A stretch of DNA of 64,000 nucleotides from Podarcis erhardii. Taxonomy: Eukaryota. The notes below the pieces were generated by a model, which saw only the letters and a list, made by a program, of their open reading frames with translations, did not search any database and had not been told where the DNA came from. The stretch lies in the NCBI GenBank assembly GCA_964252035.1, contig OZ176200.1; one strand, written 5' to 3'. A program made the position numbers and the translations under genes. Within the stretch, counting starts at the first letter, position 1. Each line of letters begins with the position of its first letter. Positions 1 through 64,000 of the stretch are shown in pieces.

Positions 1-2568
1 TTATGCTTAACCTCTTCCATGTCTACCATGAGGCCACCCCTCCCTTGGCCTCACTTCTGGTGCTGGAGTTCAGCTTGCAGGGGCACCTGTAAGATGACAG
101 GTACATTCTCAGGAAAATATCAGTGGGTGGGGATACAGTTAATGGTATTCACTGACTCACTCTGGAAAATACCCTCATGGTCACATTAGCCTTAGGAGGG
201 AAATAATAGAATTTGGAATCCTGTGTTTTCCTTGTGTAGGTTGGCCGCAACCATCTTGTACAATTTCGGTTTAGAAGCTATTCGTGTAAGTTGGTGGAAG
301 AGATGTCATTAGCTGACACAGAAATGCATGCCACATCACCTCTTTTTAAAGAAGCAATGAATTGAAAGAATTAATACTAATTGGAATGTGTGCCAAGACT
401 GACAACTATATCCACTCTGTTCCTAGCCTTCAAAGTGACATTACAAAGTGCTCCACAAATAAATAATAACTATATTTTCGTCCATTTCATTCACATATTT
501 GGGACATTTGCCAGCCTTTGAGACTTGCAGGCATCATTATTCATGAATTGCTGTGTTGTGGGAAGTAGCTTGCCATGGCGGGTGTGTTGTATGGGTATTT
601 ATGGCCATTTATAGCTCGACACTGGTTCACTTTCATGAAATCAGATGTACAGAACACCTTCTTTTGTTTGCCTTAAACCATACGGAATCTCCAAACGTTC
701 GGCCTCTGTCTCTCCTGCCATATAATATGTGAGTTAAAGTCTGCCCTATTTCATAGAAACCGTTGTAACAGTTAATGAAGTGTGACACATTTATGTCGTT
801 CTTTTCACTAAGTGTTACAATTTGTTGTTGCTTCAAGAAAAGAAGAACATAATACTAAACTGTTAAGCTGGTCAAAATGTGCCTCAAGAACCAGATGCAG
901 CACTCCCCAGCTAATTCAATTAAGTAGAGAGAGGGGCCATTGTATACATTGTGGCAACTTGTTGTCTCTCCCTCCCCTCTCTGCCCATGCTAGGACCAAA
1001 GGAACTTGTGAGGTAAAGGGTTGCTTGGCATAAGAAGAGTTTCTAGGGGACATAAACCAAGAGAAGAAAAGATAATCAGTCAAGTAGGCATTGGCCGTGA
1101 ACAACTGTAGGAAATAAATTCAAGCAGTAGCATCGTCTTAAATGAAAGGTGCAAAATGTACAGCTAGTTCCTGGGTTTCCCAGAAGACTTTCTTGGAGCG
1201 GTTCATAAATAGAATTTTTTTTTAGAGAAAAGAGGGGAAAGGTGTTGCTGATGAAGGAAGCTGTCTTCAGTTTATTGAATTCATTCATATATATAATTTT
1301 TAGAGAGAGAGATGTTTACAAACTTAAAAGAGAAACAAGGAAAGGGGAGTAGAGGAGAAAGGTAAGGAGTGGATGTCCTTACCAAGGATGCCAAAAGAGA
1401 TGGGCTGAGTTGTAAACAGGCATTTATATTCAGTTAGGGCCACAAGCACACCAACTTGCCCTGCAAGCCTTGTTTTCTGGCTGGCCAGACTGTACTTCCG
1501 TCAGCTTCAGGCCAAGAGCAACTGTTGGTTGCCATGGAGTATTCTTCTTTCTGGCAGGGAGGGGAGAAACCCGCTGCGGTGTAATCTCCAAGAGTGACCC
1601 TTGGCACTTTGAAATGGTCTTACAGGTGATGTCCTTATGGATGAAAGACACCCAAACGTTGCTATACTTTTACAAAGGGATGTTTTTGAGCAGAAAGAGA
1701 CTCCCCTCACCCCCCCCCCATGAAAGGGCCACATGTCTTCTATATAAGAAGACGAGTCTCCATAATAAAGGATTGAGTTGTGGAACAGGTCACTGGACTG
1801 GCATATTTTTGCAGCTGGATAATATTTTGTATAAGAATTTTCCCTATACAATTAAGGACCTAACTAAACAACTTGCATTTTGAATGATGGGACTGGATTT
1901 TTGTTTCTATTCTTCCTTTTTCTCTCTCTCTCTGTGTGTGTCACAGGTGAGTATCTATGGTGATGATTTTTGAATGTTTTGCTTTCCAAATCTGTCTTTT
2001 AGAGCACAGCTTCAGTCTTTCATAATTTTGACCGTTTCAAAGGAGTGTTGAAGGTTCTGCCTTTATCTCATGTTAATGTACCTTCAATAATTTTTGCTGA
2101 AGTAATAATTCTTAAAGATCTACCCCTGGATCATTATTCTCCATTTCCTTCACAAATGATAGATGAAAGATCAGATAGTTGGTTTTTTTTAATAGATAAT
2201 CTAATGCTTTCTGACAGTAGTTTTGGGTACATCATGGGCAATAGAAGGAAGTGATTCTCAGATTTATCTCTGATGGTGCTTCCTCTCTTTTGAGGTATCG
2301 TGATGGGCGTAACACATTTTCTAGGTTATCGTCATGCTACTTTTATAGAATCATAGAATGTTGCAGTCTGTAGTGTAATATGGATTATACTTGTCCCCAA
2401 AATGCAGAAAGCTATTAATGTAGATCTGGATCCCAAAGGGGCTTTGCAGCCCCTTCTCTAGTCTAGCGCCATTGTTTTATTTTTGCTTAATTAAAACAAA
2501 ATTCTTTAAATTTCTAAGTTATATGCAAGTTAACATTTTTCAGTTTTGTTAGAAGGACCTTGAGCAGT

Positions 2569-2873
2569 GGGAAGAGGCGTAGCTCACTGTTAAGAGCAAA
2601 ATATCCCAGGTTCAAGCCTGACTTCTGCAGGCAGTGCTAGGAAAGACTCCAGTCACTGGGAAATACTCCAGAGATTCACTGGCAGTTGGTGAACACTCAC
2701 CTTCCCCACCCTCTGATCCCAGATGCTGTTGGGCTACAGCTCTTACCATCCCCTGAGCACTTACTGGGGATGATGGGCATCATAGTCCAACAACACCTGA
2801 GGACTCAAAGTTAGGGAAGCCTGGTGTAGACTGAGATAGATGGAACAATGGTCTGACTTGGTGCAAGACAGCT
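2569..2873 (+). mobile_element. Degraded Squam3-like tRNA SINE with a nested URR1-like MITE
   Basis: Head GTAGCTCACTG...CCCAGGTTCAAGCC; tail CTGAGATAGATGGAACAATGGTCTGACTTGG. Confidence 0.55.
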
Positions 2874-5800
2874 ATCGTTCTCTGATATGGATGCATGTCT
2901 TTTGTTCACTCAATGTGTTAAGTCACCTTCCTGACTTGGGACAAGGATACTGAAGGACTGCTCATCTTTACATACACTAAGATCTTCCTTATTCCATACG
3001 TTGCTCTTTTATGTTGTTCTCATTTTGACCATCTTGATTTATTGTAAATTTAACTTTTGTTGGCCTCTTTTTTGGGGGGGGGGTGTTTGCAAGATGGAGC
3101 CCTGCAGCAGCTGCTACTTAATTTTTTTTAATTTATTTACTTAAGGGAGAGGAGCGGTGTTGAAAGCATAGGTGGAATTCAGCATAGTGCTAAGTGGGGT
3201 ATGTGGACAGGGAACAAAGTTTGTTTACATGACAAGTTCTCCCCTTTCTCCCCCCACCCCACCCCCCACCTGACACAGCACCTAAACCTGTTTCGTGGGT
3301 TTCTACAACCTTCCAGAGCAGATTTGCATGGGGCAGGTTGTGGGGCAGGTAGGGAGACAGGTTGTGTGAGCACAACTTAGTTGAATCCTGCCCCAAATGT
3401 TTAACCCCCATTGTGTTTAGTTTGGGTCTTCTTAAAGGTCCTGACTAGAGCTCTTCGAGCAAACAAACGAAGAAATCATGTAACTAAAATTTGTTGTTTA
3501 CTTCATCTACAGTGTGGTTGGTGCTGTTGATCCTAATATATATGTATGTTGCTTTTATTGGTGTGCATTGTATACATTAAAGTGTATCAGTATCTCCTGC
3601 GTGCATAACACAGTGGAAGATCTCCGGTGGCTAAGAACTTCAGGCATGTCAGGCATGCTGTTGATAAACTGCTCTATATATAAACAAAAGCATTCCAGTG
3701 TTTCGCATGTCATGACATCTGATATGACAGACTATTTGCGTCGCCCTCAACACTTCATGATTTTTTCAGGCGCTTCTCTTCATGCACCCTTCCTGGCTTT
3801 CCTGTGGGTCTGATCCTGCACCATGGGAGAAACCAAGGCTCTCTCCCGCCCCACTAAATGGGACAAAGTGGCCCTTTAGCAGACTTAAACTTTGTGCAGG
3901 GTTTAGGCAAATGTATCTGTAACTCTTCCATGCATGTTGAGTCACTGTTATTGAAGACATGCCATTTGAATCTTCTCTCTTTGGGAACTGTAGTGTCTGA
4001 AGCGCAAATAGGTGACTGCTTGGTGATATCGGCTTGCGAAATAATTTCTATTTGCTTTCTTTGTGAAACAATAGCTTCTTGGCACCTAAAGTTTAATCCT
4101 GAAATATTACTGCTGGAGCTCCTGGCAAGAGCCATCTTTAGGCTGCCTTCTGTCTAACACTTTCTGTAATAAGATTCTTGCTACATTTTTTTTCTAAAGC
4201 ACTTATATTTCTCTCTCCACAAGGACAGATCTTTTGATATTCTGCTGGGATTCTTCCTGGAAGGGGGAAGCGGAGGGGAAAGTGGCACCTGGTCTGTTTT
4301 CTTCCACTTGAGATGCTGAGACAACAAGTCCCCCCCCCCTAACTGGAAAACTCTCTCATATTAAAAGGTGACAGCCAGGTGGCTGCTGAACTCCCAGGTC
4401 TGATGGTATCGCTGCAAACATACAATACACGGATGCATAATTAATACATGGGTAGTGTGCATGTTTGCTAGGACCATCAAAAGGTTTACAGGCTTCCCCT
4501 TTCTCAACAATGTGTAAGCTTTCTCATGTCAGTAATAATTTTACCAGGTCTGTGACTGTATAATTCTCTTTGCATCATGTAAGTGATAAGATGAGTAAAC
4601 ATACTATTGCTTGTTCGCTGCTAATGCATGAGGAAGCCAAATGCCTTCAGAACCAGTTTTTTAAAAAACCGTTGGGGTTGGAGGGAAGCAGTGCCAAACA
4701 GTTGTATAATTTTACAAAGGTAGGTTTCTCTTGGAGGATGAACACATTTGTTTAGGCATTCTGTCATTTTGAAATCTTGGCATTTCAAGGAACCTATCAG
4801 TCACATCTCCCCACCTCCTTTCTTCTACTGCGCCCTCTTCCCATACTGTATGTTGCATGTAGCTGGGCAAATGTTACTCTGTGGAACCGGCAGCTGATCG
4901 TTCTGACAGGTCTCCTTAGTGGGAAAGCTGTTGAGTGATTATGATAAAATGGATCACAGCGTTTTGTTTGTGGGCTGGGCTTTGAATTATTGTAAGCATT
5001 TCACGTGTGGGTTGGGCTTTTATTACAAGCATGTGGCTTAGGGGTGGTGGTTGTGAATGAAAGCTGTCGTCGTTTGCTTTGCACCGAAGCTGTGATTAGT
5101 AGCAATGAGATTTCTCTTGGGCAACAGCCCAAGTGAGCGTTCCTCCCTTGGCGACTGGTAAAGGTAAGGTTTTTTGTGACAGGTTTCATAAGCTTTTATG
5201 GGTTTAATCAGCTTGAATCGTAATAAATGTGTTAAGGTGTCACTTTTGCTACAAAAGTCCAGTTTGGTTACTACTCTGCAAATTGAATAGGAAAAGTTTC
5301 CTTTCCCTCTCCTCCTAGAATTGGGTTAAAATTACCCTCAAACTATGTTTCATCTTCTCCAGATTTCTTCCTTTTTCTCTAACAATTGACATGCTGACTT
5401 TGTCCTTTGATTTTGTGTGTGTGTTGCCAGATGGGAGTAGAAACTGTATTTAAATTATTTTTGGTGGTGACGAGAGTGAACGCTCAGGGATATCCAATCA
5501 AACCTCTGCTTTTCTATGAGCTCATGAGGTAGCTTTAGGCATTGCTACTGCTCCATGAGCATCAGCCCCCCATTTGCAAGATGGGGATAATAATTATATG
5601 CCTCCTATAGAGCTGTTGTAAGCATCAATGGTCATAATGCATGCAAAGTGTTCTAAAAGTGCTCAGTGGTCTAGTTTTCAATACTGTCTTGATGGTTTAC
5701 GTTTCATGTCACACAGATCGTTACTTAGATTCCAGACAATGTTGGAAAGCAGGCAAGGTCTCAGTTCAGTTGTGTGGACTTTCAAGCTCCTCTGACAAAA

Positions 5801-6588
5801 AGCAGGTGTTCTTTTCTTAGACAGGTACAGATAGATGCATTTGTGTGTGTTTGTGGCTGAAAGATTAGTGATTCCCCCCCCCCCCGCCCCTCACTGATAG
5901 ATCCAATTCTGATGCCAGTGGATTGATAGCATGTTTTAGTGAAGAACACACAGGAGAGGCATGTGTTGAGTTAAAAACTTCGACTTGAAGTTAGGCAAAT
6001 TGAAGGGAGTGTCTGGGAAAAACTGACTCGCCTAAAGCTGTGGTAACAGGTATGACTAGAAAAAGATGCCGAGCCAGTAATATTACCTTATTAATCTGGA
6101 GCCGAATGCACAGTACTGTTGGTTGCATTTTAAAAGAGTTATATCTGCTTCTGTGTTTTCAGTTAAATTCAAAAGGCTGAGGTGATTCTCCCCTCTCCTC
6201 CATATTGGGGGAAGGAAAATTAGCTTCAGAACACATCTGCTTGCACTGTTCTGAGTGAGGTAAATGTATGACATGGGTTCTGAAAAGCAGAGGGTGCAGC
6301 AGGTGAACTGTGTGCTACATTGGCTGCATGAGGTTTTTCTTCTCCTTAGATCGAAGGGTTGCAGCTGCTGACTATGTGGATTGGAGGCCTGTGTGCCCCA
6401 TCACAAGCCTCTCCAAAACAGGTTTTAAGGCATTGAAAGAAATCCTGCCTCCTCCGCCCTGCCAAACAACACAATAATTTGCATGCCCTTACACAACCAC
6501 AGTGGCAACCTCTTTTTGTAGATTGGCTTTTATTTATGTGGTCTTCATAAATAGCACCGTTGTGGATCACTAAAATCACATCGCTTCA

Positions 6589-6910
6589 TTAGAGTGTGGT
6601 GCTGATAACACCAGGGTTGCAGCTTTGACCCCTTTATGGGACAGCTGCAGATTTCTGCATTGCAGGGAGTTGGACTAGACCAGGGGTAGTCAACCTTTTT
6701 ATACCTACTGCCCACTAATGCATCTTTCTTGATGGTAAAATTTCCTTACCGCCCACCAGTGCTCTATGGAAGGAGGATTCAGCTTGTGCCGCAGAACCCC
6801 CCACCGCCCACCTAGAATCCTGAAACGCCCACTAGTGGGCGGTAGGGACCAGGTTGACAACCCCTGGATGGACTAGATGGTCCTAAGGGTCTCTTCCAGT
6901 TCTATGATTC
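6589..6910 (+). mobile_element. 5'-truncated tRNA-Ile/CR1-tail SINE split by a hAT MITE
   Basis: TTAGAGTGTGGTGCTGATAACACCAGGGTTGCAG...TGCATTGCAGGGAGTTGGACTAGA, then the insertion, then TGGACTAGATGGTCCTAAGGGTCTCTTCCAGTTCTATGATTC. Confidence 0.75.
6681..6866. mobile_element. hAT-type MITE, 186 bp
   Basis: 16-bp TIRs CAGGGGTAGTCAACCT / AGGTTGACAACCCCTG (1 mismatch); TGGACTAGA is repeated on both sides (6671-6679, 6869-6877). Confidence 0.8.
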
Positions 6911-7216
6911 ATGCAACTGTGATGAGCTTGTTCTTGTTGAGATATGGGGGGGGGGCTTCTGCTTGGTTTTTTGTACCCCTTTCTCCTACCCATGTGGCAA
7001 GTAGCTTCAGCCCCCTAGTTCATGTAGTGAACAGCTTCCTTCCAGCACCACCTGATTTTTGGAATGTATGCTGTACACTTGCGTCCTACTAGCTCATGGG
7101 AAACACTGCTGGTAAATGATTTCTAGGTATAGCACAAAGATTCCCAAATGTAAGTTGCATATGACAAGTGCAAAGAGAATGTTGCTGTTGAGGCTACCAC
7201 AGATGTTTGTGCACTT

Positions 7217-7345
7217 AATAATAATATTTATATGCCACCTATCTGACTGAGTTGCCCCAGCCACTCTGGGCAGCTTCCAGCAAATTAAAACACCAAACAT
7301 CATACATTTAAAAGCTTCCCTTAAAAAGACTGCCTTCAGATGTGT
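7217..7345 (-). mobile_element. L2-type 3' end, minus strand
   Basis: The minus strand reads GCTGCCCAGAGTGGCTGGGGCAACTCAGTCAGATAGGTGGCATATAAATATTATTATTA. Confidence 0.5.
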
Positions 7346-9675
7346 TCTTTCCTCTCCCTCACTGATTGTGAATTCCTTTTATTTTACAAGCACAAGAATG
7401 GCTAGCATGATATTAGCATCATTTATAGGCATTTCATATGTGCTAGGTGCTGTACAGAAGGGTGTTGTTGTTTTTAACAGTCTAAAAACATCTGAATTGT
7501 GCTCAGCTTCAACCAATGTCCTGGCAATATGAAATTAAATATTAAATCAATTAAAGCAAGGAAAACTGTTTGTTTCTCATCACTTTGCAATTAAATAACC
7601 TGATCTTAAATGCTTACTCAGTGCTTCAGAAGTGTGTGACAAAAAGTTCTGAGACAACACAAAAAATATTCAGTCTTGTTTCTTGCTCTTCTAAAGTTGA
7701 GGAATCCTGAAACTACATAAGGTTGAAAAAGTTACAAAGTGCTTTTTCACTCCGCAGAGACAGGTGACAGTCTTCCCAATCCATTCATCTGCCCCACATG
7801 TTGGGATTTTGAAACACTGTCTCCTTCTAGTCATTAACCGTTGGGTTTTCTAGCATTCGGGTTCTTTCTCTAGGCAATATGAAGTTGCTACATATCCCAT
7901 GGAAAGTAATTGTTAACAAGCTGCAGCAGGAACACCCTTTGCATAACTAACTTTCCTACAGGGGAAACTTATCTGCATTAATTGGAAAGGTGGATCCTTG
8001 CAGGCACTATGCAGTTCTGCCCAAATAAACAGGTTTCATTCAGATTAATATTCTCTGTGGAATGTAAAACTGAGACATGTTTTGTCATAGCAAGCTTGAA
8101 AAGTGATGATTTCTGGTCTCTAAGTGTGTTTCTGAGCACAGTTCAAACTCTAAGCACTGCTTGTTACCAATTAAACCCTATATGATTTGGATCCAGGATA
8201 CTTGAACTCCCATGACTCTGCCAACCAGTTAGGATCTTCTGGAAGGCCTCTCATTTGGGTCCTGTGTGGAAGCAAACTTAGGCTAGAACCCTTCAGCTGC
8301 TCTTCTAGATTTTTATATGAAAGGATTCCTTCCCTACTTAATCACAAGAGCCTCTCCCCCATATGAAGTGGTATAGCCCAAATCAGATCCTTCCTCAATG
8401 AGAACTAGTCAACTGTTACTATTTTAAAAAGATTATGATGCTGCCATTCCCAGATGAGCTTCGGGTGCAGAGTCAATTTTATAGGCACTGGAAATAGGCT
8501 GTGATGCTGCTGGCATCTAGGTAACTCTAATTTTGGAGATTCCGAACATGGCTTCAGTGTTTAGGTGAAGTTGTTCCTGTCAGGCCACCCAATTAAGGGC
8601 AATCTTGTTACATCAAACCATAGAGAGATTTCTCTATGGTTCATCAATTTAGCAATCTGAATCAGCATAGGGTGCTGGGGTGGTTGGTTTCATGAAATAA
8701 TGGATAATCGGGGAGGGATGATCTACTTTTTCTAAGACTGTTTTGGCATTTCTGGCTAGCGGTTACTATGCCTAACAAGGGAGTCAGCTAGAATGGTAAA
8801 GAAAAAGCGATTTATATGTGTTGTTTTCCCTGTTTATATTTACAATGCTTTTAACTGAAGCCCTTCTTTGTGTCTAGATCCAGCCAAGAAATGTGGGGAG
8901 ATCCTTTTTGGATAAATCCCTGGAGAGAATGCAACATAAATGCTTAGATTCTAGATGAGGAGAACTAAACCCACAAACCGGTGACCGGAATCAATATAGG
9001 ATAGCTTCCTGTGTTCCCATGTTAGAGTAGACATCGGAGTTTTCTGACTGATAATGAAGTGTTCAGGAGCATTTAGGAAAAGCCTTACATAAGCATCATT
9101 TCTTAAATGAGTATAGATTGCTTCTTGATGAAGAGGAAGGGAAGAAAGTGTAGCAAAGTAACATTAATTATTAGAATGCACATCTACAGGAGATGCAAGA
9201 CCCTTTAAAAATATTATTTCAGCCCCAATTCTTTCAGAGAAAGCTACAAACTTAGTTTCAGTCTTGGTTCCTAAAATGAACTTCAAATCTGCTTGTGGGC
9301 AGCAGTCTTAAAACAAGAGGTTCTGTTTAGGAATGTCAGACTTCCGGCCAAAATCATTTTGCTGGCTCCACCACCTGAAGAGCTCTCAGAATCTGTGTTG
9401 AACAAGTCTGGGAGAGCCGAAAAACATCAAAGAACTCCAGTTAGCTATTGGCAGGTGCTGTGAACTGAAATATGTGAAGCTATTAAAACAAGGTTTTAGA
9501 GAGCATGCATGTAACTATACAACAAAATCTGCATTGATACATATATATTTTAAGAAAATAAATCAGTGGTCAGATTGTTCAGTTCAGCACATTCTCTTTT
9601 TAAACATCACTTTTCATCCTTTTGGAAAGTAAAAGAGAAACTAAAAGAAGGTGGTAACATGCTGAAGTTCCAGTG

Positions 9676-9861
9676 CAGGCATGTCCAAAGCCCGTTTTGA
9701 GGGCCTAATCCGGCCTGCCGGTCGATTTAATCTGGTTGGTTCCCGCAGCAGTATATGTCCTGGGGTAAAATTGTAAAAAAAGCTCAACAACTTCAATCCT
9801 AACAAAAGCATGTTCACTTCATCAAATCTGGTCCTCTTTCGAAAAGGTTTGGGCACCCCTG
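9676..9861. mobile_element. hAT (Charlie/MER3-like) MITE
   Basis: Imperfect TIRs CAGGCATGTCCAAA / TTTGGGCACCCCTG; 8-bp flanks TTCCAGTG / TTGTAGTG (6/8 match). Confidence 0.7.
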
Positions 9862-10880
9862 TTGTAGTGCAACTGGCAGAAGTGTATGTAAGATAAGGGC
9901 AAGGGCAGCTGTTCCCAGTAGCCACTAGTAAGTACCTGCTCTCTAACATATCATTGCACAATACCCCAGTCTCTGAGAGGTGCAAGATTCCAGTGGTTCT
10001 AGGTGCTTACTCAGGGTTCAGTTTCCTCAGAATGAGAGACAGTGAAGACTGTGGTGACTTTATGATATATGACTTATTTACTCATATATACAAACTGAGC
10101 TTATGGTGTAGGGGCTCACAGCATTAACAGCCCAAGAGGGTATTTCTTCTCCCATAGCTACAGCCTCATAGTCAACTATGCCCCCCCACCCTACATCTTC
10201 TGTCTGGCACAGAGCCACTTCCTTTGTTACCTTAATGGCCCATACTTACAGAGTCATTACGAAGAAACTTTATTTGGCTATTTCAACAATTTGAATCTTT
10301 GCTTAGATTTTAACCCTTGCTGGATCCAGGAATTAGTAGGGACTCAGGCATACAGCTGTATTTACACTCTGAACAAAGCTGGGTGCATGGGAAGATATTT
10401 TGTATAGGGCTCTTCCTTTGTCATGCTGCTTCCATAGTTTCCTAGAGTAACATAAATATGTAGTAATTTTGTTTTTTCAAGTATTTGTAGAGGTATCAAG
10501 CTTTCAGGAGTACTGTATACTGTTACACTAGGAAGACTTTCAATTAAAAATAAAAACTTTTGATTGGTCAAGGAAAATGGACTGTGGAATAGAGAATTGG
10601 ATTGGATTGGGCATCTAGACCTTTTTCATGAAGTAGAATCATCTAGCAAGAAAGAAATGCCATTTTTTTAAAAAATATGGGAAAAGTCACATGATACAGT
10701 TCTGTTAGTTTGCCTTTTATGTTTAATGCTGTGTAAAATATTCACAGAGTTCTATGGAAGGTTAAAGGATAACTTCAGAGACATAATTCCTGAGGGGTAG
10801 CCGGTTGGAACAGAAATCAACCAAGAGTTCTTTAACATCTTTTAACTGTTGATTTTTTGGGAGGGGGGGAATAGACTCTC

Positions 10881-11033
10881 ATGAGAGGTGGTGAACTCTC
10901 CTTCTGGGAGGTTTTTAAGCAGAGGTTGGGTGCCCATTTGTCATGGATGCTGTAGTTGAGATGCCTTCATTGTGGGGATTGGACTAGATGACCCCCCCCC
11001 GCCCCCCTTCCAACTCTAGGATTCTGTGATTCT
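10881..11033 (+). mobile_element. CR1-type LINE 3' end
   Basis: GAGAGGTGGTGAACTCTCCTTC...GTTTTTAAGCAGAGGTTGG...TTGGACTAGATGACC...CCTTCCAACTCTAGGATTCTGTGATTCT. Confidence 0.7.
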
Positions 11034-11385
11034 GTTGTGTTCTAAGCTGTTTTGTATTGCACTCCTGTTTTTCAAGCTGCAAAGGGGAGCTACTAGCTTC
11101 AGGACTGGGTTAGGCTTGTGAAACTCCCTGACCTGCTCTATGGTGTCTCTCTCACCCACTCTGCCCATTCTCTTCTTCAGCCCCACCACTTAACTTTGCT
11201 GCTTACTTCTGAGGCTTCCCTCACGCCTCCATTTACTCTCTCACACCTGTGTGGATGCGTGTTGAGAAAATGGTGTCAGTTTCACTTATGCCACTTTCCT
11301 TCACTTGTCCCCCTTCTGTGTTATCCTAAAAAAACAGACAAACCAGGCAAGGTTGGACCTTTAACGGAAAGCATTCTTTCTGCTT

Positions 11386-12233
11386 TTTTTTTTTTTTTGT
11401 AAATAAATTTTTATTGGTTTTACAATTTCAACTTCAACAATTATTTTCCATAAAAAAGAATGAGAAATACAAAATATCCAACATGAAGTATAAGAACTAA
11501 AATAAAAAAATAAAAAGCATCATTTCGGAGGTTCTCTTTAACCTTCTGACTTCCCTCCATTTCCTTTCCTGGTTCATTGAATATATATATTTTCTGCATA
11601 ATTATACTTAAACCTCTTTTTTCTTATCCTTATTATTTTATCCTAATTACATACAATCATTTTTTATTGTTTCAGTTCAAATTTCCTTCCATAAACTTTA
11701 CCTTATTTTAATTACAGTGGTACCTCGGGTTACAAACACTTCGGGTTACAGACTCTGCTAACCCGGAAGTAGTACCTCGGGTTAAGAACTTTACCTCAGG
11801 ATGAGAACAGAAATCGTGTGGTGGCAACAGGCAGCCCCATTAGCTAAAGTGGTACCTCAGGTTAAGAACAGTGTCAGGTTAAGAGTGGACCTCTGGAACA
11901 AATTAAGTTCGTAACCCGAGGTACCACTGTACTTGCAAGTGTTTAGTCAAAGCCTGCCAAAGTTTCTACTTGTTTACAGTATTTTTGCACATATACAATA
12001 AATGCCTCCCATTCTTTTTTAAATCTCTGTGTCGTCTCTGAGCTTTTCTGTAAGTTTTGCCATTTCTGCGTAGTCCGTCGTTTTCAATTGCCATTCTTCT
12101 ATTGTTGGTATCTTATCTTCCTTCCACCTTTGGGCTAGTAGGATCCAGGTTGCTGTTGTTGCTTACATAAACAGTTTTTTCTTTTCCTTCAGGATTTGGT
12201 TTTCTGTTATTCCTAGTAAAAAATGCTTCTGGT
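11386..12233 (-). mobile_element. L1-clade LINE 3' end with poly(A) tail and a 16-bp TSD, interrupted by a MITE
   Basis: Poly(T) at about 11384-11398. The minus strand translates PEAFLLGI...KLFM*ATTATWILLAQRWKEDKIPTIEEWQ...YAEMAKLT. TSD is AGCATTC(T/C)TTCTGCTT at 11370-11385 and 12234-12249. Confidence 0.8.
11715..11929 (+). mobile_element. Tc1/mariner (Tigger/pogo-like) MITE, 215 bp
   Basis: Perfect 19-bp TIRs CAGTGGTACCTCGGGTTAC / GTAACCCGAGGTACCACTG with a TA duplication on both sides. Confidence 0.9.
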
Positions 12234-13203
12234 AGCATTCCTTCTGCTTAATGGCCTTCCTATCCAGTAGGGCTTTGGGGCAAGTATTTTTTTAATTTTT
12301 TTTAAAAGGTTCCTGTACTGAATTGTTTTCACTACTCAGAAGTGCCCAATTTGTATTTAAATTTCCTCTATTTTTAGTGACTTCGGGTCTTCCCAGAGCA
12401 GGGCTTAACCTTGTTAAAGGTTCATTGAGATACTGCAAATGGGCTGCTGGCAACAGTTGTTTAAGAAAAATACTGGATTTCTGGGGTGCAGGTGGTTTTT
12501 ATAATAATGGTGTCATGTGGATTTGTTGTATTATATTTGTCATTTGTTGTATTACATTCCCTTTTAAAAAAAGTTCAAGGTGGTTAACAGTTTAAATTAT
12601 TTGATTGAACTGTTTCCCTCTACAGAAATTTTAGAAATAAGTTGGGAATGGGGGTAGGTAGCCCTAGCAGTTTCTTAATTTTTTTAATTGTTTGTCAGGA
12701 TGTTCATGTGTAGAGTCAAAAAGCACTTTCCCAGCCTTGTAGATTAGTTCATGGTGCATTCGGATTTCTACAGCTGTACCCTTAGAAAACTTTTAAAATT
12801 TGCATAAAAGGGAGTTCCCCAGCATTTGTAGGATGAAAATTTGCTGGGATATTTAACAATCTGAGAGCAGGAGGATCTGTAGCTCTGTGATTGGCTCATG
12901 TAGATTTGGCTCTGTAGCTCTTCCAGGTGATGATACTGCTTGTCAGTTTTACTAAAGGATATATGGCGCTGCTTTTATTCTTACATAGTTGTGGTGAGAT
13001 GTGGATTACTCGGGATCTTTGTTCCCACTTAAAAATGGAAGGGTAAGAACTACTAATTTCACTTCAGTCAATGACACAAATAAAATTGCTCCTAAAAATG
13101 TGGTGCTCTTTGTCAGCAGTTGGTTAAGCTAATATGTTAGAATTGATGGCAGACTGATGTTGATGTGATCTGATAAGGTGAACTTTCTCTCCCTCCTTTT
13201 TAG

Positions 13204-13301
13204 ACCAAGAAAACAAGTCCTGGAGAAGCTAGAAAACATGGCTTCTGATGCTAGCCATATGCTTGAAGCTGCTCTAGAGCAAATGGATGATATCATTGCA
13301 G
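13204..13301 (+). CDS. PPFIBP2: PPFIBP2 start-codon exon (5' UTR 13204-13237; ATG 13238; MASDASHMLEAALEQMDDIIA + G, phase 1 end)
   Basis: Pyrimidine tract + TAG acceptor at 13201-13203, strong Kozak aacATGG, donor G|GTATTG at 13302. Confidence 0.95.
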
Positions 13302-16300
13302 GTATTGTAATTGATTATTTTTAGTCTGCCCAACAGCAAACATGCCTACAAATCCATTTAATATGTGTGGTAATAATGAAGAGTTCACTGTTCAGGAGAA
13401 ATTCTGTGTTTCTGTTTGTGCGGGTCTTTCTGAGGCATCTTTTGGAAGTTTGCAATGGGCAATACCCAAGCTGGCGAGTGCAGATTTCTGCTTGCTTGAC
13501 AGGATATCCTCTTCCTCATGTCTCCCTTTAGCCTTCTCCCAAATGTCCCAATCGCCCTTTCAAGTTGGCACCTCTGGCCCTAACTGTTCCCCTATGAAGA
13601 AATTCACCGCACGCCACTGTTTGCTAGGCATGCAAACAGGATAGGGATGAGATTGTAGACTGAAGTTACAGAGGCACTCGTGGCTTATCACCTCAGAGGT
13701 AAACATTGTATTCCCATGTGCGGTGCAGAGAAGGGGGTCAACGTTCTTTCTTTTTAAGCGCTTTCTTTTTGTTCCCGCCCCCAATTCAGTTTTCCACTCT
13801 TAGTTGTCCTGCCAGTTCTGGCAAAACTGTTCAGGAGATAGCAAATAGAATGAATGAAAATCAGAGGTGTGAGGCGTTCATCTGGAAAATTTAGAAACTG
13901 GCTGTAATGTTGAATAGGTTTTACCCTGCCTTTTTGAGAGAGCATCTGAACCACCTGATGATCCATAACCCTGCAGTGTGTTACTATGCTAACCAGTTGA
14001 ATAGGAACGTAAATGAAAGTAGCCTTAAGTTTAACAGGGCAATCTTGTTCAAGTCTGCTCTAAGACAAGTCCTATTAAGTTCAATGGGACTTACTCCCAG
14101 GTAAATGTGTGCACAGGGTGTAGCCTAAATCTCATGAGCACATCTCAATAATGTTGGCTTATGGGTAACAGTTTTGGCAAAAGTAACGGTGACGCTTATG
14201 GTACCATTCCATGATATTGATCCTTTATTTTGGGGTGCTGCAGCTTCTCAGAACTTGACATCAAATCCCAAGTATATCTTATGTTTGAAACATTGACCCT
14301 AACACAAACCATGTAAGATCAGCCCACCAGGCAGTGGGAGTTTCCAGACAGCTTTGCACAGCACCAGGTTTCTATGGAGAGAAGATCCCCATATCAGAAT
14401 GTTTTTCAGTATTCTGCTTGTGTACAGATGACTTTCTGAAGGTCTTATGAGAATGCAGGAGGACCAGTCCTGAAACAACAACATGGTTGCCCTTCTAGCA
14501 ACTTTTCCCTTTCAAAAATGTGAGCTCAGTTTATTTTTCTTCTCGGATCAAATTCCGAACATTCTTTCAGGTCCTACATGGGCAGGTCAGGTGTTAATTA
14601 GATTTGAAATGCTTGCATTATAGCACATAGTCCATTCCCCCCTTTTTTTTAATTAGGCCAAACCAAGCCTAGGGAAAGAGCCACTTACCTTGGAAGAGCG
14701 TCAAAATGTCCCTGTGATAGGGGTGAACATCACCGCACCATCCATAGATATGGATGCCTTAAGGGAAAAAGAGGTGACCTGGTAATTTTAATTGATAATA
14801 TATAACACTGCATTTGCGTTCTGTATGTGATGGACTTGTTCAAGGGCACAATGTAAGTAACTGAAATTGGGCATATTATAGACTGTTTTTCTACTTAAAA
14901 AAAGAAGAAGAAGACTTGGAATGAATCCAGAGCAAGTCAAAATAAAAGCTTTCTTGCTTGCAATTGTGCTCAGTGGAAATATGATATTACATCTGGAGCG
15001 TATGAGGGTAAGACTGTCAGACCAGATCACCAAGTAGAATTGCATTTGACGTGATAAAATTTGACAGATAAGTCAGTGTCTCTAGGCTTTTCTGCTTTGG
15101 TACATCTATAATGATAACTGCTCTGAGAATTAAGGATGCTGGATGGTCAGCCTTAGTTAGCTGTCTCTGCCTTGCAAATGCAGAAGAAATTATAATGAGC
15201 ATGTCCAATCCCTTAACTAACATGTTATGCAAGTGCATTAGCACTGTGAGACCCTGTGCTTGAAACAACGCCATCAAATTGAGTGTGGTAAAATCTCTCT
15301 GCACAAATAAAAACAAACAGAAAACCTCAGAGACTGTCTTTTGTCTGTCTTACGTGGATCACCTCACATTGGGAAGTACCACAGAATTATAACTAAGTTA
15401 AATATTTAGAAAACTATGCGGATAATCTGTAACCCCCCCACACACACACATACACAACATAGATGGCTGCTATAACAGTAAGGGCTTATGCACAATTACC
15501 TTTTGCCTTGCCCTTTCCAGGCACAGGTCTGATCTTTAAAGCTCCATGCCTGAGAGCTCTTTCTTTCGCTCCAGAGCTGAAACAGAGCAAATGACAATTT
15601 GCAGAAAACCCAAATTGCTGTTTGTTTCACTTCAGCTTTAAAGAGCGGGTATTTATAGGGAAAGCTGCAGAGCACTTGGACATGGAACTTTAAAGCATGG
15701 ACAGTGCCTGGTAAGTGTGGAGGAAAGATAGGTGCAGATAAGCCCTAAGGTAGCTAGGGACAAAGCCATTAAACCAGGGATGGAGAACCTCTGGTCCCTA
15801 GACATTGTTGGAGCACAGCTCCTATAATCCTTGGCCATTGGCCACAGTGGCTGAGACTGAGGAGAGTTGTGGGCAAACAAATCCTGGGGGACCACAAGTT
15901 CCCCAGTCCTACATTAAGGACTTTAAACCACATTCCCCAGATGCTTCTTCCAAGTGTGGTTTAATGTAACAAAAAGAACTGATTTGCCTTGGTAGTTCCA
16001 TCAGTGTTAATGAAATGGAAAAGTTAACTCCATAAATTTGCTCCCAGCAGTACAAAGACAAAGCTTATCCAACTTCTTTTGATTATAATGGAATCTCTGA
16101 ATTGTATGGCTCTGATACTGCTAGGATCTTCGCTTTGCAATCTTTTCTTATGCCTTTGAATATGTGATTCCGCACCCCACCACCCCCAACCTCACAACAG
16201 TAATTTGCAGTGCTTGTGAAGAACTGTAGGATGTAGGCAGGAAGGTGGAAACAAATAATTGAGAACTGAGTTCTGGCTGAGGCTTATGGGAGTTGTAGTC

Positions 16301-19300
16301 TAGCAATACCTGCATGGAGCAGGCTTGCAAAGCTGCCTTATAGCATTGATTGCTGTGTTCCAAGGTGAGATGAGCAGGAAATTGGTGTCCTAGCCCTAAA
16401 TCTATTTGGCATTGGGGCTGATATCTGCCTCACAGTTATGCTCTGCCACCTTCACAGATGAAAGGGTGATTACTACATCCATACAGGACTCATTTGGGGA
16501 TCAGTGCCTTTAAAAGTTTGAATACATACTTGCTCTAGCTCTAATTCCTCTTTTAAGATACTACAGGCTGTTAGGAGTTCAAAGAGCCAATTTCAATTTT
16601 CCTCAACCATCCTTCAAACTCTTAATTGCCCTGAGCATTTCATAACTACTGGAGTCCAATGATTATGCTCAGTTCTCCAGGGGCTATTTTGTGGCTTGTT
16701 AAAGGCAAAGCAGAATCTCTACAAGGTGGCATGAGTCAAAACAGGAGGCCCTCAAGTGCATATTACCTAGAATTATAACTGTAAGAGAAGTAAAACCTTT
16801 AAAACAGTACAAGACTTGCTGGAGGGGAGGGAATTATAAAACTAGCAGTAACATAGGCAAAGGGAACCATTGAAAACAGTGTTTACAAGGCTCTCTTCTG
16901 CTTAAGTCTTCTGACCTGTTCTTCAGTCAAGGCTGGTCTACAGAGTATACTGTCCACAGTGGTTAGAGACTGGGCTGTGTTTGGGAAGACTTGGGTTCAC
17001 ATCCCCACTCCGCCATGAAGCTCATTAGGTGATCTTGAGGTGGTCATTACCTCTCAGCCAACCCTATTTCTCAGGGTTTTTGTGAGAATCGATGGGCAGG
17101 GAAAATCATACATGCTACCTAAACTTTCTGGATTAAGGGTCTCTTGGTACTGCTTGCCGTTAGGGGTGGCCTTGAAATGGCTTCCCATAAATGGTTTCCC
17201 TGGCATGGAGACTTCCAATGCCAGGGAAGCCATTTACAGGTCAGGACCATGCTGGTCTTGGAACTCACATTGTCAGGAAGAGCCACGTGATAAAACACGA
17301 GGATGCAATTTGAAGCTTGTTGCATGCAGTGAGTGAAAACTGTAGAATGACCATTAGTGTGAGACATTTGCTCATCAGTTTAAGACATTAGTGTGAGACA
17401 TTTGCTCATCAGTTTAAGCGTCTTCCTGTATAAATACCGACTTCCATAGCACTTGGAAGTATTTTGTCATTCATTAACCTTTTCAAAACAAAACAAATTC
17501 CTTCCAGTAGCACCTTAAAGACCAACTAAGTCAGTTCTTGGTATGAGATACCTGAAGAAGTGTGCATGCACACGAAAGCTCATACCAAGAACTGACTTAG
17601 TTGGTCTTTAAGGTGCTACTGGAAGGAATTTGTTTTGTTTTGACTATGGCAGACCAACACGGCTACCTATCTGTAACATTAACCTTTTCAGTCGGTGTAA
17701 AGCATTGACCCCCCCCCCCCCGCAGTCAATTTGTTTTTTATTTCAGAAGAGTTATATACTGCTTGGTTGCAATGAAATCTCAATGCAGTTGTAATAAAGT
17801 TAAAAAACCCAAACAATAAAGCATTGGTAAAAAAGAGGCACAGAGAGAAAACAGAACTAATTAAAACATTCAACAGATAATGAAAATTACTGAGAAAATG
17901 CTATATGATTACTACTTTGTTAAACCATTACATTAAGCCGTTACATTTCGCCCTTCTAACATGCATAGCTAGCTTGCTTGCTTGCTTTGGATATCTTTCT
18001 GGGTGAATAAATACAAGTGTGAAGGTGAGTTAGGAGCCAAATCAGAGGCAGCAGCTCTGTAACCTATGTTGCCATGTTTATGCTCGGTTGACTAAATGGG
18101 AAATGGTATGGTTTAAGTCCTTGCTTGCATTTCTACTTCGCTTCTCTTTCTGTGTGCTTCATCGTGAATTCCTCTGCAGGCAATGTCATTTCTCCCCTTC
18201 TCCCCCTTCTAGCCAGAAAGTGAAAGGGCTAATATGGCAACCGCAGAAAGTTGGGTTAAAAATAACACAGCACAAAAGAATGGCATGTGGCTGGAAGGGA
18301 GGGTGTCATGGAGATTGTATTTCCGCCGTCATATGCTGGTGCCTATTTTGCCCACACCCCATAAAACCAACTCTGGAATATCTCTACCCTGTGATACTTG
18401 GATATTCTCTAATATTCTTCTTTTGCTTTTTATTCAACTCTTGCTTAAGTCATAGCTACAATCTGAAGAAGTAGCATATTAATTTACAAGCAGTTGTGAA
18501 CAGATCCTGGGCTTCCTTTGAGGTATTCCTATGTAGCAGCTCCCCATTCTGAATTGACAAACCGCTTTGAAAACTAACCTTGTTGTGCCACAGCCTAGTG
18601 GGCATCAGAGGAAGGGCCTTTTCTGTGGTGCCGCCCGTACTATAGATTCACCTTCCTTCTGCCCCTTAGGCAAACAGCCATATTCATGGTGTTTAGGTGT
18701 CTTTTAGAAACGCACTCGTTCTTCCAGACTGTCACTGGTGCTTGACATTCGGATGTTATAGTTTTAACTCTGCCCTATTTGAATGTTTTGATGTGTATTT
18801 GACATGGGACAACCTGTGAGTGGAACTCTGCTCACAGGAAACTTTCCCTGGGGAAAGCGGGGAGATTATTTCCATCAATTTCCCCCTCCTACCTGCTGCT
18901 TCCTATACCCTCTGAAAATCTATTTTGGATGGTTGGGGGGACCCCCTGGAAATCCACATTGAAAATGAGTCCATTCCATATACATACCAACTTATTTGTA
19001 AGTTGTAAACTAATCAACATGGATTTCCTGAAATTAAAGAAGCACTCAGTTTTGTTTTTGATTTAAAAAAGGAAATATTAACATCATAAGCAACATTTTA
19101 GAGCATTCATTGAAAGGTAGCTTATAAATATTATAAATTACTGATACCCCTGCTCACTCCCCTGGCCTCCTCTCCTTTTTCATCTCATCCACCCCTTTGT
19201 CTATCCCCTCACAGCTTGCCCAAACCTCCTCTCCCCTCACAGCTCCACTGCCTCCACAGCTTTCCCCCCACCCCGTTCCTTTTGCAGCTTGCCCCAAACC

Positions 19301-22300
19301 CCTACCTTTTAAGGGAGGGCTTGGCACTTCATAGAGTGGTTTCCAACAGACCACGCTATGAAGTGCCTCTCCCCTCATTCACCTAGGCTGCCTACCACCT
19401 GCACTGCTCTCCTGCCTGCCAGCATGCTGAAGTTGACCTGGCCATGTGAAGTGCAGCATGATGACAGCATTACATTTTTAATGTATGTAGGAAGAAATAG
19501 GAGCAGGAACCTGCAAGCCACTCCAGTATCCCTGCCAAGAAAACTCCATGGACAAAGACAACAGGCATATAAAAGTTATGATGCTGGAAGATGAGGCCCT
19601 CAGGTCGGAAGGCATAAACATGCTACTAAGGAAGAGCGGAGGACAAGTACAAGTAGATTCAGAGTGGATGAAGCGGCTGGGCCAAAGCCGAAAGATCGTT
19701 CAGTTGCAGATATGCCTGGAAGTGTAAGGAAAGTCCAATGCTGTAAAGAAAAATATTGCATAGGAACCTGGAATGTAAGAACCATGAACCTTGGTAAACT
19801 GGATGTGGTCAAAAATGAGTTGGCAAGAATAAATATTGACATCCTGGGCATCAGTGAACTAAAATGGATGGGAATGGGTGAATTCAGTTCAGATGACCAT
19901 CATATTTACTACTATGGGCAAGAATTCCGTAAAAGAAATGGAGTGGCCCTCATAGTCAACAAAAGAGTGGCAAAAGCTGTACTGGGATTCAATCTCAAAA
20001 ATGATAGAATGATCTTGATATGAATCCAAGGCAGACCTTTTAACATCACAGTAATCCAAGTTTATGCACCAACTACCGGTGCTGAAGAAACTGAAACTGA
20101 CAAATTCTATGAAGACTTAGAACACCTTCTAGAAATGACACCAAAGGAGGATGTTCTTCTCATTATAGGGGATTGGAATGCTAAAGTAGGGAGTCAAGAG
20201 ATAAAAGGAACAACTGGCAAGTTTGGCCTTGGAGTTCAAAACGAAGCAGGGCAAAGGCTAATAGAGTTCTGTCAAGAGAACAAGCTGGTTATCACAAACA
20301 CGCTTTTCCAACAACACAAAAGACGACTCTACACATGAACCTCACCAGATGGGCAGCATCAAAATCAGATTGATTATATTCTCTGCAGCCAAAGATGGAG
20401 AAGCTCTATACAGTCAGCAAAAACAAGACCTGGAGCTGACTATGGCTCAGATCATCAGCTTATAGCAAAATTCAAGCTTAAACTGAAATTGTAGGAAAAA
20501 CCACTGGGCCAGTAAGATGCAATCTAAATCAAATCCCTTATGAATACACAGTGGAAATGAGGAACAGGTTTAAGGATTTTTGAGTACAAATGGAGGCGAT
20601 GATTAGGAAAGCTGTATGTGTAGAGATCTGGGTTTAAAAGGAGTTGGTCAAATTCTTGGAGGCCAAGGCTTTCAGTGGCTACTAGTCATTATGGCTATAT
20701 GCCACCTTTGGGATCTAAGGCTGCAATGCCTCTGAATGCCGGTTGTTTGGGAGCAACAACAGGAGATGGCCCCTGCTTTGGGGCTTCTAAGGGGCATCTG
20801 ATTTCCCACATTGCATGGAAAGCATTGCTGGACTAGATAGGCCCTTTTGCCTGATCAACGCAGATCTGCTCTTGTGTTCTTAAACAGTGATGCCTTGTTC
20901 CTTAACACAGCTTTTGACCACTTCTGTTTATTTCCAAAGAGCTTTTGTGGAGTGTCTCACAAGCACCATCCAATTGAACGGAAGCTTTAGAGAAGCAGTG
21001 CTTGTTGGAATACAAACACAAAAAAGAGTCTCAATTGGACCTGACAAACTAATTATTCAAATGATTACATGTATGAAAGTGCTGGAGGAATTGCATTGCT
21101 AAAAGTGGGCTAAAGCAAACTTGTGTGACATTTATGATGGCAGTAAAAATTGCATTTCCCTACAAAATCGTAAAACAAATAAGTAAATACTTGTGGGGTT
21201 TTTTAGTAGTGTGTCTTGAAAAGATGGTGACACCTAATGGTTTGTAGGGGCAATTGCAGGTAGCTGGTTTGGATTTTCTATCTTCAGTTTTTTCCAAAAG
21301 ACTGAAATTATCTTTGGCATATCCACCCTGAGATTGCTATAATTATTGAGTGATTATGATAGGTAAACAAAAATAAATTAAAGAGTAATGTTGAATTGCA
21401 GTGGGGTTAGGGGGTCAAGGGGCAGATCTAAAAATGGGGGTGCAGAATTACAGAAGTTAAGTAAAAGGTTCCTTCAGGAAGTTACTTGTGTTTTGAATAA
21501 CATTTCTGGAAAACCTTTTGAAACTTAGTAGCTTTGTTTTGGAGTTTGCCCAGTTTGTTCCATTTTCAGGTCATCATTTGGTTTTGTATGTTTTCAGTGT
21601 GCTGTTTTAACAGGTCATAACTGCACTGGGCAGCATTCAATTATGTCTGTTGGTGAGTGGAATAGATTATAATACTCTAAGGATTGGTCAGATAGGATAA
21701 TTTTGGCCTTACTTCCCATCCCCTGTGAATGTTACCAGTATTGTATCTTGCATGTAAAGAACTTATAAGTAACTGGTTCCTCCTAAATTGCTTTTTCGGG
21801 TTTTTCTTGTTTTCTTTTAGGTACCAAAGCAGCCGCGGAATATACAAATGGTGTCTATGACATGGTGTCACCTGCTCAGTCAGTGTATTTTGGCACACTA
21901 CAGATCCTTCATCTTCTGGAAGACTTGAAGCTGGCATTAGAAATGGTCAAGGACCCACAAGAGAGAGAAGCTTTGCGGAATCAGATACCAGGGACTACAG
22001 CAGCATGCATACACGCCTGGCTGGAAGAAAATCTGGTAAGGAGAAACTCAATGTCTTTCCATATTATATTGAGAGACTAAAGACTCGTGCATTGAAATAA
22101 GCAGCCAGCTAACCAGCAGGTAGGAGTTCCTTTGTACAGGTGCTACTGTCCTTTAGGAGAGATCATAGTGCATTGGTTTTCCTAGGTTCAAACCATGATA
22201 GCTCTAGTTGAAGAATTCCAGTTTGCAGGGCTTATTTATTAAAAAAAGATTATGCCACTTAATATAATAAGGAACTTTTAGGAGTTTACTTAAAAATACA

Positions 22301-25300
22301 ACAGTCAATAAGATTTCCCAAAAAGTAAAACACAATTTTATATTGCACATAAAAGTGATTAGTGTACAAAACAGAGGATTAAACATTAAGAGTCCATGGG
22401 TGGAATTCAACAGTGAGCTAATGCAAATGTTCTGTCAGCACAATTCTGCTTGCCAAATAGAACAAGTTCCTCTCCCCCATATGTAAAGTTGAATGTTGTG
22501 CTAAGAATCCTAGCAGCAACATTTTACAACAGCTGTGCTGCCAAACCAGGTGCAAGAGTAACCCCACCTATATCCCCATACAGTAGTCTTAATTGTGAGG
22601 TTACCTATGTAATTGTGAGGTTACTGTGGCAAAGCTATCCTTGTCAAGGTATGGGCATAGGTGTGCACCAGCTGAAGTTGGCAATGGGCACTGTGAACCA
22701 CTGAAATCACCTGAGCCTTTAGTGTCAGCAATGAATCTAGGAGCACCCCCAAAACTATGCATGTGCTCTTTCAGATAGGTTGCAACTCTATATGGGTATG
22801 GAGTCAGCCAATTCTGAACATGATGGTTGATAGTGACATAGCAAGAACAACAAACTGTGCAAAAGCAGTTTTGTGAATTTGGCCTCCGACCTAGTTTGGG
22901 AAAGAGTTCCTAGAATGCCAAGGAGACTGTCTTGCAGGTTAATGTGTCCTGTCGCTTTGGAACAAGTTAATGTGTACTAGGACTATGGAACACTTTCAGG
23001 TTGTTTGTTAGCAAAGTGACCTGGCTTCAGATTGCATGCCTCCAAGGTATTGTATCACAATTAGCAACATAGCACTGGAAACTGGAGACTGATGCAGATT
23101 TCTAAACATTTCACTTTGAATGGGCTGTCTGTCTCATCAAGTTGGCTCTTACCGTTTAGGGTTTTGCTGTCTAAAATAGGACAGTTTGTCTAAAGAAGCT
23201 AGGTGGCTATACATGGAAGGTCCGCCCCATAGTGGGGATCTGAAAATTTGCCATATGGTGCAAGTCTAGCAGTGCAAGTACTATGTTTTTAAAAATAGTT
23301 ATTTATATTAGATAGCCTTGAAGCATAAATCTTAAGAGTCTTAGTATCTTAATTTTTTTCAATGTTTCCTCTGTAGTAGTCTTATTATTAATTACAGACA
23401 TAAAGGTAGGAAACGGGTATTTTATTTGACAGCAGATTTGTTTTGTAATAATCTTACAAGTAAATGAATGCATACGCTGCTAGGAGCTTCCTGTACAGGA
23501 AATTGCCCAATATTGAGAAACCACAACACTTCTTTTTCTCTCTCTACTTAATTAATATATGTCAAGTCATGCTAGTTTTGGCTCTCGGTTGTTAAGCATG
23601 ATTGACTTCATGCACAATTGGCTTCACTATTTTTCATTCTGTGCTAACTTCTGCTTAACTCTTTGTGAAGCGTGCTCTGGTTGACAAATACCAGGGTTAA
23701 CATTATTTGATACAATTTGCCCCCAAATGGAAAATTAATCAGCAGAACGCTATCTTTAAAACTCTAAATATTTCTACATAAACCTTTCCTGAGATTACCT
23801 TTATCATCATATATACGTAATATGACAGAGTTATCTTTTAGGTGTTAATAAAATGGATTTCTCTACAGTACTTTAAGGTATCTCCAAATATGTTTCCCAG
23901 ATGTTTCCTGTCAATCAAGGTTCTGGTTAGTTTCCTGCATCCACTTCTACAGCTTGAAAAACAAACAAACTTGTAATTCAGTATTAGTGGTTAAGAAGTT
24001 TTCCTTCCCAGCTCTTTTTATACATTCATCCAACCACTACATGTTTAGGGGGAGAATGGAAATAGCACCTTTCCATCTGTACCTTTCATCTGTAGGTCAT
24101 TAGTTCAAATGTGGTGACAAGCTAGCAGTCTGAAAACCACTGCAATCTGTTTAGTTAGCAAGCGATCTGGAGGTCAAGGTTTCCAGTTGCATTCTTAGTG
24201 TTGCATTACAGTTCTTTAAAACTCAAACAGCCTAACTGGCATCCATTGTTCATCTGAATTAGAAATACTGTATGACGTACTTAACTTCGTATCTTTAGCA
24301 AATATGTAGTTCTATCCCATTAATGATTGTGTCTGTGGTGAAAGGTGGGCAATACAACAGCTTCCTGCCCTAAAGACTGTGGCTCTGCTATTGATTACTC
24401 AGTCAGTGCCCTCAGTTTCTCCTTTTGAGTTCAGTAATCGTAAACTGATACTTCCTGATTAGGCCATGTAGTCTTTCTACAGTCAATGTGTGCTTCTCAT
24501 CTGACACAAATCCCTTCAAAGCCAATGTGAAGGTGTGCTTTGATGAAAGCGATTCAAGAGAGACTCCACTTCAAGGTTTAGTCCACTTTAAGGTTTTGCA
24601 CTACATGTGTTGTCATCCTTTCTTGTTGTTCTAAGTCAAGTTATTGTTGCCAGAACGTCTGCTTTGCAAATAAAATTTCCCTTGTGTGGCTCCGTTTTGT
24701 CAGGCTTAAGAACAAACATTCAGGTACCCATTTCATTCAATCATTTTTCTTCTCACAGAACACAACCCCTCTCCCTTTTTTCTTCATTGGAAAGCAGTTG
24801 TGTATGTTTTGGAGTTGGTCCAAATTCTGATGTTCCCAGAGTCTCTGCGATCTGTTGAAAAAATTGCAATACACATATGAAGTGCCCTTAGGAAAGAAAC
24901 ATGCCTCCTTAGATCTTAACATACAATAAAGTCCAATTCATTGGCTTTGGAGAAAGCAATCTTTGTCTTACTTGATACATCCCTTTCAGTAAAAGAATGT
25001 CAGTAATGAAAATATGAGTGTTCAGTTTGTTGTCCCTTCTTCTTGCAAGTGCTGGAATTGAGGTATTGAATCTAGAGTTCATACACTGTGCAAATAAGCC
25101 TTGTTTGGGAGGAAAGTACAACTTGCTTCTAACCACATTGCCCAGCCCACCACAGATTGGCACTTCTACCAAAAGCGAAAAATGGCTTGCCTGCTTAAAT
25201 TACAGGCCAGTCCATATTGTCAAAGGCAGTTTTGGCCTCTGAGCCTTTTTTTTGTTTGTTTAAGGAGGGCTGGATGTAGGGTTGTCTCCTGCCTAACCTT

Positions 25301-28300
25301 TTCATGGAGAGAAGACCTCCTTCCATTTGTGGACAGTACTGCTATCCAGCAGAGGCTTCCCCTGGAGAAAGGATCCAGTGGAATCCCAATTCCCCCTTTC
25401 TCCTGCAGCCTCCAGTACAAGGTCCCAACCCTCCAAAGCAGATTTTCAGGAGCCAGAGGAAGTTGCAGGGAGAAGGTAAAGGTAAAGGTACCCCTGCCCA
25501 TCAAGGCCAGTCGTGATCGACTCTAGGGTTGCGCGCTCATCTCGCTCAAGAGGCCGGGAGCCGGCGCTGTCCGAAGACACTTCCGGGTCACATGGCCAGC
25601 GTGACGAAGCTGCATCTGGCGAACCAGCGCAGCACACGGAAACACTGTTTACCTTCCCGCTATAAAGCGGTCCCTATTTATCTACTTGCACTTAGGGGTG
25701 CTTTCGAACTGCTAGGTTGGCAGGAGCTGGGACCGAACGATGGGAGCTCATCCCGCCGCGGGGATTCGAACCGCCGACCTTACGATCAGCAAGTCCTAGG
25801 CACTGAGTTTTTACCCACAGCGCCACCCGTTGCAGGGAGAAGGAAGAATGGACAAAAGTCCCCTCTTTTCCCTGACAGTGACAGTATCCCAAGAACAAAG
25901 TTACATACAGGGGATTTTGGATCAAAGCTCTACATTTCAGGAGTCTAGCCTAAAGCTTTGCCAAATCGATTTGTCCAGTTACCAGTCTTTTGAGTTTAAG
26001 TAGGTTAGGCATTTCAGGGGTCTCTTGAACATCTGTAGTTCAGATGTTACTGAACTACAACTCCTATCACACCTACCTAGGGCTGACAACCACCTTCAAT
26101 GGGTCACAAGTTCCCCTATCCCTGTTTTTAATGAAGTTCGTATTCATTAACTTATTGCAAGCTGCTTTGTGAAGGCTTGTATTAAGATGGTATGTGTAAG
26201 TAAATAAACATGTAAGTAAATACATGTCAGTAAATAAACTGCAGAGAGGTGCTGGAACCTCAAAAAAATAAAATAAAAGATCTAGAATTAAAAACCTACT
26301 GTGGACATAATCTTGTTTTTTGTGGTTTCTGTTTGATGGAATGAGGAAAAAAATGAAGTGTTTCTTTTACAAAATATGGAGGACTGGATGCACAGCATTT
26401 ATTTCAAACAGCAATCTGGGAAACTGTGCCAAATAGTTTTCCTTCCGAACAAGAGTAGGAAGTTGACAGTTTCTGTTTATGCAACACTTTGAGCTATATT
26501 ATAATGTTGTATGGCATCGAAGTATTAAGTCATTGTATCCAAATGTATTCATATGTGAAAACACTGTCTGTGTCTCTGTTTCTGTGTGTGTGCTCACTCA
26601 ATAACACTTATCTCTGGGAATACTTTAGGCTTCTAAACAACAGAACCCAGGCTGAGATAATTATTGGTTACTTGCTGATATTGGATACAATGACATAATT
26701 ATTTGCTAAATATTTTAGCAGTGAGGGATCACAAAGTGGGTAGTAATCTTAACATTAAAAATTATACACTAAACCATTCTTGGCATGGTCTGCTGAACTA
26801 TACACTAGTGGAAACTTTTGGGGGAAGTTGTATTTCTAAGGTTTGATGGCTCATAACAGCACTCTTTTTTAGAATAACACCACAAAATAATACCATAAAA
26901 TTATATACCATTAGAAAGATAATTTAATGCAGAATATGATGCAACAAATTCTGCCGAAGTATCTTTATTCTATCAAATGTTATTGCCTAATAACTCAAAA
27001 AAGAAAGCATAGCTGCCTTATGTAAGAAGTGGATTTCCATAACTGAAAACTGACCTAGAACAAACAGAGTGAAAAGCATTGGTTGGTCATCTAGAAAGCG
27101 ATGTAACATCTAACCTGAATCCAGAAAATCTGTGAATCTGATTAAAGAAGCAACCATTGAATAAAGCACAATTGACAGATGCAAAATCCTTGGTTCACTC
27201 CTTGGGACGCCATTGTAGGGCTATAATTGCGGCAAAAGATAACCATACAAAGTACTAAGAGAAATTATGAGAAGCTATGCAATACTTTTTATCAAGGTTT
27301 TCTATGTATAACTTCTTTATTTGGCTATAACTTTTGATAAAATAAAGATAATTAAACAGTTTTTTGCATTATATCCTGTATTAAATTATATTTCTAGTGA
27401 TATTTAATTTCATAGTATTATTCTAATTAAGAGATGTTATTAGCCATCAAACTTCAAAAATACAACTTTTCCTAAAGGTTTCCACAATTTTGGCCATTAG
27501 CGTTTATACTTCGTTACTATTCCTCCAACTGACTTTAAATTTCTCAGTGTTGACTTTTCGGTCTTAATGAAGGATTTACAGCTACCACTGCTACTCTGAA
27601 AACGTATTTAAATGTGCACTATGAATACTTCTACAACTTTGAGGGGAGAGGGAGATTTGGTATTGGTGTTTATTTTGTAAGTTTTTAAAAAATGATGAGG
27701 ATACAGTGCTCTAGTTCTAACGGCACTGAAGAATGGAAAAAGTCCTTCTTAAATATCTTACTACTAAATGAATGACAATAGTTTTTTACTTTCCTTGCAG
27801 TTAAGGATTTGCTTTGGAGCAAACCACTGAATCACCTTGAAGCATCAATTGCCTGATCTTGGTATTGACATAATATGATACATGGCTTTAATTTTGCAAA
27901 TGTTGATGCTGCATTCTTAAAGGCAGCATTGATAAAATACTTTAGAACTCCTCTGGAAAGTATAGCTAAGAAGAAAGATTTGGATCAGAATTATGTTTGC
28001 ATAAGAAGATGTAATAGAATATCCTCTCACCCCCAATTCCAGAGTGACCTTTAGTTTGAATACTTTATTTTTTTAAAAAAAAAAAAGACGCAAAAAGCCA
28101 TTCCTGGAAGTATTTTGAATGCTGAAGTGAGCTATGTAATTATATACTAATCTTACTGTCGATGCAAAAAATATAATGCATAGTTAAACTGGCCAATATA
28201 CAAACCTATAATTTGGGCAGGAATCTTGCATTTCTAGTGTTTCTGAACAAAAATGCATAAAAGTACAGATTATTATTTAGGGCCCAATTATTAAGAAAGT

Positions 28301-29604
28301 GGTGTCTCTCCATTTATTTCCCTGTGTGTCATTGCTTCTCTTTCTTCTACAATTACTTGTAAATAGAAGGGGAAGTGTGTTATGGGAAGTGGTCTGAGCT
28401 GCAGAAACTTTTGGAGACAGTGATGGTTGGTGCACAAGGCCTCAGATTGACTTGGAAAAATTATTTCGAGTTCCTCCATTTTGGGGGGGAAATGTCCAAG
28501 TTAATCTGTGGAGAGTTTGCTCATTTCTACTCTGCTTTGGCTTCCAATGTGCTCAGTGATATTAACATACGTTCCAATCAGATTTAGTGCTATAACAATG
28601 AGAAGGTTTGCACATAAGGCTAGCCAAACCATGGCTAAGGGTGAGTTCATGGGGTTCCCAAAGAAGAGATTGTTGTCATTGCACACCTGCTGCTTGGTTT
28701 AGTGTGTTTTCCAAACCTGGGCTCATGATTTGTCTCCCTCCAGATGAACCATGAGCTGCATTCAAGTGTTCTTTGTTTCACAGCTCATGGTTTGTCTAGA
28801 CAAAGCACAAGCCCTGGTTTGGACAACATGCTAAGTCAAACCATGGCTTAGCTTGCAACGGTGCAGCAGCAGGACTGGGGAGGAGGACAGCAGCTGCAAG
28901 AAGACACACATGTTAAGCCATGATTTGACTGGGCACTACATGCAAACCAGTTCATTGTCTTGCATTCAAATGTTTCTAGTATGAAAATTACCAAGGAAAA
29001 AAATAGTGCTGAAGTTGTACTCTTGTTGTACAGCAGTGCACTGGCACAAAAATACAATCTTTGGGGCATTTTTTAAAAAAAATGTATAGAAACTCACATC
29101 CTGAAATAATTTTTTCATGCTGGAAATATTTTTAGCCCTATAATCAAAACCCATGGACACATTTTTAACTTCAGGTAAATTTGTAACTGAAAAGTAGCAC
29201 ATTTCTTTTAGTGATGTGGATTTCGTTTATTCTATATATAAAAAAAATAATAACTTGGTATTTTTAGTTACTGCAGTCCTTACTTTCTGACCTAAATAAA
29301 TAGTAGAGATTGTCAAATTGTGGCCTGAACACCATGACTTTAATCTTGCCTCTATAGTCAGAGGCAGGTACCATTTACTGCTACAGTTTCTGAGAAGACA
29401 GAGTGGTGTATTGAGAGTAGTGGTGTTCAGTGACACACACATTAGATATCCCAAAATCTACTGCATCTGCTAGAGGAGCTCTGTTTTTTAATTAATTTTA
29501 TAATGAATGATTTTAGAGTGTTGTTTGTGCTGTACTTTTGTACTGTTTTATTGTTGTTAGCCGCCCTGAGCCCGGCTTCGGCTGGGGAGGGCGGGATATA
29601 AATA

Positions 29605-29658
<54 letters not shown>

Positions 29659-32600
29659 TTCAGGATATGCAATCTGAGTCTACTTTAATCATGCAGGCTT
29701 GGAAAGGGAAAAAAGGAAGACAGGACAAAATAAGCTGTAATAGGGCTTGCAATTAAAACATCACATGCGTTTAAATATGTTCTCGTTTACAAGTAGTGAA
29801 ACACGAGGCACTGTATTTCTAGTTTGGTAGTGTTTTATGCAGATCTCTGATAGTGGTTTTTCATTGTTCTGCACCCAGAGCTGCTTAAAGAAAGGGTGTG
29901 GGGGGGTGTGATAAAAATGTAAGAATATGCTTAGTTATACATTACGTTTTTCTTTTTTTAAAGATATTGGGAAGCTATTATGTAGCTACCCAAGTTTACT
30001 AGTGTTCTTGGTTGTTTCCCACTCATGCTGTAATTAGAAAATCCCTATAATGAGTGTGGAGACTAGATGACTTAGATCATGTATTTAAAAATTGTGAGTC
30101 TGTGATATCCCACCTTTCTCATGGGACTTGAAGAAGCATACATAAAGTTTGCCGTGGGAAACATACCTGTTCAACTGTCAAGGTGGATTCACGGGTTACA
30201 GTTTCTAGGCTCACCTTGTCACATTACTGTACAGTGGTACCTCGGGTTACAAACTTAATTCATTCCAGAAGTCCGTTCTTAACCTGGTGCGCATTCCCTA
30301 CATAGGCCTCCTATGGCCCTGGAAGCGGATTGCGTTCATATCCCAGGGCAAAGTTTGCAACCCGGAACACCTACTTCTGGGTTTGTGGAGTTCATAACCC
30401 GAAGCATTCGTAAGCAGGACTGTTCGTAACCCGAGGTACCACTGTAAACTTGAATGCTTGACATGGAATCTGGATCCAGAGTATATGGGAGAATGCTTCA
30501 TTCCCTGTAAGCTCCCCCCCCCCCACTTTTTCATTTAATCAACTAAAGCTCTCCTTAAAGGCAAGGGAAGCTATAGCAGAATGTTGCTTTCTGTGAGAGT
30601 GCACATTCTGTAGAACTTGTTTTTTCTACAGAGAGATTTATCTGGCTAACTTTCTTCAGGTTTTTAAAGGGACAGTACAGACTTCTTTATTCCACAAAGT
30701 ATTTCATATGTTTAACATGCTGGATTTTATTTGACTGTATTTGGCTTTCTTCTGATGTGACCTTGTTTGCAAAAATGTCAATGAAATATTAGCACTGGAG
30801 CAAAGTTGGTAGGTGGCTTTAATGCAGTGGCTGCTTTTATATTTATAGTGGGAGCTATTTTAGGATAGAGTGGTGGTATATAAATTTAAAAAGTCATAGC
30901 AACAAACGAAGAACAAAAAGGAAGTGATGAAAATGTCTAAAATGCCTTGAAGGAGCTCATCAGTGTGTGTACTTAGGAAAAAGAAGCAGATCTTGTTCCA
31001 CTGGTTTTGTAAACTCAAGGGTTAACTCTTCCGATTCTGTTCCAGGAAGTAATAGTTTGTCTGTACAGTGACGCTTTACTTTTATTTTCTGACATGGAGA
31101 GATGGCAAACCGTACACTTCTAAACAAAAAGTGGACTATTAAATCAACATAGCAAGTGGTCTACTTTCAGCAGAGTTCTGCATTTGTAAGTATATAATGC
31201 CAAGTAATAAATGCACTGTGTTTCATAATTGAGAATACATATTCTTTATATCCTGGACAAAGTAAAATGAATGGACCGGAAGGTGGATGGCTTCAATCAC
31301 TCCTAGAGATCTTACTTAGACAATATTCACACCATCCAGTTTGTTAAATAGAGAGAAGGGTGTTTTAAAGTTTGTTTAAACTTATTTTTTCTTGCATTTA
31401 CATGGGGCCAAAGCTCAAACCTGACATAAAACTAAGACTCAGGTAGCATGTGACTCAACGGAATGCACTTTATCAACATTCCTAACCGATAGGGCACTAA
31501 CAGGAGTGCCAGATAAAAGCCTCTGAATTTCTAATTTCCTTTTTGGCTCAGAAGAAGGTGCAGGGAGAAAATCAAGGTGCAGTTACATGAAATCTGGAAG
31601 GAGTTGTTGAACCAGAAATAGGTATGTTAGATATTTTAAAACACCGTTTTTGACGAGGGCTGCTAGTGTTCACGTGTTTAGGCTAGCACACAGGATGGTG
31701 TAGCTCTCCCTTATTACTTATTGCCTGTTTTCAGGGAGGGGACCTGGTTCTGGCCAGGGACAACTGGGCTTGAGTGGTGTGCTTCAGTGTGGTAGGATAA
31801 TGGGGGAAGTGCTAAGCCAATCAAAGAAAATTCTTCTGTAACCAGTGCTTTCAGAGCCGCAGCACATATGAAGTACAGTCAGCTTAACTAAAGACCTAGG
31901 AGATTTTCACCGACAACATACATGTTGTAAAGCTTAGCTGATGAAGTAACTAGTCAAGAATCTAACTTCTCTTTAAAAATAAATAAATTACCATCTTCTA
32001 ATAGTGTGGTCTTGGTGGTCCTACTCATGTTTCGCCAGTCTGTCCAAAAACACAGATTCCAGTGCTTTTAATTTCTAGGACATGTTCAGATTCTTCCTTT
32101 TGTCTGCCATTTCCACTGAGAATTATGCCCAGGGAGAGAGTAGCAGTTGGCTTTGGGCTCACGTAATCTCTCCCTGCCCCTGCCCCTGCCCCAGGCTCCT
32201 CACCCTGGGAGAAACAAACATTATTATTTTTCTGTGTTTATTAGATCATGGGATCTACTTGGCTCTCTCAGGTATATAACCCACAAGTGAAGAAGTGGGA
32301 GGGGTATAGAAGTGTTTGTAGAACTGAAGCCTGTTCTCAGTCTGCCCATTGGTGGTGATGGTCGTGGGTATATTGCCTATGGAGAGCCCTAGTTTTTAAG
32401 TTGAGACGCATGCTGACTAGGGTGCTCAGGTGTCTTTACAGCAGGCGTTCCTCTCACCATAAATGGTGGTATGATGTGTGGGTGGTAAGAGAACGCTGTC
32501 TTGGCAGTCTGCCAGAACTTGCTGTCCTCAAGGCTTGAAACTCATTGAAATGTCTGTGGGATGTCTAATTTGTTGAAATAGAAACCAGTATGGGTGGTCT

Positions 32601-35600
32601 TGGGGAGATTGTTTTAAGTGACCTACGTAGGTTTTCATTGGGGCATATGTTTGTATATGCTGTCATAGTACGTTACTGCATACCAACATGCCTGAAATAT
32701 ACCCACACTTAAGTTTTTCACCCCCATTTTTGATATATTATATAGATTTAGAAGTAGCTAAGACAGCAGTTCTGTCTTTCTGTGTCGGAGGTTTTAAAAA
32801 TGCCACCAGCCATGATTCTGATTAGGCCCCGCTGTTGCTGCTTCTGTTATGCAAAGTAGAAAAAATGACCCTGCATTAAACTATGTATTGAACATAATAC
32901 TTGGTTTGGCCCATAGTGAGATTTGGATGAGGAAGCTACAGTAGTTGGAAACTGCTTGGGGGAGATAGAATTCCATGCCAGATCAAGTAACCCACGGCTT
33001 GGACAAGCTGGAAGCTGTCTTTCACATCTTGTGCTTCCTGTGGGGGTACTATTTTGGGGTAGCTATTTTTGAGCCATTCTTAATAACTTCAGTAGTACAA
33101 TCCTGATATTGTTGTGAAGATGCTTGACTGTTCCCAGTGCCTAGCATTGCTGTAATTCCAAGAGTACCTTTTTGTCATGGTTAAGTGATCAGATGGAAAA
33201 ACTCGTGCCATTCTGTTGCTATTGCATACCCTCTGGGGTTTGCTTCCTGTTTGGGTACTTCTGTTTCAAGGTGTGCATTTTCCCCATTCATGGATGCTGC
33301 ACAGAGCAAGACACTGAGATGGAGATTGCTGCCAGCTCCCACCCCATTTTGTCAAGTGGCCTTTGGCCATTGTGAAAGATGGTAACACAAACTGGTAACA
33401 GTGGCTCTTGGAAATTCGTTGTTTGCTTAAGAAAAGGCATCTGCGCACAGGTATATAAATAAACTGTGCACGTGCCCAGAACAGACAAATGGGGAGGAGT
33501 GGGGGGTGGGGGAAGATCGACTGAGGATAGAGGCAGAAAATCACCACAGAGATACTTTCTGGTGTGCTCTGAATATCCATGGCTGAAAACAGGAATGTGT
33601 GGGACCTGATCTGCCCCTCCCTCCAAAACCCCAGATCTTTGTGACTTCCTGTCTTGAAGAAGCACCCCTAGACATCTCCCTAAGAAAAAGGGGGCCTAGC
33701 AGCTGGCACTTTTTGCTGTGGCAGATGGGAGTTTCTTTCCATGATCAACAAGTTACCCATAGGAAGCATGTCTAGTCTAGGTGGCTTACTTCATGTAGAC
33801 GTTTCTTTGGGGGATTCTGTTAAGAAAGGCCGATAGCTCAGTGGGACAGCTCATGCTTTGGGAGTGACAAGTGATAAAATCCCCACCTTCTCCAGGTATG
33901 ACTGGAAAAGATTCCTCTCTGAAGCCGTGGAGAGGTGCTGCCAGTCAGTGTGGGTCAGTACTGAGCTGGATGAAATAGTAGTCTGACATGGCATGATATA
34001 TTTTCCAAAAGAATAGACACAGTCTGCCTGCTTTAAAGATACTTGGCTATGTTCTTGAGCTTTATTGGAAAATAGCACAACGGGCACACATTTTAGGGGT
34101 GGGTGGGGAGGTGCAGCTAAGTGCTTGTTAGGCATGCAATATGTTCACTTGCCATTTCCCCCTCTCAAGTATTACATGGGTCAAGAGCCAAAGCTAATGC
34201 TGTTGCAGAGAAGAAGAAAGGGACACAACCAAAATGACAAACGGAAACCCACCTTGTTATGGGGATTCAATGAGGAGGGCTGAACCATGTGAACTCCTTG
34301 GAGAAAAAGGCGGGATATAAATGCAACAAGCACACCTTAAGCATTGCTTTGATATGTGCCCTCATGTGACTACAACAATTCCTGAATGCTTCCATCTTCA
34401 GCCAGGAAATGTAAACACGTTGAAGGTATTTTTGCAATCTGTTGATGCATTGCCCCCTCTTGGAAATTTGTACAAGGAACACTTGGCTTTGTGCAGAAGG
34501 GGGCTGTCCTAAAATATTTGTGCCTTTGTGAGAATGGAGTAACCAGCAGTTCTCAAACGGCAGGGCTTATTTTTAGCTAAGTCTCAGCCTTAAATAAATT
34601 GGGAAGCTGAGGAGCGTTCTGATAAACACGAGTAAAACAGAGACAGGAAATAGAGGGTCTTTGGGTAATGAGTTCCAGCCACTCTTGAAACAGAAAGCTA
34701 GTGAAGGCATTACTTGAAAATAGTTTCTCTATGACAGCCTAGCAATTTTTAGCTTGTTATTTTACCATTAAAAGGGAACACTCTCACTGCAGTTTTCAAC
34801 TGCACTACAGAAGCTTCCCTTTCCCCCTCCCTCCCTCCCTCTCTCTTTTTTCCCCTCAGACCATCTGGCATTATGCATCTTTTGAAGCCTTTAGAATGAT
34901 ATTACTGCCTGTTGATGACTGATCTCTGCTTAAAAAAACCCAGATGCTCTCTGGGTTGGGGAGGTGGGGAGACGCTGCCTGAAGTTTGTACAGTTGTGTG
35001 TGTACATTCAGCAGAAGAGTTTAGAAGGAGCCCGGGGGACAATTTTAAGTCAAATATGTACAGACATCCAGCTTGCTAGAGGTAGAGAAACTCAGTGTGA
35101 GTTGGGGAGAGCGCTAGATAGAAAGATTGTGGTCTCTCTCCAGAACAAAGCTCTGAACCCAGGGAATATAATTGCTGAGATGGGCCCGAAGCATGGAGAG
35201 TGAGATTGATATTTACAAACACTTCACGTGGCTAAAGAGGGTAAGTGACTCTTCTGCAGTTCTGTTACTTAACAGCTTTGTGGGTAGAGAAAATGGAATA
35301 CATTAACTTTTTCCACCTCTGTGGGAAGTTATGGCTTGTCCCACAGTCTGAAAATGGGACAGGGGTTGAGGAGAGAACCAATATTCCTTTGTCTTTACAA
35401 AGAACAGTGGGAGTGTTCTGAGTACTGTTTTAATGTGGTATTCAATGATAACTGTCCAAAGAGGGTTTCAGATCTGATCCTAGTTCACAGCTAATGGTAA
35501 AAATGCCTGTGTGCATTTCATGTTACCAGCTTTTCAGGTAACCCTTTCTTTCTTTGTCTAATGTTTGCACATATACTATAGTTGCGTGCTTTTAAACATG

Positions 35601-38600
35601 CAAGCTAACCTGTGGATTTTAAATAATTCAATCCCATTGACCACAATAGGTTTGAAATCAGTTTCTCCCAATTCGTTTTGCATTTAGATCACAATGATCA
35701 TATTAATTTTGTAGTGACTAATTTAAATCCAGTATTGAGAAGCACCTTAACTATATTTTATCTATAGGGGATGTGGGGTAGCAAGGGTAGCATAAGGCAG
35801 AATTTCTTTATCTTCTTGAAGAATTTTTGTTTGTCTCTCTACATAAATGTGCTTAAGGTTGCAGTGAAATACACTTCACAAGGAGTATTCATATCACTAC
35901 TCAGTTGGAATAATGCTAAGTAGTACTGCAACATTCCTCTTCCAAGTGCCTTTGTGTACTAAGGAAAATAATAGACAGCCTTGGCAAAGTGCAGTATTTA
36001 TCATTGGCTCTATTAATGACTAAAGTGAAGTTTAAATGAACTGGGATTACATAGTTGAGTTTTTGCACTGAGGAAGTTTGTTTCACTATGCAATATTATG
36101 AATGTCTACTTATAAGCAAAGCTCATTGAGCTTGATGGTCCTTACTCCCAGCTAAGTAGATACAGGATAGCAGCCTCAGGTCTGCCATTCTGGAGACTCA
36201 AAAGGACAAGAAATGGCAGTTAATATTTTAAAGGATATGTATCTGAATGATAAAATAATGCAAATTTTATTATTTATGTAGGAAGTCTGATTTTAGCTCC
36301 AAAAGTAAATGGTCAGATTACGTATTTAGCATCATATATTTTCAAAGCTAAGTGGTGAAGGTTCATAGTAAGTAGGACATACAGCATTTGCACAAAATTG
36401 ATCTTAATATTGGTTCTCTTCAGCTAAACAAATTTTCAGAAAGCCGGACTATGGTTGCAAACTAAGCTCTGGTTTCCTGTGGCAGAAAGGACATTGACAC
36501 TGTTCAACATTCTTGTGGGAGAACTCATTCTCAAGACTGTGGGCGTAATTGGGATTATATCCAAACACAGTTTGCTAAATATGTGCGCGGTACTCTGTTA
36601 AAACAGCCTGTGGAGTCTCTGCTCTTATTCTGAGGAAATGGAAGTGTGATGGAATGTCAGTAGCTTGTGAGTAGCTTCTTTATATGTAGAGGGTTTTAAA
36701 AGTGCAGAACACTGATTGCAACATGCCTGTGAATAGTAATTCTTAAAGAATGGTTGTCGGGACAGCGGAGGGATGCAGTAAAGACAGAACTTATGTTGTG
36801 GTCCCGTGGGGGATAAAATGAGGAAATGCAGTAAAAGGGCTCCAGGCACTTCTGCATTTCTCCCAGGAAAAAACTTGATTCCCATTGTGCTCACACAAGC
36901 TCCTTTGATAAGTACGGTAATTAAAACATTTGCAGAAAGCTGTGCAGTGAATTCATTCTGATGCCACATGATCCCATTGCTGTTGCATGCTTGGGCACCA
37001 ACTGCGGTGGTAACCTGATGCTCTTTTGGCTGGTAATAAAAGCACTGCTTCCTCCAATAGATGCTGGGGGTGGGGGGTGGGGAGCAGCAAGGGTGAGGAA
37101 CTGAACTGGGCTCCCGTCAGTTCTCAGTCGCATGTGCCAAACCTGGCTCTAGTTTCACGGGATGGGGGAATGAAACGGGCATAACATCAGTTTTGTTATT
37201 GCAAGAGTGCAGAGCCAGGTTTGCTGAATGATTTAGTGGTGAGTTGTAAGGCAGGAGGAAAAGTATGAAGTGGCTAAAATATCCAGTTGATCAAATGATT
37301 CTGCTGCCCAAACCTTTGAACCTACTTGCATTTTATAAGCCATAGAATCTAAGGGCTTATGGTTGCTCTACTTGAACTTGCTTGAAAGTGCCATTCATGA
37401 TTTCTGTAGCACTCCTATCAAATGTCCATGACAAAACACCCCTTCCTTGTAAGCAGTTCCAGCCAAGAAGAGGCTTGTTCAAAGTCCAGTGTCAAGAGAT
37501 CTTGGGCACTGGTCATGTGGCAGCATGCGAAAGGGACAAGTAACTGGAGCCAAAACAAACAGCCTCCTCTATTCTTTGATCATAAAGCAAGAAGAGTTGA
37601 TTTTTCTCTCTCTTATCAAAGAGGCTTTGGTGACAAATAGGGGAGGGATTGGTTATATGTGTACTCACATTTAAGGGGGTGATGTAAATTGGCCACAAAA
37701 AGCACTTCATTACTTTGTTTTAAATTATATATGCATTTGTCCATTTCCATGGATCTCCTTTCCATTAAAGAAATTGTGGCTTCTAGTAAGCAGGATAAGA
37801 CTGCAGATTTGAATAATGGTGATACTTTTATTAATGTAAAGCCATGGTTTGTTCAGCTAAGTTACAGTTTGTTTTAATATCTGAAGCAGAAAAAGAAGGA
37901 AGAATAAACCAGAATCCTTTGAATCAGCAGAGTTTAAAGCTGATTTTCAAACTCTCAGCTTTTCTGTTTTCTCTGAATTGATAGACCATTGGAATGTCAT
38001 GGTTCGGGCTCTGATTCCACTTGAAGAGTGTGTCACACCTTTGGAGACAGAAGTAAACTAATGAAGCTGAGTTCAGAGCAGATGATAGACAAGGGTAGAG
38101 GAGCTCTGAACAATGATTGGCCTGTGATACATCCGGAAACCTGGGCTATGATACGTCAGAGTGCTGCTCCATTCACTTTTTGTAAAGGACTCAGCATAAC
38201 TCCACCACCCACCACCCATCATGGAGCTCTTGCATGTACCAGGACATCTAAAATACTGTAAGCCCATTACTGGAAGCATCAGTATTACAAACAAGTTGAT
38301 GTATACCTAGAAATTTCTTAAAAATCCAGTGCTTGCTGTAATATGAAGAAATTGGTTGTGTAGTAGGCACATTCAAATGAGTGGTCCGCAACAATGGACA
38401 TTAGTTTTTCTCTTCTTGATATTTTTCCAGACATGAGTGCAGATTAACTAAATCCAAAGTCTTCAAAATGGTCTGTAGGGCTGAGCTACTGAACAAATAG
38501 TTGGATGACTACATTTTGTTGGCTCTGCTCTGTTTCCACCTGCCAGTTTGCATTTAAAAGAAAGTCAGAATACATTGAACATGTCTCAACAGCTACACTT

Positions 38601-41600
38601 TTCTGCACAAGCAGTTGCTTTTATCATCACATAGCTATTATTCAGTATTCCAAATGGAATATAATGGCTTCACATAAACAAACAAAGCAACCAGTCCTTG
38701 CGATACAGTTGCAGTGAATAGCCTGGGAGAAAAAGGGAACTAATCTGAGTAAATTCACCAAAGAACTCCTGCATGTGTGCTGTGTGGAAAACCAACCTTG
38801 TTTGTGCTTAGTTGAATTAAGGAAAGAATGTTTTTGAGTTCTTCTTCATGACAGTTGTTCATACAAGGCTATGCAAGGCTACCAGTAGTGTTGTTGAAAC
38901 TTGGCATGTCTCCTTCCTGCTTCCTTCCACATTTAGCCTGTTACCATGTTGTGTTCCCATAAAATGCTGTAAAAATTTGTCCCCGCCTTCATCTGCAAAC
39001 TTGGGGGCACCTTTCTTCTCTCTGGTCTCCTACTTTTTACATTCTTTTTTTACATTCAGACCTTGTAATACTTCCCCCAAAATTAATGCACAGGCTTTGT
39101 ATCTTCTTCCTAATTACCTCACATGGTCATTTGTGAGTATAAAATGGGGATATGTTCCTTTGAGCCCCTTGTTGGAGGAAAGGTGGGTGATAAATGAAGT
39201 AGAAAAATCTATTTTCTTTTTTTTAAAAAAAAAAAAAAGCACTGAACACTGCAGAAACCTTATATACCTTTCTCCCTCAGTCCACCCAACACACAAATTG
39301 CAGTATGCCCCACAAAACTCTACAGTGGCCCTCTTAAGTTATGTTTTCCCTTTGAATTGTTTTAGAGGCTTTTGGAAAGAATTTCTTGCACATTAAGTTA
39401 GAGATGAAAGGGCTTCTACCAGGCACACATAATTTATTGGCTCTTTGTGTTAGGTACCCAGGTCCTACTTTTAGGTGCAGAGTAAGGCAGCCACTTCAGG
39501 TAGCCGATTTTTGGATGTATTGAAAATGCAGCGGATTGTAGGTATTTAATATATTGTTATATTTCCACTCACGCAAGTCACGTTTGTGGTGCCAAAATAA
39601 CTCGGCAAGCATTGGGCACTATGCATCTTGGGTGCTTTGTTCAGCCTTCAGGCAGAAAAATGTCTTGGGCCAGTCCTGCAGATGCCCAGTACTCCTTGTT
39701 CTTAGAGAGCAATGTCTCTCTCACCTGCCTCTGTAAACACATTTCTGAATAACCTTGGAGTTCTCCAGGGCATGTATTTGACTTTAGGCAACCTGTCCCA
39801 CTCCAGATTGTCTCTGGAGCCTCTTGATACCAGCCTCCCCTTGTTCCAGTTCTGAGCTCTAGGTCCTGGGATGATTGCTCCAGTTGTCCACTGCTCCCCT
39901 ACCTCCTCCTACAATCTACGCAATTCCGAAGCCATATGTGAAAGCTTTCATGTTAATTTGGAAAAGTGTGGATAACTGTGTAGCTCATACTGCTCAAGGA
40001 AAATGTCTACACTTCAAATATGACATTCTTTAAACACAGCCAGTGAACGGCTGCCAAAACTTAAAAAAGTTCAAAAACCAAATGTTTCTGGGGTTTGTGA
40101 TCCTTTACCAGGTGAATGACCACAGGAGGTTCTTCTTGGGGAGCCATGACAGCACTTGCTTCCATCATAATCTACAAGCCTGTACCCTTGGGCCATATTG
40201 CTATGTTTTTTATCTTCTCATTATGTTTGCCATAAAGAGAGCCAGTATCTTAAGAGATGCCGTCTGAGACAGAGCAGCTGTTTGCTTAGTAGGTGAGCCT
40301 GTCTGGACTACATTTGTCTGTTCTTATTAAACCTCGAAGCAGCTGATGTTTTGGCAGAGCTGATATTTTCTCCTTGGATTACTCTGTCTGATGTGGATGT
40401 TGGCTGATGTAGTTCGATCCCAAGATATTTTGGAAGCGTTAATCAGAGCAGGAAGCATTGTAATACATTATCTATTTATGGCTTAATGCAGGATGAATCT
40501 TTATCCAGAATTTAATGAATTGTCCTGAGAGAGGCAAAACCTATTTCAACGTACAAATTACACCCGCTCTTCTAGTTGCTTAAGCTACCTTTCTGTTGCA
40601 CCAAGGGGCTTTTATCCTATAGATTCATCCTATTATGAACTTTCTGGGTCAAATGTGTCAGCCCAATATTAGGTCTGACTACCTAATGAACGGAGGTCAG
40701 GAATATGCTGAGCAAAGTTATATCCCGATCATAAAGAACGTTGTGAAAGGAAATAAGACACTCTAATTCCAGGTAAGTATGTAGATACTGCCCTCTTGGC
40801 ACTGCCTGTTGCTGCCTTTTGATCCTGCACAAAACTGTCTTGAGGACAGGCTCAACTGAGTAGCCATGAAACTTGCTGGGTGGCCTGTGTCTCAGCTTAA
40901 CGTCCTCTGCAGGGTGGCTGTGAGGATAAAATGGAGCAGGGAGGAGAACCATGTGTGGCAACTTGAGTTCCTTGGAGGAAAGGTGGCCTCTACATTGACA
41001 TACTCAATAAGTATCTGAATAGAGGTGGTTAACTCATTTTACCTTTCAAATCTTGGCTGTGGCATCTTCAGCTGTGCTGGGAGTTTGTATGTGTTTTGCC
41101 ACATACTGGAATGTAAGGAATGTTCTTTATAAAGAATTCAGCAATTGCATTGAACTGTGTCACTCTTATTGCTCGATTTTCCTTTTGTTGTGATAAGGGT
41201 GAACTGTTGACTTTTCATATAGTGTACAATACTTTTTCCAGTGCATGGGAAGAAGTAATGGGTGTATTAATTGTTCGTCAACAGTGAATCTGAAGAACAC
41301 GGTAGGATTGCCACCTTGCAGGCCTGGATGCGTACCTTAAAAAAAATAATTAAAAATCCCCAGTACAATGAGAGAACGTAGCTGTGTCTTCTCTCTTCTG
41401 TTCTCTTCCCTGGTTCTGATGTCTCTGCCTGTTTTGCCCTGGTATCTCACCCATCACAGCAGCCGATGGCAGGACCAGGATAAGAATAGGTGGGATATGC
41501 AGAGGTTTAAAGGCAACTGAACTAGAAAATATGTCTGTTTTACATATTTAAAAAATGTGCATTTCCTGTTTTGAAGGCAGGAGGGTAATAAGTAGCAGAC

Positions 41601-44600
41601 AGCTCACTGAGTTTTGGATCTGATTTGTCTTTTGTGGAATTCCAGAAATATGCTGGAGTTGGATGGGTGGCAGTGGACTGACCTTACAGCTGGGATCAAT
41701 TAATTCCCCCCCCCCTTAACCACCCCCTTCTCTCTCTCTCATATATGGGTGTAGAGAGGGGAAAGGGAAGATGTTTTCACTTTTGCCACGATTATATCCT
41801 AGAAAATTGAAGGGGTTCCAACTCACATTTCATTTTAAAATCCTGCAAAGTGTTTGTGGCTTAGCAGACTTTGTCTGCAGTCCTAACCCCATTTACCTGG
41901 GAGTAGACATGGCTAGGACTGCACTGTCAGCTGAGAAAATTGTAAGCTATGTGATACATTTGTGGCATGTTCTTATAGCTATGATGATTACACAGTGCTT
42001 TGAAGTTCAAGGCAAGATCTAACAATACAATCACATTTCAATTACTTGTAATCTTAACCTGTTGTTCTCTTTAGTCCCAGGTGAATCACCATACTTCTGC
42101 CAGTAATGAAACCTATCAAGAACGCCTGACAAGACTAGAGGGTGACAAAGAGTCTCTCATACTTCAGGTACGCAATTTATAGCATCACCATTTGCATTTG
42201 GAATTTATTGGCGTGTTTGTTGCTCATTGTGAAAAGCAGGAGAATAGAATATCATTATATCATGTATTTAATATTCTGCTTTTCAGGGCAAGGACTATTT
42301 TTTAAAAATCCCTGTACCTACTTCAAATGAAAGAATTTTGGTCTTGGCCTGTGTGGTGTTGAATTCACTTTATTCTTTTAACAGTGTTATTTGAAATATA
42401 ATAAAAGCCTTATGCTATGTTTCTTGGGGGTTAATTGCAGCAACTGTTAGTTATTGTAGTTGTTGGTGTCAACTTTTAAATTCAATTTCCTGTCTGAAAA
42501 TTCTACATATTTTAGATACACATACATATTAAAATATTTAAGTACTGAAAGAGCAGAAAACCTTAGAATCATAGAACTGTAGAGTTGGAAGGGACCCTGA
42601 GGATCATCTAGTCCAACCCCCTGCAATGCAGGAATATGCAGCTGGTCCATACAGGGATCGAGCCTGCAACCTTGGTGTTATCAGCACCATGGTCTAACCA
42701 ACTGAGCTATCCAGGTCTCTATACTCTAAATTTCTGGGTCAAATAGATTGTGGATTCAGCTAGACATCAGCAACAGTAACAAAAAACAACAACAACAAAA
42801 AAGCACATCCCTAATGGGCTATTGACTTTTAAGGGGGACCTGGTGTGACCCCATAGCCTTTAATAGTGTCTTGAAACTGCTTGGCTGCTGCCTCTCTCTT
42901 TATCTGTCTCTGCCAGGAACATGTGTTCAAAGCTGGGACAAAGCTCACTTCAGCGTTTAGCAGTAGGAAAATAGTATCAGTCCATTTTGCATAGCCTAAA
43001 AAAAATTGAAATTTGAGTGAGAAACTCCAGGCTGTAATGTTTGATGGTAGCACCTCTTGTTCCCCTGCTTACTTTTGACTGAAATTAAATGTACAATTGT
43101 TCTCAAACTTGGTTGGTGGTTCTCATTTTATACAAGAAAAAGAGCTTCTCAGTCCAAAGTCTTAAAACAGAGAGGAGAAGGAAAGGAAAGAGGAAAAGGG
43201 GGATGTTCAGCACCTCTTTTTCTAGAAAAATAGAACAGCTTCTTATGCTGGTTACAATGTCCAGTCTACACCCTTACCTTCCAACACAAAAATTACATTA
43301 TGGGAATGTAACTCACAAGCTGTGTACTGTGATGCACTGGTGTTCTACGAGACGGGCTGAAATGTGTGTTGAAATTAAGTCACCATGTTGGGTGTTCTTT
43401 GTATTGTTATGCATAAATTATTTTCTCCCTCCCCAACACCCAAACATAAGCAGTGAAGGAGAGTGAAAGAATTCACCAGGATACTCTCATGCAGTCTGCA
43501 CTGTGACTGAGAAGTATGGGGCAGTCCCAGAAGCATCATCATTGCTCAGAAAGCAATGGCTCATAGCTGAGTTATGAATAAATGGGCAAGGAAAGCAGGA
43601 CATGGCAAAATAATATCACACAGATGCACATAACTTCAGGATCAGGAAGAACACAAAATGTACGTGTGGTGTGCAAGCTTGAAGTGTTCATCTGTTTTAA
43701 TCCAAATAAACCCAGTAAGATAAGGTATCTTATTTTCATGAATATTTTCACCTTCCTATGCACTGGCATTGCATATTCAGGGCAATTAGCTGAAGAGATG
43801 ATCTGATCTGATCATAGTTGTGAGTTCCATGAGTATTATCAGTTCCTGTGCATCTGTTTACCCATTCAAAAGTACAGAAAACAACGTGTGTGTCCTTGAT
43901 GTTCATGTTACGAGCAGTTGGCTTAATTGTGCATTTTGTTCATTAATCAAACATACAGAAATCAGTGGGTAATTGATGTGCATTGCTTGGATAATTTGCT
44001 TAATTGCTGCAAAGCAACTTTCACGGTTAAGCTGATGCATCAGGTTTTCTCAGGAATTTGATTATAATACATACCACCAGTTAGGGCCATTGTCGAAAGC
44101 CGTGAAATGAGGAGTATGGTATTTTATGAGAAGAATATTACAGTGCTTGCAGCATGTCTGTGTGATTCAAGTATCGCAAATGGTTCATTAAGAAACTATT
44201 GCAGTAATGTTTATAGCTTGTTTAATTGTTGTCATTCCTTTAGTATAAGATGTAATGACTACTAGGACACAGACCTTTTGACCAGCTTTTGTCTTAATAG
44301 GTGTTTATACTTACTACTCAAGAGGCATGAAGGGAATAGAAATATTTGAAGTAAGAATACATACATACATCATATAGATTATGCCTTAATTATAACTGTT
44401 AAGCAATAATGAGTTAAGAGATCATTTTTTTTAGGGGGGAAAAACAATATACCAGTAGACCCAGGGAATTCCCAATGTATTAAAATAGTAGACAGACCAT
44501 GCAAGACTGAAATTGGCCCACCAGTAAAGTAGATTGCGAACTCGAATATGATGCCCCTTTTCAGGTTGCACAAGTAGGGCTGTTCAAAATGTTAATATGT

Positions 44601-47600
44601 GAACATTTTTACAGTTGTTTGTGGAGCTGAAATGCTACCCAAAGATTATGAGGAGGCAGATGCTCATTGTTAGTAGTTTTTTTTTGGGGGGGGGGGGATT
44701 GTAACTGGTTAATGAAGTGGTCCAGGGACTAGTGTTTTATTTTCTGTCTCTTGTTTTAAAATGAAGGGGCAACTTGACAACACACACTTGGGAAATGGGC
44801 CCACTAAAACAAAGAATAAGAGAATCAGCCCAATCTGTATCAAAGTTAGTAAAGAATACATTCACCACCACCCTCACATTTCAGAGAACTTGGGGCCCTT
44901 CCCCTGGATACCACCAAATGTCTCCCCTTGTTTCTATTCAAAGGTCTGCTGAAGGTGGGAGAGAGGGTTTTATGCTGTCCCAAGCACAGGATCACCCCCA
45001 AATATATTCCTACTTACCAAGAGACAAAACTGCCCTTGGCTGCTTTTCCAGACTAAAGCTGCTTATGTATAATTACTCTTAACTTTGGATAATTGGCTTC
45101 CTAAATAAGTAATGCCATTGTGATTTAGTTGGCATTGTTTCTAATGGACACAGGAGATTTGGGTTTAAATCTCCGCTCAGCCCTGAAATTCTCAAAGTCT
45201 GCCTTGGGAAGCTCACTCTAGTGCAATAGCTTTGCCACATGTTTGCCCCATATTTCTGGCTAGTCAGCTACATATTGCAGGTGAACATTGTGTGTATATA
45301 GACGTTTGCAAAGTACCAGGGAGAGAATCTTTCGCATCCGCCTAGACCGATTGGGCCCTAGAAATAGACCGAAATAGCCTTAGAAAGAAGGGCTACTCTG
45401 CAAAATCAAGTGTCTCTCTCTTCAACATTCCTCTATTGTAGCGGCCAACCAAAACTGCTGTGGGCATCACTTGGAATCCAAGCTCCATGAAATTACTTCT
45501 TAATGCAGCAGGCATCATTTTGGGGTTCAGAAAGGGGAACTATGGCAAGAATCTAGAATTCCTAATTAAATGCAAATCCCTTCTGCATTCTATCCAGAAG
45601 AGCCAATCCCGACATTGTCTGCTCTTCATGGACAAAGCAGATTTCAGTTCTGAGAAGTGATATCTATGAGGTTTTGACATACAGGCTTCCATTGTGGGTT
45701 ATTTGCCTATTCCATACAACACAAAGCAGGAAAACATTCAGTTGGCAGAGATGCAATTCATTAGAAGTAATGTAGCTGGGCACAGGCATCTCTTTACCTT
45801 AATGCTGGCCACCCCAATTCTGCAGACCTGTGAAAGAATTAGCAGCCTGTCAAATGACAGTTGGTTTCCTATATGGTCAATACAGCTAGAACTCTTTATG
45901 CTAAATGCTGGAGATTACAAACCATACCAAAGAAAAAGAATGGGTTGGGGAAAACCTGGGAAGCCGACTTAACATATTTTCTAAGAGGTTGAGAAAGAAG
46001 AGACAAGACTGGAAAAATGGTAGAAATCTATTGATTATAGTAAGGGATTTCAAACCAAACAAGCGCTATGGATTTATAATGGAATAATATTTGTCAATCA
46101 CTACTTTGGAAAATAGATATGTTTTATGTATTACGGGATAGATTAAGGAATTTATGGAAACGGTGCTTTATGTTTTAACATGTGATTATAGCAGGTAGGA
46201 AGATTACCGGTAATCTTCTGAATGAGCTTTTGGTTATTAACATTATTGTTAAGTGATTATTAAGGGATAATGGTTTTGCTCACTTATAATTAATAATCTT
46301 ACTCATTTTGTGTTATTGTTTTCACAACAGCATAAATATAAGATTTTTTTTTTTTAAAAAAAAGAACTTGTAGCCTGTGTGCCTACAAATCCTGGCTCTT
46401 GGCATGTGGATAACCTCAAAATGTGGAGGTGTCTCTATTTCAGCTTGCAAAATCTTTATAAATCACAAGAGGTGATTCTTCCTTTGCAAAGTAGAACTAG
46501 GTTAGCATTAAAAAAAGAAGAAGAAGAAGGCAGCTGGTTTTAGATATGACAGGGCTTGCTTTGCTACACAGTCAACTGCTTTCTCCCTAAATCTGGATTA
46601 TTTGGAAAAACCTACAATTATGTACTTTACTGAAGTACAAAAGGTGTGTCTCTGACGCATACCACTGCAATATTTCTTTCTCAATTTTTATGTTAGCAAA
46701 CTTCTCAAACAAAGAAGGAGGCAGAAAAGAATATCAAGTCCTTGAAGCTCTTCAGTCCAGATTATTCCAACATTCAGGTTTAATTGGTTAAAAGAAATCT
46801 GGAGGTGTTAGTTCTGAGAGGTGGGAAGCCCAGGGAAGCCTCTGACAATCCAGATTTGCAGAAGGCACACAAAGTCTGCTTGCTTGCTTGTTTCTTTCAA
46901 TTATATTAGCTACCATTGGGTTCCGCTGCTATTTATTTCTTCTCACAGAATAAAGAGTTCATGTTGTTTTCTGTAGCTGTGGGGTGACACCATTCTTGGA
47001 TCTCCCTGAGAATTGTTACTAATTCATTCCCAACAATTCAGTGCCTAAACTCTGGCATTCATGTTTAAGCTTGTAATACTTTGAACCTGTGAAAAGCAGA
47101 GCACTGCCAATGTTAAAACATGTCTTTTGCATATTACGTTTTTTAAACAGTCACAGAAAGCTTTGTTCATAGGTAAGCTGTTCTTGTGCTCTCGTAAGGA
47201 GAAAGATAATTGGTTGGCTTCCTACAAGACTCTTTCCCTTACGTTTCCCCCTTTCTAAGGAGAGAAGTGTTGGCAGAAGCTGAAAGGGTTGTGCGTGCTC
47301 AAAGCCCACTTAAAATATTAACAGGATTCTTCAGGGGCTTTTTCCCTTTGAAGGATTATTTACTGTAAATGCTAGCACATGATCTTCAGTGTTCTGTTTT
47401 CACATCAGCATTTGTTTGTTTTTCTAGCCTTCCAAATGCCTCTTTTTTAATTTTTTAAAAATGTTGCTGGTATTTTTCTTCTTCAAAGTGTGATGTAGTG
47501 ACTTCTTAAGGTAAGTAGCAAACTGTCATTTTGAAAATAGAGTAAGACATTTTAAAGTCACTTAGTAACTAGTTGAATGATTTGAGGGGGATTAAAAAAA

Positions 47601-50600
47601 AAGAAAAAGCCTGTGTAGTGTGGTGTATGTTGGACTGAAGCTTGGGAAGGAGTGGGTTCAAATCCCTATTTGGAGATGAACCTTATCAAGATGACCTTGG
47701 TTCAGCTAGTTGCTGCCTTTAAACCAAATCTATTTTATCCGGCTGTTAGAGAACATGAAGAGATTATTCCATGCCACCACCCTATAAGGAAGAGTGGCCA
47801 GCACATGTGGGTGCATATAGCTATGATTCATTACTAACAGTAATGGCTTTTATCCCTGAAAGTATGGAATATTTCCTTTTTATGACTGTTCCCTTTTTGT
47901 CCTCAATTGTAGGTGAGCGTCCTTACAGACCAGGTGGAGGCACAAGGAGAAAAGATCAGAGATCTAGAAGTTTGCCTTGAGGGGCACCAGCTGAAACTTA
48001 ATGCTACCGAAGAGATGCTTCAACAGGTAGGAGGAGTGTGGGATTTATAAAGAAGCTTTTTGTGAATAAGCAGACTCCATGTACACATCTGGCTCTATAG
48101 TCCCTCGAGACAAATAGGCTGGAATTAGATATGTCTCTAGCCTCCTTACAAATCAATTTTTATGAGTTGCTTTTGCTTTCTTGACTGGTGTGTGGTGTCC
48201 TGTATTTCAGGCGTATAATGCTGTGACCAGTAGGCGTGTAAACTGATACCATTGTGTGTATTATTCTTCATTAGTGTGACAAAGAAAAGTCAACAAGAGG
48301 GCTGGATGTGGCTGAAAACCTGTTAAACTGGTTAGATGTACTTTTTTTATATAGCTGTAGAGGTTAACCTAATGAAATGGGTGGCTCAGAAGCTGTTTTC
48401 ACAGAGTTTGGTTTGAGGTTTAAATAATGGGTGATTTTATCAAATTTGGGAAGTTTTAAGTGTTTTAATTGATATTCATTATTTTTAACTGAGCACCTGT
48501 GTCCGAAGGTCTCCTTATATGCAGCCATTTGCTCGCAAAAGCAGTTGGATGGTAGACCTAGCTCATCCCACCTTTAAGCAGCAGACAAAGAGGGGTCAGT
48601 CTTTGCAACTTGAAGTGACTTGCTAAGTAGAACAAAAGCAACAGTAAATACATAAAACAAACTCTGAAGGATTTGTTCCTTGCAGTCTCCAGGCCTGCTT
48701 ATAATCTTGGGATTCTAGAAGTATATCACACTCTGGGATCCTGGCACAAGGAGATCCCAGTTGCTTTTCTCCAACACTGGGAGCTGGCCCCTGTGCTGAA
48801 GCCCCCAAGCATGTGTTTCCTATATGCCTGCATTCACATAAATTAGAGGATAGCTCAGTCAGTAGAGCATGAGACTTTTAATCTCAGGGTCATGGGTTCT
48901 AGCCCCACGTTGGGCAAAAATTCCCTGCATTGCAGGGGGTTGGACTACATGATCCTGGTTGTCCCTTCCAACTCTACAGTTCTATGATTCATATACTGGA
49001 GAAAATATGTGGCAAGCATGCTTCAAAAATACATTTTTCTGGAACATGTGAAGCATCCCATAAAAGCACACTAGTGAAAATGTGTTTGGTAATATCATCA
49101 TTTGCAAGGGAAATTTTATTTAAATTGGTGAGTTGCATTAAAACAAAAACCAGGAATAAGCCCTCCATGACCTTCTCTTATGAAGTATCTAAATTGCATG
49201 TTGCTTTCACTGCCCTGAAGTCGCTTGATAGCCCTAAACAAGCCATGGTCTCTTCAATATGAGGATAGCAATACTGACACACTCAGCATGGTACTTTGCA
49301 TGTAAAACTTACAAGATAAGGTAGGTGGGGCGGCTTGAATATTTGTATAGCACTCTAAAGGTTAGGTGTCGTTATTCCTACACACAATTTGATACATGGT
49401 AGAATTTATCTTCTGTTTCTCTTCCGTACAGCAACAGTAGATCTCCACAGGCATTTTAGTTGGGATATTCTTCAAGCTAGGACTGACTCACATAATCAAA
49501 TACAACTGCCAGCAATATGTTTATAAATATATACTGTGTATATATATAGTCTCCAGGCTTGGCTATATGGATTCAAAGATGCTAGTGGCAAAGTATTTCC
49601 TGGAGTGCAATGTTGCAAGTACAAACTGTGGTTCAGCATGCCAACTCTCATTGCACATCAGGTTGGTTTTGGAGTTTAGTTTCAATTGTGGCATTTGCCA
49701 TGAGCGTTCTTGAATCTGGGCTGTTGTGCTCTAAACAAAAAGGCACAAACTGCACAGTCCTCAAAATATTAGTCGTCTTCTTCTTCTTCTTTGACGATCA
49801 CTCACAGCCGAGTAAAATTGTCTTCCATAAACACGGTTTTAACAATAAGTCTGTAAGTGTCTGTGGAGACCAATTCTGGATCCACACGTCCTTCCACAGT
49901 GGGGACATTGGTTTCTGAGAGGGGGGTTGATTACGTTGTGGATTTGCCAAGCGTGCCTTCCTCTTAGCACGTTTCTCCCTTGCGTCTTGAGTTTGAGTGT
50001 CTTCAAAGCCCATTACAGCTTTGGTAAAGGCTGTTCTCCTATTGGAGCACTCGCAGGCAAGTGTTTCCCAATTGTTGGTGTTTATACTACATTTTCTAAA
50101 ATTTGCCTTGAGACAGTCTTTAAACCTCTTTTGTTGACCACCAGCATTACGCTTTCCATTTTTAACTTCGGAATATAGTCGCTTTGGAAGACGATAATCA
50201 GGTATCCACACAACATGACCAACAAAGTCCAACAAAGTTGATGTCGAAGTGTTAGTATCCAAATGGTGACACTTTCATGACATCTATGTCACAGACAACA
50301 TACATGCATTCATCAGCATAAACAACTGGTTATCTGTAAAGGTTGGGGCTCTGACTTCTTTCCCAGCCATGTGGCAGGAGCAGTGGAGGAGAGTGAGAGC
50401 TTCTCAGTAGTGTGCACTAACCGTGGTTTCAGTGTGACATGTGGGCCAAGCCTTACCCTATCTTTGATCATCACAACCATTTACTAATTTACTTGATATC
50501 CAGCTCTGTTTCCATTTGGTCTCACTCATGATCCAAAAGCACGTGAGGCAGCTGCATCAGCTAACTAAGCAGGTCTGGGTCAATTCAGTGTCTAGATGGA

Positions 50601-53600
50601 AGGCTGCCTGGGAACCCGATGTGCACTGCCTTGCATGCCATGAGGAAAGGCAGGATACAAAGAATGTTAAATAAGCACCGTCTTGGATGTTTGCTGTATT
50701 TTATTTCCAAATACTGCTTTCTGATATGAAAGTGCTGTCCCTTAGTCCTTGGTATCTTAGGCTAGTTAGGATTTCTGGGTGGTAAGAGGAAGGTGCTGTG
50801 CACATGTTCAGTGATGCTCGTTTTTCCTTTTTTGCTATGCTTGAGGTCTCACTTTCAGCACAGAGGAAAGTTCTGGGTCTAAGCACTGGTGAGGTATGTC
50901 TGAAATCAGTCTTTGGCTCTTTTTGCAGGGACTAAGTGTTCAAACAGTCACCCTCCTGGCAAGTTGCATGCTTCTCCTTTCTTTCTAACTTCTCTTTTTG
51001 GACTCGCGGTGTGTAAACAGAGAAGTGGAAGGCTGCAATCCTCTGCCTCTTACTGTGTCATCTTGAAATGGTGCAAGAAGCCACATTCTCAGCTGTGTTT
51101 TAACTTAAGCGAATATTCCATTTATACCACAGCTGACACACAGCTCTTGTAAAAAGTGCCGCCCTCATCCTAGCGTGATTCTTGCTGAATTTTGGGTAGG
51201 ACTCTAGCCTGTTTGTTTCCATATTGCTTTAACGAAGGAATGGATTGTACCAGCTTCAACTTTCAGCAGTGTATTTCCCACAAAGTACGTATTAAATGTC
51301 GTGGAGTTTAAATGGAATATTCTTTTGGGAAGTTCTGTTATACAGCATGAGTTCCTGCTTGCTTTTGTCTTTTTAATATCTTGGAACAGGATGGTGGGGA
51401 TTTGTGATGGATTGTAAATTCTACTTACCAGGTGAATACTCTCTTTGGGTGAATACCTTGGTCTTATACCAACTATGCAATTCAAGCTAGCTAATATTCA
51501 ACAACCCTGCCACCATTTCCAAGTTTCCAGAAAGCATAAATATGCCTGTGCTGCTGTTTTTTGTTACAAATTCATTTCATGCTTAGATTTCAGGAAGATT
51601 AAACAGCACTTCAGTGAACACAATGTGTTAACTTCATGCAATATGGTTGTTGTGTTGCGGTTTAGACATTAGTATGGCTTTAAAGACAAAGCAAACTTAA
51701 TGACATTGTCTTAACAGTTTCTGTGGGGTTTGCATTTTTGGATCCTTGAATTTGGGTCTTCTTTATTTTCTTAAGAAAGGAAAAGATTTGGAGGGGGTGT
51801 TCCTTGCAAATTACTTTGATCAGTAGTAAATGACAGATTTATAGCAGTCAGAATAAAACAAAGACGTTGCATCGTGTACTACCAAATTTTGTTATGCTTA
51901 TTTATAAATGTACTAAACAATATAGATTATACTCTGTCTGGCTGTCTCTGCTGCTGTCTTTTTACAGATCCTTCTGAAACCCTTGTAGCCAAAATTAGCT
52001 CTGCACATGACACATATTATCGTTTCACTTCAAATCCAATAACGCAATCTGTACTTTTACTTCTTACAACTCTGTATTTATTCAAGTTGCCTTCCAATTG
52101 CATCATACCGCTGGAATACTCTGTAATTTCCCCATAACAAAGTGGGTCATATTCCACTAATGAACTGCTCAACATAAGCATCTGCTTGAAGATGGAAATA
52201 ATGACTTCCACATGTTAGCAACTGCACTGTGGCATTTTATTCAAGCTGTGCTTCAGATACTTTTTAGTTCAGTAGACTTTCTGGACCACAAGTCTCATCT
52301 GGCTAAAATTAAAGCAGCACCACTGAAGTATAACATCGGTGTTTGCTTTTCTAAAAACTAAAAGTTAGGGAAGTTGCAAGGGTGTCGTGCATTGTCACTT
52401 TAAGTAAGAGTTGTATGTAAGTCCTATTCACACATTTCTGTGTTACATTCCACAGATGTGTTCACCAACTATTTTGCATCTCTTAGTTTTGTGCTGGTTC
52501 AACGTGTCTTTCTAACGCTCTGGATGGTGATCTCTGCTTGCTTCCTTTTATAACTGCTAGCCAGATCCAAAGTTTGTCTTTACTGTTTGTGGCATAACAC
52601 CGAAATCCATCTGTGTTGAATTCAAGATTAGAGCTCTTGCTTTCTAGCTGACCCTATTTGCATTTTAATGCAGGCTTCAGAAATACTTAAACTGGGACAA
52701 GACTCTCAACAGTTAGCTCCAGATCCTGTTTTCAGTGCCAAGACTTAGTCCTGGATAATGTGAAATAGCAGTTAGGGGAGAATAGTTTTCAGCTTGTGCA
52801 CGGTATCACTACACCACACAAGCAGTATTTATAAATTGGGGATTAAGAGGGGAGGTATTTTGGGGATGAGAGTTTAAAACAGGATTGGACAAATTCATGG
52901 ACTACATGCCTCTTTAGCTATCAGCTGCCATGGCTATATGGAATCTTCTCCTTCACTAATATAGCACTGCTCTATACATATCCACAAGCTACTTTTATGT
53001 GTTCAGGAACTGTGTGCTTCTGGAATACCAATGACTTGGAGAATTTTGTTTAAGAGTGCTGGGGAAATTGTTTCTCACTGCAAGCCAGAGACTTTCTGTC
53101 CAATAGAGCTGCTCCAGAAACCCCAGAACCCCAATGTTGGAGATGGCAACAGGGGGTAGCACTTTTTTCCCTTGGCACATAGTGAAATTATGGAAGTCGT
53201 TCCCAGAGGAGGCAATGATGGCCGCCAACTTGGATGGCTTTAGGGGAGGATTGAATGAATTCATGAAAGATAAGGATATCCATTACAACTTGCTGTGATG
53301 GCTATGATCTGCCTCCACAGTCAGAGGACATCCTGCCCCACTGAAGGGAGTTTGGTATGCTAGGAACCTGAGGCACATAAAGCATTAGAGATGACAAAGT
53401 TCTGCTTCAGTTTTATAGGGAGCGCTCCCAAGCTGTTGAGGGCAGCCTAACCACCACTTAAGGCAACAAGAGTTCTTATTTTGTGTGGGAGAAAACCCTC
53501 AGCCACCTCATCTTCAAAGTTGAGGTCACACCACCCTTTGAAAGTTCTGTGATCTCCTCCTCTCCCAAGTTTAATCCAGTATTCTAGGTTGGTGGGTTCG

Positions 53601-56600
53601 CCCCACCCTGCTCCAAAAAACAAAACAAAAAAAGGTTTTAAAAGTCTGGACCAAACACTACTCTGTATATGCCTGCAAACTACTTTCCTGTGTCTGGGAA
53701 ATAAACTCTTCTGGAACACACATTTAGCACAAGCCCAATGCACATTCCAATGCAAGCCTGACTTGGTTGTGCCAGATGACTTTCCGTCCAGTAGAGGTGG
53801 CCCAGAAACGAGCAAATTTACCAAAATACATAGGAGCACAGCAGACAAATTAGTCTTAAGAGTTATATTGGGCAGCACTGAACTGGAAAACTGCATGAGC
53901 AGAACAACTTGAGCAAGGGGACTTCCTGCCTGCCTCCTTTATGCATGCCCTGCATCACTCCAAAATCTGCTCTGGAGTATTGGGGAAAACCCCAGAACAG
54001 ATTTAGGGGGTGTGCTGGGGGAGAAGTAATTCTGCTCACACAAAGCGCTACAGCCTATTATCTGTAGCAATCATGTTGTGATATGTCATTTGAAACCATC
54101 CCACAGCACGTTGTTTCAAAAACAAAATGAAAAGATCGGTCTGATATGTAGGATCCCATACATATCCTGCCTCTGAAATTTGTCGGATATGACCATAAGC
54201 AGATCTGCAGGAACGTGAGACTGCTTAACCTTATCCATTTTGCCACTTAAAAATCTTCCCTCCAAAATCTCTTTTCACAACCACAAGTAGGAAACAATAT
54301 GAATACAAGTAGGTCTTCTCCTGTGCATGGAAAAGCGGGGACAGGGGGTGAGGCTTAAGCAGAGGGAAAGGGTTAAGCACCTCTCCTTCTGCCGCATTCT
54401 CCATATTTCAGCCTCCCATGACAACTTCGGGTTTTAAAAAAGAAAGCAGGGAATACATATACACAATTGTTTAAGAAGCAGAGCAGCAAAATTCATTGCT
54501 AAGCTTTCAAATCACACTCAGTACTAACAATTGCTGTGTAATGAATTTGTTCCACTGCCTCAGCAAAAGACCCCTGTTCTGTATTCTCAAGTAAACTCGA
54601 AAATCCCTTGCCTTGTGGTGTCTTTATTTTGTCCCAGGTCTAAAATCAATTATGAAGGGTTGCTTTACTTAATGGTAGTGAACACTTGGGTAAAATGTTT
54701 CCATAAACAAAAACATTTTTAAAATGCCTGTGTGGCTCTTAATGTAATATTTATATTCAGTTAAGTGTTGCCTGTAAATTGTTAAATTTGGAGAAGGAAG
54801 TACTTTTTCTGTCAGCCATGGAATTGAGTGAATAAAAAATATCACAGGCATACACTCCTATTTTTGCAGGAGCTGCTAAGTCGAACATTGCTGGAAACTC
54901 AGAAATTGGACCTAATGGCAGAAGTTTCGGATCTGAAGATTAAGCTGGTTGGGATGGAGAAGGAACAAAGCGAATATGAAGAGAAGCAGAACAAAGCTGA
55001 GGTGAGCCTTGCTTGGTTGCCATTTGAATTCATGACACTGAGAACAGACCTACATGCTCCATCTCCTAAGTAGATGTTTAAAATCTGGCCACGAGGGTCT
55101 AGTTTCCAGCCATGACATGGTGCATGGGAGGGTAATGCTGTGCTCTTCCTTCACCCTTTGCTAGTCTCTACCAACTATTTCCAAGTTGCTTTTCGCGCAG
55201 CACAGATCCCAAGCTCGTTTCTGCAAGCTTTACTATTCTGGTAATTTTGCTTTCTGGTCAGTCTTTGCCAAGGCTGGCGTGGTGAACTGCCATCTCTCTT
55301 TGTTAAACAATCCAGTTATTCCTGATGCAGAAAATTACCCACCCTCCACGGAGGCTGTTGTCTCTGCATGAGTCACTGCTCTGGGTAACCTTGTTCCAGT
55401 GAGGAGAAATGCACATAATAGCACCTTACAGATAAACACGAAGTGGTCTCCAGTGAGAAAGTTCATTCCACTCCAGACATCTTTGGATGCAATAGTGGAC
55501 TGGGCTCCCTAATTTTAACTCTGAAAAAAAGTGTGCCACAGGTGCTAGAAGTCTGGTGAATACTCTGGCTAAGCAGTTTTTCCAAATATGACTGGGAGCA
55601 AACAAAGTGTGTGTTCGCGCGCGCGCACACACACACACTTTACCATGTACCTCATCTACCATATTGTTGTGACCACTCAAACTCACTCTTCTTATCGCAT
55701 ATGTGCTCAGTCATTTGTTTGTTTGTTTGTTTCGACTTCATTCCATGTTTCCTTCGGTCTTAATTTTCTCTCTTCCTCTTGTGTAGTCAGTAGTGAACCT
55801 GATCAGTGAACTACAAGAACAAATGTGTAGACTGCAGCTGGACATTAATAGTAAAATCCAGGAAAGAAAATCCCACAGTAGGAAGCCAAATATGGCAGCA
55901 GTCGGTCCTCAAGATAGCATTGACTCGGTGACAGAGGTCCCTGTTTGGAAGAATTGCACTCAGTGTGATGTATGAGAAGTAAATTTTGGCCTGAGTTTGT
56001 GCATTGCCCCCTTTCAGAGACCAAACTAAACTACTAACTGGAGCTTGCTGTGATCAACTGGCATTAATTTGCATAGTTTTCACTAGACAGAGTGCTGTGT
56101 TTAAGAAACCAACAGGAAAGTTTTGCTTGTCTTGGCCCAGCATGCGTTCATCCAGACTAAGTAAACATGTGCTTTATCTCCCAGTTGTAAATCAGTTTTG
56201 TCTCCTGTTTGGAATGATTTTCTCAGGAGTTGCTCCATGTAAAATTAGGAGGGCTGCTTAAATTGTGCTGCAGCTAGGTTGGCCTAACATACAAGATACT
56301 GGTACTTATCATGGTGTTCAACAGTCTTTTGTATCTATTGTGGGATGCTTTGGTGATGGTCTGGTTGGATAAATGCAGGTAGGCACCTTGATTGTGGGTT
56401 ACATGGTTATTCTTCGTTGTTCTTTGTCTGTCACATATGACATACGTGGAAGGTTTGCTAATGCCCAGAAAAAAGGATACACTTTCAGTATAGGAGGGAG
56501 GGAGTCAAACTGAGTATGTACAGATTTATATGTGAAAAGACATATAAGGATAGACCCAGGGACCTCTCAAGGAGAGAGGGGTAGTCTAGGTCTCTTCATT

Positions 56601-59600
56601 TCAAGAAGTTAGCACTCTTGCCTCATGAAATCATCATCATCATCATCATCATACATTTATATGCAGCCATTTTGGGTGGCTATAAGGGAAAATTATTCAG
56701 AAAGTGTTCCACATAACCGCTCAGTATAGTAAACCTGATTTTCTACAGCACCCAAGGGCAATAAAGGATTGTTACGTTTAGCAATTAGTGGTGTTTTTTT
56801 TAATTGGAATAAGTTATTTAATATATTTAATAGACAACTTGCATTTAGAACTTTCCTGTTTTATATTAACACCCTATTAAAAACAAACAAGCCACCCCCT
56901 TCCCTCAGGGCCATGTATATTTTTGGCTGCAGGCTTTTAGGAAAATGAGCTTTGGAGTGTCTTAAAATCATAGGCATATGATTTTTGCTTATTGTGTGCA
57001 TTCTAAGAGGATCAAATGAAGGGGGAAAGGCATGGTGAATGCTCTGTCGTGTGTTTCTTTGTTTAAACCCCATAAATTTTGATTGCTTATCCTGCATAAC
57101 AAGCACTTCAGTGAAGGCTTTCTGGAATTTATAGAACAAACCTTTGCTGTGTTTGATCAGAAACCACTTCACATGTCAGGCTGAAAGCTACTTTGGTTAA
57201 GCTGATGAAGTTGAACAGAAGAGGAATGACAGTGGTATGCCTAACATAAGCTCGTTTAAAGACTTACTAGCAGCTTGGTTTGTTCATGTTGCCGTGTTGT
57301 CTTCTGAATTTTGTAGAATCACATTTTGGAGATACAGTAATACGTTTTTAATCAGTTCATGTTTGATTTAAAAAAAATAAAATAGAAAATTGTGGTGGCT
57401 TTCTCTTCTGTGCCATTACCTTCCTTTAAGTGTGTTCCAGATATTGGTTGCCCAACAATGACAGAAGAACACATCCTATGTTGTGAACCACCATGTAATC
57501 TTTGAATGAAGGGTGGTATACAGATTTAATAAATAATAATAGCCAGTCTGGAAGAGAGAGACCCAAAAGATTTCATCTGCAAGCACATATAAACACAAAA
57601 GAACATGATGTGATTGTGGTTCCTGAGAAAGGTGCTGTTAAGAAGATAGTTCTGAACAGTTCAAGCAGTTGGAAATCTAGTTTCTGAACTGGGTTGAACT
57701 CCTATTCAGAAAGGGAAGGATATAAAAATCACTTGTGTGGTTCATCCATTTAACTAGCAGAGTCAGCTGCTCTGGAGAATTTTGTGTGTGTACCACTCAC
57801 TGATTTGAACTTGTATGCCAGATTTAAAGCAGTTCCTCAGATGACATAAAAATTGTCAGAGACAGACCACTGAAATGAGACAATTAAAAAAAACGAGCCA
57901 GTTAAAAAAAAAAGCAGCAGCAAACATGAAGCTTTTGATTCTATTCAAAGGCACCAACTTGCACCAAAGATGAAGGGGCCCTGGCGTTGCATGCATGTAA
58001 CATCATGTTCATGACGTCACATTGTCAGGAGGAGGCTGAGTGTGCAGCATGGCTTCAGTGGCTGGCGGCACCTCCTCTCTCGTGCTCAGCCTCCTTCCAT
58101 GGTAGGAGGAGATGCTGGCCAATGAAGCTGCAACACGCTTAGCCTCCTCCGTCCCCTCAGCATTGGGGATGAGACTCCTAAAGGATATAGGGGGCCCAAA
58201 ACAGTTCAACCCCCATAAGCTGGCATCCCTGACTCTCTTGATTGGCTATGTGGTTCTTTGGCATCATGGTGGCTACATGTTCTCTAGTTGATGCTGATGA
58301 AACATGCCTTCAAAACACTGGTTTGCAAAGCCAGTTAAACCATGGCTTCAAATCACTGTAATTAGTTAGACCTTCAAGGTTGTTCTTTCCTTGACAGCTG
58401 TCTGGGGTTATTAGTAAAAGAGAGTTCATTTTAACAGACTACCAATTCAAGATTGCTCTCTATCAGCAGTCAGGCCTGGGGTAATTTTATTTTATTGAGA
58501 TGGGTGCAGTCACTTGACAATTTCACCCACGTGTCCAGTTTCACAAGTAAAAGTGTTTTCTCTCTCCAATCCCTTTGCAGAACTTATTACAGGAACTAAA
58601 ACACCTAAAAATTAAGGTTGAAGAGCTGGAAAATGAAAGGACCCAGTATGAATGGAAACTGAAAGCAACCAAAGTAAGCCACACAACCATTTCACATATT
58701 ATGCGGAGACAACCCAAGTTTGTCATGCAGTGTAAACTCAAAAGAGGCCTGCAATTCCTTTAAAATGTCATGTGGTCCTAGACAAGTTTTCTCACCTCCC
58801 CAAAGAGAATATACTTACTTCCATCGTTTTGCTATGTTTCTGCGCTGGCTGGCAATAAAAGTTGTGGATGTCAAGGAGCAAAGGGCAAGAGAAGATTTGG
58901 GTGCAGTGTTCCAAAAATAATAACAGCATAAAAATGCTTTGTCTGAAGTTTTTGTGTTTCTAACATGCATTAGAGAAAATAATCTATAGTGGTTCTTTGT
59001 AATTTAATTTTTTGGATGAGATAGAGATGAAAAGAAAGCTAATGTTAATCTGTTCTTTCAGGCTGAAATCGCACAGCTTCAGGAACAGTTAGCTCTAAAA
59101 GACTCGGAGATTGAACGATTACAGAGTCAAATCTCGAGGACATCGGGAAATAATGAAATTGCAGAAAGAGGTAATGATGGGGGAATAGCAAAGTTGCTAT
59201 CAAAATGTTTTGTCTTCAGTTCTGTTACTGTTATCCATTCTCAAATAGAGAATGGGGTATGGCTTATTTCATTTAGGGGAAATATTTTCCAGGAAGTGTA
59301 GGTGCCAAAGAGATTGTTTTGTAATCCTCTGTTTGTGGACTATTTTTTTCTCAGTTACAGATAGGTAGCCGTGTTGGTCTGCCATGGTCAAAACAAAATA
59401 AAAAAATTCCTTCCAGTAGCACCTTAAAGACCAACTGAGTTAGTTCTAGGTATGAGCTTTCGTGTGCATGCACACTTCTTCAGATACACACAGTTTTTCC
59501 TCAGTTATCCAAAATGTGATTGCTCTTTTTATGAAATTTTCTTTTAAAGCATTCCTAAATTGACACAGCAGTTTTATCCCTGTATCCTAATCTTATTATT

Positions 59601-62600
59601 ATCTTATTATCTTATTATTATCTGTTATATAGTACATTTAAGCATACAGTGCTGTTTACAATAAGTACTTTAATCCATGTAACCCATTTTACTGGAGGAG
59701 CGACAAGCTTTTAGCCTAGGTCACCCAGGTAGAAGTCCAAGAGTGGCTTTAATGTCAAACATATGGAGTCTGGTTGGTTTTTTTAATAATAAAAAACAGA
59801 GAATAAATCTTGCCTTTCTCTCTATCTTTTTACTGTTCCTCTTTCCCTTGCTATTCTATCAATGTCAGGACTTCATAGGGCAATTCTATGCAGTGCTATG
59901 AATTTCAGCTCTGCAGCAGATTGCTTTCAATAAATGGTTAATATGAGTAGCAGGGTATAATGGTCAAATATGAACAGGTATTTGCAATGTGCAGCATTTA
60001 TTAAGGCGATCTCTTAGCAAAGTGATGACTGAGCTTTGACAATCCAGTATGATAATCCTTCAGCCTACCATTTCATGTATGAATGGCTGGCTCTCTCTAG
60101 TAGAAATCAATCCATTTGTTCCTTTGAGAAAGATAAATAACTCTTTTTAGGTGAGATCCATTCACAGATGTATTGACACACATTAGATATTATGTTGTTT
60201 GTTTATATAGCCTTGAGCTTTGGTATTGGTTTCCATTGTTTGTAGTGTCTATGCATGTTTGGTATAATAGGGTTTGCATGTGTTACTATTTCTCTAACAG
60301 TAACTGGGGAATGTCAGCAAGCTTGTTTCCTGCTGAAGTCCATTGATTCCAAAAGGAGGAAGGTTCAAATATTTGAAATGCCTTGGGTTGCCATTCTAAA
60401 TACTCAGTAGTGTTTATAAGCCCCATTAAACCTGATAGTGTTGAGTGATCATACATTCAAAGATGTTTACTCTTAATGAGCCAAAAATGGAGTTTGTTGC
60501 ATTTCTTAACAAGAAAGCGTTTTCAACGTTTGAACACTGATAGAGATCAGCGGTCATCTCAAATTGTATCTTTTATTTCTTAATGCCTGTTCTGATGAAA
60601 TTGCATACAGTCTCTAATCTGTGTTCTTTCTGCATACCTTATTTGACTCTCTTCATTTCCCACCGTAGAGGAAGTGTATAGGCGAAGGCTAAAAGAAAAA
60701 CGTAAGCCCTAAGATTTCGCTTTATTACTTTTCACACACAAATTATACCTAAAGTGCACTTCTGCAGCAATAATCATTCAATGTTGGCTCTGTAGTTGAC
60801 TGCTGAATCGTAACATGCGGGATGAATATATCATTGCTTACCGCAGACAGAATGGCTTTAATACAGTCAGATTTATTATCTCACACAAAATCTCCAATGT
60901 TGCGTAAGTGAACAGAAAATGGGCATTAAAGAGGCTCTGTCAAAGTTGGTGGACTCCAGAATAGACATTTGTATATTTAAAACCAAAAAGTATACAAAAG
61001 ATGCATTGCTTGTGCAGAGCTTTTACCCTCACCCTTTTTGAAAAGGGGGATTTTCTTCCAAACCTTCAAGACCTAGCATTTTAAATATTTCCATCTTAAT
61101 TGTGGATATACCTTCTTTTTGAAGAAGTCTTCATGAAAGTGAGAAAACCTTGACATAGCTCTTTTAAAAGTCTTTTTTCCTCCTTTAAATCTGACTGGGT
61201 GCTTGTGTCTTGCTTGTTGTTAAGTGTGGCTTTAAGAAAAGCAAAAACTGTGTCTGTCCAAGCTACATCTATGTGGAAATGCCACTGCCTGCTAAAATAT
61301 CATTAAAACACATAACCCACTAATTGGATCGCTCCCATCACTAGATTTGCAGTACAGCTGTGATAATCTAAACTTTATTTTTTAAAAAAACAACTACTGA
61401 ATACTAATTCTCCCCCTCCCTGTACTAATATTTTTGCAACACTATTCTTCTTTTCCTTGTGTGTCACATTGTCATCTTTGCAAAGTATTGTTTTGAAATG
61501 TTACTATTTTAAAAATGCCTAAGATTTGGGATAGTTTTGTTTAGAACACCTAGGAATGTGTGTTGCTAGGACAACTGCTGTAGTCAAATCAGTCCCTGCA
61601 TTCTCAGTCAGCTGTATCTTCATCCCAAACCAAAGACTGTTAGCTCTAAAGTTACTTCCGTGTCTGCAGCAAACAAAAAACGATCTAATGAATGCGTACA
61701 AAACTTCAACTTCTTCCCACTTCCCTTTGAAGGGTACAACCTATTCACAAGGTATATATTCTTAATGGGGAAATGCAGACAGTGACTCCCACATGAAGAC
61801 TTGAGAGCTAATAACCAAAACTTAAATTTTGCCTGTTGATGATAGTAGGGTATAAGGCAGTTAGAAAGTGAGCCCCTAATTAAAAAGCATCTGCTACTGT
61901 TTGGTAAATGACTTTAGCACGGACTAGGATTTCTTTTGCACTACTTGGTACAGGGGTGTGGAGCCTGAGGCCCAGGGGCCAGTTGTGGTCTTCCAGGTTC
62001 CTGTAACTGGCCCTGGAGACTCTCACTAATCCTGCCCTCCAGTGCTTTTGTGTGGCTGGAATGTGATGATGCCTCCCGCTTGCCTAATTGGAGAAGTGTG
62101 TGAATGAGTGTGTGTGTAAGCCCCTGGCTTTTGAGTGACTGGAACGCAGCCTGTTGTACAAAGGTGAGAGTCTCTTTTGCTGCCTTTTGCCCTTTGCACA
62201 TTTTTGGTCCAAAAATGTTCCCCCACCGCTGGTTTCCTTCGCCATACAATGGAGATAGATGAATGCAAGTAGCAACAAAATCTGTATTCTAGCAATCAAT
62301 AGTTTCCAAGCCTCTGCATCCAATCCCTTATGCAATTTACTATTTTTGAAAGGTCCATGGTTTTATTTTAATAAATAAAATAATAAATAAAATTTATTAT
62401 TATTATTACTCCCTCCTCTGGCAATCTTTACAAAACTTTAGTTTATGGTTGCCATCAATTTTGATTTTAATTCATTTTAATCCATTTTTATACTGTTTTA
62501 TAATGCTGTACTGTTTTAGTGTTGTTAGCCGCCCTGAGCCCGGCTTCGGCTGGGGAGGGCGGGATATAAATAAAATTTATCATTATTATTATTTATTATT

Positions 62601-63820
62601 ATTTTAAATAATGAGATATGTGCAAAACACTTTGTTTTCTGTCAGAGGGTAATTACTTTGGCTTTGAAACCAGCCATCTAGCTAGTTGTAGTGCTTCTTA
62701 TTTTGCTAGAAGTGTTTATAAAACAACAGTTTTTGCACTCCATAGATTTTATTTTATTTTATTTTATTGCACCTGAATATCAGCAAGTGCTTGAAGATGC
62801 TGGTCATTAAATGTTTCAATCACAAAAACTTTAAAAATGGCCATTCCGTTTAGTGGCTGTATTCGGATAGCACATTAAGCACATTAACCCGTTGCGTGCC
62901 TCAACAAACAGTGAGTCATTTCCACTGTGCCCTTTCCCTAGCACTTAAAATCATGGTTTGTTGGAAGAGAAACAAACCATGAGCACTGGTTAGAACACGA
63001 CAGTAATCAAAGGTTTGTTGCTCCTGCTCATTATATGGAAGGAGTGTGTCAGGAGCGATTTCAGCAGCATTCACTAGAGCAGTCCTTGTTCATGATAAGC
63101 CATGGTTTAGTTGGAGGCCAAGAAAAATCCATATTTTTAGCCGTCAGGAGATTAGAACATTATGTAACTTCCTTAATGTAGTGTGTCATGTCTGTTTTCC
63201 TTGAACATGCCATACCTGAGCATCAAGTAGGGGACCTCAGGAAAGACCTATTTTGTGATGCAGTGGGAGGGTGGAACTGGCAAAAGAAACTGGCAGCTTG
63301 CAAATTTCAGCTCTCGCATCTCTGCATCCAGCTCATTGTCGATCTGTGAATGTTACTGGTTTTTGTTTGTATGTTTTTTAGGCACCCTGGAAGTGAGTGG
63401 AACTGAAGGGTGGCACATAACATTCTAAATGCATTTATTCAGGGAGGTTGTTTTTATCTCATTCCAAGAGACTTCTGCAGTGATGTAGAAAGATCTCACC
63501 TGATAAAAATGTGTCACGTAGAACCAACAGAAAGTGCTTGCCCTGTGGTGACAAGAGCTACCACATTGCATAATTTAAGCAGAGGCACAGAGATGTAAGG
63601 CACTGGCACAGTTTTTTGTTTTGCTTTGAGAAGATTGCCAAAAGTATTGTTATGATTGCACATCTGATATAATGTTACCAGTTTGTATACTATAATGACA
63701 GGTACCAATGTATGTGTATTTTCATCTCCTTTATTTCCTTCTGAAACATTTCTTTTAGATCAAGAGGTCCAATGTTTGAAAGTAGGAATGGAATCATTAT
63801 TGGCTGCAAATCAAGAAAAG
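13238..63820 (+). CDS. PPFIBP2: Liprin-beta-2, partial spliced CDS: join(13238-13301, 21821-22035, 42075-42167, 47913-48026, 54870-55001, 58581-58673, 59062-59170, 63759-63820); 3' part lies beyond the window
   Basis: Exons splice in frame with GT-AG boundaries to MASDASHMLEAALEQMDDIIAG...SQVNHHTSASNETYQERLTRLEGDKESLILQVSVLTDQVEAQGEKIRDLEVCLEGHQLKLNATEEMLQQELLSRTLLETQKLDLM...QYEWKLKATKAEIAQLQEQLALKDSEIERL...DQEVQCLKVGMESLLAANQEK. This matches recalled liprin-beta-2 (MASDASH start, KLVGMEKEQ, YEWKLKATK) rather than liprin-beta-1 (MMSDASD). Total 882 nt = 294 codons. Confidence 0.95.
15775..15911. mobile_element. URR1-like palindromic hAT MITE (degraded relatives at about 2696-2823 and 26010-26125)
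   Basis: Ends CAGGGATGGAGAACCT...AAGTTCCCCAGTCCT, with an internal quasi-palindrome GACATTGTTGGAGCACAGCTCC...GGAGAGTTGTGGGCAAACAAATC. Confidence 0.6.
16956..17125 (+). mobile_element. MIR/CORE-like tRNA SINE (other degraded copies at about 40836-40990, 47612-47720 and 34283-34325)
   Basis: GTGGTTAGAG...GGGTTCACATCCCCACTCCGCCATGAAGCTCA...CTCTCAGCC...CAGGGTTTTTGTGAGAAT. Confidence 0.6.
17352..17418. repeat. Perfect tandem duplication, 34-bp period
   Basis: CATTAGTGTGAGACATTTGCTCATCAGTTTAAG occurs at 17352 and 17386. Confidence 0.95.
17486..17676 (+). mobile_element. Penelope-like element terminal fragment with an inverted partial copy (fold-back) and a 14-bp TSD
   Basis: Perfect 64-bp inverted repeat (17484-17547 / 17579-17642); identical flanks CATTAACCTTTTCA at 17472-17485 and 17677-17690; same sequence as the copy at 59358-59487. 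Confidence 0.8.
17552..17585 (+). ncRNA. Minimal hammerhead ribozyme core (stem I 5' strand lost)
   Basis: CTGAAGA-A-GTGTG-CATG-CACAC-GAAA-GC-TC-ATAC: CUGANGA and GAAA boxes, palindromic stem II, minimal stem III and a UC cleavage site. Confidence 0.7.
19510..20580 (+). mobile_element. BovB (RTE-clade LINE) 5' fragment with a decayed AP-endonuclease domain
   Basis: KYCIGTWNVRTMN...ILGISELKW...QVYAPT...IIGDWNAKVG...NQIDYILC...GSDHQL. In-frame stops at 20021-20023 and 20336-20338 and a frameshift near 20490; no RT domain follows. Confidence 0.92.
21821..22035 (+). CDS. PPFIBP2: PPFIBP2 coding exon 2 (215 nt; GTKAAAEYTNG...WLEENL)
   Basis: Acceptor ttttcttttAG at 21820; donor CTG|GTAAGG at 22036; overlaps track ORF 21862-22080. 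Confidence 0.95.
25477..25828 (-). mobile_element. Full-length Sauria SINE (Squam1-type) with an (ACCTTT)n tail and a perfect 15-bp TSD
   Basis: GTTGCAGGGAGAAGG at 25462-25476 and 25829-25843; tRNA-like head with B-box GGTTCGAATCC on the minus strand; CpG-rich. Confidence 0.9.
26801..27505 (+). mobile_element. Internally deleted Tc1-like DNA transposon with a transposase C-terminal remnant
   Basis: Imperfect ~70-bp inverted repeats (26808-26876 vs 27419-27485). SNLNP-ENL* at 27109-27135 corresponds to SPDLNPIENLW; KSLVHSLGRHCRAIIAAKDNHTKY* ends at 27258. Confidence 0.75.
29480..29656 (+). mobile_element. L2-type retroposon 3' end with a stem-loop and a (TAT)n tail
   Basis: T-rich 3' UTR, GC-rich hairpin at 29561-29594, then about 17 TAT units (29607-29656). 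Confidence 0.65.
30232..30444 (-). mobile_element. Tc1/mariner MITE with the same TIRs, opposite orientation, 213 bp
   Basis: Identical 19-bp perfect TIRs and TA flanks; its start is the reverse complement of the end of the 11715 copy. Confidence 0.9.
33824..34006 (+). mobile_element. Degraded Squam3-like tRNA SINE
   Basis: TAGCTCAGTGG...CTCCAGGTATGACTGGAAAAGATTCC...GCTGCCAGTCAGTGTGGG...TACTGAGCTGGATG...GTCTGAC. Confidence 0.6.
35193..35240 (+). CDS. PPFIBP2: Probable alternative start exon of a short liprin-beta-2 isoform (MESEIDIYKHFTWLKR), phase 0 onto exon 3
   Basis: Strong Kozak agcATGG, 16 open codons, perfect donor AGG|GTAAGT at 35241, phase compatible with the 42075/42081 acceptors. 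The peptide resembles my recollection of alternative liprin-beta N-termini in other vertebrates (not verified). Confidence 0.75.
42075..42167 (+). CDS. PPFIBP2: PPFIBP2 coding exon 3 (93 nt; SQVNHHTSASNETYQERLTRLEGDKESLILQ)
   Basis: Acceptor ttctctttAG at 42074, with a second in-frame CAG at 42080; donor CAG|GTACGC at 42168. Confidence 0.95.
42564..42716 (-). mobile_element. tRNA-Ile-derived SINE with a CR1-like 3' tail
   Basis: The minus strand TAGCTCAGTTGGTTAGACCATGGTGCTGATAACACCAAGGTTGCAGGCTCGATCCCTGTATGGACCA is a tRNA-Ile body, followed by the same tail as at 48924-48990. Confidence 0.85.
45860..46360 (+). mobile_element. Older L1-clade 3' remnant
   Basis: ARTLYAKCWRLQTIP...EW resembles the same L1 ORF2 C-terminal motif and is followed by an AT-rich 3' UTR-like tract. 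Confidence 0.5.
47913..48026 (+). CDS. PPFIBP2: PPFIBP2 coding exon 4 (114 nt; VSVLTDQVEAQGEKIRDLEVCLEGHQLKLNATEEMLQQ)
   Basis: Acceptor caattgtAG at 47912; donor CAG|GTAGGA at 48027; highly conserved liprin-beta peptide. Confidence 0.96.
48844..48990 (+). mobile_element. tRNA-Lys-derived SINE with a CR1-like 3' tail
   Basis: TAGCTCAGTCAGTAGAGCATGAGACTTTTAATCTCAGGGTCATGGGTTCTAGCCCCACGTTGGGC is a tRNA-Lys body with a broken acceptor stem. It is followed by CCTGCATTGCAGGGGGTTGGACTA...TTCTATGATTC. Confidence 0.85.
49776..50225 (-). mobile_element. RTE-clade LINE 3' end, 5'-truncated, with a (GAA)n tail
   Basis: Track ORF 49798-50262 contains GHVVWIPDYRLPKRLYSEVKNGKRNAGGQQKRFKDCLKAN, a typical post-RT RTE C-terminus. 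A frameshifted CPHCG-type zinc-finger remnant follows, and (TTC)n lies at 49777-49791. Confidence 0.85.
50565..50673 (+). mobile_element. Degraded 5S rRNA-derived SINE fragment
   Basis: CTAAGCAGGTCTGGGTCAATTCAGTGTCTAGATGGAAGGCTGCCTGGGAA aligns by eye to the 3' half of 5S rRNA, followed by a LINE-type tail GAGGAAAGGCAGGATACAAA. Confidence 0.5.
53160..53328 (+). mobile_element. CR1/L2-type LINE 3' fragment (related pieces at about 20630-20885 and 52870-52960)
   Basis: CACATAGTGAAATTATGGAAGTCGTTCCCAGAGGAGGCAATGATGGCCGCCAACTTGGATGGCTTTA...AATTCATG is shared in part with the two other fragments. Confidence 0.55.
54870..55001 (+). CDS. PPFIBP2: PPFIBP2 coding exon 5 (132 nt; ELLSRTLLETQKLDLM...EEKQNKAE)
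   Basis: Acceptor tttttgcAG at 54869; donor GAG|GTGAGC at 55002; lies within track ORF 54828-55073. Confidence 0.96.
55787..55969 (+). CDS. PPFIBP2: Probable in-frame cassette exon, 183 nt / 61 aa (SVVNLISELQEQMCRLQLDINSKIQERK...KNCTQCD)
   Basis: Long pyrimidine tract + TAG at 55786; open phase 0 frame; donor GAT|GTATGA at 55970; length divisible by 3; the first half has a heptad-like L/I pattern. Confidence 0.65.
56630..56652. repeat. (ATC)n microsatellite, probably a minus-strand retroposon tail
   Basis: About 7 ATC units followed by ACATTTATATGCAGCC, a reverse-complement LINE/SINE-type 3' end. Confidence 0.8.
58581..58673 (+). CDS. PPFIBP2: PPFIBP2 coding exon 6 (93 nt; NLLQELKHLKIKVEELENERTQYEWKLKATK)
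   Basis: Acceptor ccctttgcAG at 58580; donor AAA|GTAAGC at 58674. Confidence 0.96.
59062..59170 (+). CDS. PPFIBP2: PPFIBP2 coding exon 7 (109 nt; AEIAQLQEQLALKDSEIERLQSQISRTSGNNEIAER + G, phase 1 end)
   Basis: Acceptor gttctttcAG at 59061; donor GAG|GTAATG at 59171; absent from the ORF track. Confidence 0.95.
59358..59487 (-). mobile_element. Penelope-like element terminal fragment with a 14-bp TSD (1 mismatch)
   Basis: Near-identical to 17548-17676 in reverse. Flanks are TTTTTTCTCAGTTA (59344-59357) and TTTTTCCTCAGTTA (59494-59507). Confidence 0.8.
59450..59487 (-). ncRNA. Intact minimal type I hammerhead ribozyme motif, 38 nt
   Basis: The minus strand reads GTAT-CTGAAGA-A-GTGTGCATGCACAC-GAAA-GC-TC-ATAC, with stem I GUAU/AUAC. 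Predicted cut lies between 59454 and 59453. Confidence 0.8.
60669..60701 (+). CDS. PPFIBP2: Probable 33-nt in-frame microexon (EEVYRRRLKEK, then H instead of D)
   Basis: Acceptor ctcttcatttcccaccgtAG at 60668; donor C|GTAAGC at 60702; phase 1-1 fits between exons 7 and 8. It resembles the recalled optional DENFKKKLKEK segment of liprin-beta-1. Confidence 0.8.
62410..62605 (+). mobile_element. Second L2-type 3' end, identical over 53 bp to the 29553-29605 copy
   Basis: GTTGTTAGCCGCCCTGAGCCCGGCTTCGGCTGGGGAGGGCGGGATATAAATAA at 62521-62573, with a TAT-rich tail. Confidence 0.65.
63759..63820 (+). CDS. PPFIBP2: PPFIBP2 coding exon 8 (62 nt; (D/H)QEVQCLKVGMESLLAANQEK)
   Basis: Acceptor tttcttttAG at 63758; donor AAG|GTAAGA at 63821; the phase 1 start matches exon 7. 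Confidence 0.95.
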
Positions 63821-63843
63821 GTAAGAAAAGTGCAACCGTTAAG

Positions 63844-63880
63844 TGTTGTTGTTGTTGTTGTTGTTGTTGTTGGTTGTTGT
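63844..63880. repeat. (GTT)n microsatellite just downstream of exon 8
   Basis: Direct reading: about 12 GTT units with one interruption. Confidence 0.9.
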
Positions 63881-64000
63881 ATATGCCTCCTTTTCCCAGG
63901 CTAGGACTCAAAGCAGCTTACAGATAAAAGGGGGGGGGCAGAGAAAACTAAAAACTGAGAAGATCATCGTTTATATATGGGCAACTCCCCATTTACGTGA

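Follow-up and report, generated by a model that had tools for sequence, protein, structure and literature searches.

A conserved, probable alternative first exon within an intron of the lizard PPFIBP2 gene predicts a short liprin-beta-2 with a different N-terminus

The analysis of a 64,000-nucleotide stretch of Podarcis erhardii DNA (hereafter, the window), which bears the 5' part of the PPFIBP2 (liprin-beta-2) gene on its + strand, leads us to conclude with high confidence that positions ~35011-35240 are the lacertid orthologue of a conserved PPFIBP2 alternative first exon, with a putative promoter of its own in the intron. The start exon, its phase and its junction partner match public models, and sequence conservation across amniotes covers the peptide, donor and leader as well as about 650 nt of upstream DNA. 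In the proposed mechanism, a promoter located in the 20-kb intron between canonical coding exons 2 and 3 would start a transcript with a leader of approximately 150-180 nt, translation would begin at 35193, and a phase-0 splice would join 35240 to 42075. The product would be a liprin-beta-2 carrying MESEIDIYKHFTWLKR in place of 93 N-terminal residues, with the likely effect that whatever binds the N-terminal helices would be lost, while self-association and liprin-alpha binding should stay.

The canonical exons missing from the short isoform both lie upstream of the start exon on the + strand. They are the coding part of the first coding exon (MASDASHMLEAALEQMDDIIA-G), at 13238..13301, and the second coding exon, at 21821..22035, which comprises 71 codons, ends in ...AWLEENL and is in phase 0. 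Together these two segments span 279 nt, or 93 codons, and the proposal made in the initial annotation that the isoform swaps its first 93 residues for a 16-residue peptide is therefore borne out by the count, the corresponding protein being also present in public Podarcis models. The acceptor exon, common to the long and short isoforms, lies at 42075..42168 (+), encodes SQVNHH...SLILQ and presents tandem acceptors at 42075 and 42081. Read from 42075 it gives SQ VNHHTSASNETYQERLTRLEGDKESLILQ, i.e. SQ-VNHHTSASNETYQERL..., and a second AG six bases further on provides the acceptor at 42081. Use of this second acceptor is seen in 10 canonical-type proteins that read EENL|VNHH, and the junction in public proteins with the short N-terminus reads KR|SQ in 155 cases and KR|TQ in 6. 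The start exon sits on the strand of the gene between the exon ending in ...EENL and the SQVNHH exon, an order also found at the Phrynosoma locus (L001), and the coordinates agree with the earlier placement of its donor 6.8 kb 5' of the SQVNHH exon at 42075. The next two shared coding exons lie on the + strand at 47913..48026 (short-isoform residues ~48-85) and 54867..55001 (residues ~85-129).

The coding part of the alternative first exon occupies 35193..35240 (+) and comprises 16 codons, MESEIDIYKHFTWLKR, a reading that was verified base by base from the ATG to the end of the exon. The start context, gaAGCATGG, has A at -3 and G at +4, as expected of the strong Kozak sequence that had been ascribed to it. 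The splice donor GTAAGT follows at 35241..35246 (+) in phase 0, and its sequence, GGGTAAGTGA, is the same in the window, Phrynosoma and grouse. This donor had been described as a perfect AGG|GTAAGT; the GTAAGT at 35241 and its phase hold, but the exon side reads AGG against a consensus of (A/C)AG, so that the site is strong rather than perfect. In-frame stops lie directly 5' of 35193, and between the AG at 34859 and the ATG the frame contains seven. The exon therefore cannot extend the canonical frame, and a coding cassette within the long transcript was rejected as a candidate because its frame would not be continuous with the upstream exon.

The 20-kb intron between PPFIBP2 coding exons 2 and 3 contains 7 instances of GTAAGT and 13 of GTRAGT. 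An in-frame open ATG with at least 5 codons accompanies one of the former and two of the latter, and among these ATG-plus-donor sites only the one at 35193 presents a good start context. Judged by window sequence alone, the start exon is only mildly unusual, and not significantly so. Since an intron this long should contain about one phase-0 ATG-plus-GTRAGT site by chance, sequence alone cannot decide on the exon. This expectation speaks for a chance open reading frame beside a chance donor, without biological use, and so does the fact that no CpG island was found at the start-exon region. We nevertheless give that reading practically no credence, because it is refuted by the amniote conservation of the peptide, the donor, the leader and the upstream block and by the spliced mammalian mRNAs described below. 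A self-BLAST showed that the start-exon region is not repeated within the window, and an Rfam scan of 34300-35500 returned no meaningful family match.

Public proteins were mapped on the window exon by exon. Three Podarcis entries, all of them predicted gene models (P. raffonei isoform X8, XP_053246678.1; P. muralis isoform X11, XP_028586527.1; and the Ensembl P. muralis protein A0A670HQA3), start with MESEIDIYKHFTWLKRSQVNHH, and their 16 N-terminal residues are identical to the window peptide. In local tblastn searches of the window with these models, all segments matched at 100%: residues 1-16 at 35193-35240, residues 17-48 at 42075-42170, residues 48-85 at 47913-48026 and residues 85-129 at 54867-55001. 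The junction from 35240 to 42075 that had been put forward for verification is thus the one already used by public Podarcis annotation. The start exon is already known in RefSeq and Ensembl models of this genus and of many amniotes, and therefore no new biology follows from the exon itself, even if its retrieval indicates that a 48-nt coding first exon can be correctly called by reading raw sequence. In the literature searched, the only mention of a PPFIBP2 alternative promoter or isoform was a table listing a tumour-specific human cDNA; no functional study was found, nor any work on the short isoform, its promoter or its upstream ATG.

The spread of the peptide was assessed through a series of database searches. 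A query consisting of the second canonical exon alone identified a parrot PPFIBP2 protein (P0008), and the shared coiled-coil part of this protein, used in turn as a database query, yielded a list of 120 bird liprin-beta-2 proteins, 31 of which begin with MDGEIDIYKHFTWLKR directly followed by SQVNHH. Further searches used residues 1-40 of the swan and of the Pogona short isoforms. The short N-terminus was found in lizards (Pogona, Podarcis, Phrynosoma), snakes (Candoia, Liasis, Vipera), turtles and alligator, in ratite, galliform, anseriform and neoavian birds, and in many mammals, including cattle, deer, bats, rodents, cats, lemurs, monkeys and apes. By name, the matches also include entries designated as curated human RefSeq isoforms 8, 9, 10 and 12 and the cDNA FLJ57653. 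Overall, variants of the 16-residue peptide, directly followed by SQVN, stand at the start of 153 fetched proteins. Their variation is confined to positions 2, 3, 4, 5 (in one protein), 6, 7 and 12, and the window peptide fits the resulting start-exon consensus, M[DE]x[ED]ID[IV]YKHFxWLKR. Conservation of the peptide at the orthologous intron position, which had been proposed as a check on the exon, was seen in Phrynosoma, and the peptide itself in birds, turtles and other amniotes.

Mammals make mRNA with the short N-terminus. Five Logan contigs of 2.8-3.1 kb each contain an uninterrupted frame of 796-799 codons that begins with the peptide, and these contigs must therefore be spliced mRNA. 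The product of two of them (L003 and L004) is identical to Bos taurus isoform X13 at 795 of 797 residues, that of a third (L005) is 98.7% identical to a Phyllostomus protein, and the remaining two (L006 and L007) come from another mammal, so that three mammals are represented in all. The leaders of these contigs, 68-158 nt in length, are colinear with the genome 5' of the ATG in the window, Phrynosoma and grouse. The two longest, of 158 nt (L004) and 147 nt (L006), belong to different taxa, yet in the alignment about 4 columns separate their 5' ends, which correspond to ~35011-35016 of the window, and neither contains an upstream exon. By homology to these two contigs, the putative 5'UTR of the alternative first exon would span 35011..35192 (+), with an approximate 5' end. 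The leader ends fit a first exon of about 230 nt with its own promoter, although they are no proof of a cap site, and the presumed start site at ~35011-35016 is placed solely by where the mammalian contigs end. For Podarcis erhardii, the use of the exon and the position of its promoter would follow by homology.

The same leaders bear on the possibility that the region serves, exclusively or additionally, as an internal exon with its acceptor AG at 34859. Spliced in behind the canonical exons, it would introduce in-frame stops and act as a poison exon or as a non-coding 5' exon without a promoter of its own. The AG and the ACC after it (34858-34862) are conserved in Phrynosoma and grouse, the two lizards are 82-97% identical from 34860 to 34939, and the exon is placed internally in an ab initio model from Phrynosoma (P0309). 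Nonetheless, the pyrimidine tract before the AG is missing in Phrynosoma and grouse, no fetched protein except the ab initio P0309 combines the canonical N-terminus with the peptide, the 147- and 158-nt mammalian leaders stop within a few bases of each other without an upstream exon, and the frame from 34860 is interrupted by the seven stops noted above. On this evidence we regard an internal exon as very unlikely. The CT-rich tract at 34814..34859 (+), for which a role as promoter element or acceptor had been suggested, does end in CAG (34857-34859), but it falls mostly in an alignment gap in Phrynosoma and grouse, with a three-way identity of 5% over 34820-34859. Because the tract is gapped while both of its flanks are conserved, it is a lineage-specific expansion, and not a conserved promoter element or polypyrimidine tract, and the role suggested for it does not hold.

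The genomic comparison of the window with the Phrynosoma locus and a sage-grouse locus (L002) reinforces the reading of the region as an alternative first exon. In the alignment with Phrynosoma, the intron is most strongly conserved at 34512-35339, with 80% identity over 855 nt, and the strongest block of the whole 42-kb comparison against grouse is 34553-35270, which scores 276 bits, whereas any coding exon scores at most 175. The best-conserved block with respect to the bird thus consists of the start exon and about 650 nt upstream of it, and the fact that, in the lizard-bird comparison, a promoter-proximal block outscores every coding exon of the locus may merit a specialist's look. The three-way alignment resolves into a core at 34580-34780, a second block at 34980-35060, and a third at 35140-35250 that includes the exon and its donor. 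The core, located 400-600 nt 5' of the start codon, is a conserved non-coding element (34580..34780, without assigned strand) that is 72-93% identical to grouse in 40-nt windows, contains invariant runs of 24 and 21 bases among the two lizards and the bird, and lies 5' of the point where the mammalian mRNA contigs end. These properties make the element a candidate promoter or enhancer for the short isoform. A TATA-like motif is present in Phrynosoma and grouse and is degenerate in the window.

Within the exon, 45 of the 48 bases are invariant between the lizards and the bird. A coding signature was sought by comparing these 48 bases in the window, Phrynosoma, grouse and a bovine mRNA. The differences among these four sequences fall at codon positions 1 and 3 only, with none at position 2, and the ratios of synonymous to non-synonymous codons in frame 0 are 4:4, 4:3 and 3:2, versus 0-1:4-8 in the two remaining frames.

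A second ATG, at 35180 (gagATGg), lies 13 nt 5' of the main ATG and has G at both -3 and +4. From it runs a 7-codon frame, MGPKHGE followed by a stop (35180..35203, +), that is out of frame with the main ATG and overlaps it. This upstream ATG is present in all nine sequences examined, including Phrynosoma, grouse and the five mammalian mRNA contigs, in whose leaders it is the only upstream ATG, and its presence in every species examined may merit a specialist's look. The peptide that it encodes reads MGPKHG... in sauropsids and MGAQHGWGH in mammals; since the peptides differ, it is the position, and not the peptide, that appears to be conserved. Through leaky scanning, the upstream ATG probably limits or modulates how far the short isoform is translated. 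Given its strong context, it should capture many scanning ribosomes, and protein output may therefore be low.

Taken further, this arrangement could mean that the exon is transcribed and spliced but serves mainly as a regulatory, poorly translated leader, with the ATG at -13 taking most ribosomes and any product arising from a later methionine. The presence of that ATG, in good context, in all nine sequences, the end of its frame past the main ATG and its singularity in the mammalian leaders are compatible with this alternative, as is a nucleotide conservation of the exon that exceeds the needs of coding constraint. Several features of the main frame make it improbable, however. More than 150 proteins vary only at the few positions listed above, and do so conservatively; the changes in DNA spare codon position 2 and are rich in synonymous substitutions in the main frame only; and in all sequences the main ATG retains its A at -3 and its G at +4. 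A translated start exon hence remains the favored reading, and its consequences for the protein can be considered in terms of what the short isoform loses and keeps.

The 93 residues lost contain two segments conserved between liprin-beta-1 and liprin-beta-2, ASxMLEAALEQMDGIIAG and LHLLEDL...QIP..TA...EWL, both of which are predicted to be helical in a structural model of middling quality (pLDDT 63). The anticipated loss of the conserved LEAALEQMD helix is consequently correct, this motif being part of the first segment. The second segment (equivalent residues 45-90) is matched by the 51-residue liprin-beta-1 chain of PDB 8iw5, an entry that was not among the matches in a fold search with the model of pLDDT 63. 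We take 8iw5 to be a complex of KANK1 with liprin-beta, and the liprin-beta-1 equivalent of the lost N-terminal segment is presumably the segment that binds KANK1. If 8iw5 is indeed KANK1 bound to liprin-beta, the short form would be without a KANK-binding site. In turn, the short isoform retains canonical residues 184-264, the part matched by the solved dimeric coiled-coil fragment of liprin-beta-2 (3qh9). A loss of dimerisation is therefore not expected, which corrects the change in liprin dimerisation foreseen in the initial annotation.

These considerations allow for a broader, tentative proposal, which we hold to be possible but somewhat doubtful: that the short isoform is a functionally distinct liprin-beta-2, kept for more than 300 million years, that has ceased to bind the partner of the N-terminal helices (possibly KANK proteins) and still dimerises and binds liprin-alpha. 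At cortical adhesion complexes, such a protein could act by uncoupling the long form or by competing with it, and its output would be set by the deeply conserved upstream element of about 200 nt and by the overlapping upstream frame. Because what the isoform drops is the sole conserved part of liprin-beta other than the coiled coil and the SAM domains, the isoform offers a natural tool for probing the N-terminus.

Compared with the Podarcis models XP_053246678.1, XP_028586527.1 and A0A670HQA3, no difference was detectable in the part that falls within the window. With the other amniote short isoforms, among them Pogona X9, X12 and X13, those of Candoia, Liasis, Vipera, sea turtles, Gopherus and alligator, chicken X27-X29, cattle X13, and those of rat, bats and primates, the window shares the position of the exon, the 16-residue start peptide and the phase-0 junction to the SQVNHH exon, as well as the upstream ATG at -13 wherever DNA or mRNA could be compared. 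The window peptide is identical to the common sauropsid form at 14 of 16 residues. In the window and Podarcis, E2 and S3 stand in place of the D2 and G3 of most sauropsids, whereas mammalian short isoforms present D4, V7 and S, A or T at position 12. Two sea-turtle models carry the frame 42 codons further upstream, an extension that is impossible in the window because of the stops found there. The upstream frame, in turn, resembles the overlapping upstream reading frames known from the general mechanism of leaky scanning in being short, out of frame, in good context and conserved, and in ending past the main ATG. Relative to the canonical long liprin-beta-2 and to liprin-beta-1 (PPFIBP1), finally, the short isoform has in common the central coiled coil and the three SAM domains, but lacks both of the N-terminal segments that these proteins possess.

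A non-coding block that is strongly conserved between lizard and bird is located upstream of the short-isoform start exon (35193-35240). Conservation of this block (34580-34780) exceeds that of every coding exon of the locus and includes invariant runs of 24 and 21 bases between the lizard and bird sequences. By eye, the block contains an ETS-like motif (CAGGAAAT), a forkhead-like motif (ATAAACA) and a TGACAG motif, and it probably serves the short isoform as its promoter or enhancer.

The sequence immediately 5' of the start codon also presents a conserved feature. An out-of-frame ATG located 13 nt upstream of the start codon is kept in two lizards, one bird and five mammalian mRNA contigs, and it opens a reading frame of 6-9 codons that runs over the start codon (window 35180-35203). 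Two public sea-turtle protein models (P0225 and P0227) place the start of translation earlier (MLLEVE...), adding 42 open codons 5' of the conserved ATG. The window counterpart of this extension retains recognisable homology, but it is interrupted by stops, so the 42 extra codons do not represent conserved coding sequence.

At the 3' end of the intron, the SQVNHH exon presents tandem acceptors with 6 bases between them (window 42069-42081, ttag/TCCCAG/GTG). Public proteins of the long isoform use both acceptors, with the junction reading NL-SQ-VNHH in 72 and EENL-VNHH in 10; among public proteins, the short start exon is joined to the first acceptor only.

In the alignment with the grouse locus, window stretches 55722-56068 (175 bits) and 60582-60851 (132 bits) align with a strength equal to that of constitutive exons. 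The representative search returned a transcript-like lizard fragment (P0001) that is 97% identical to the second coding exon of the window and continues past ...EENL for 17 further residues (EHWLSYQL...). No coding sequence for this tail was found anywhere in the window, and it could correspond to an alternative downstream exon or to a feature of another species.

A stretch at 33820-33990, approximately 1.2 kb 5' of the start exon, has a tRNA-gene-like beginning (ggccgatagctcagtggg...) and resembles a SINE of tRNA origin. Two intronic open reading frames, at 19664-20023 (+ strand) and 49798-50262 (- strand), resemble retrotransposon protein fragments, namely a stretch similar to an endonuclease and a C-terminal tail of a type that is common among reptile LINEs.
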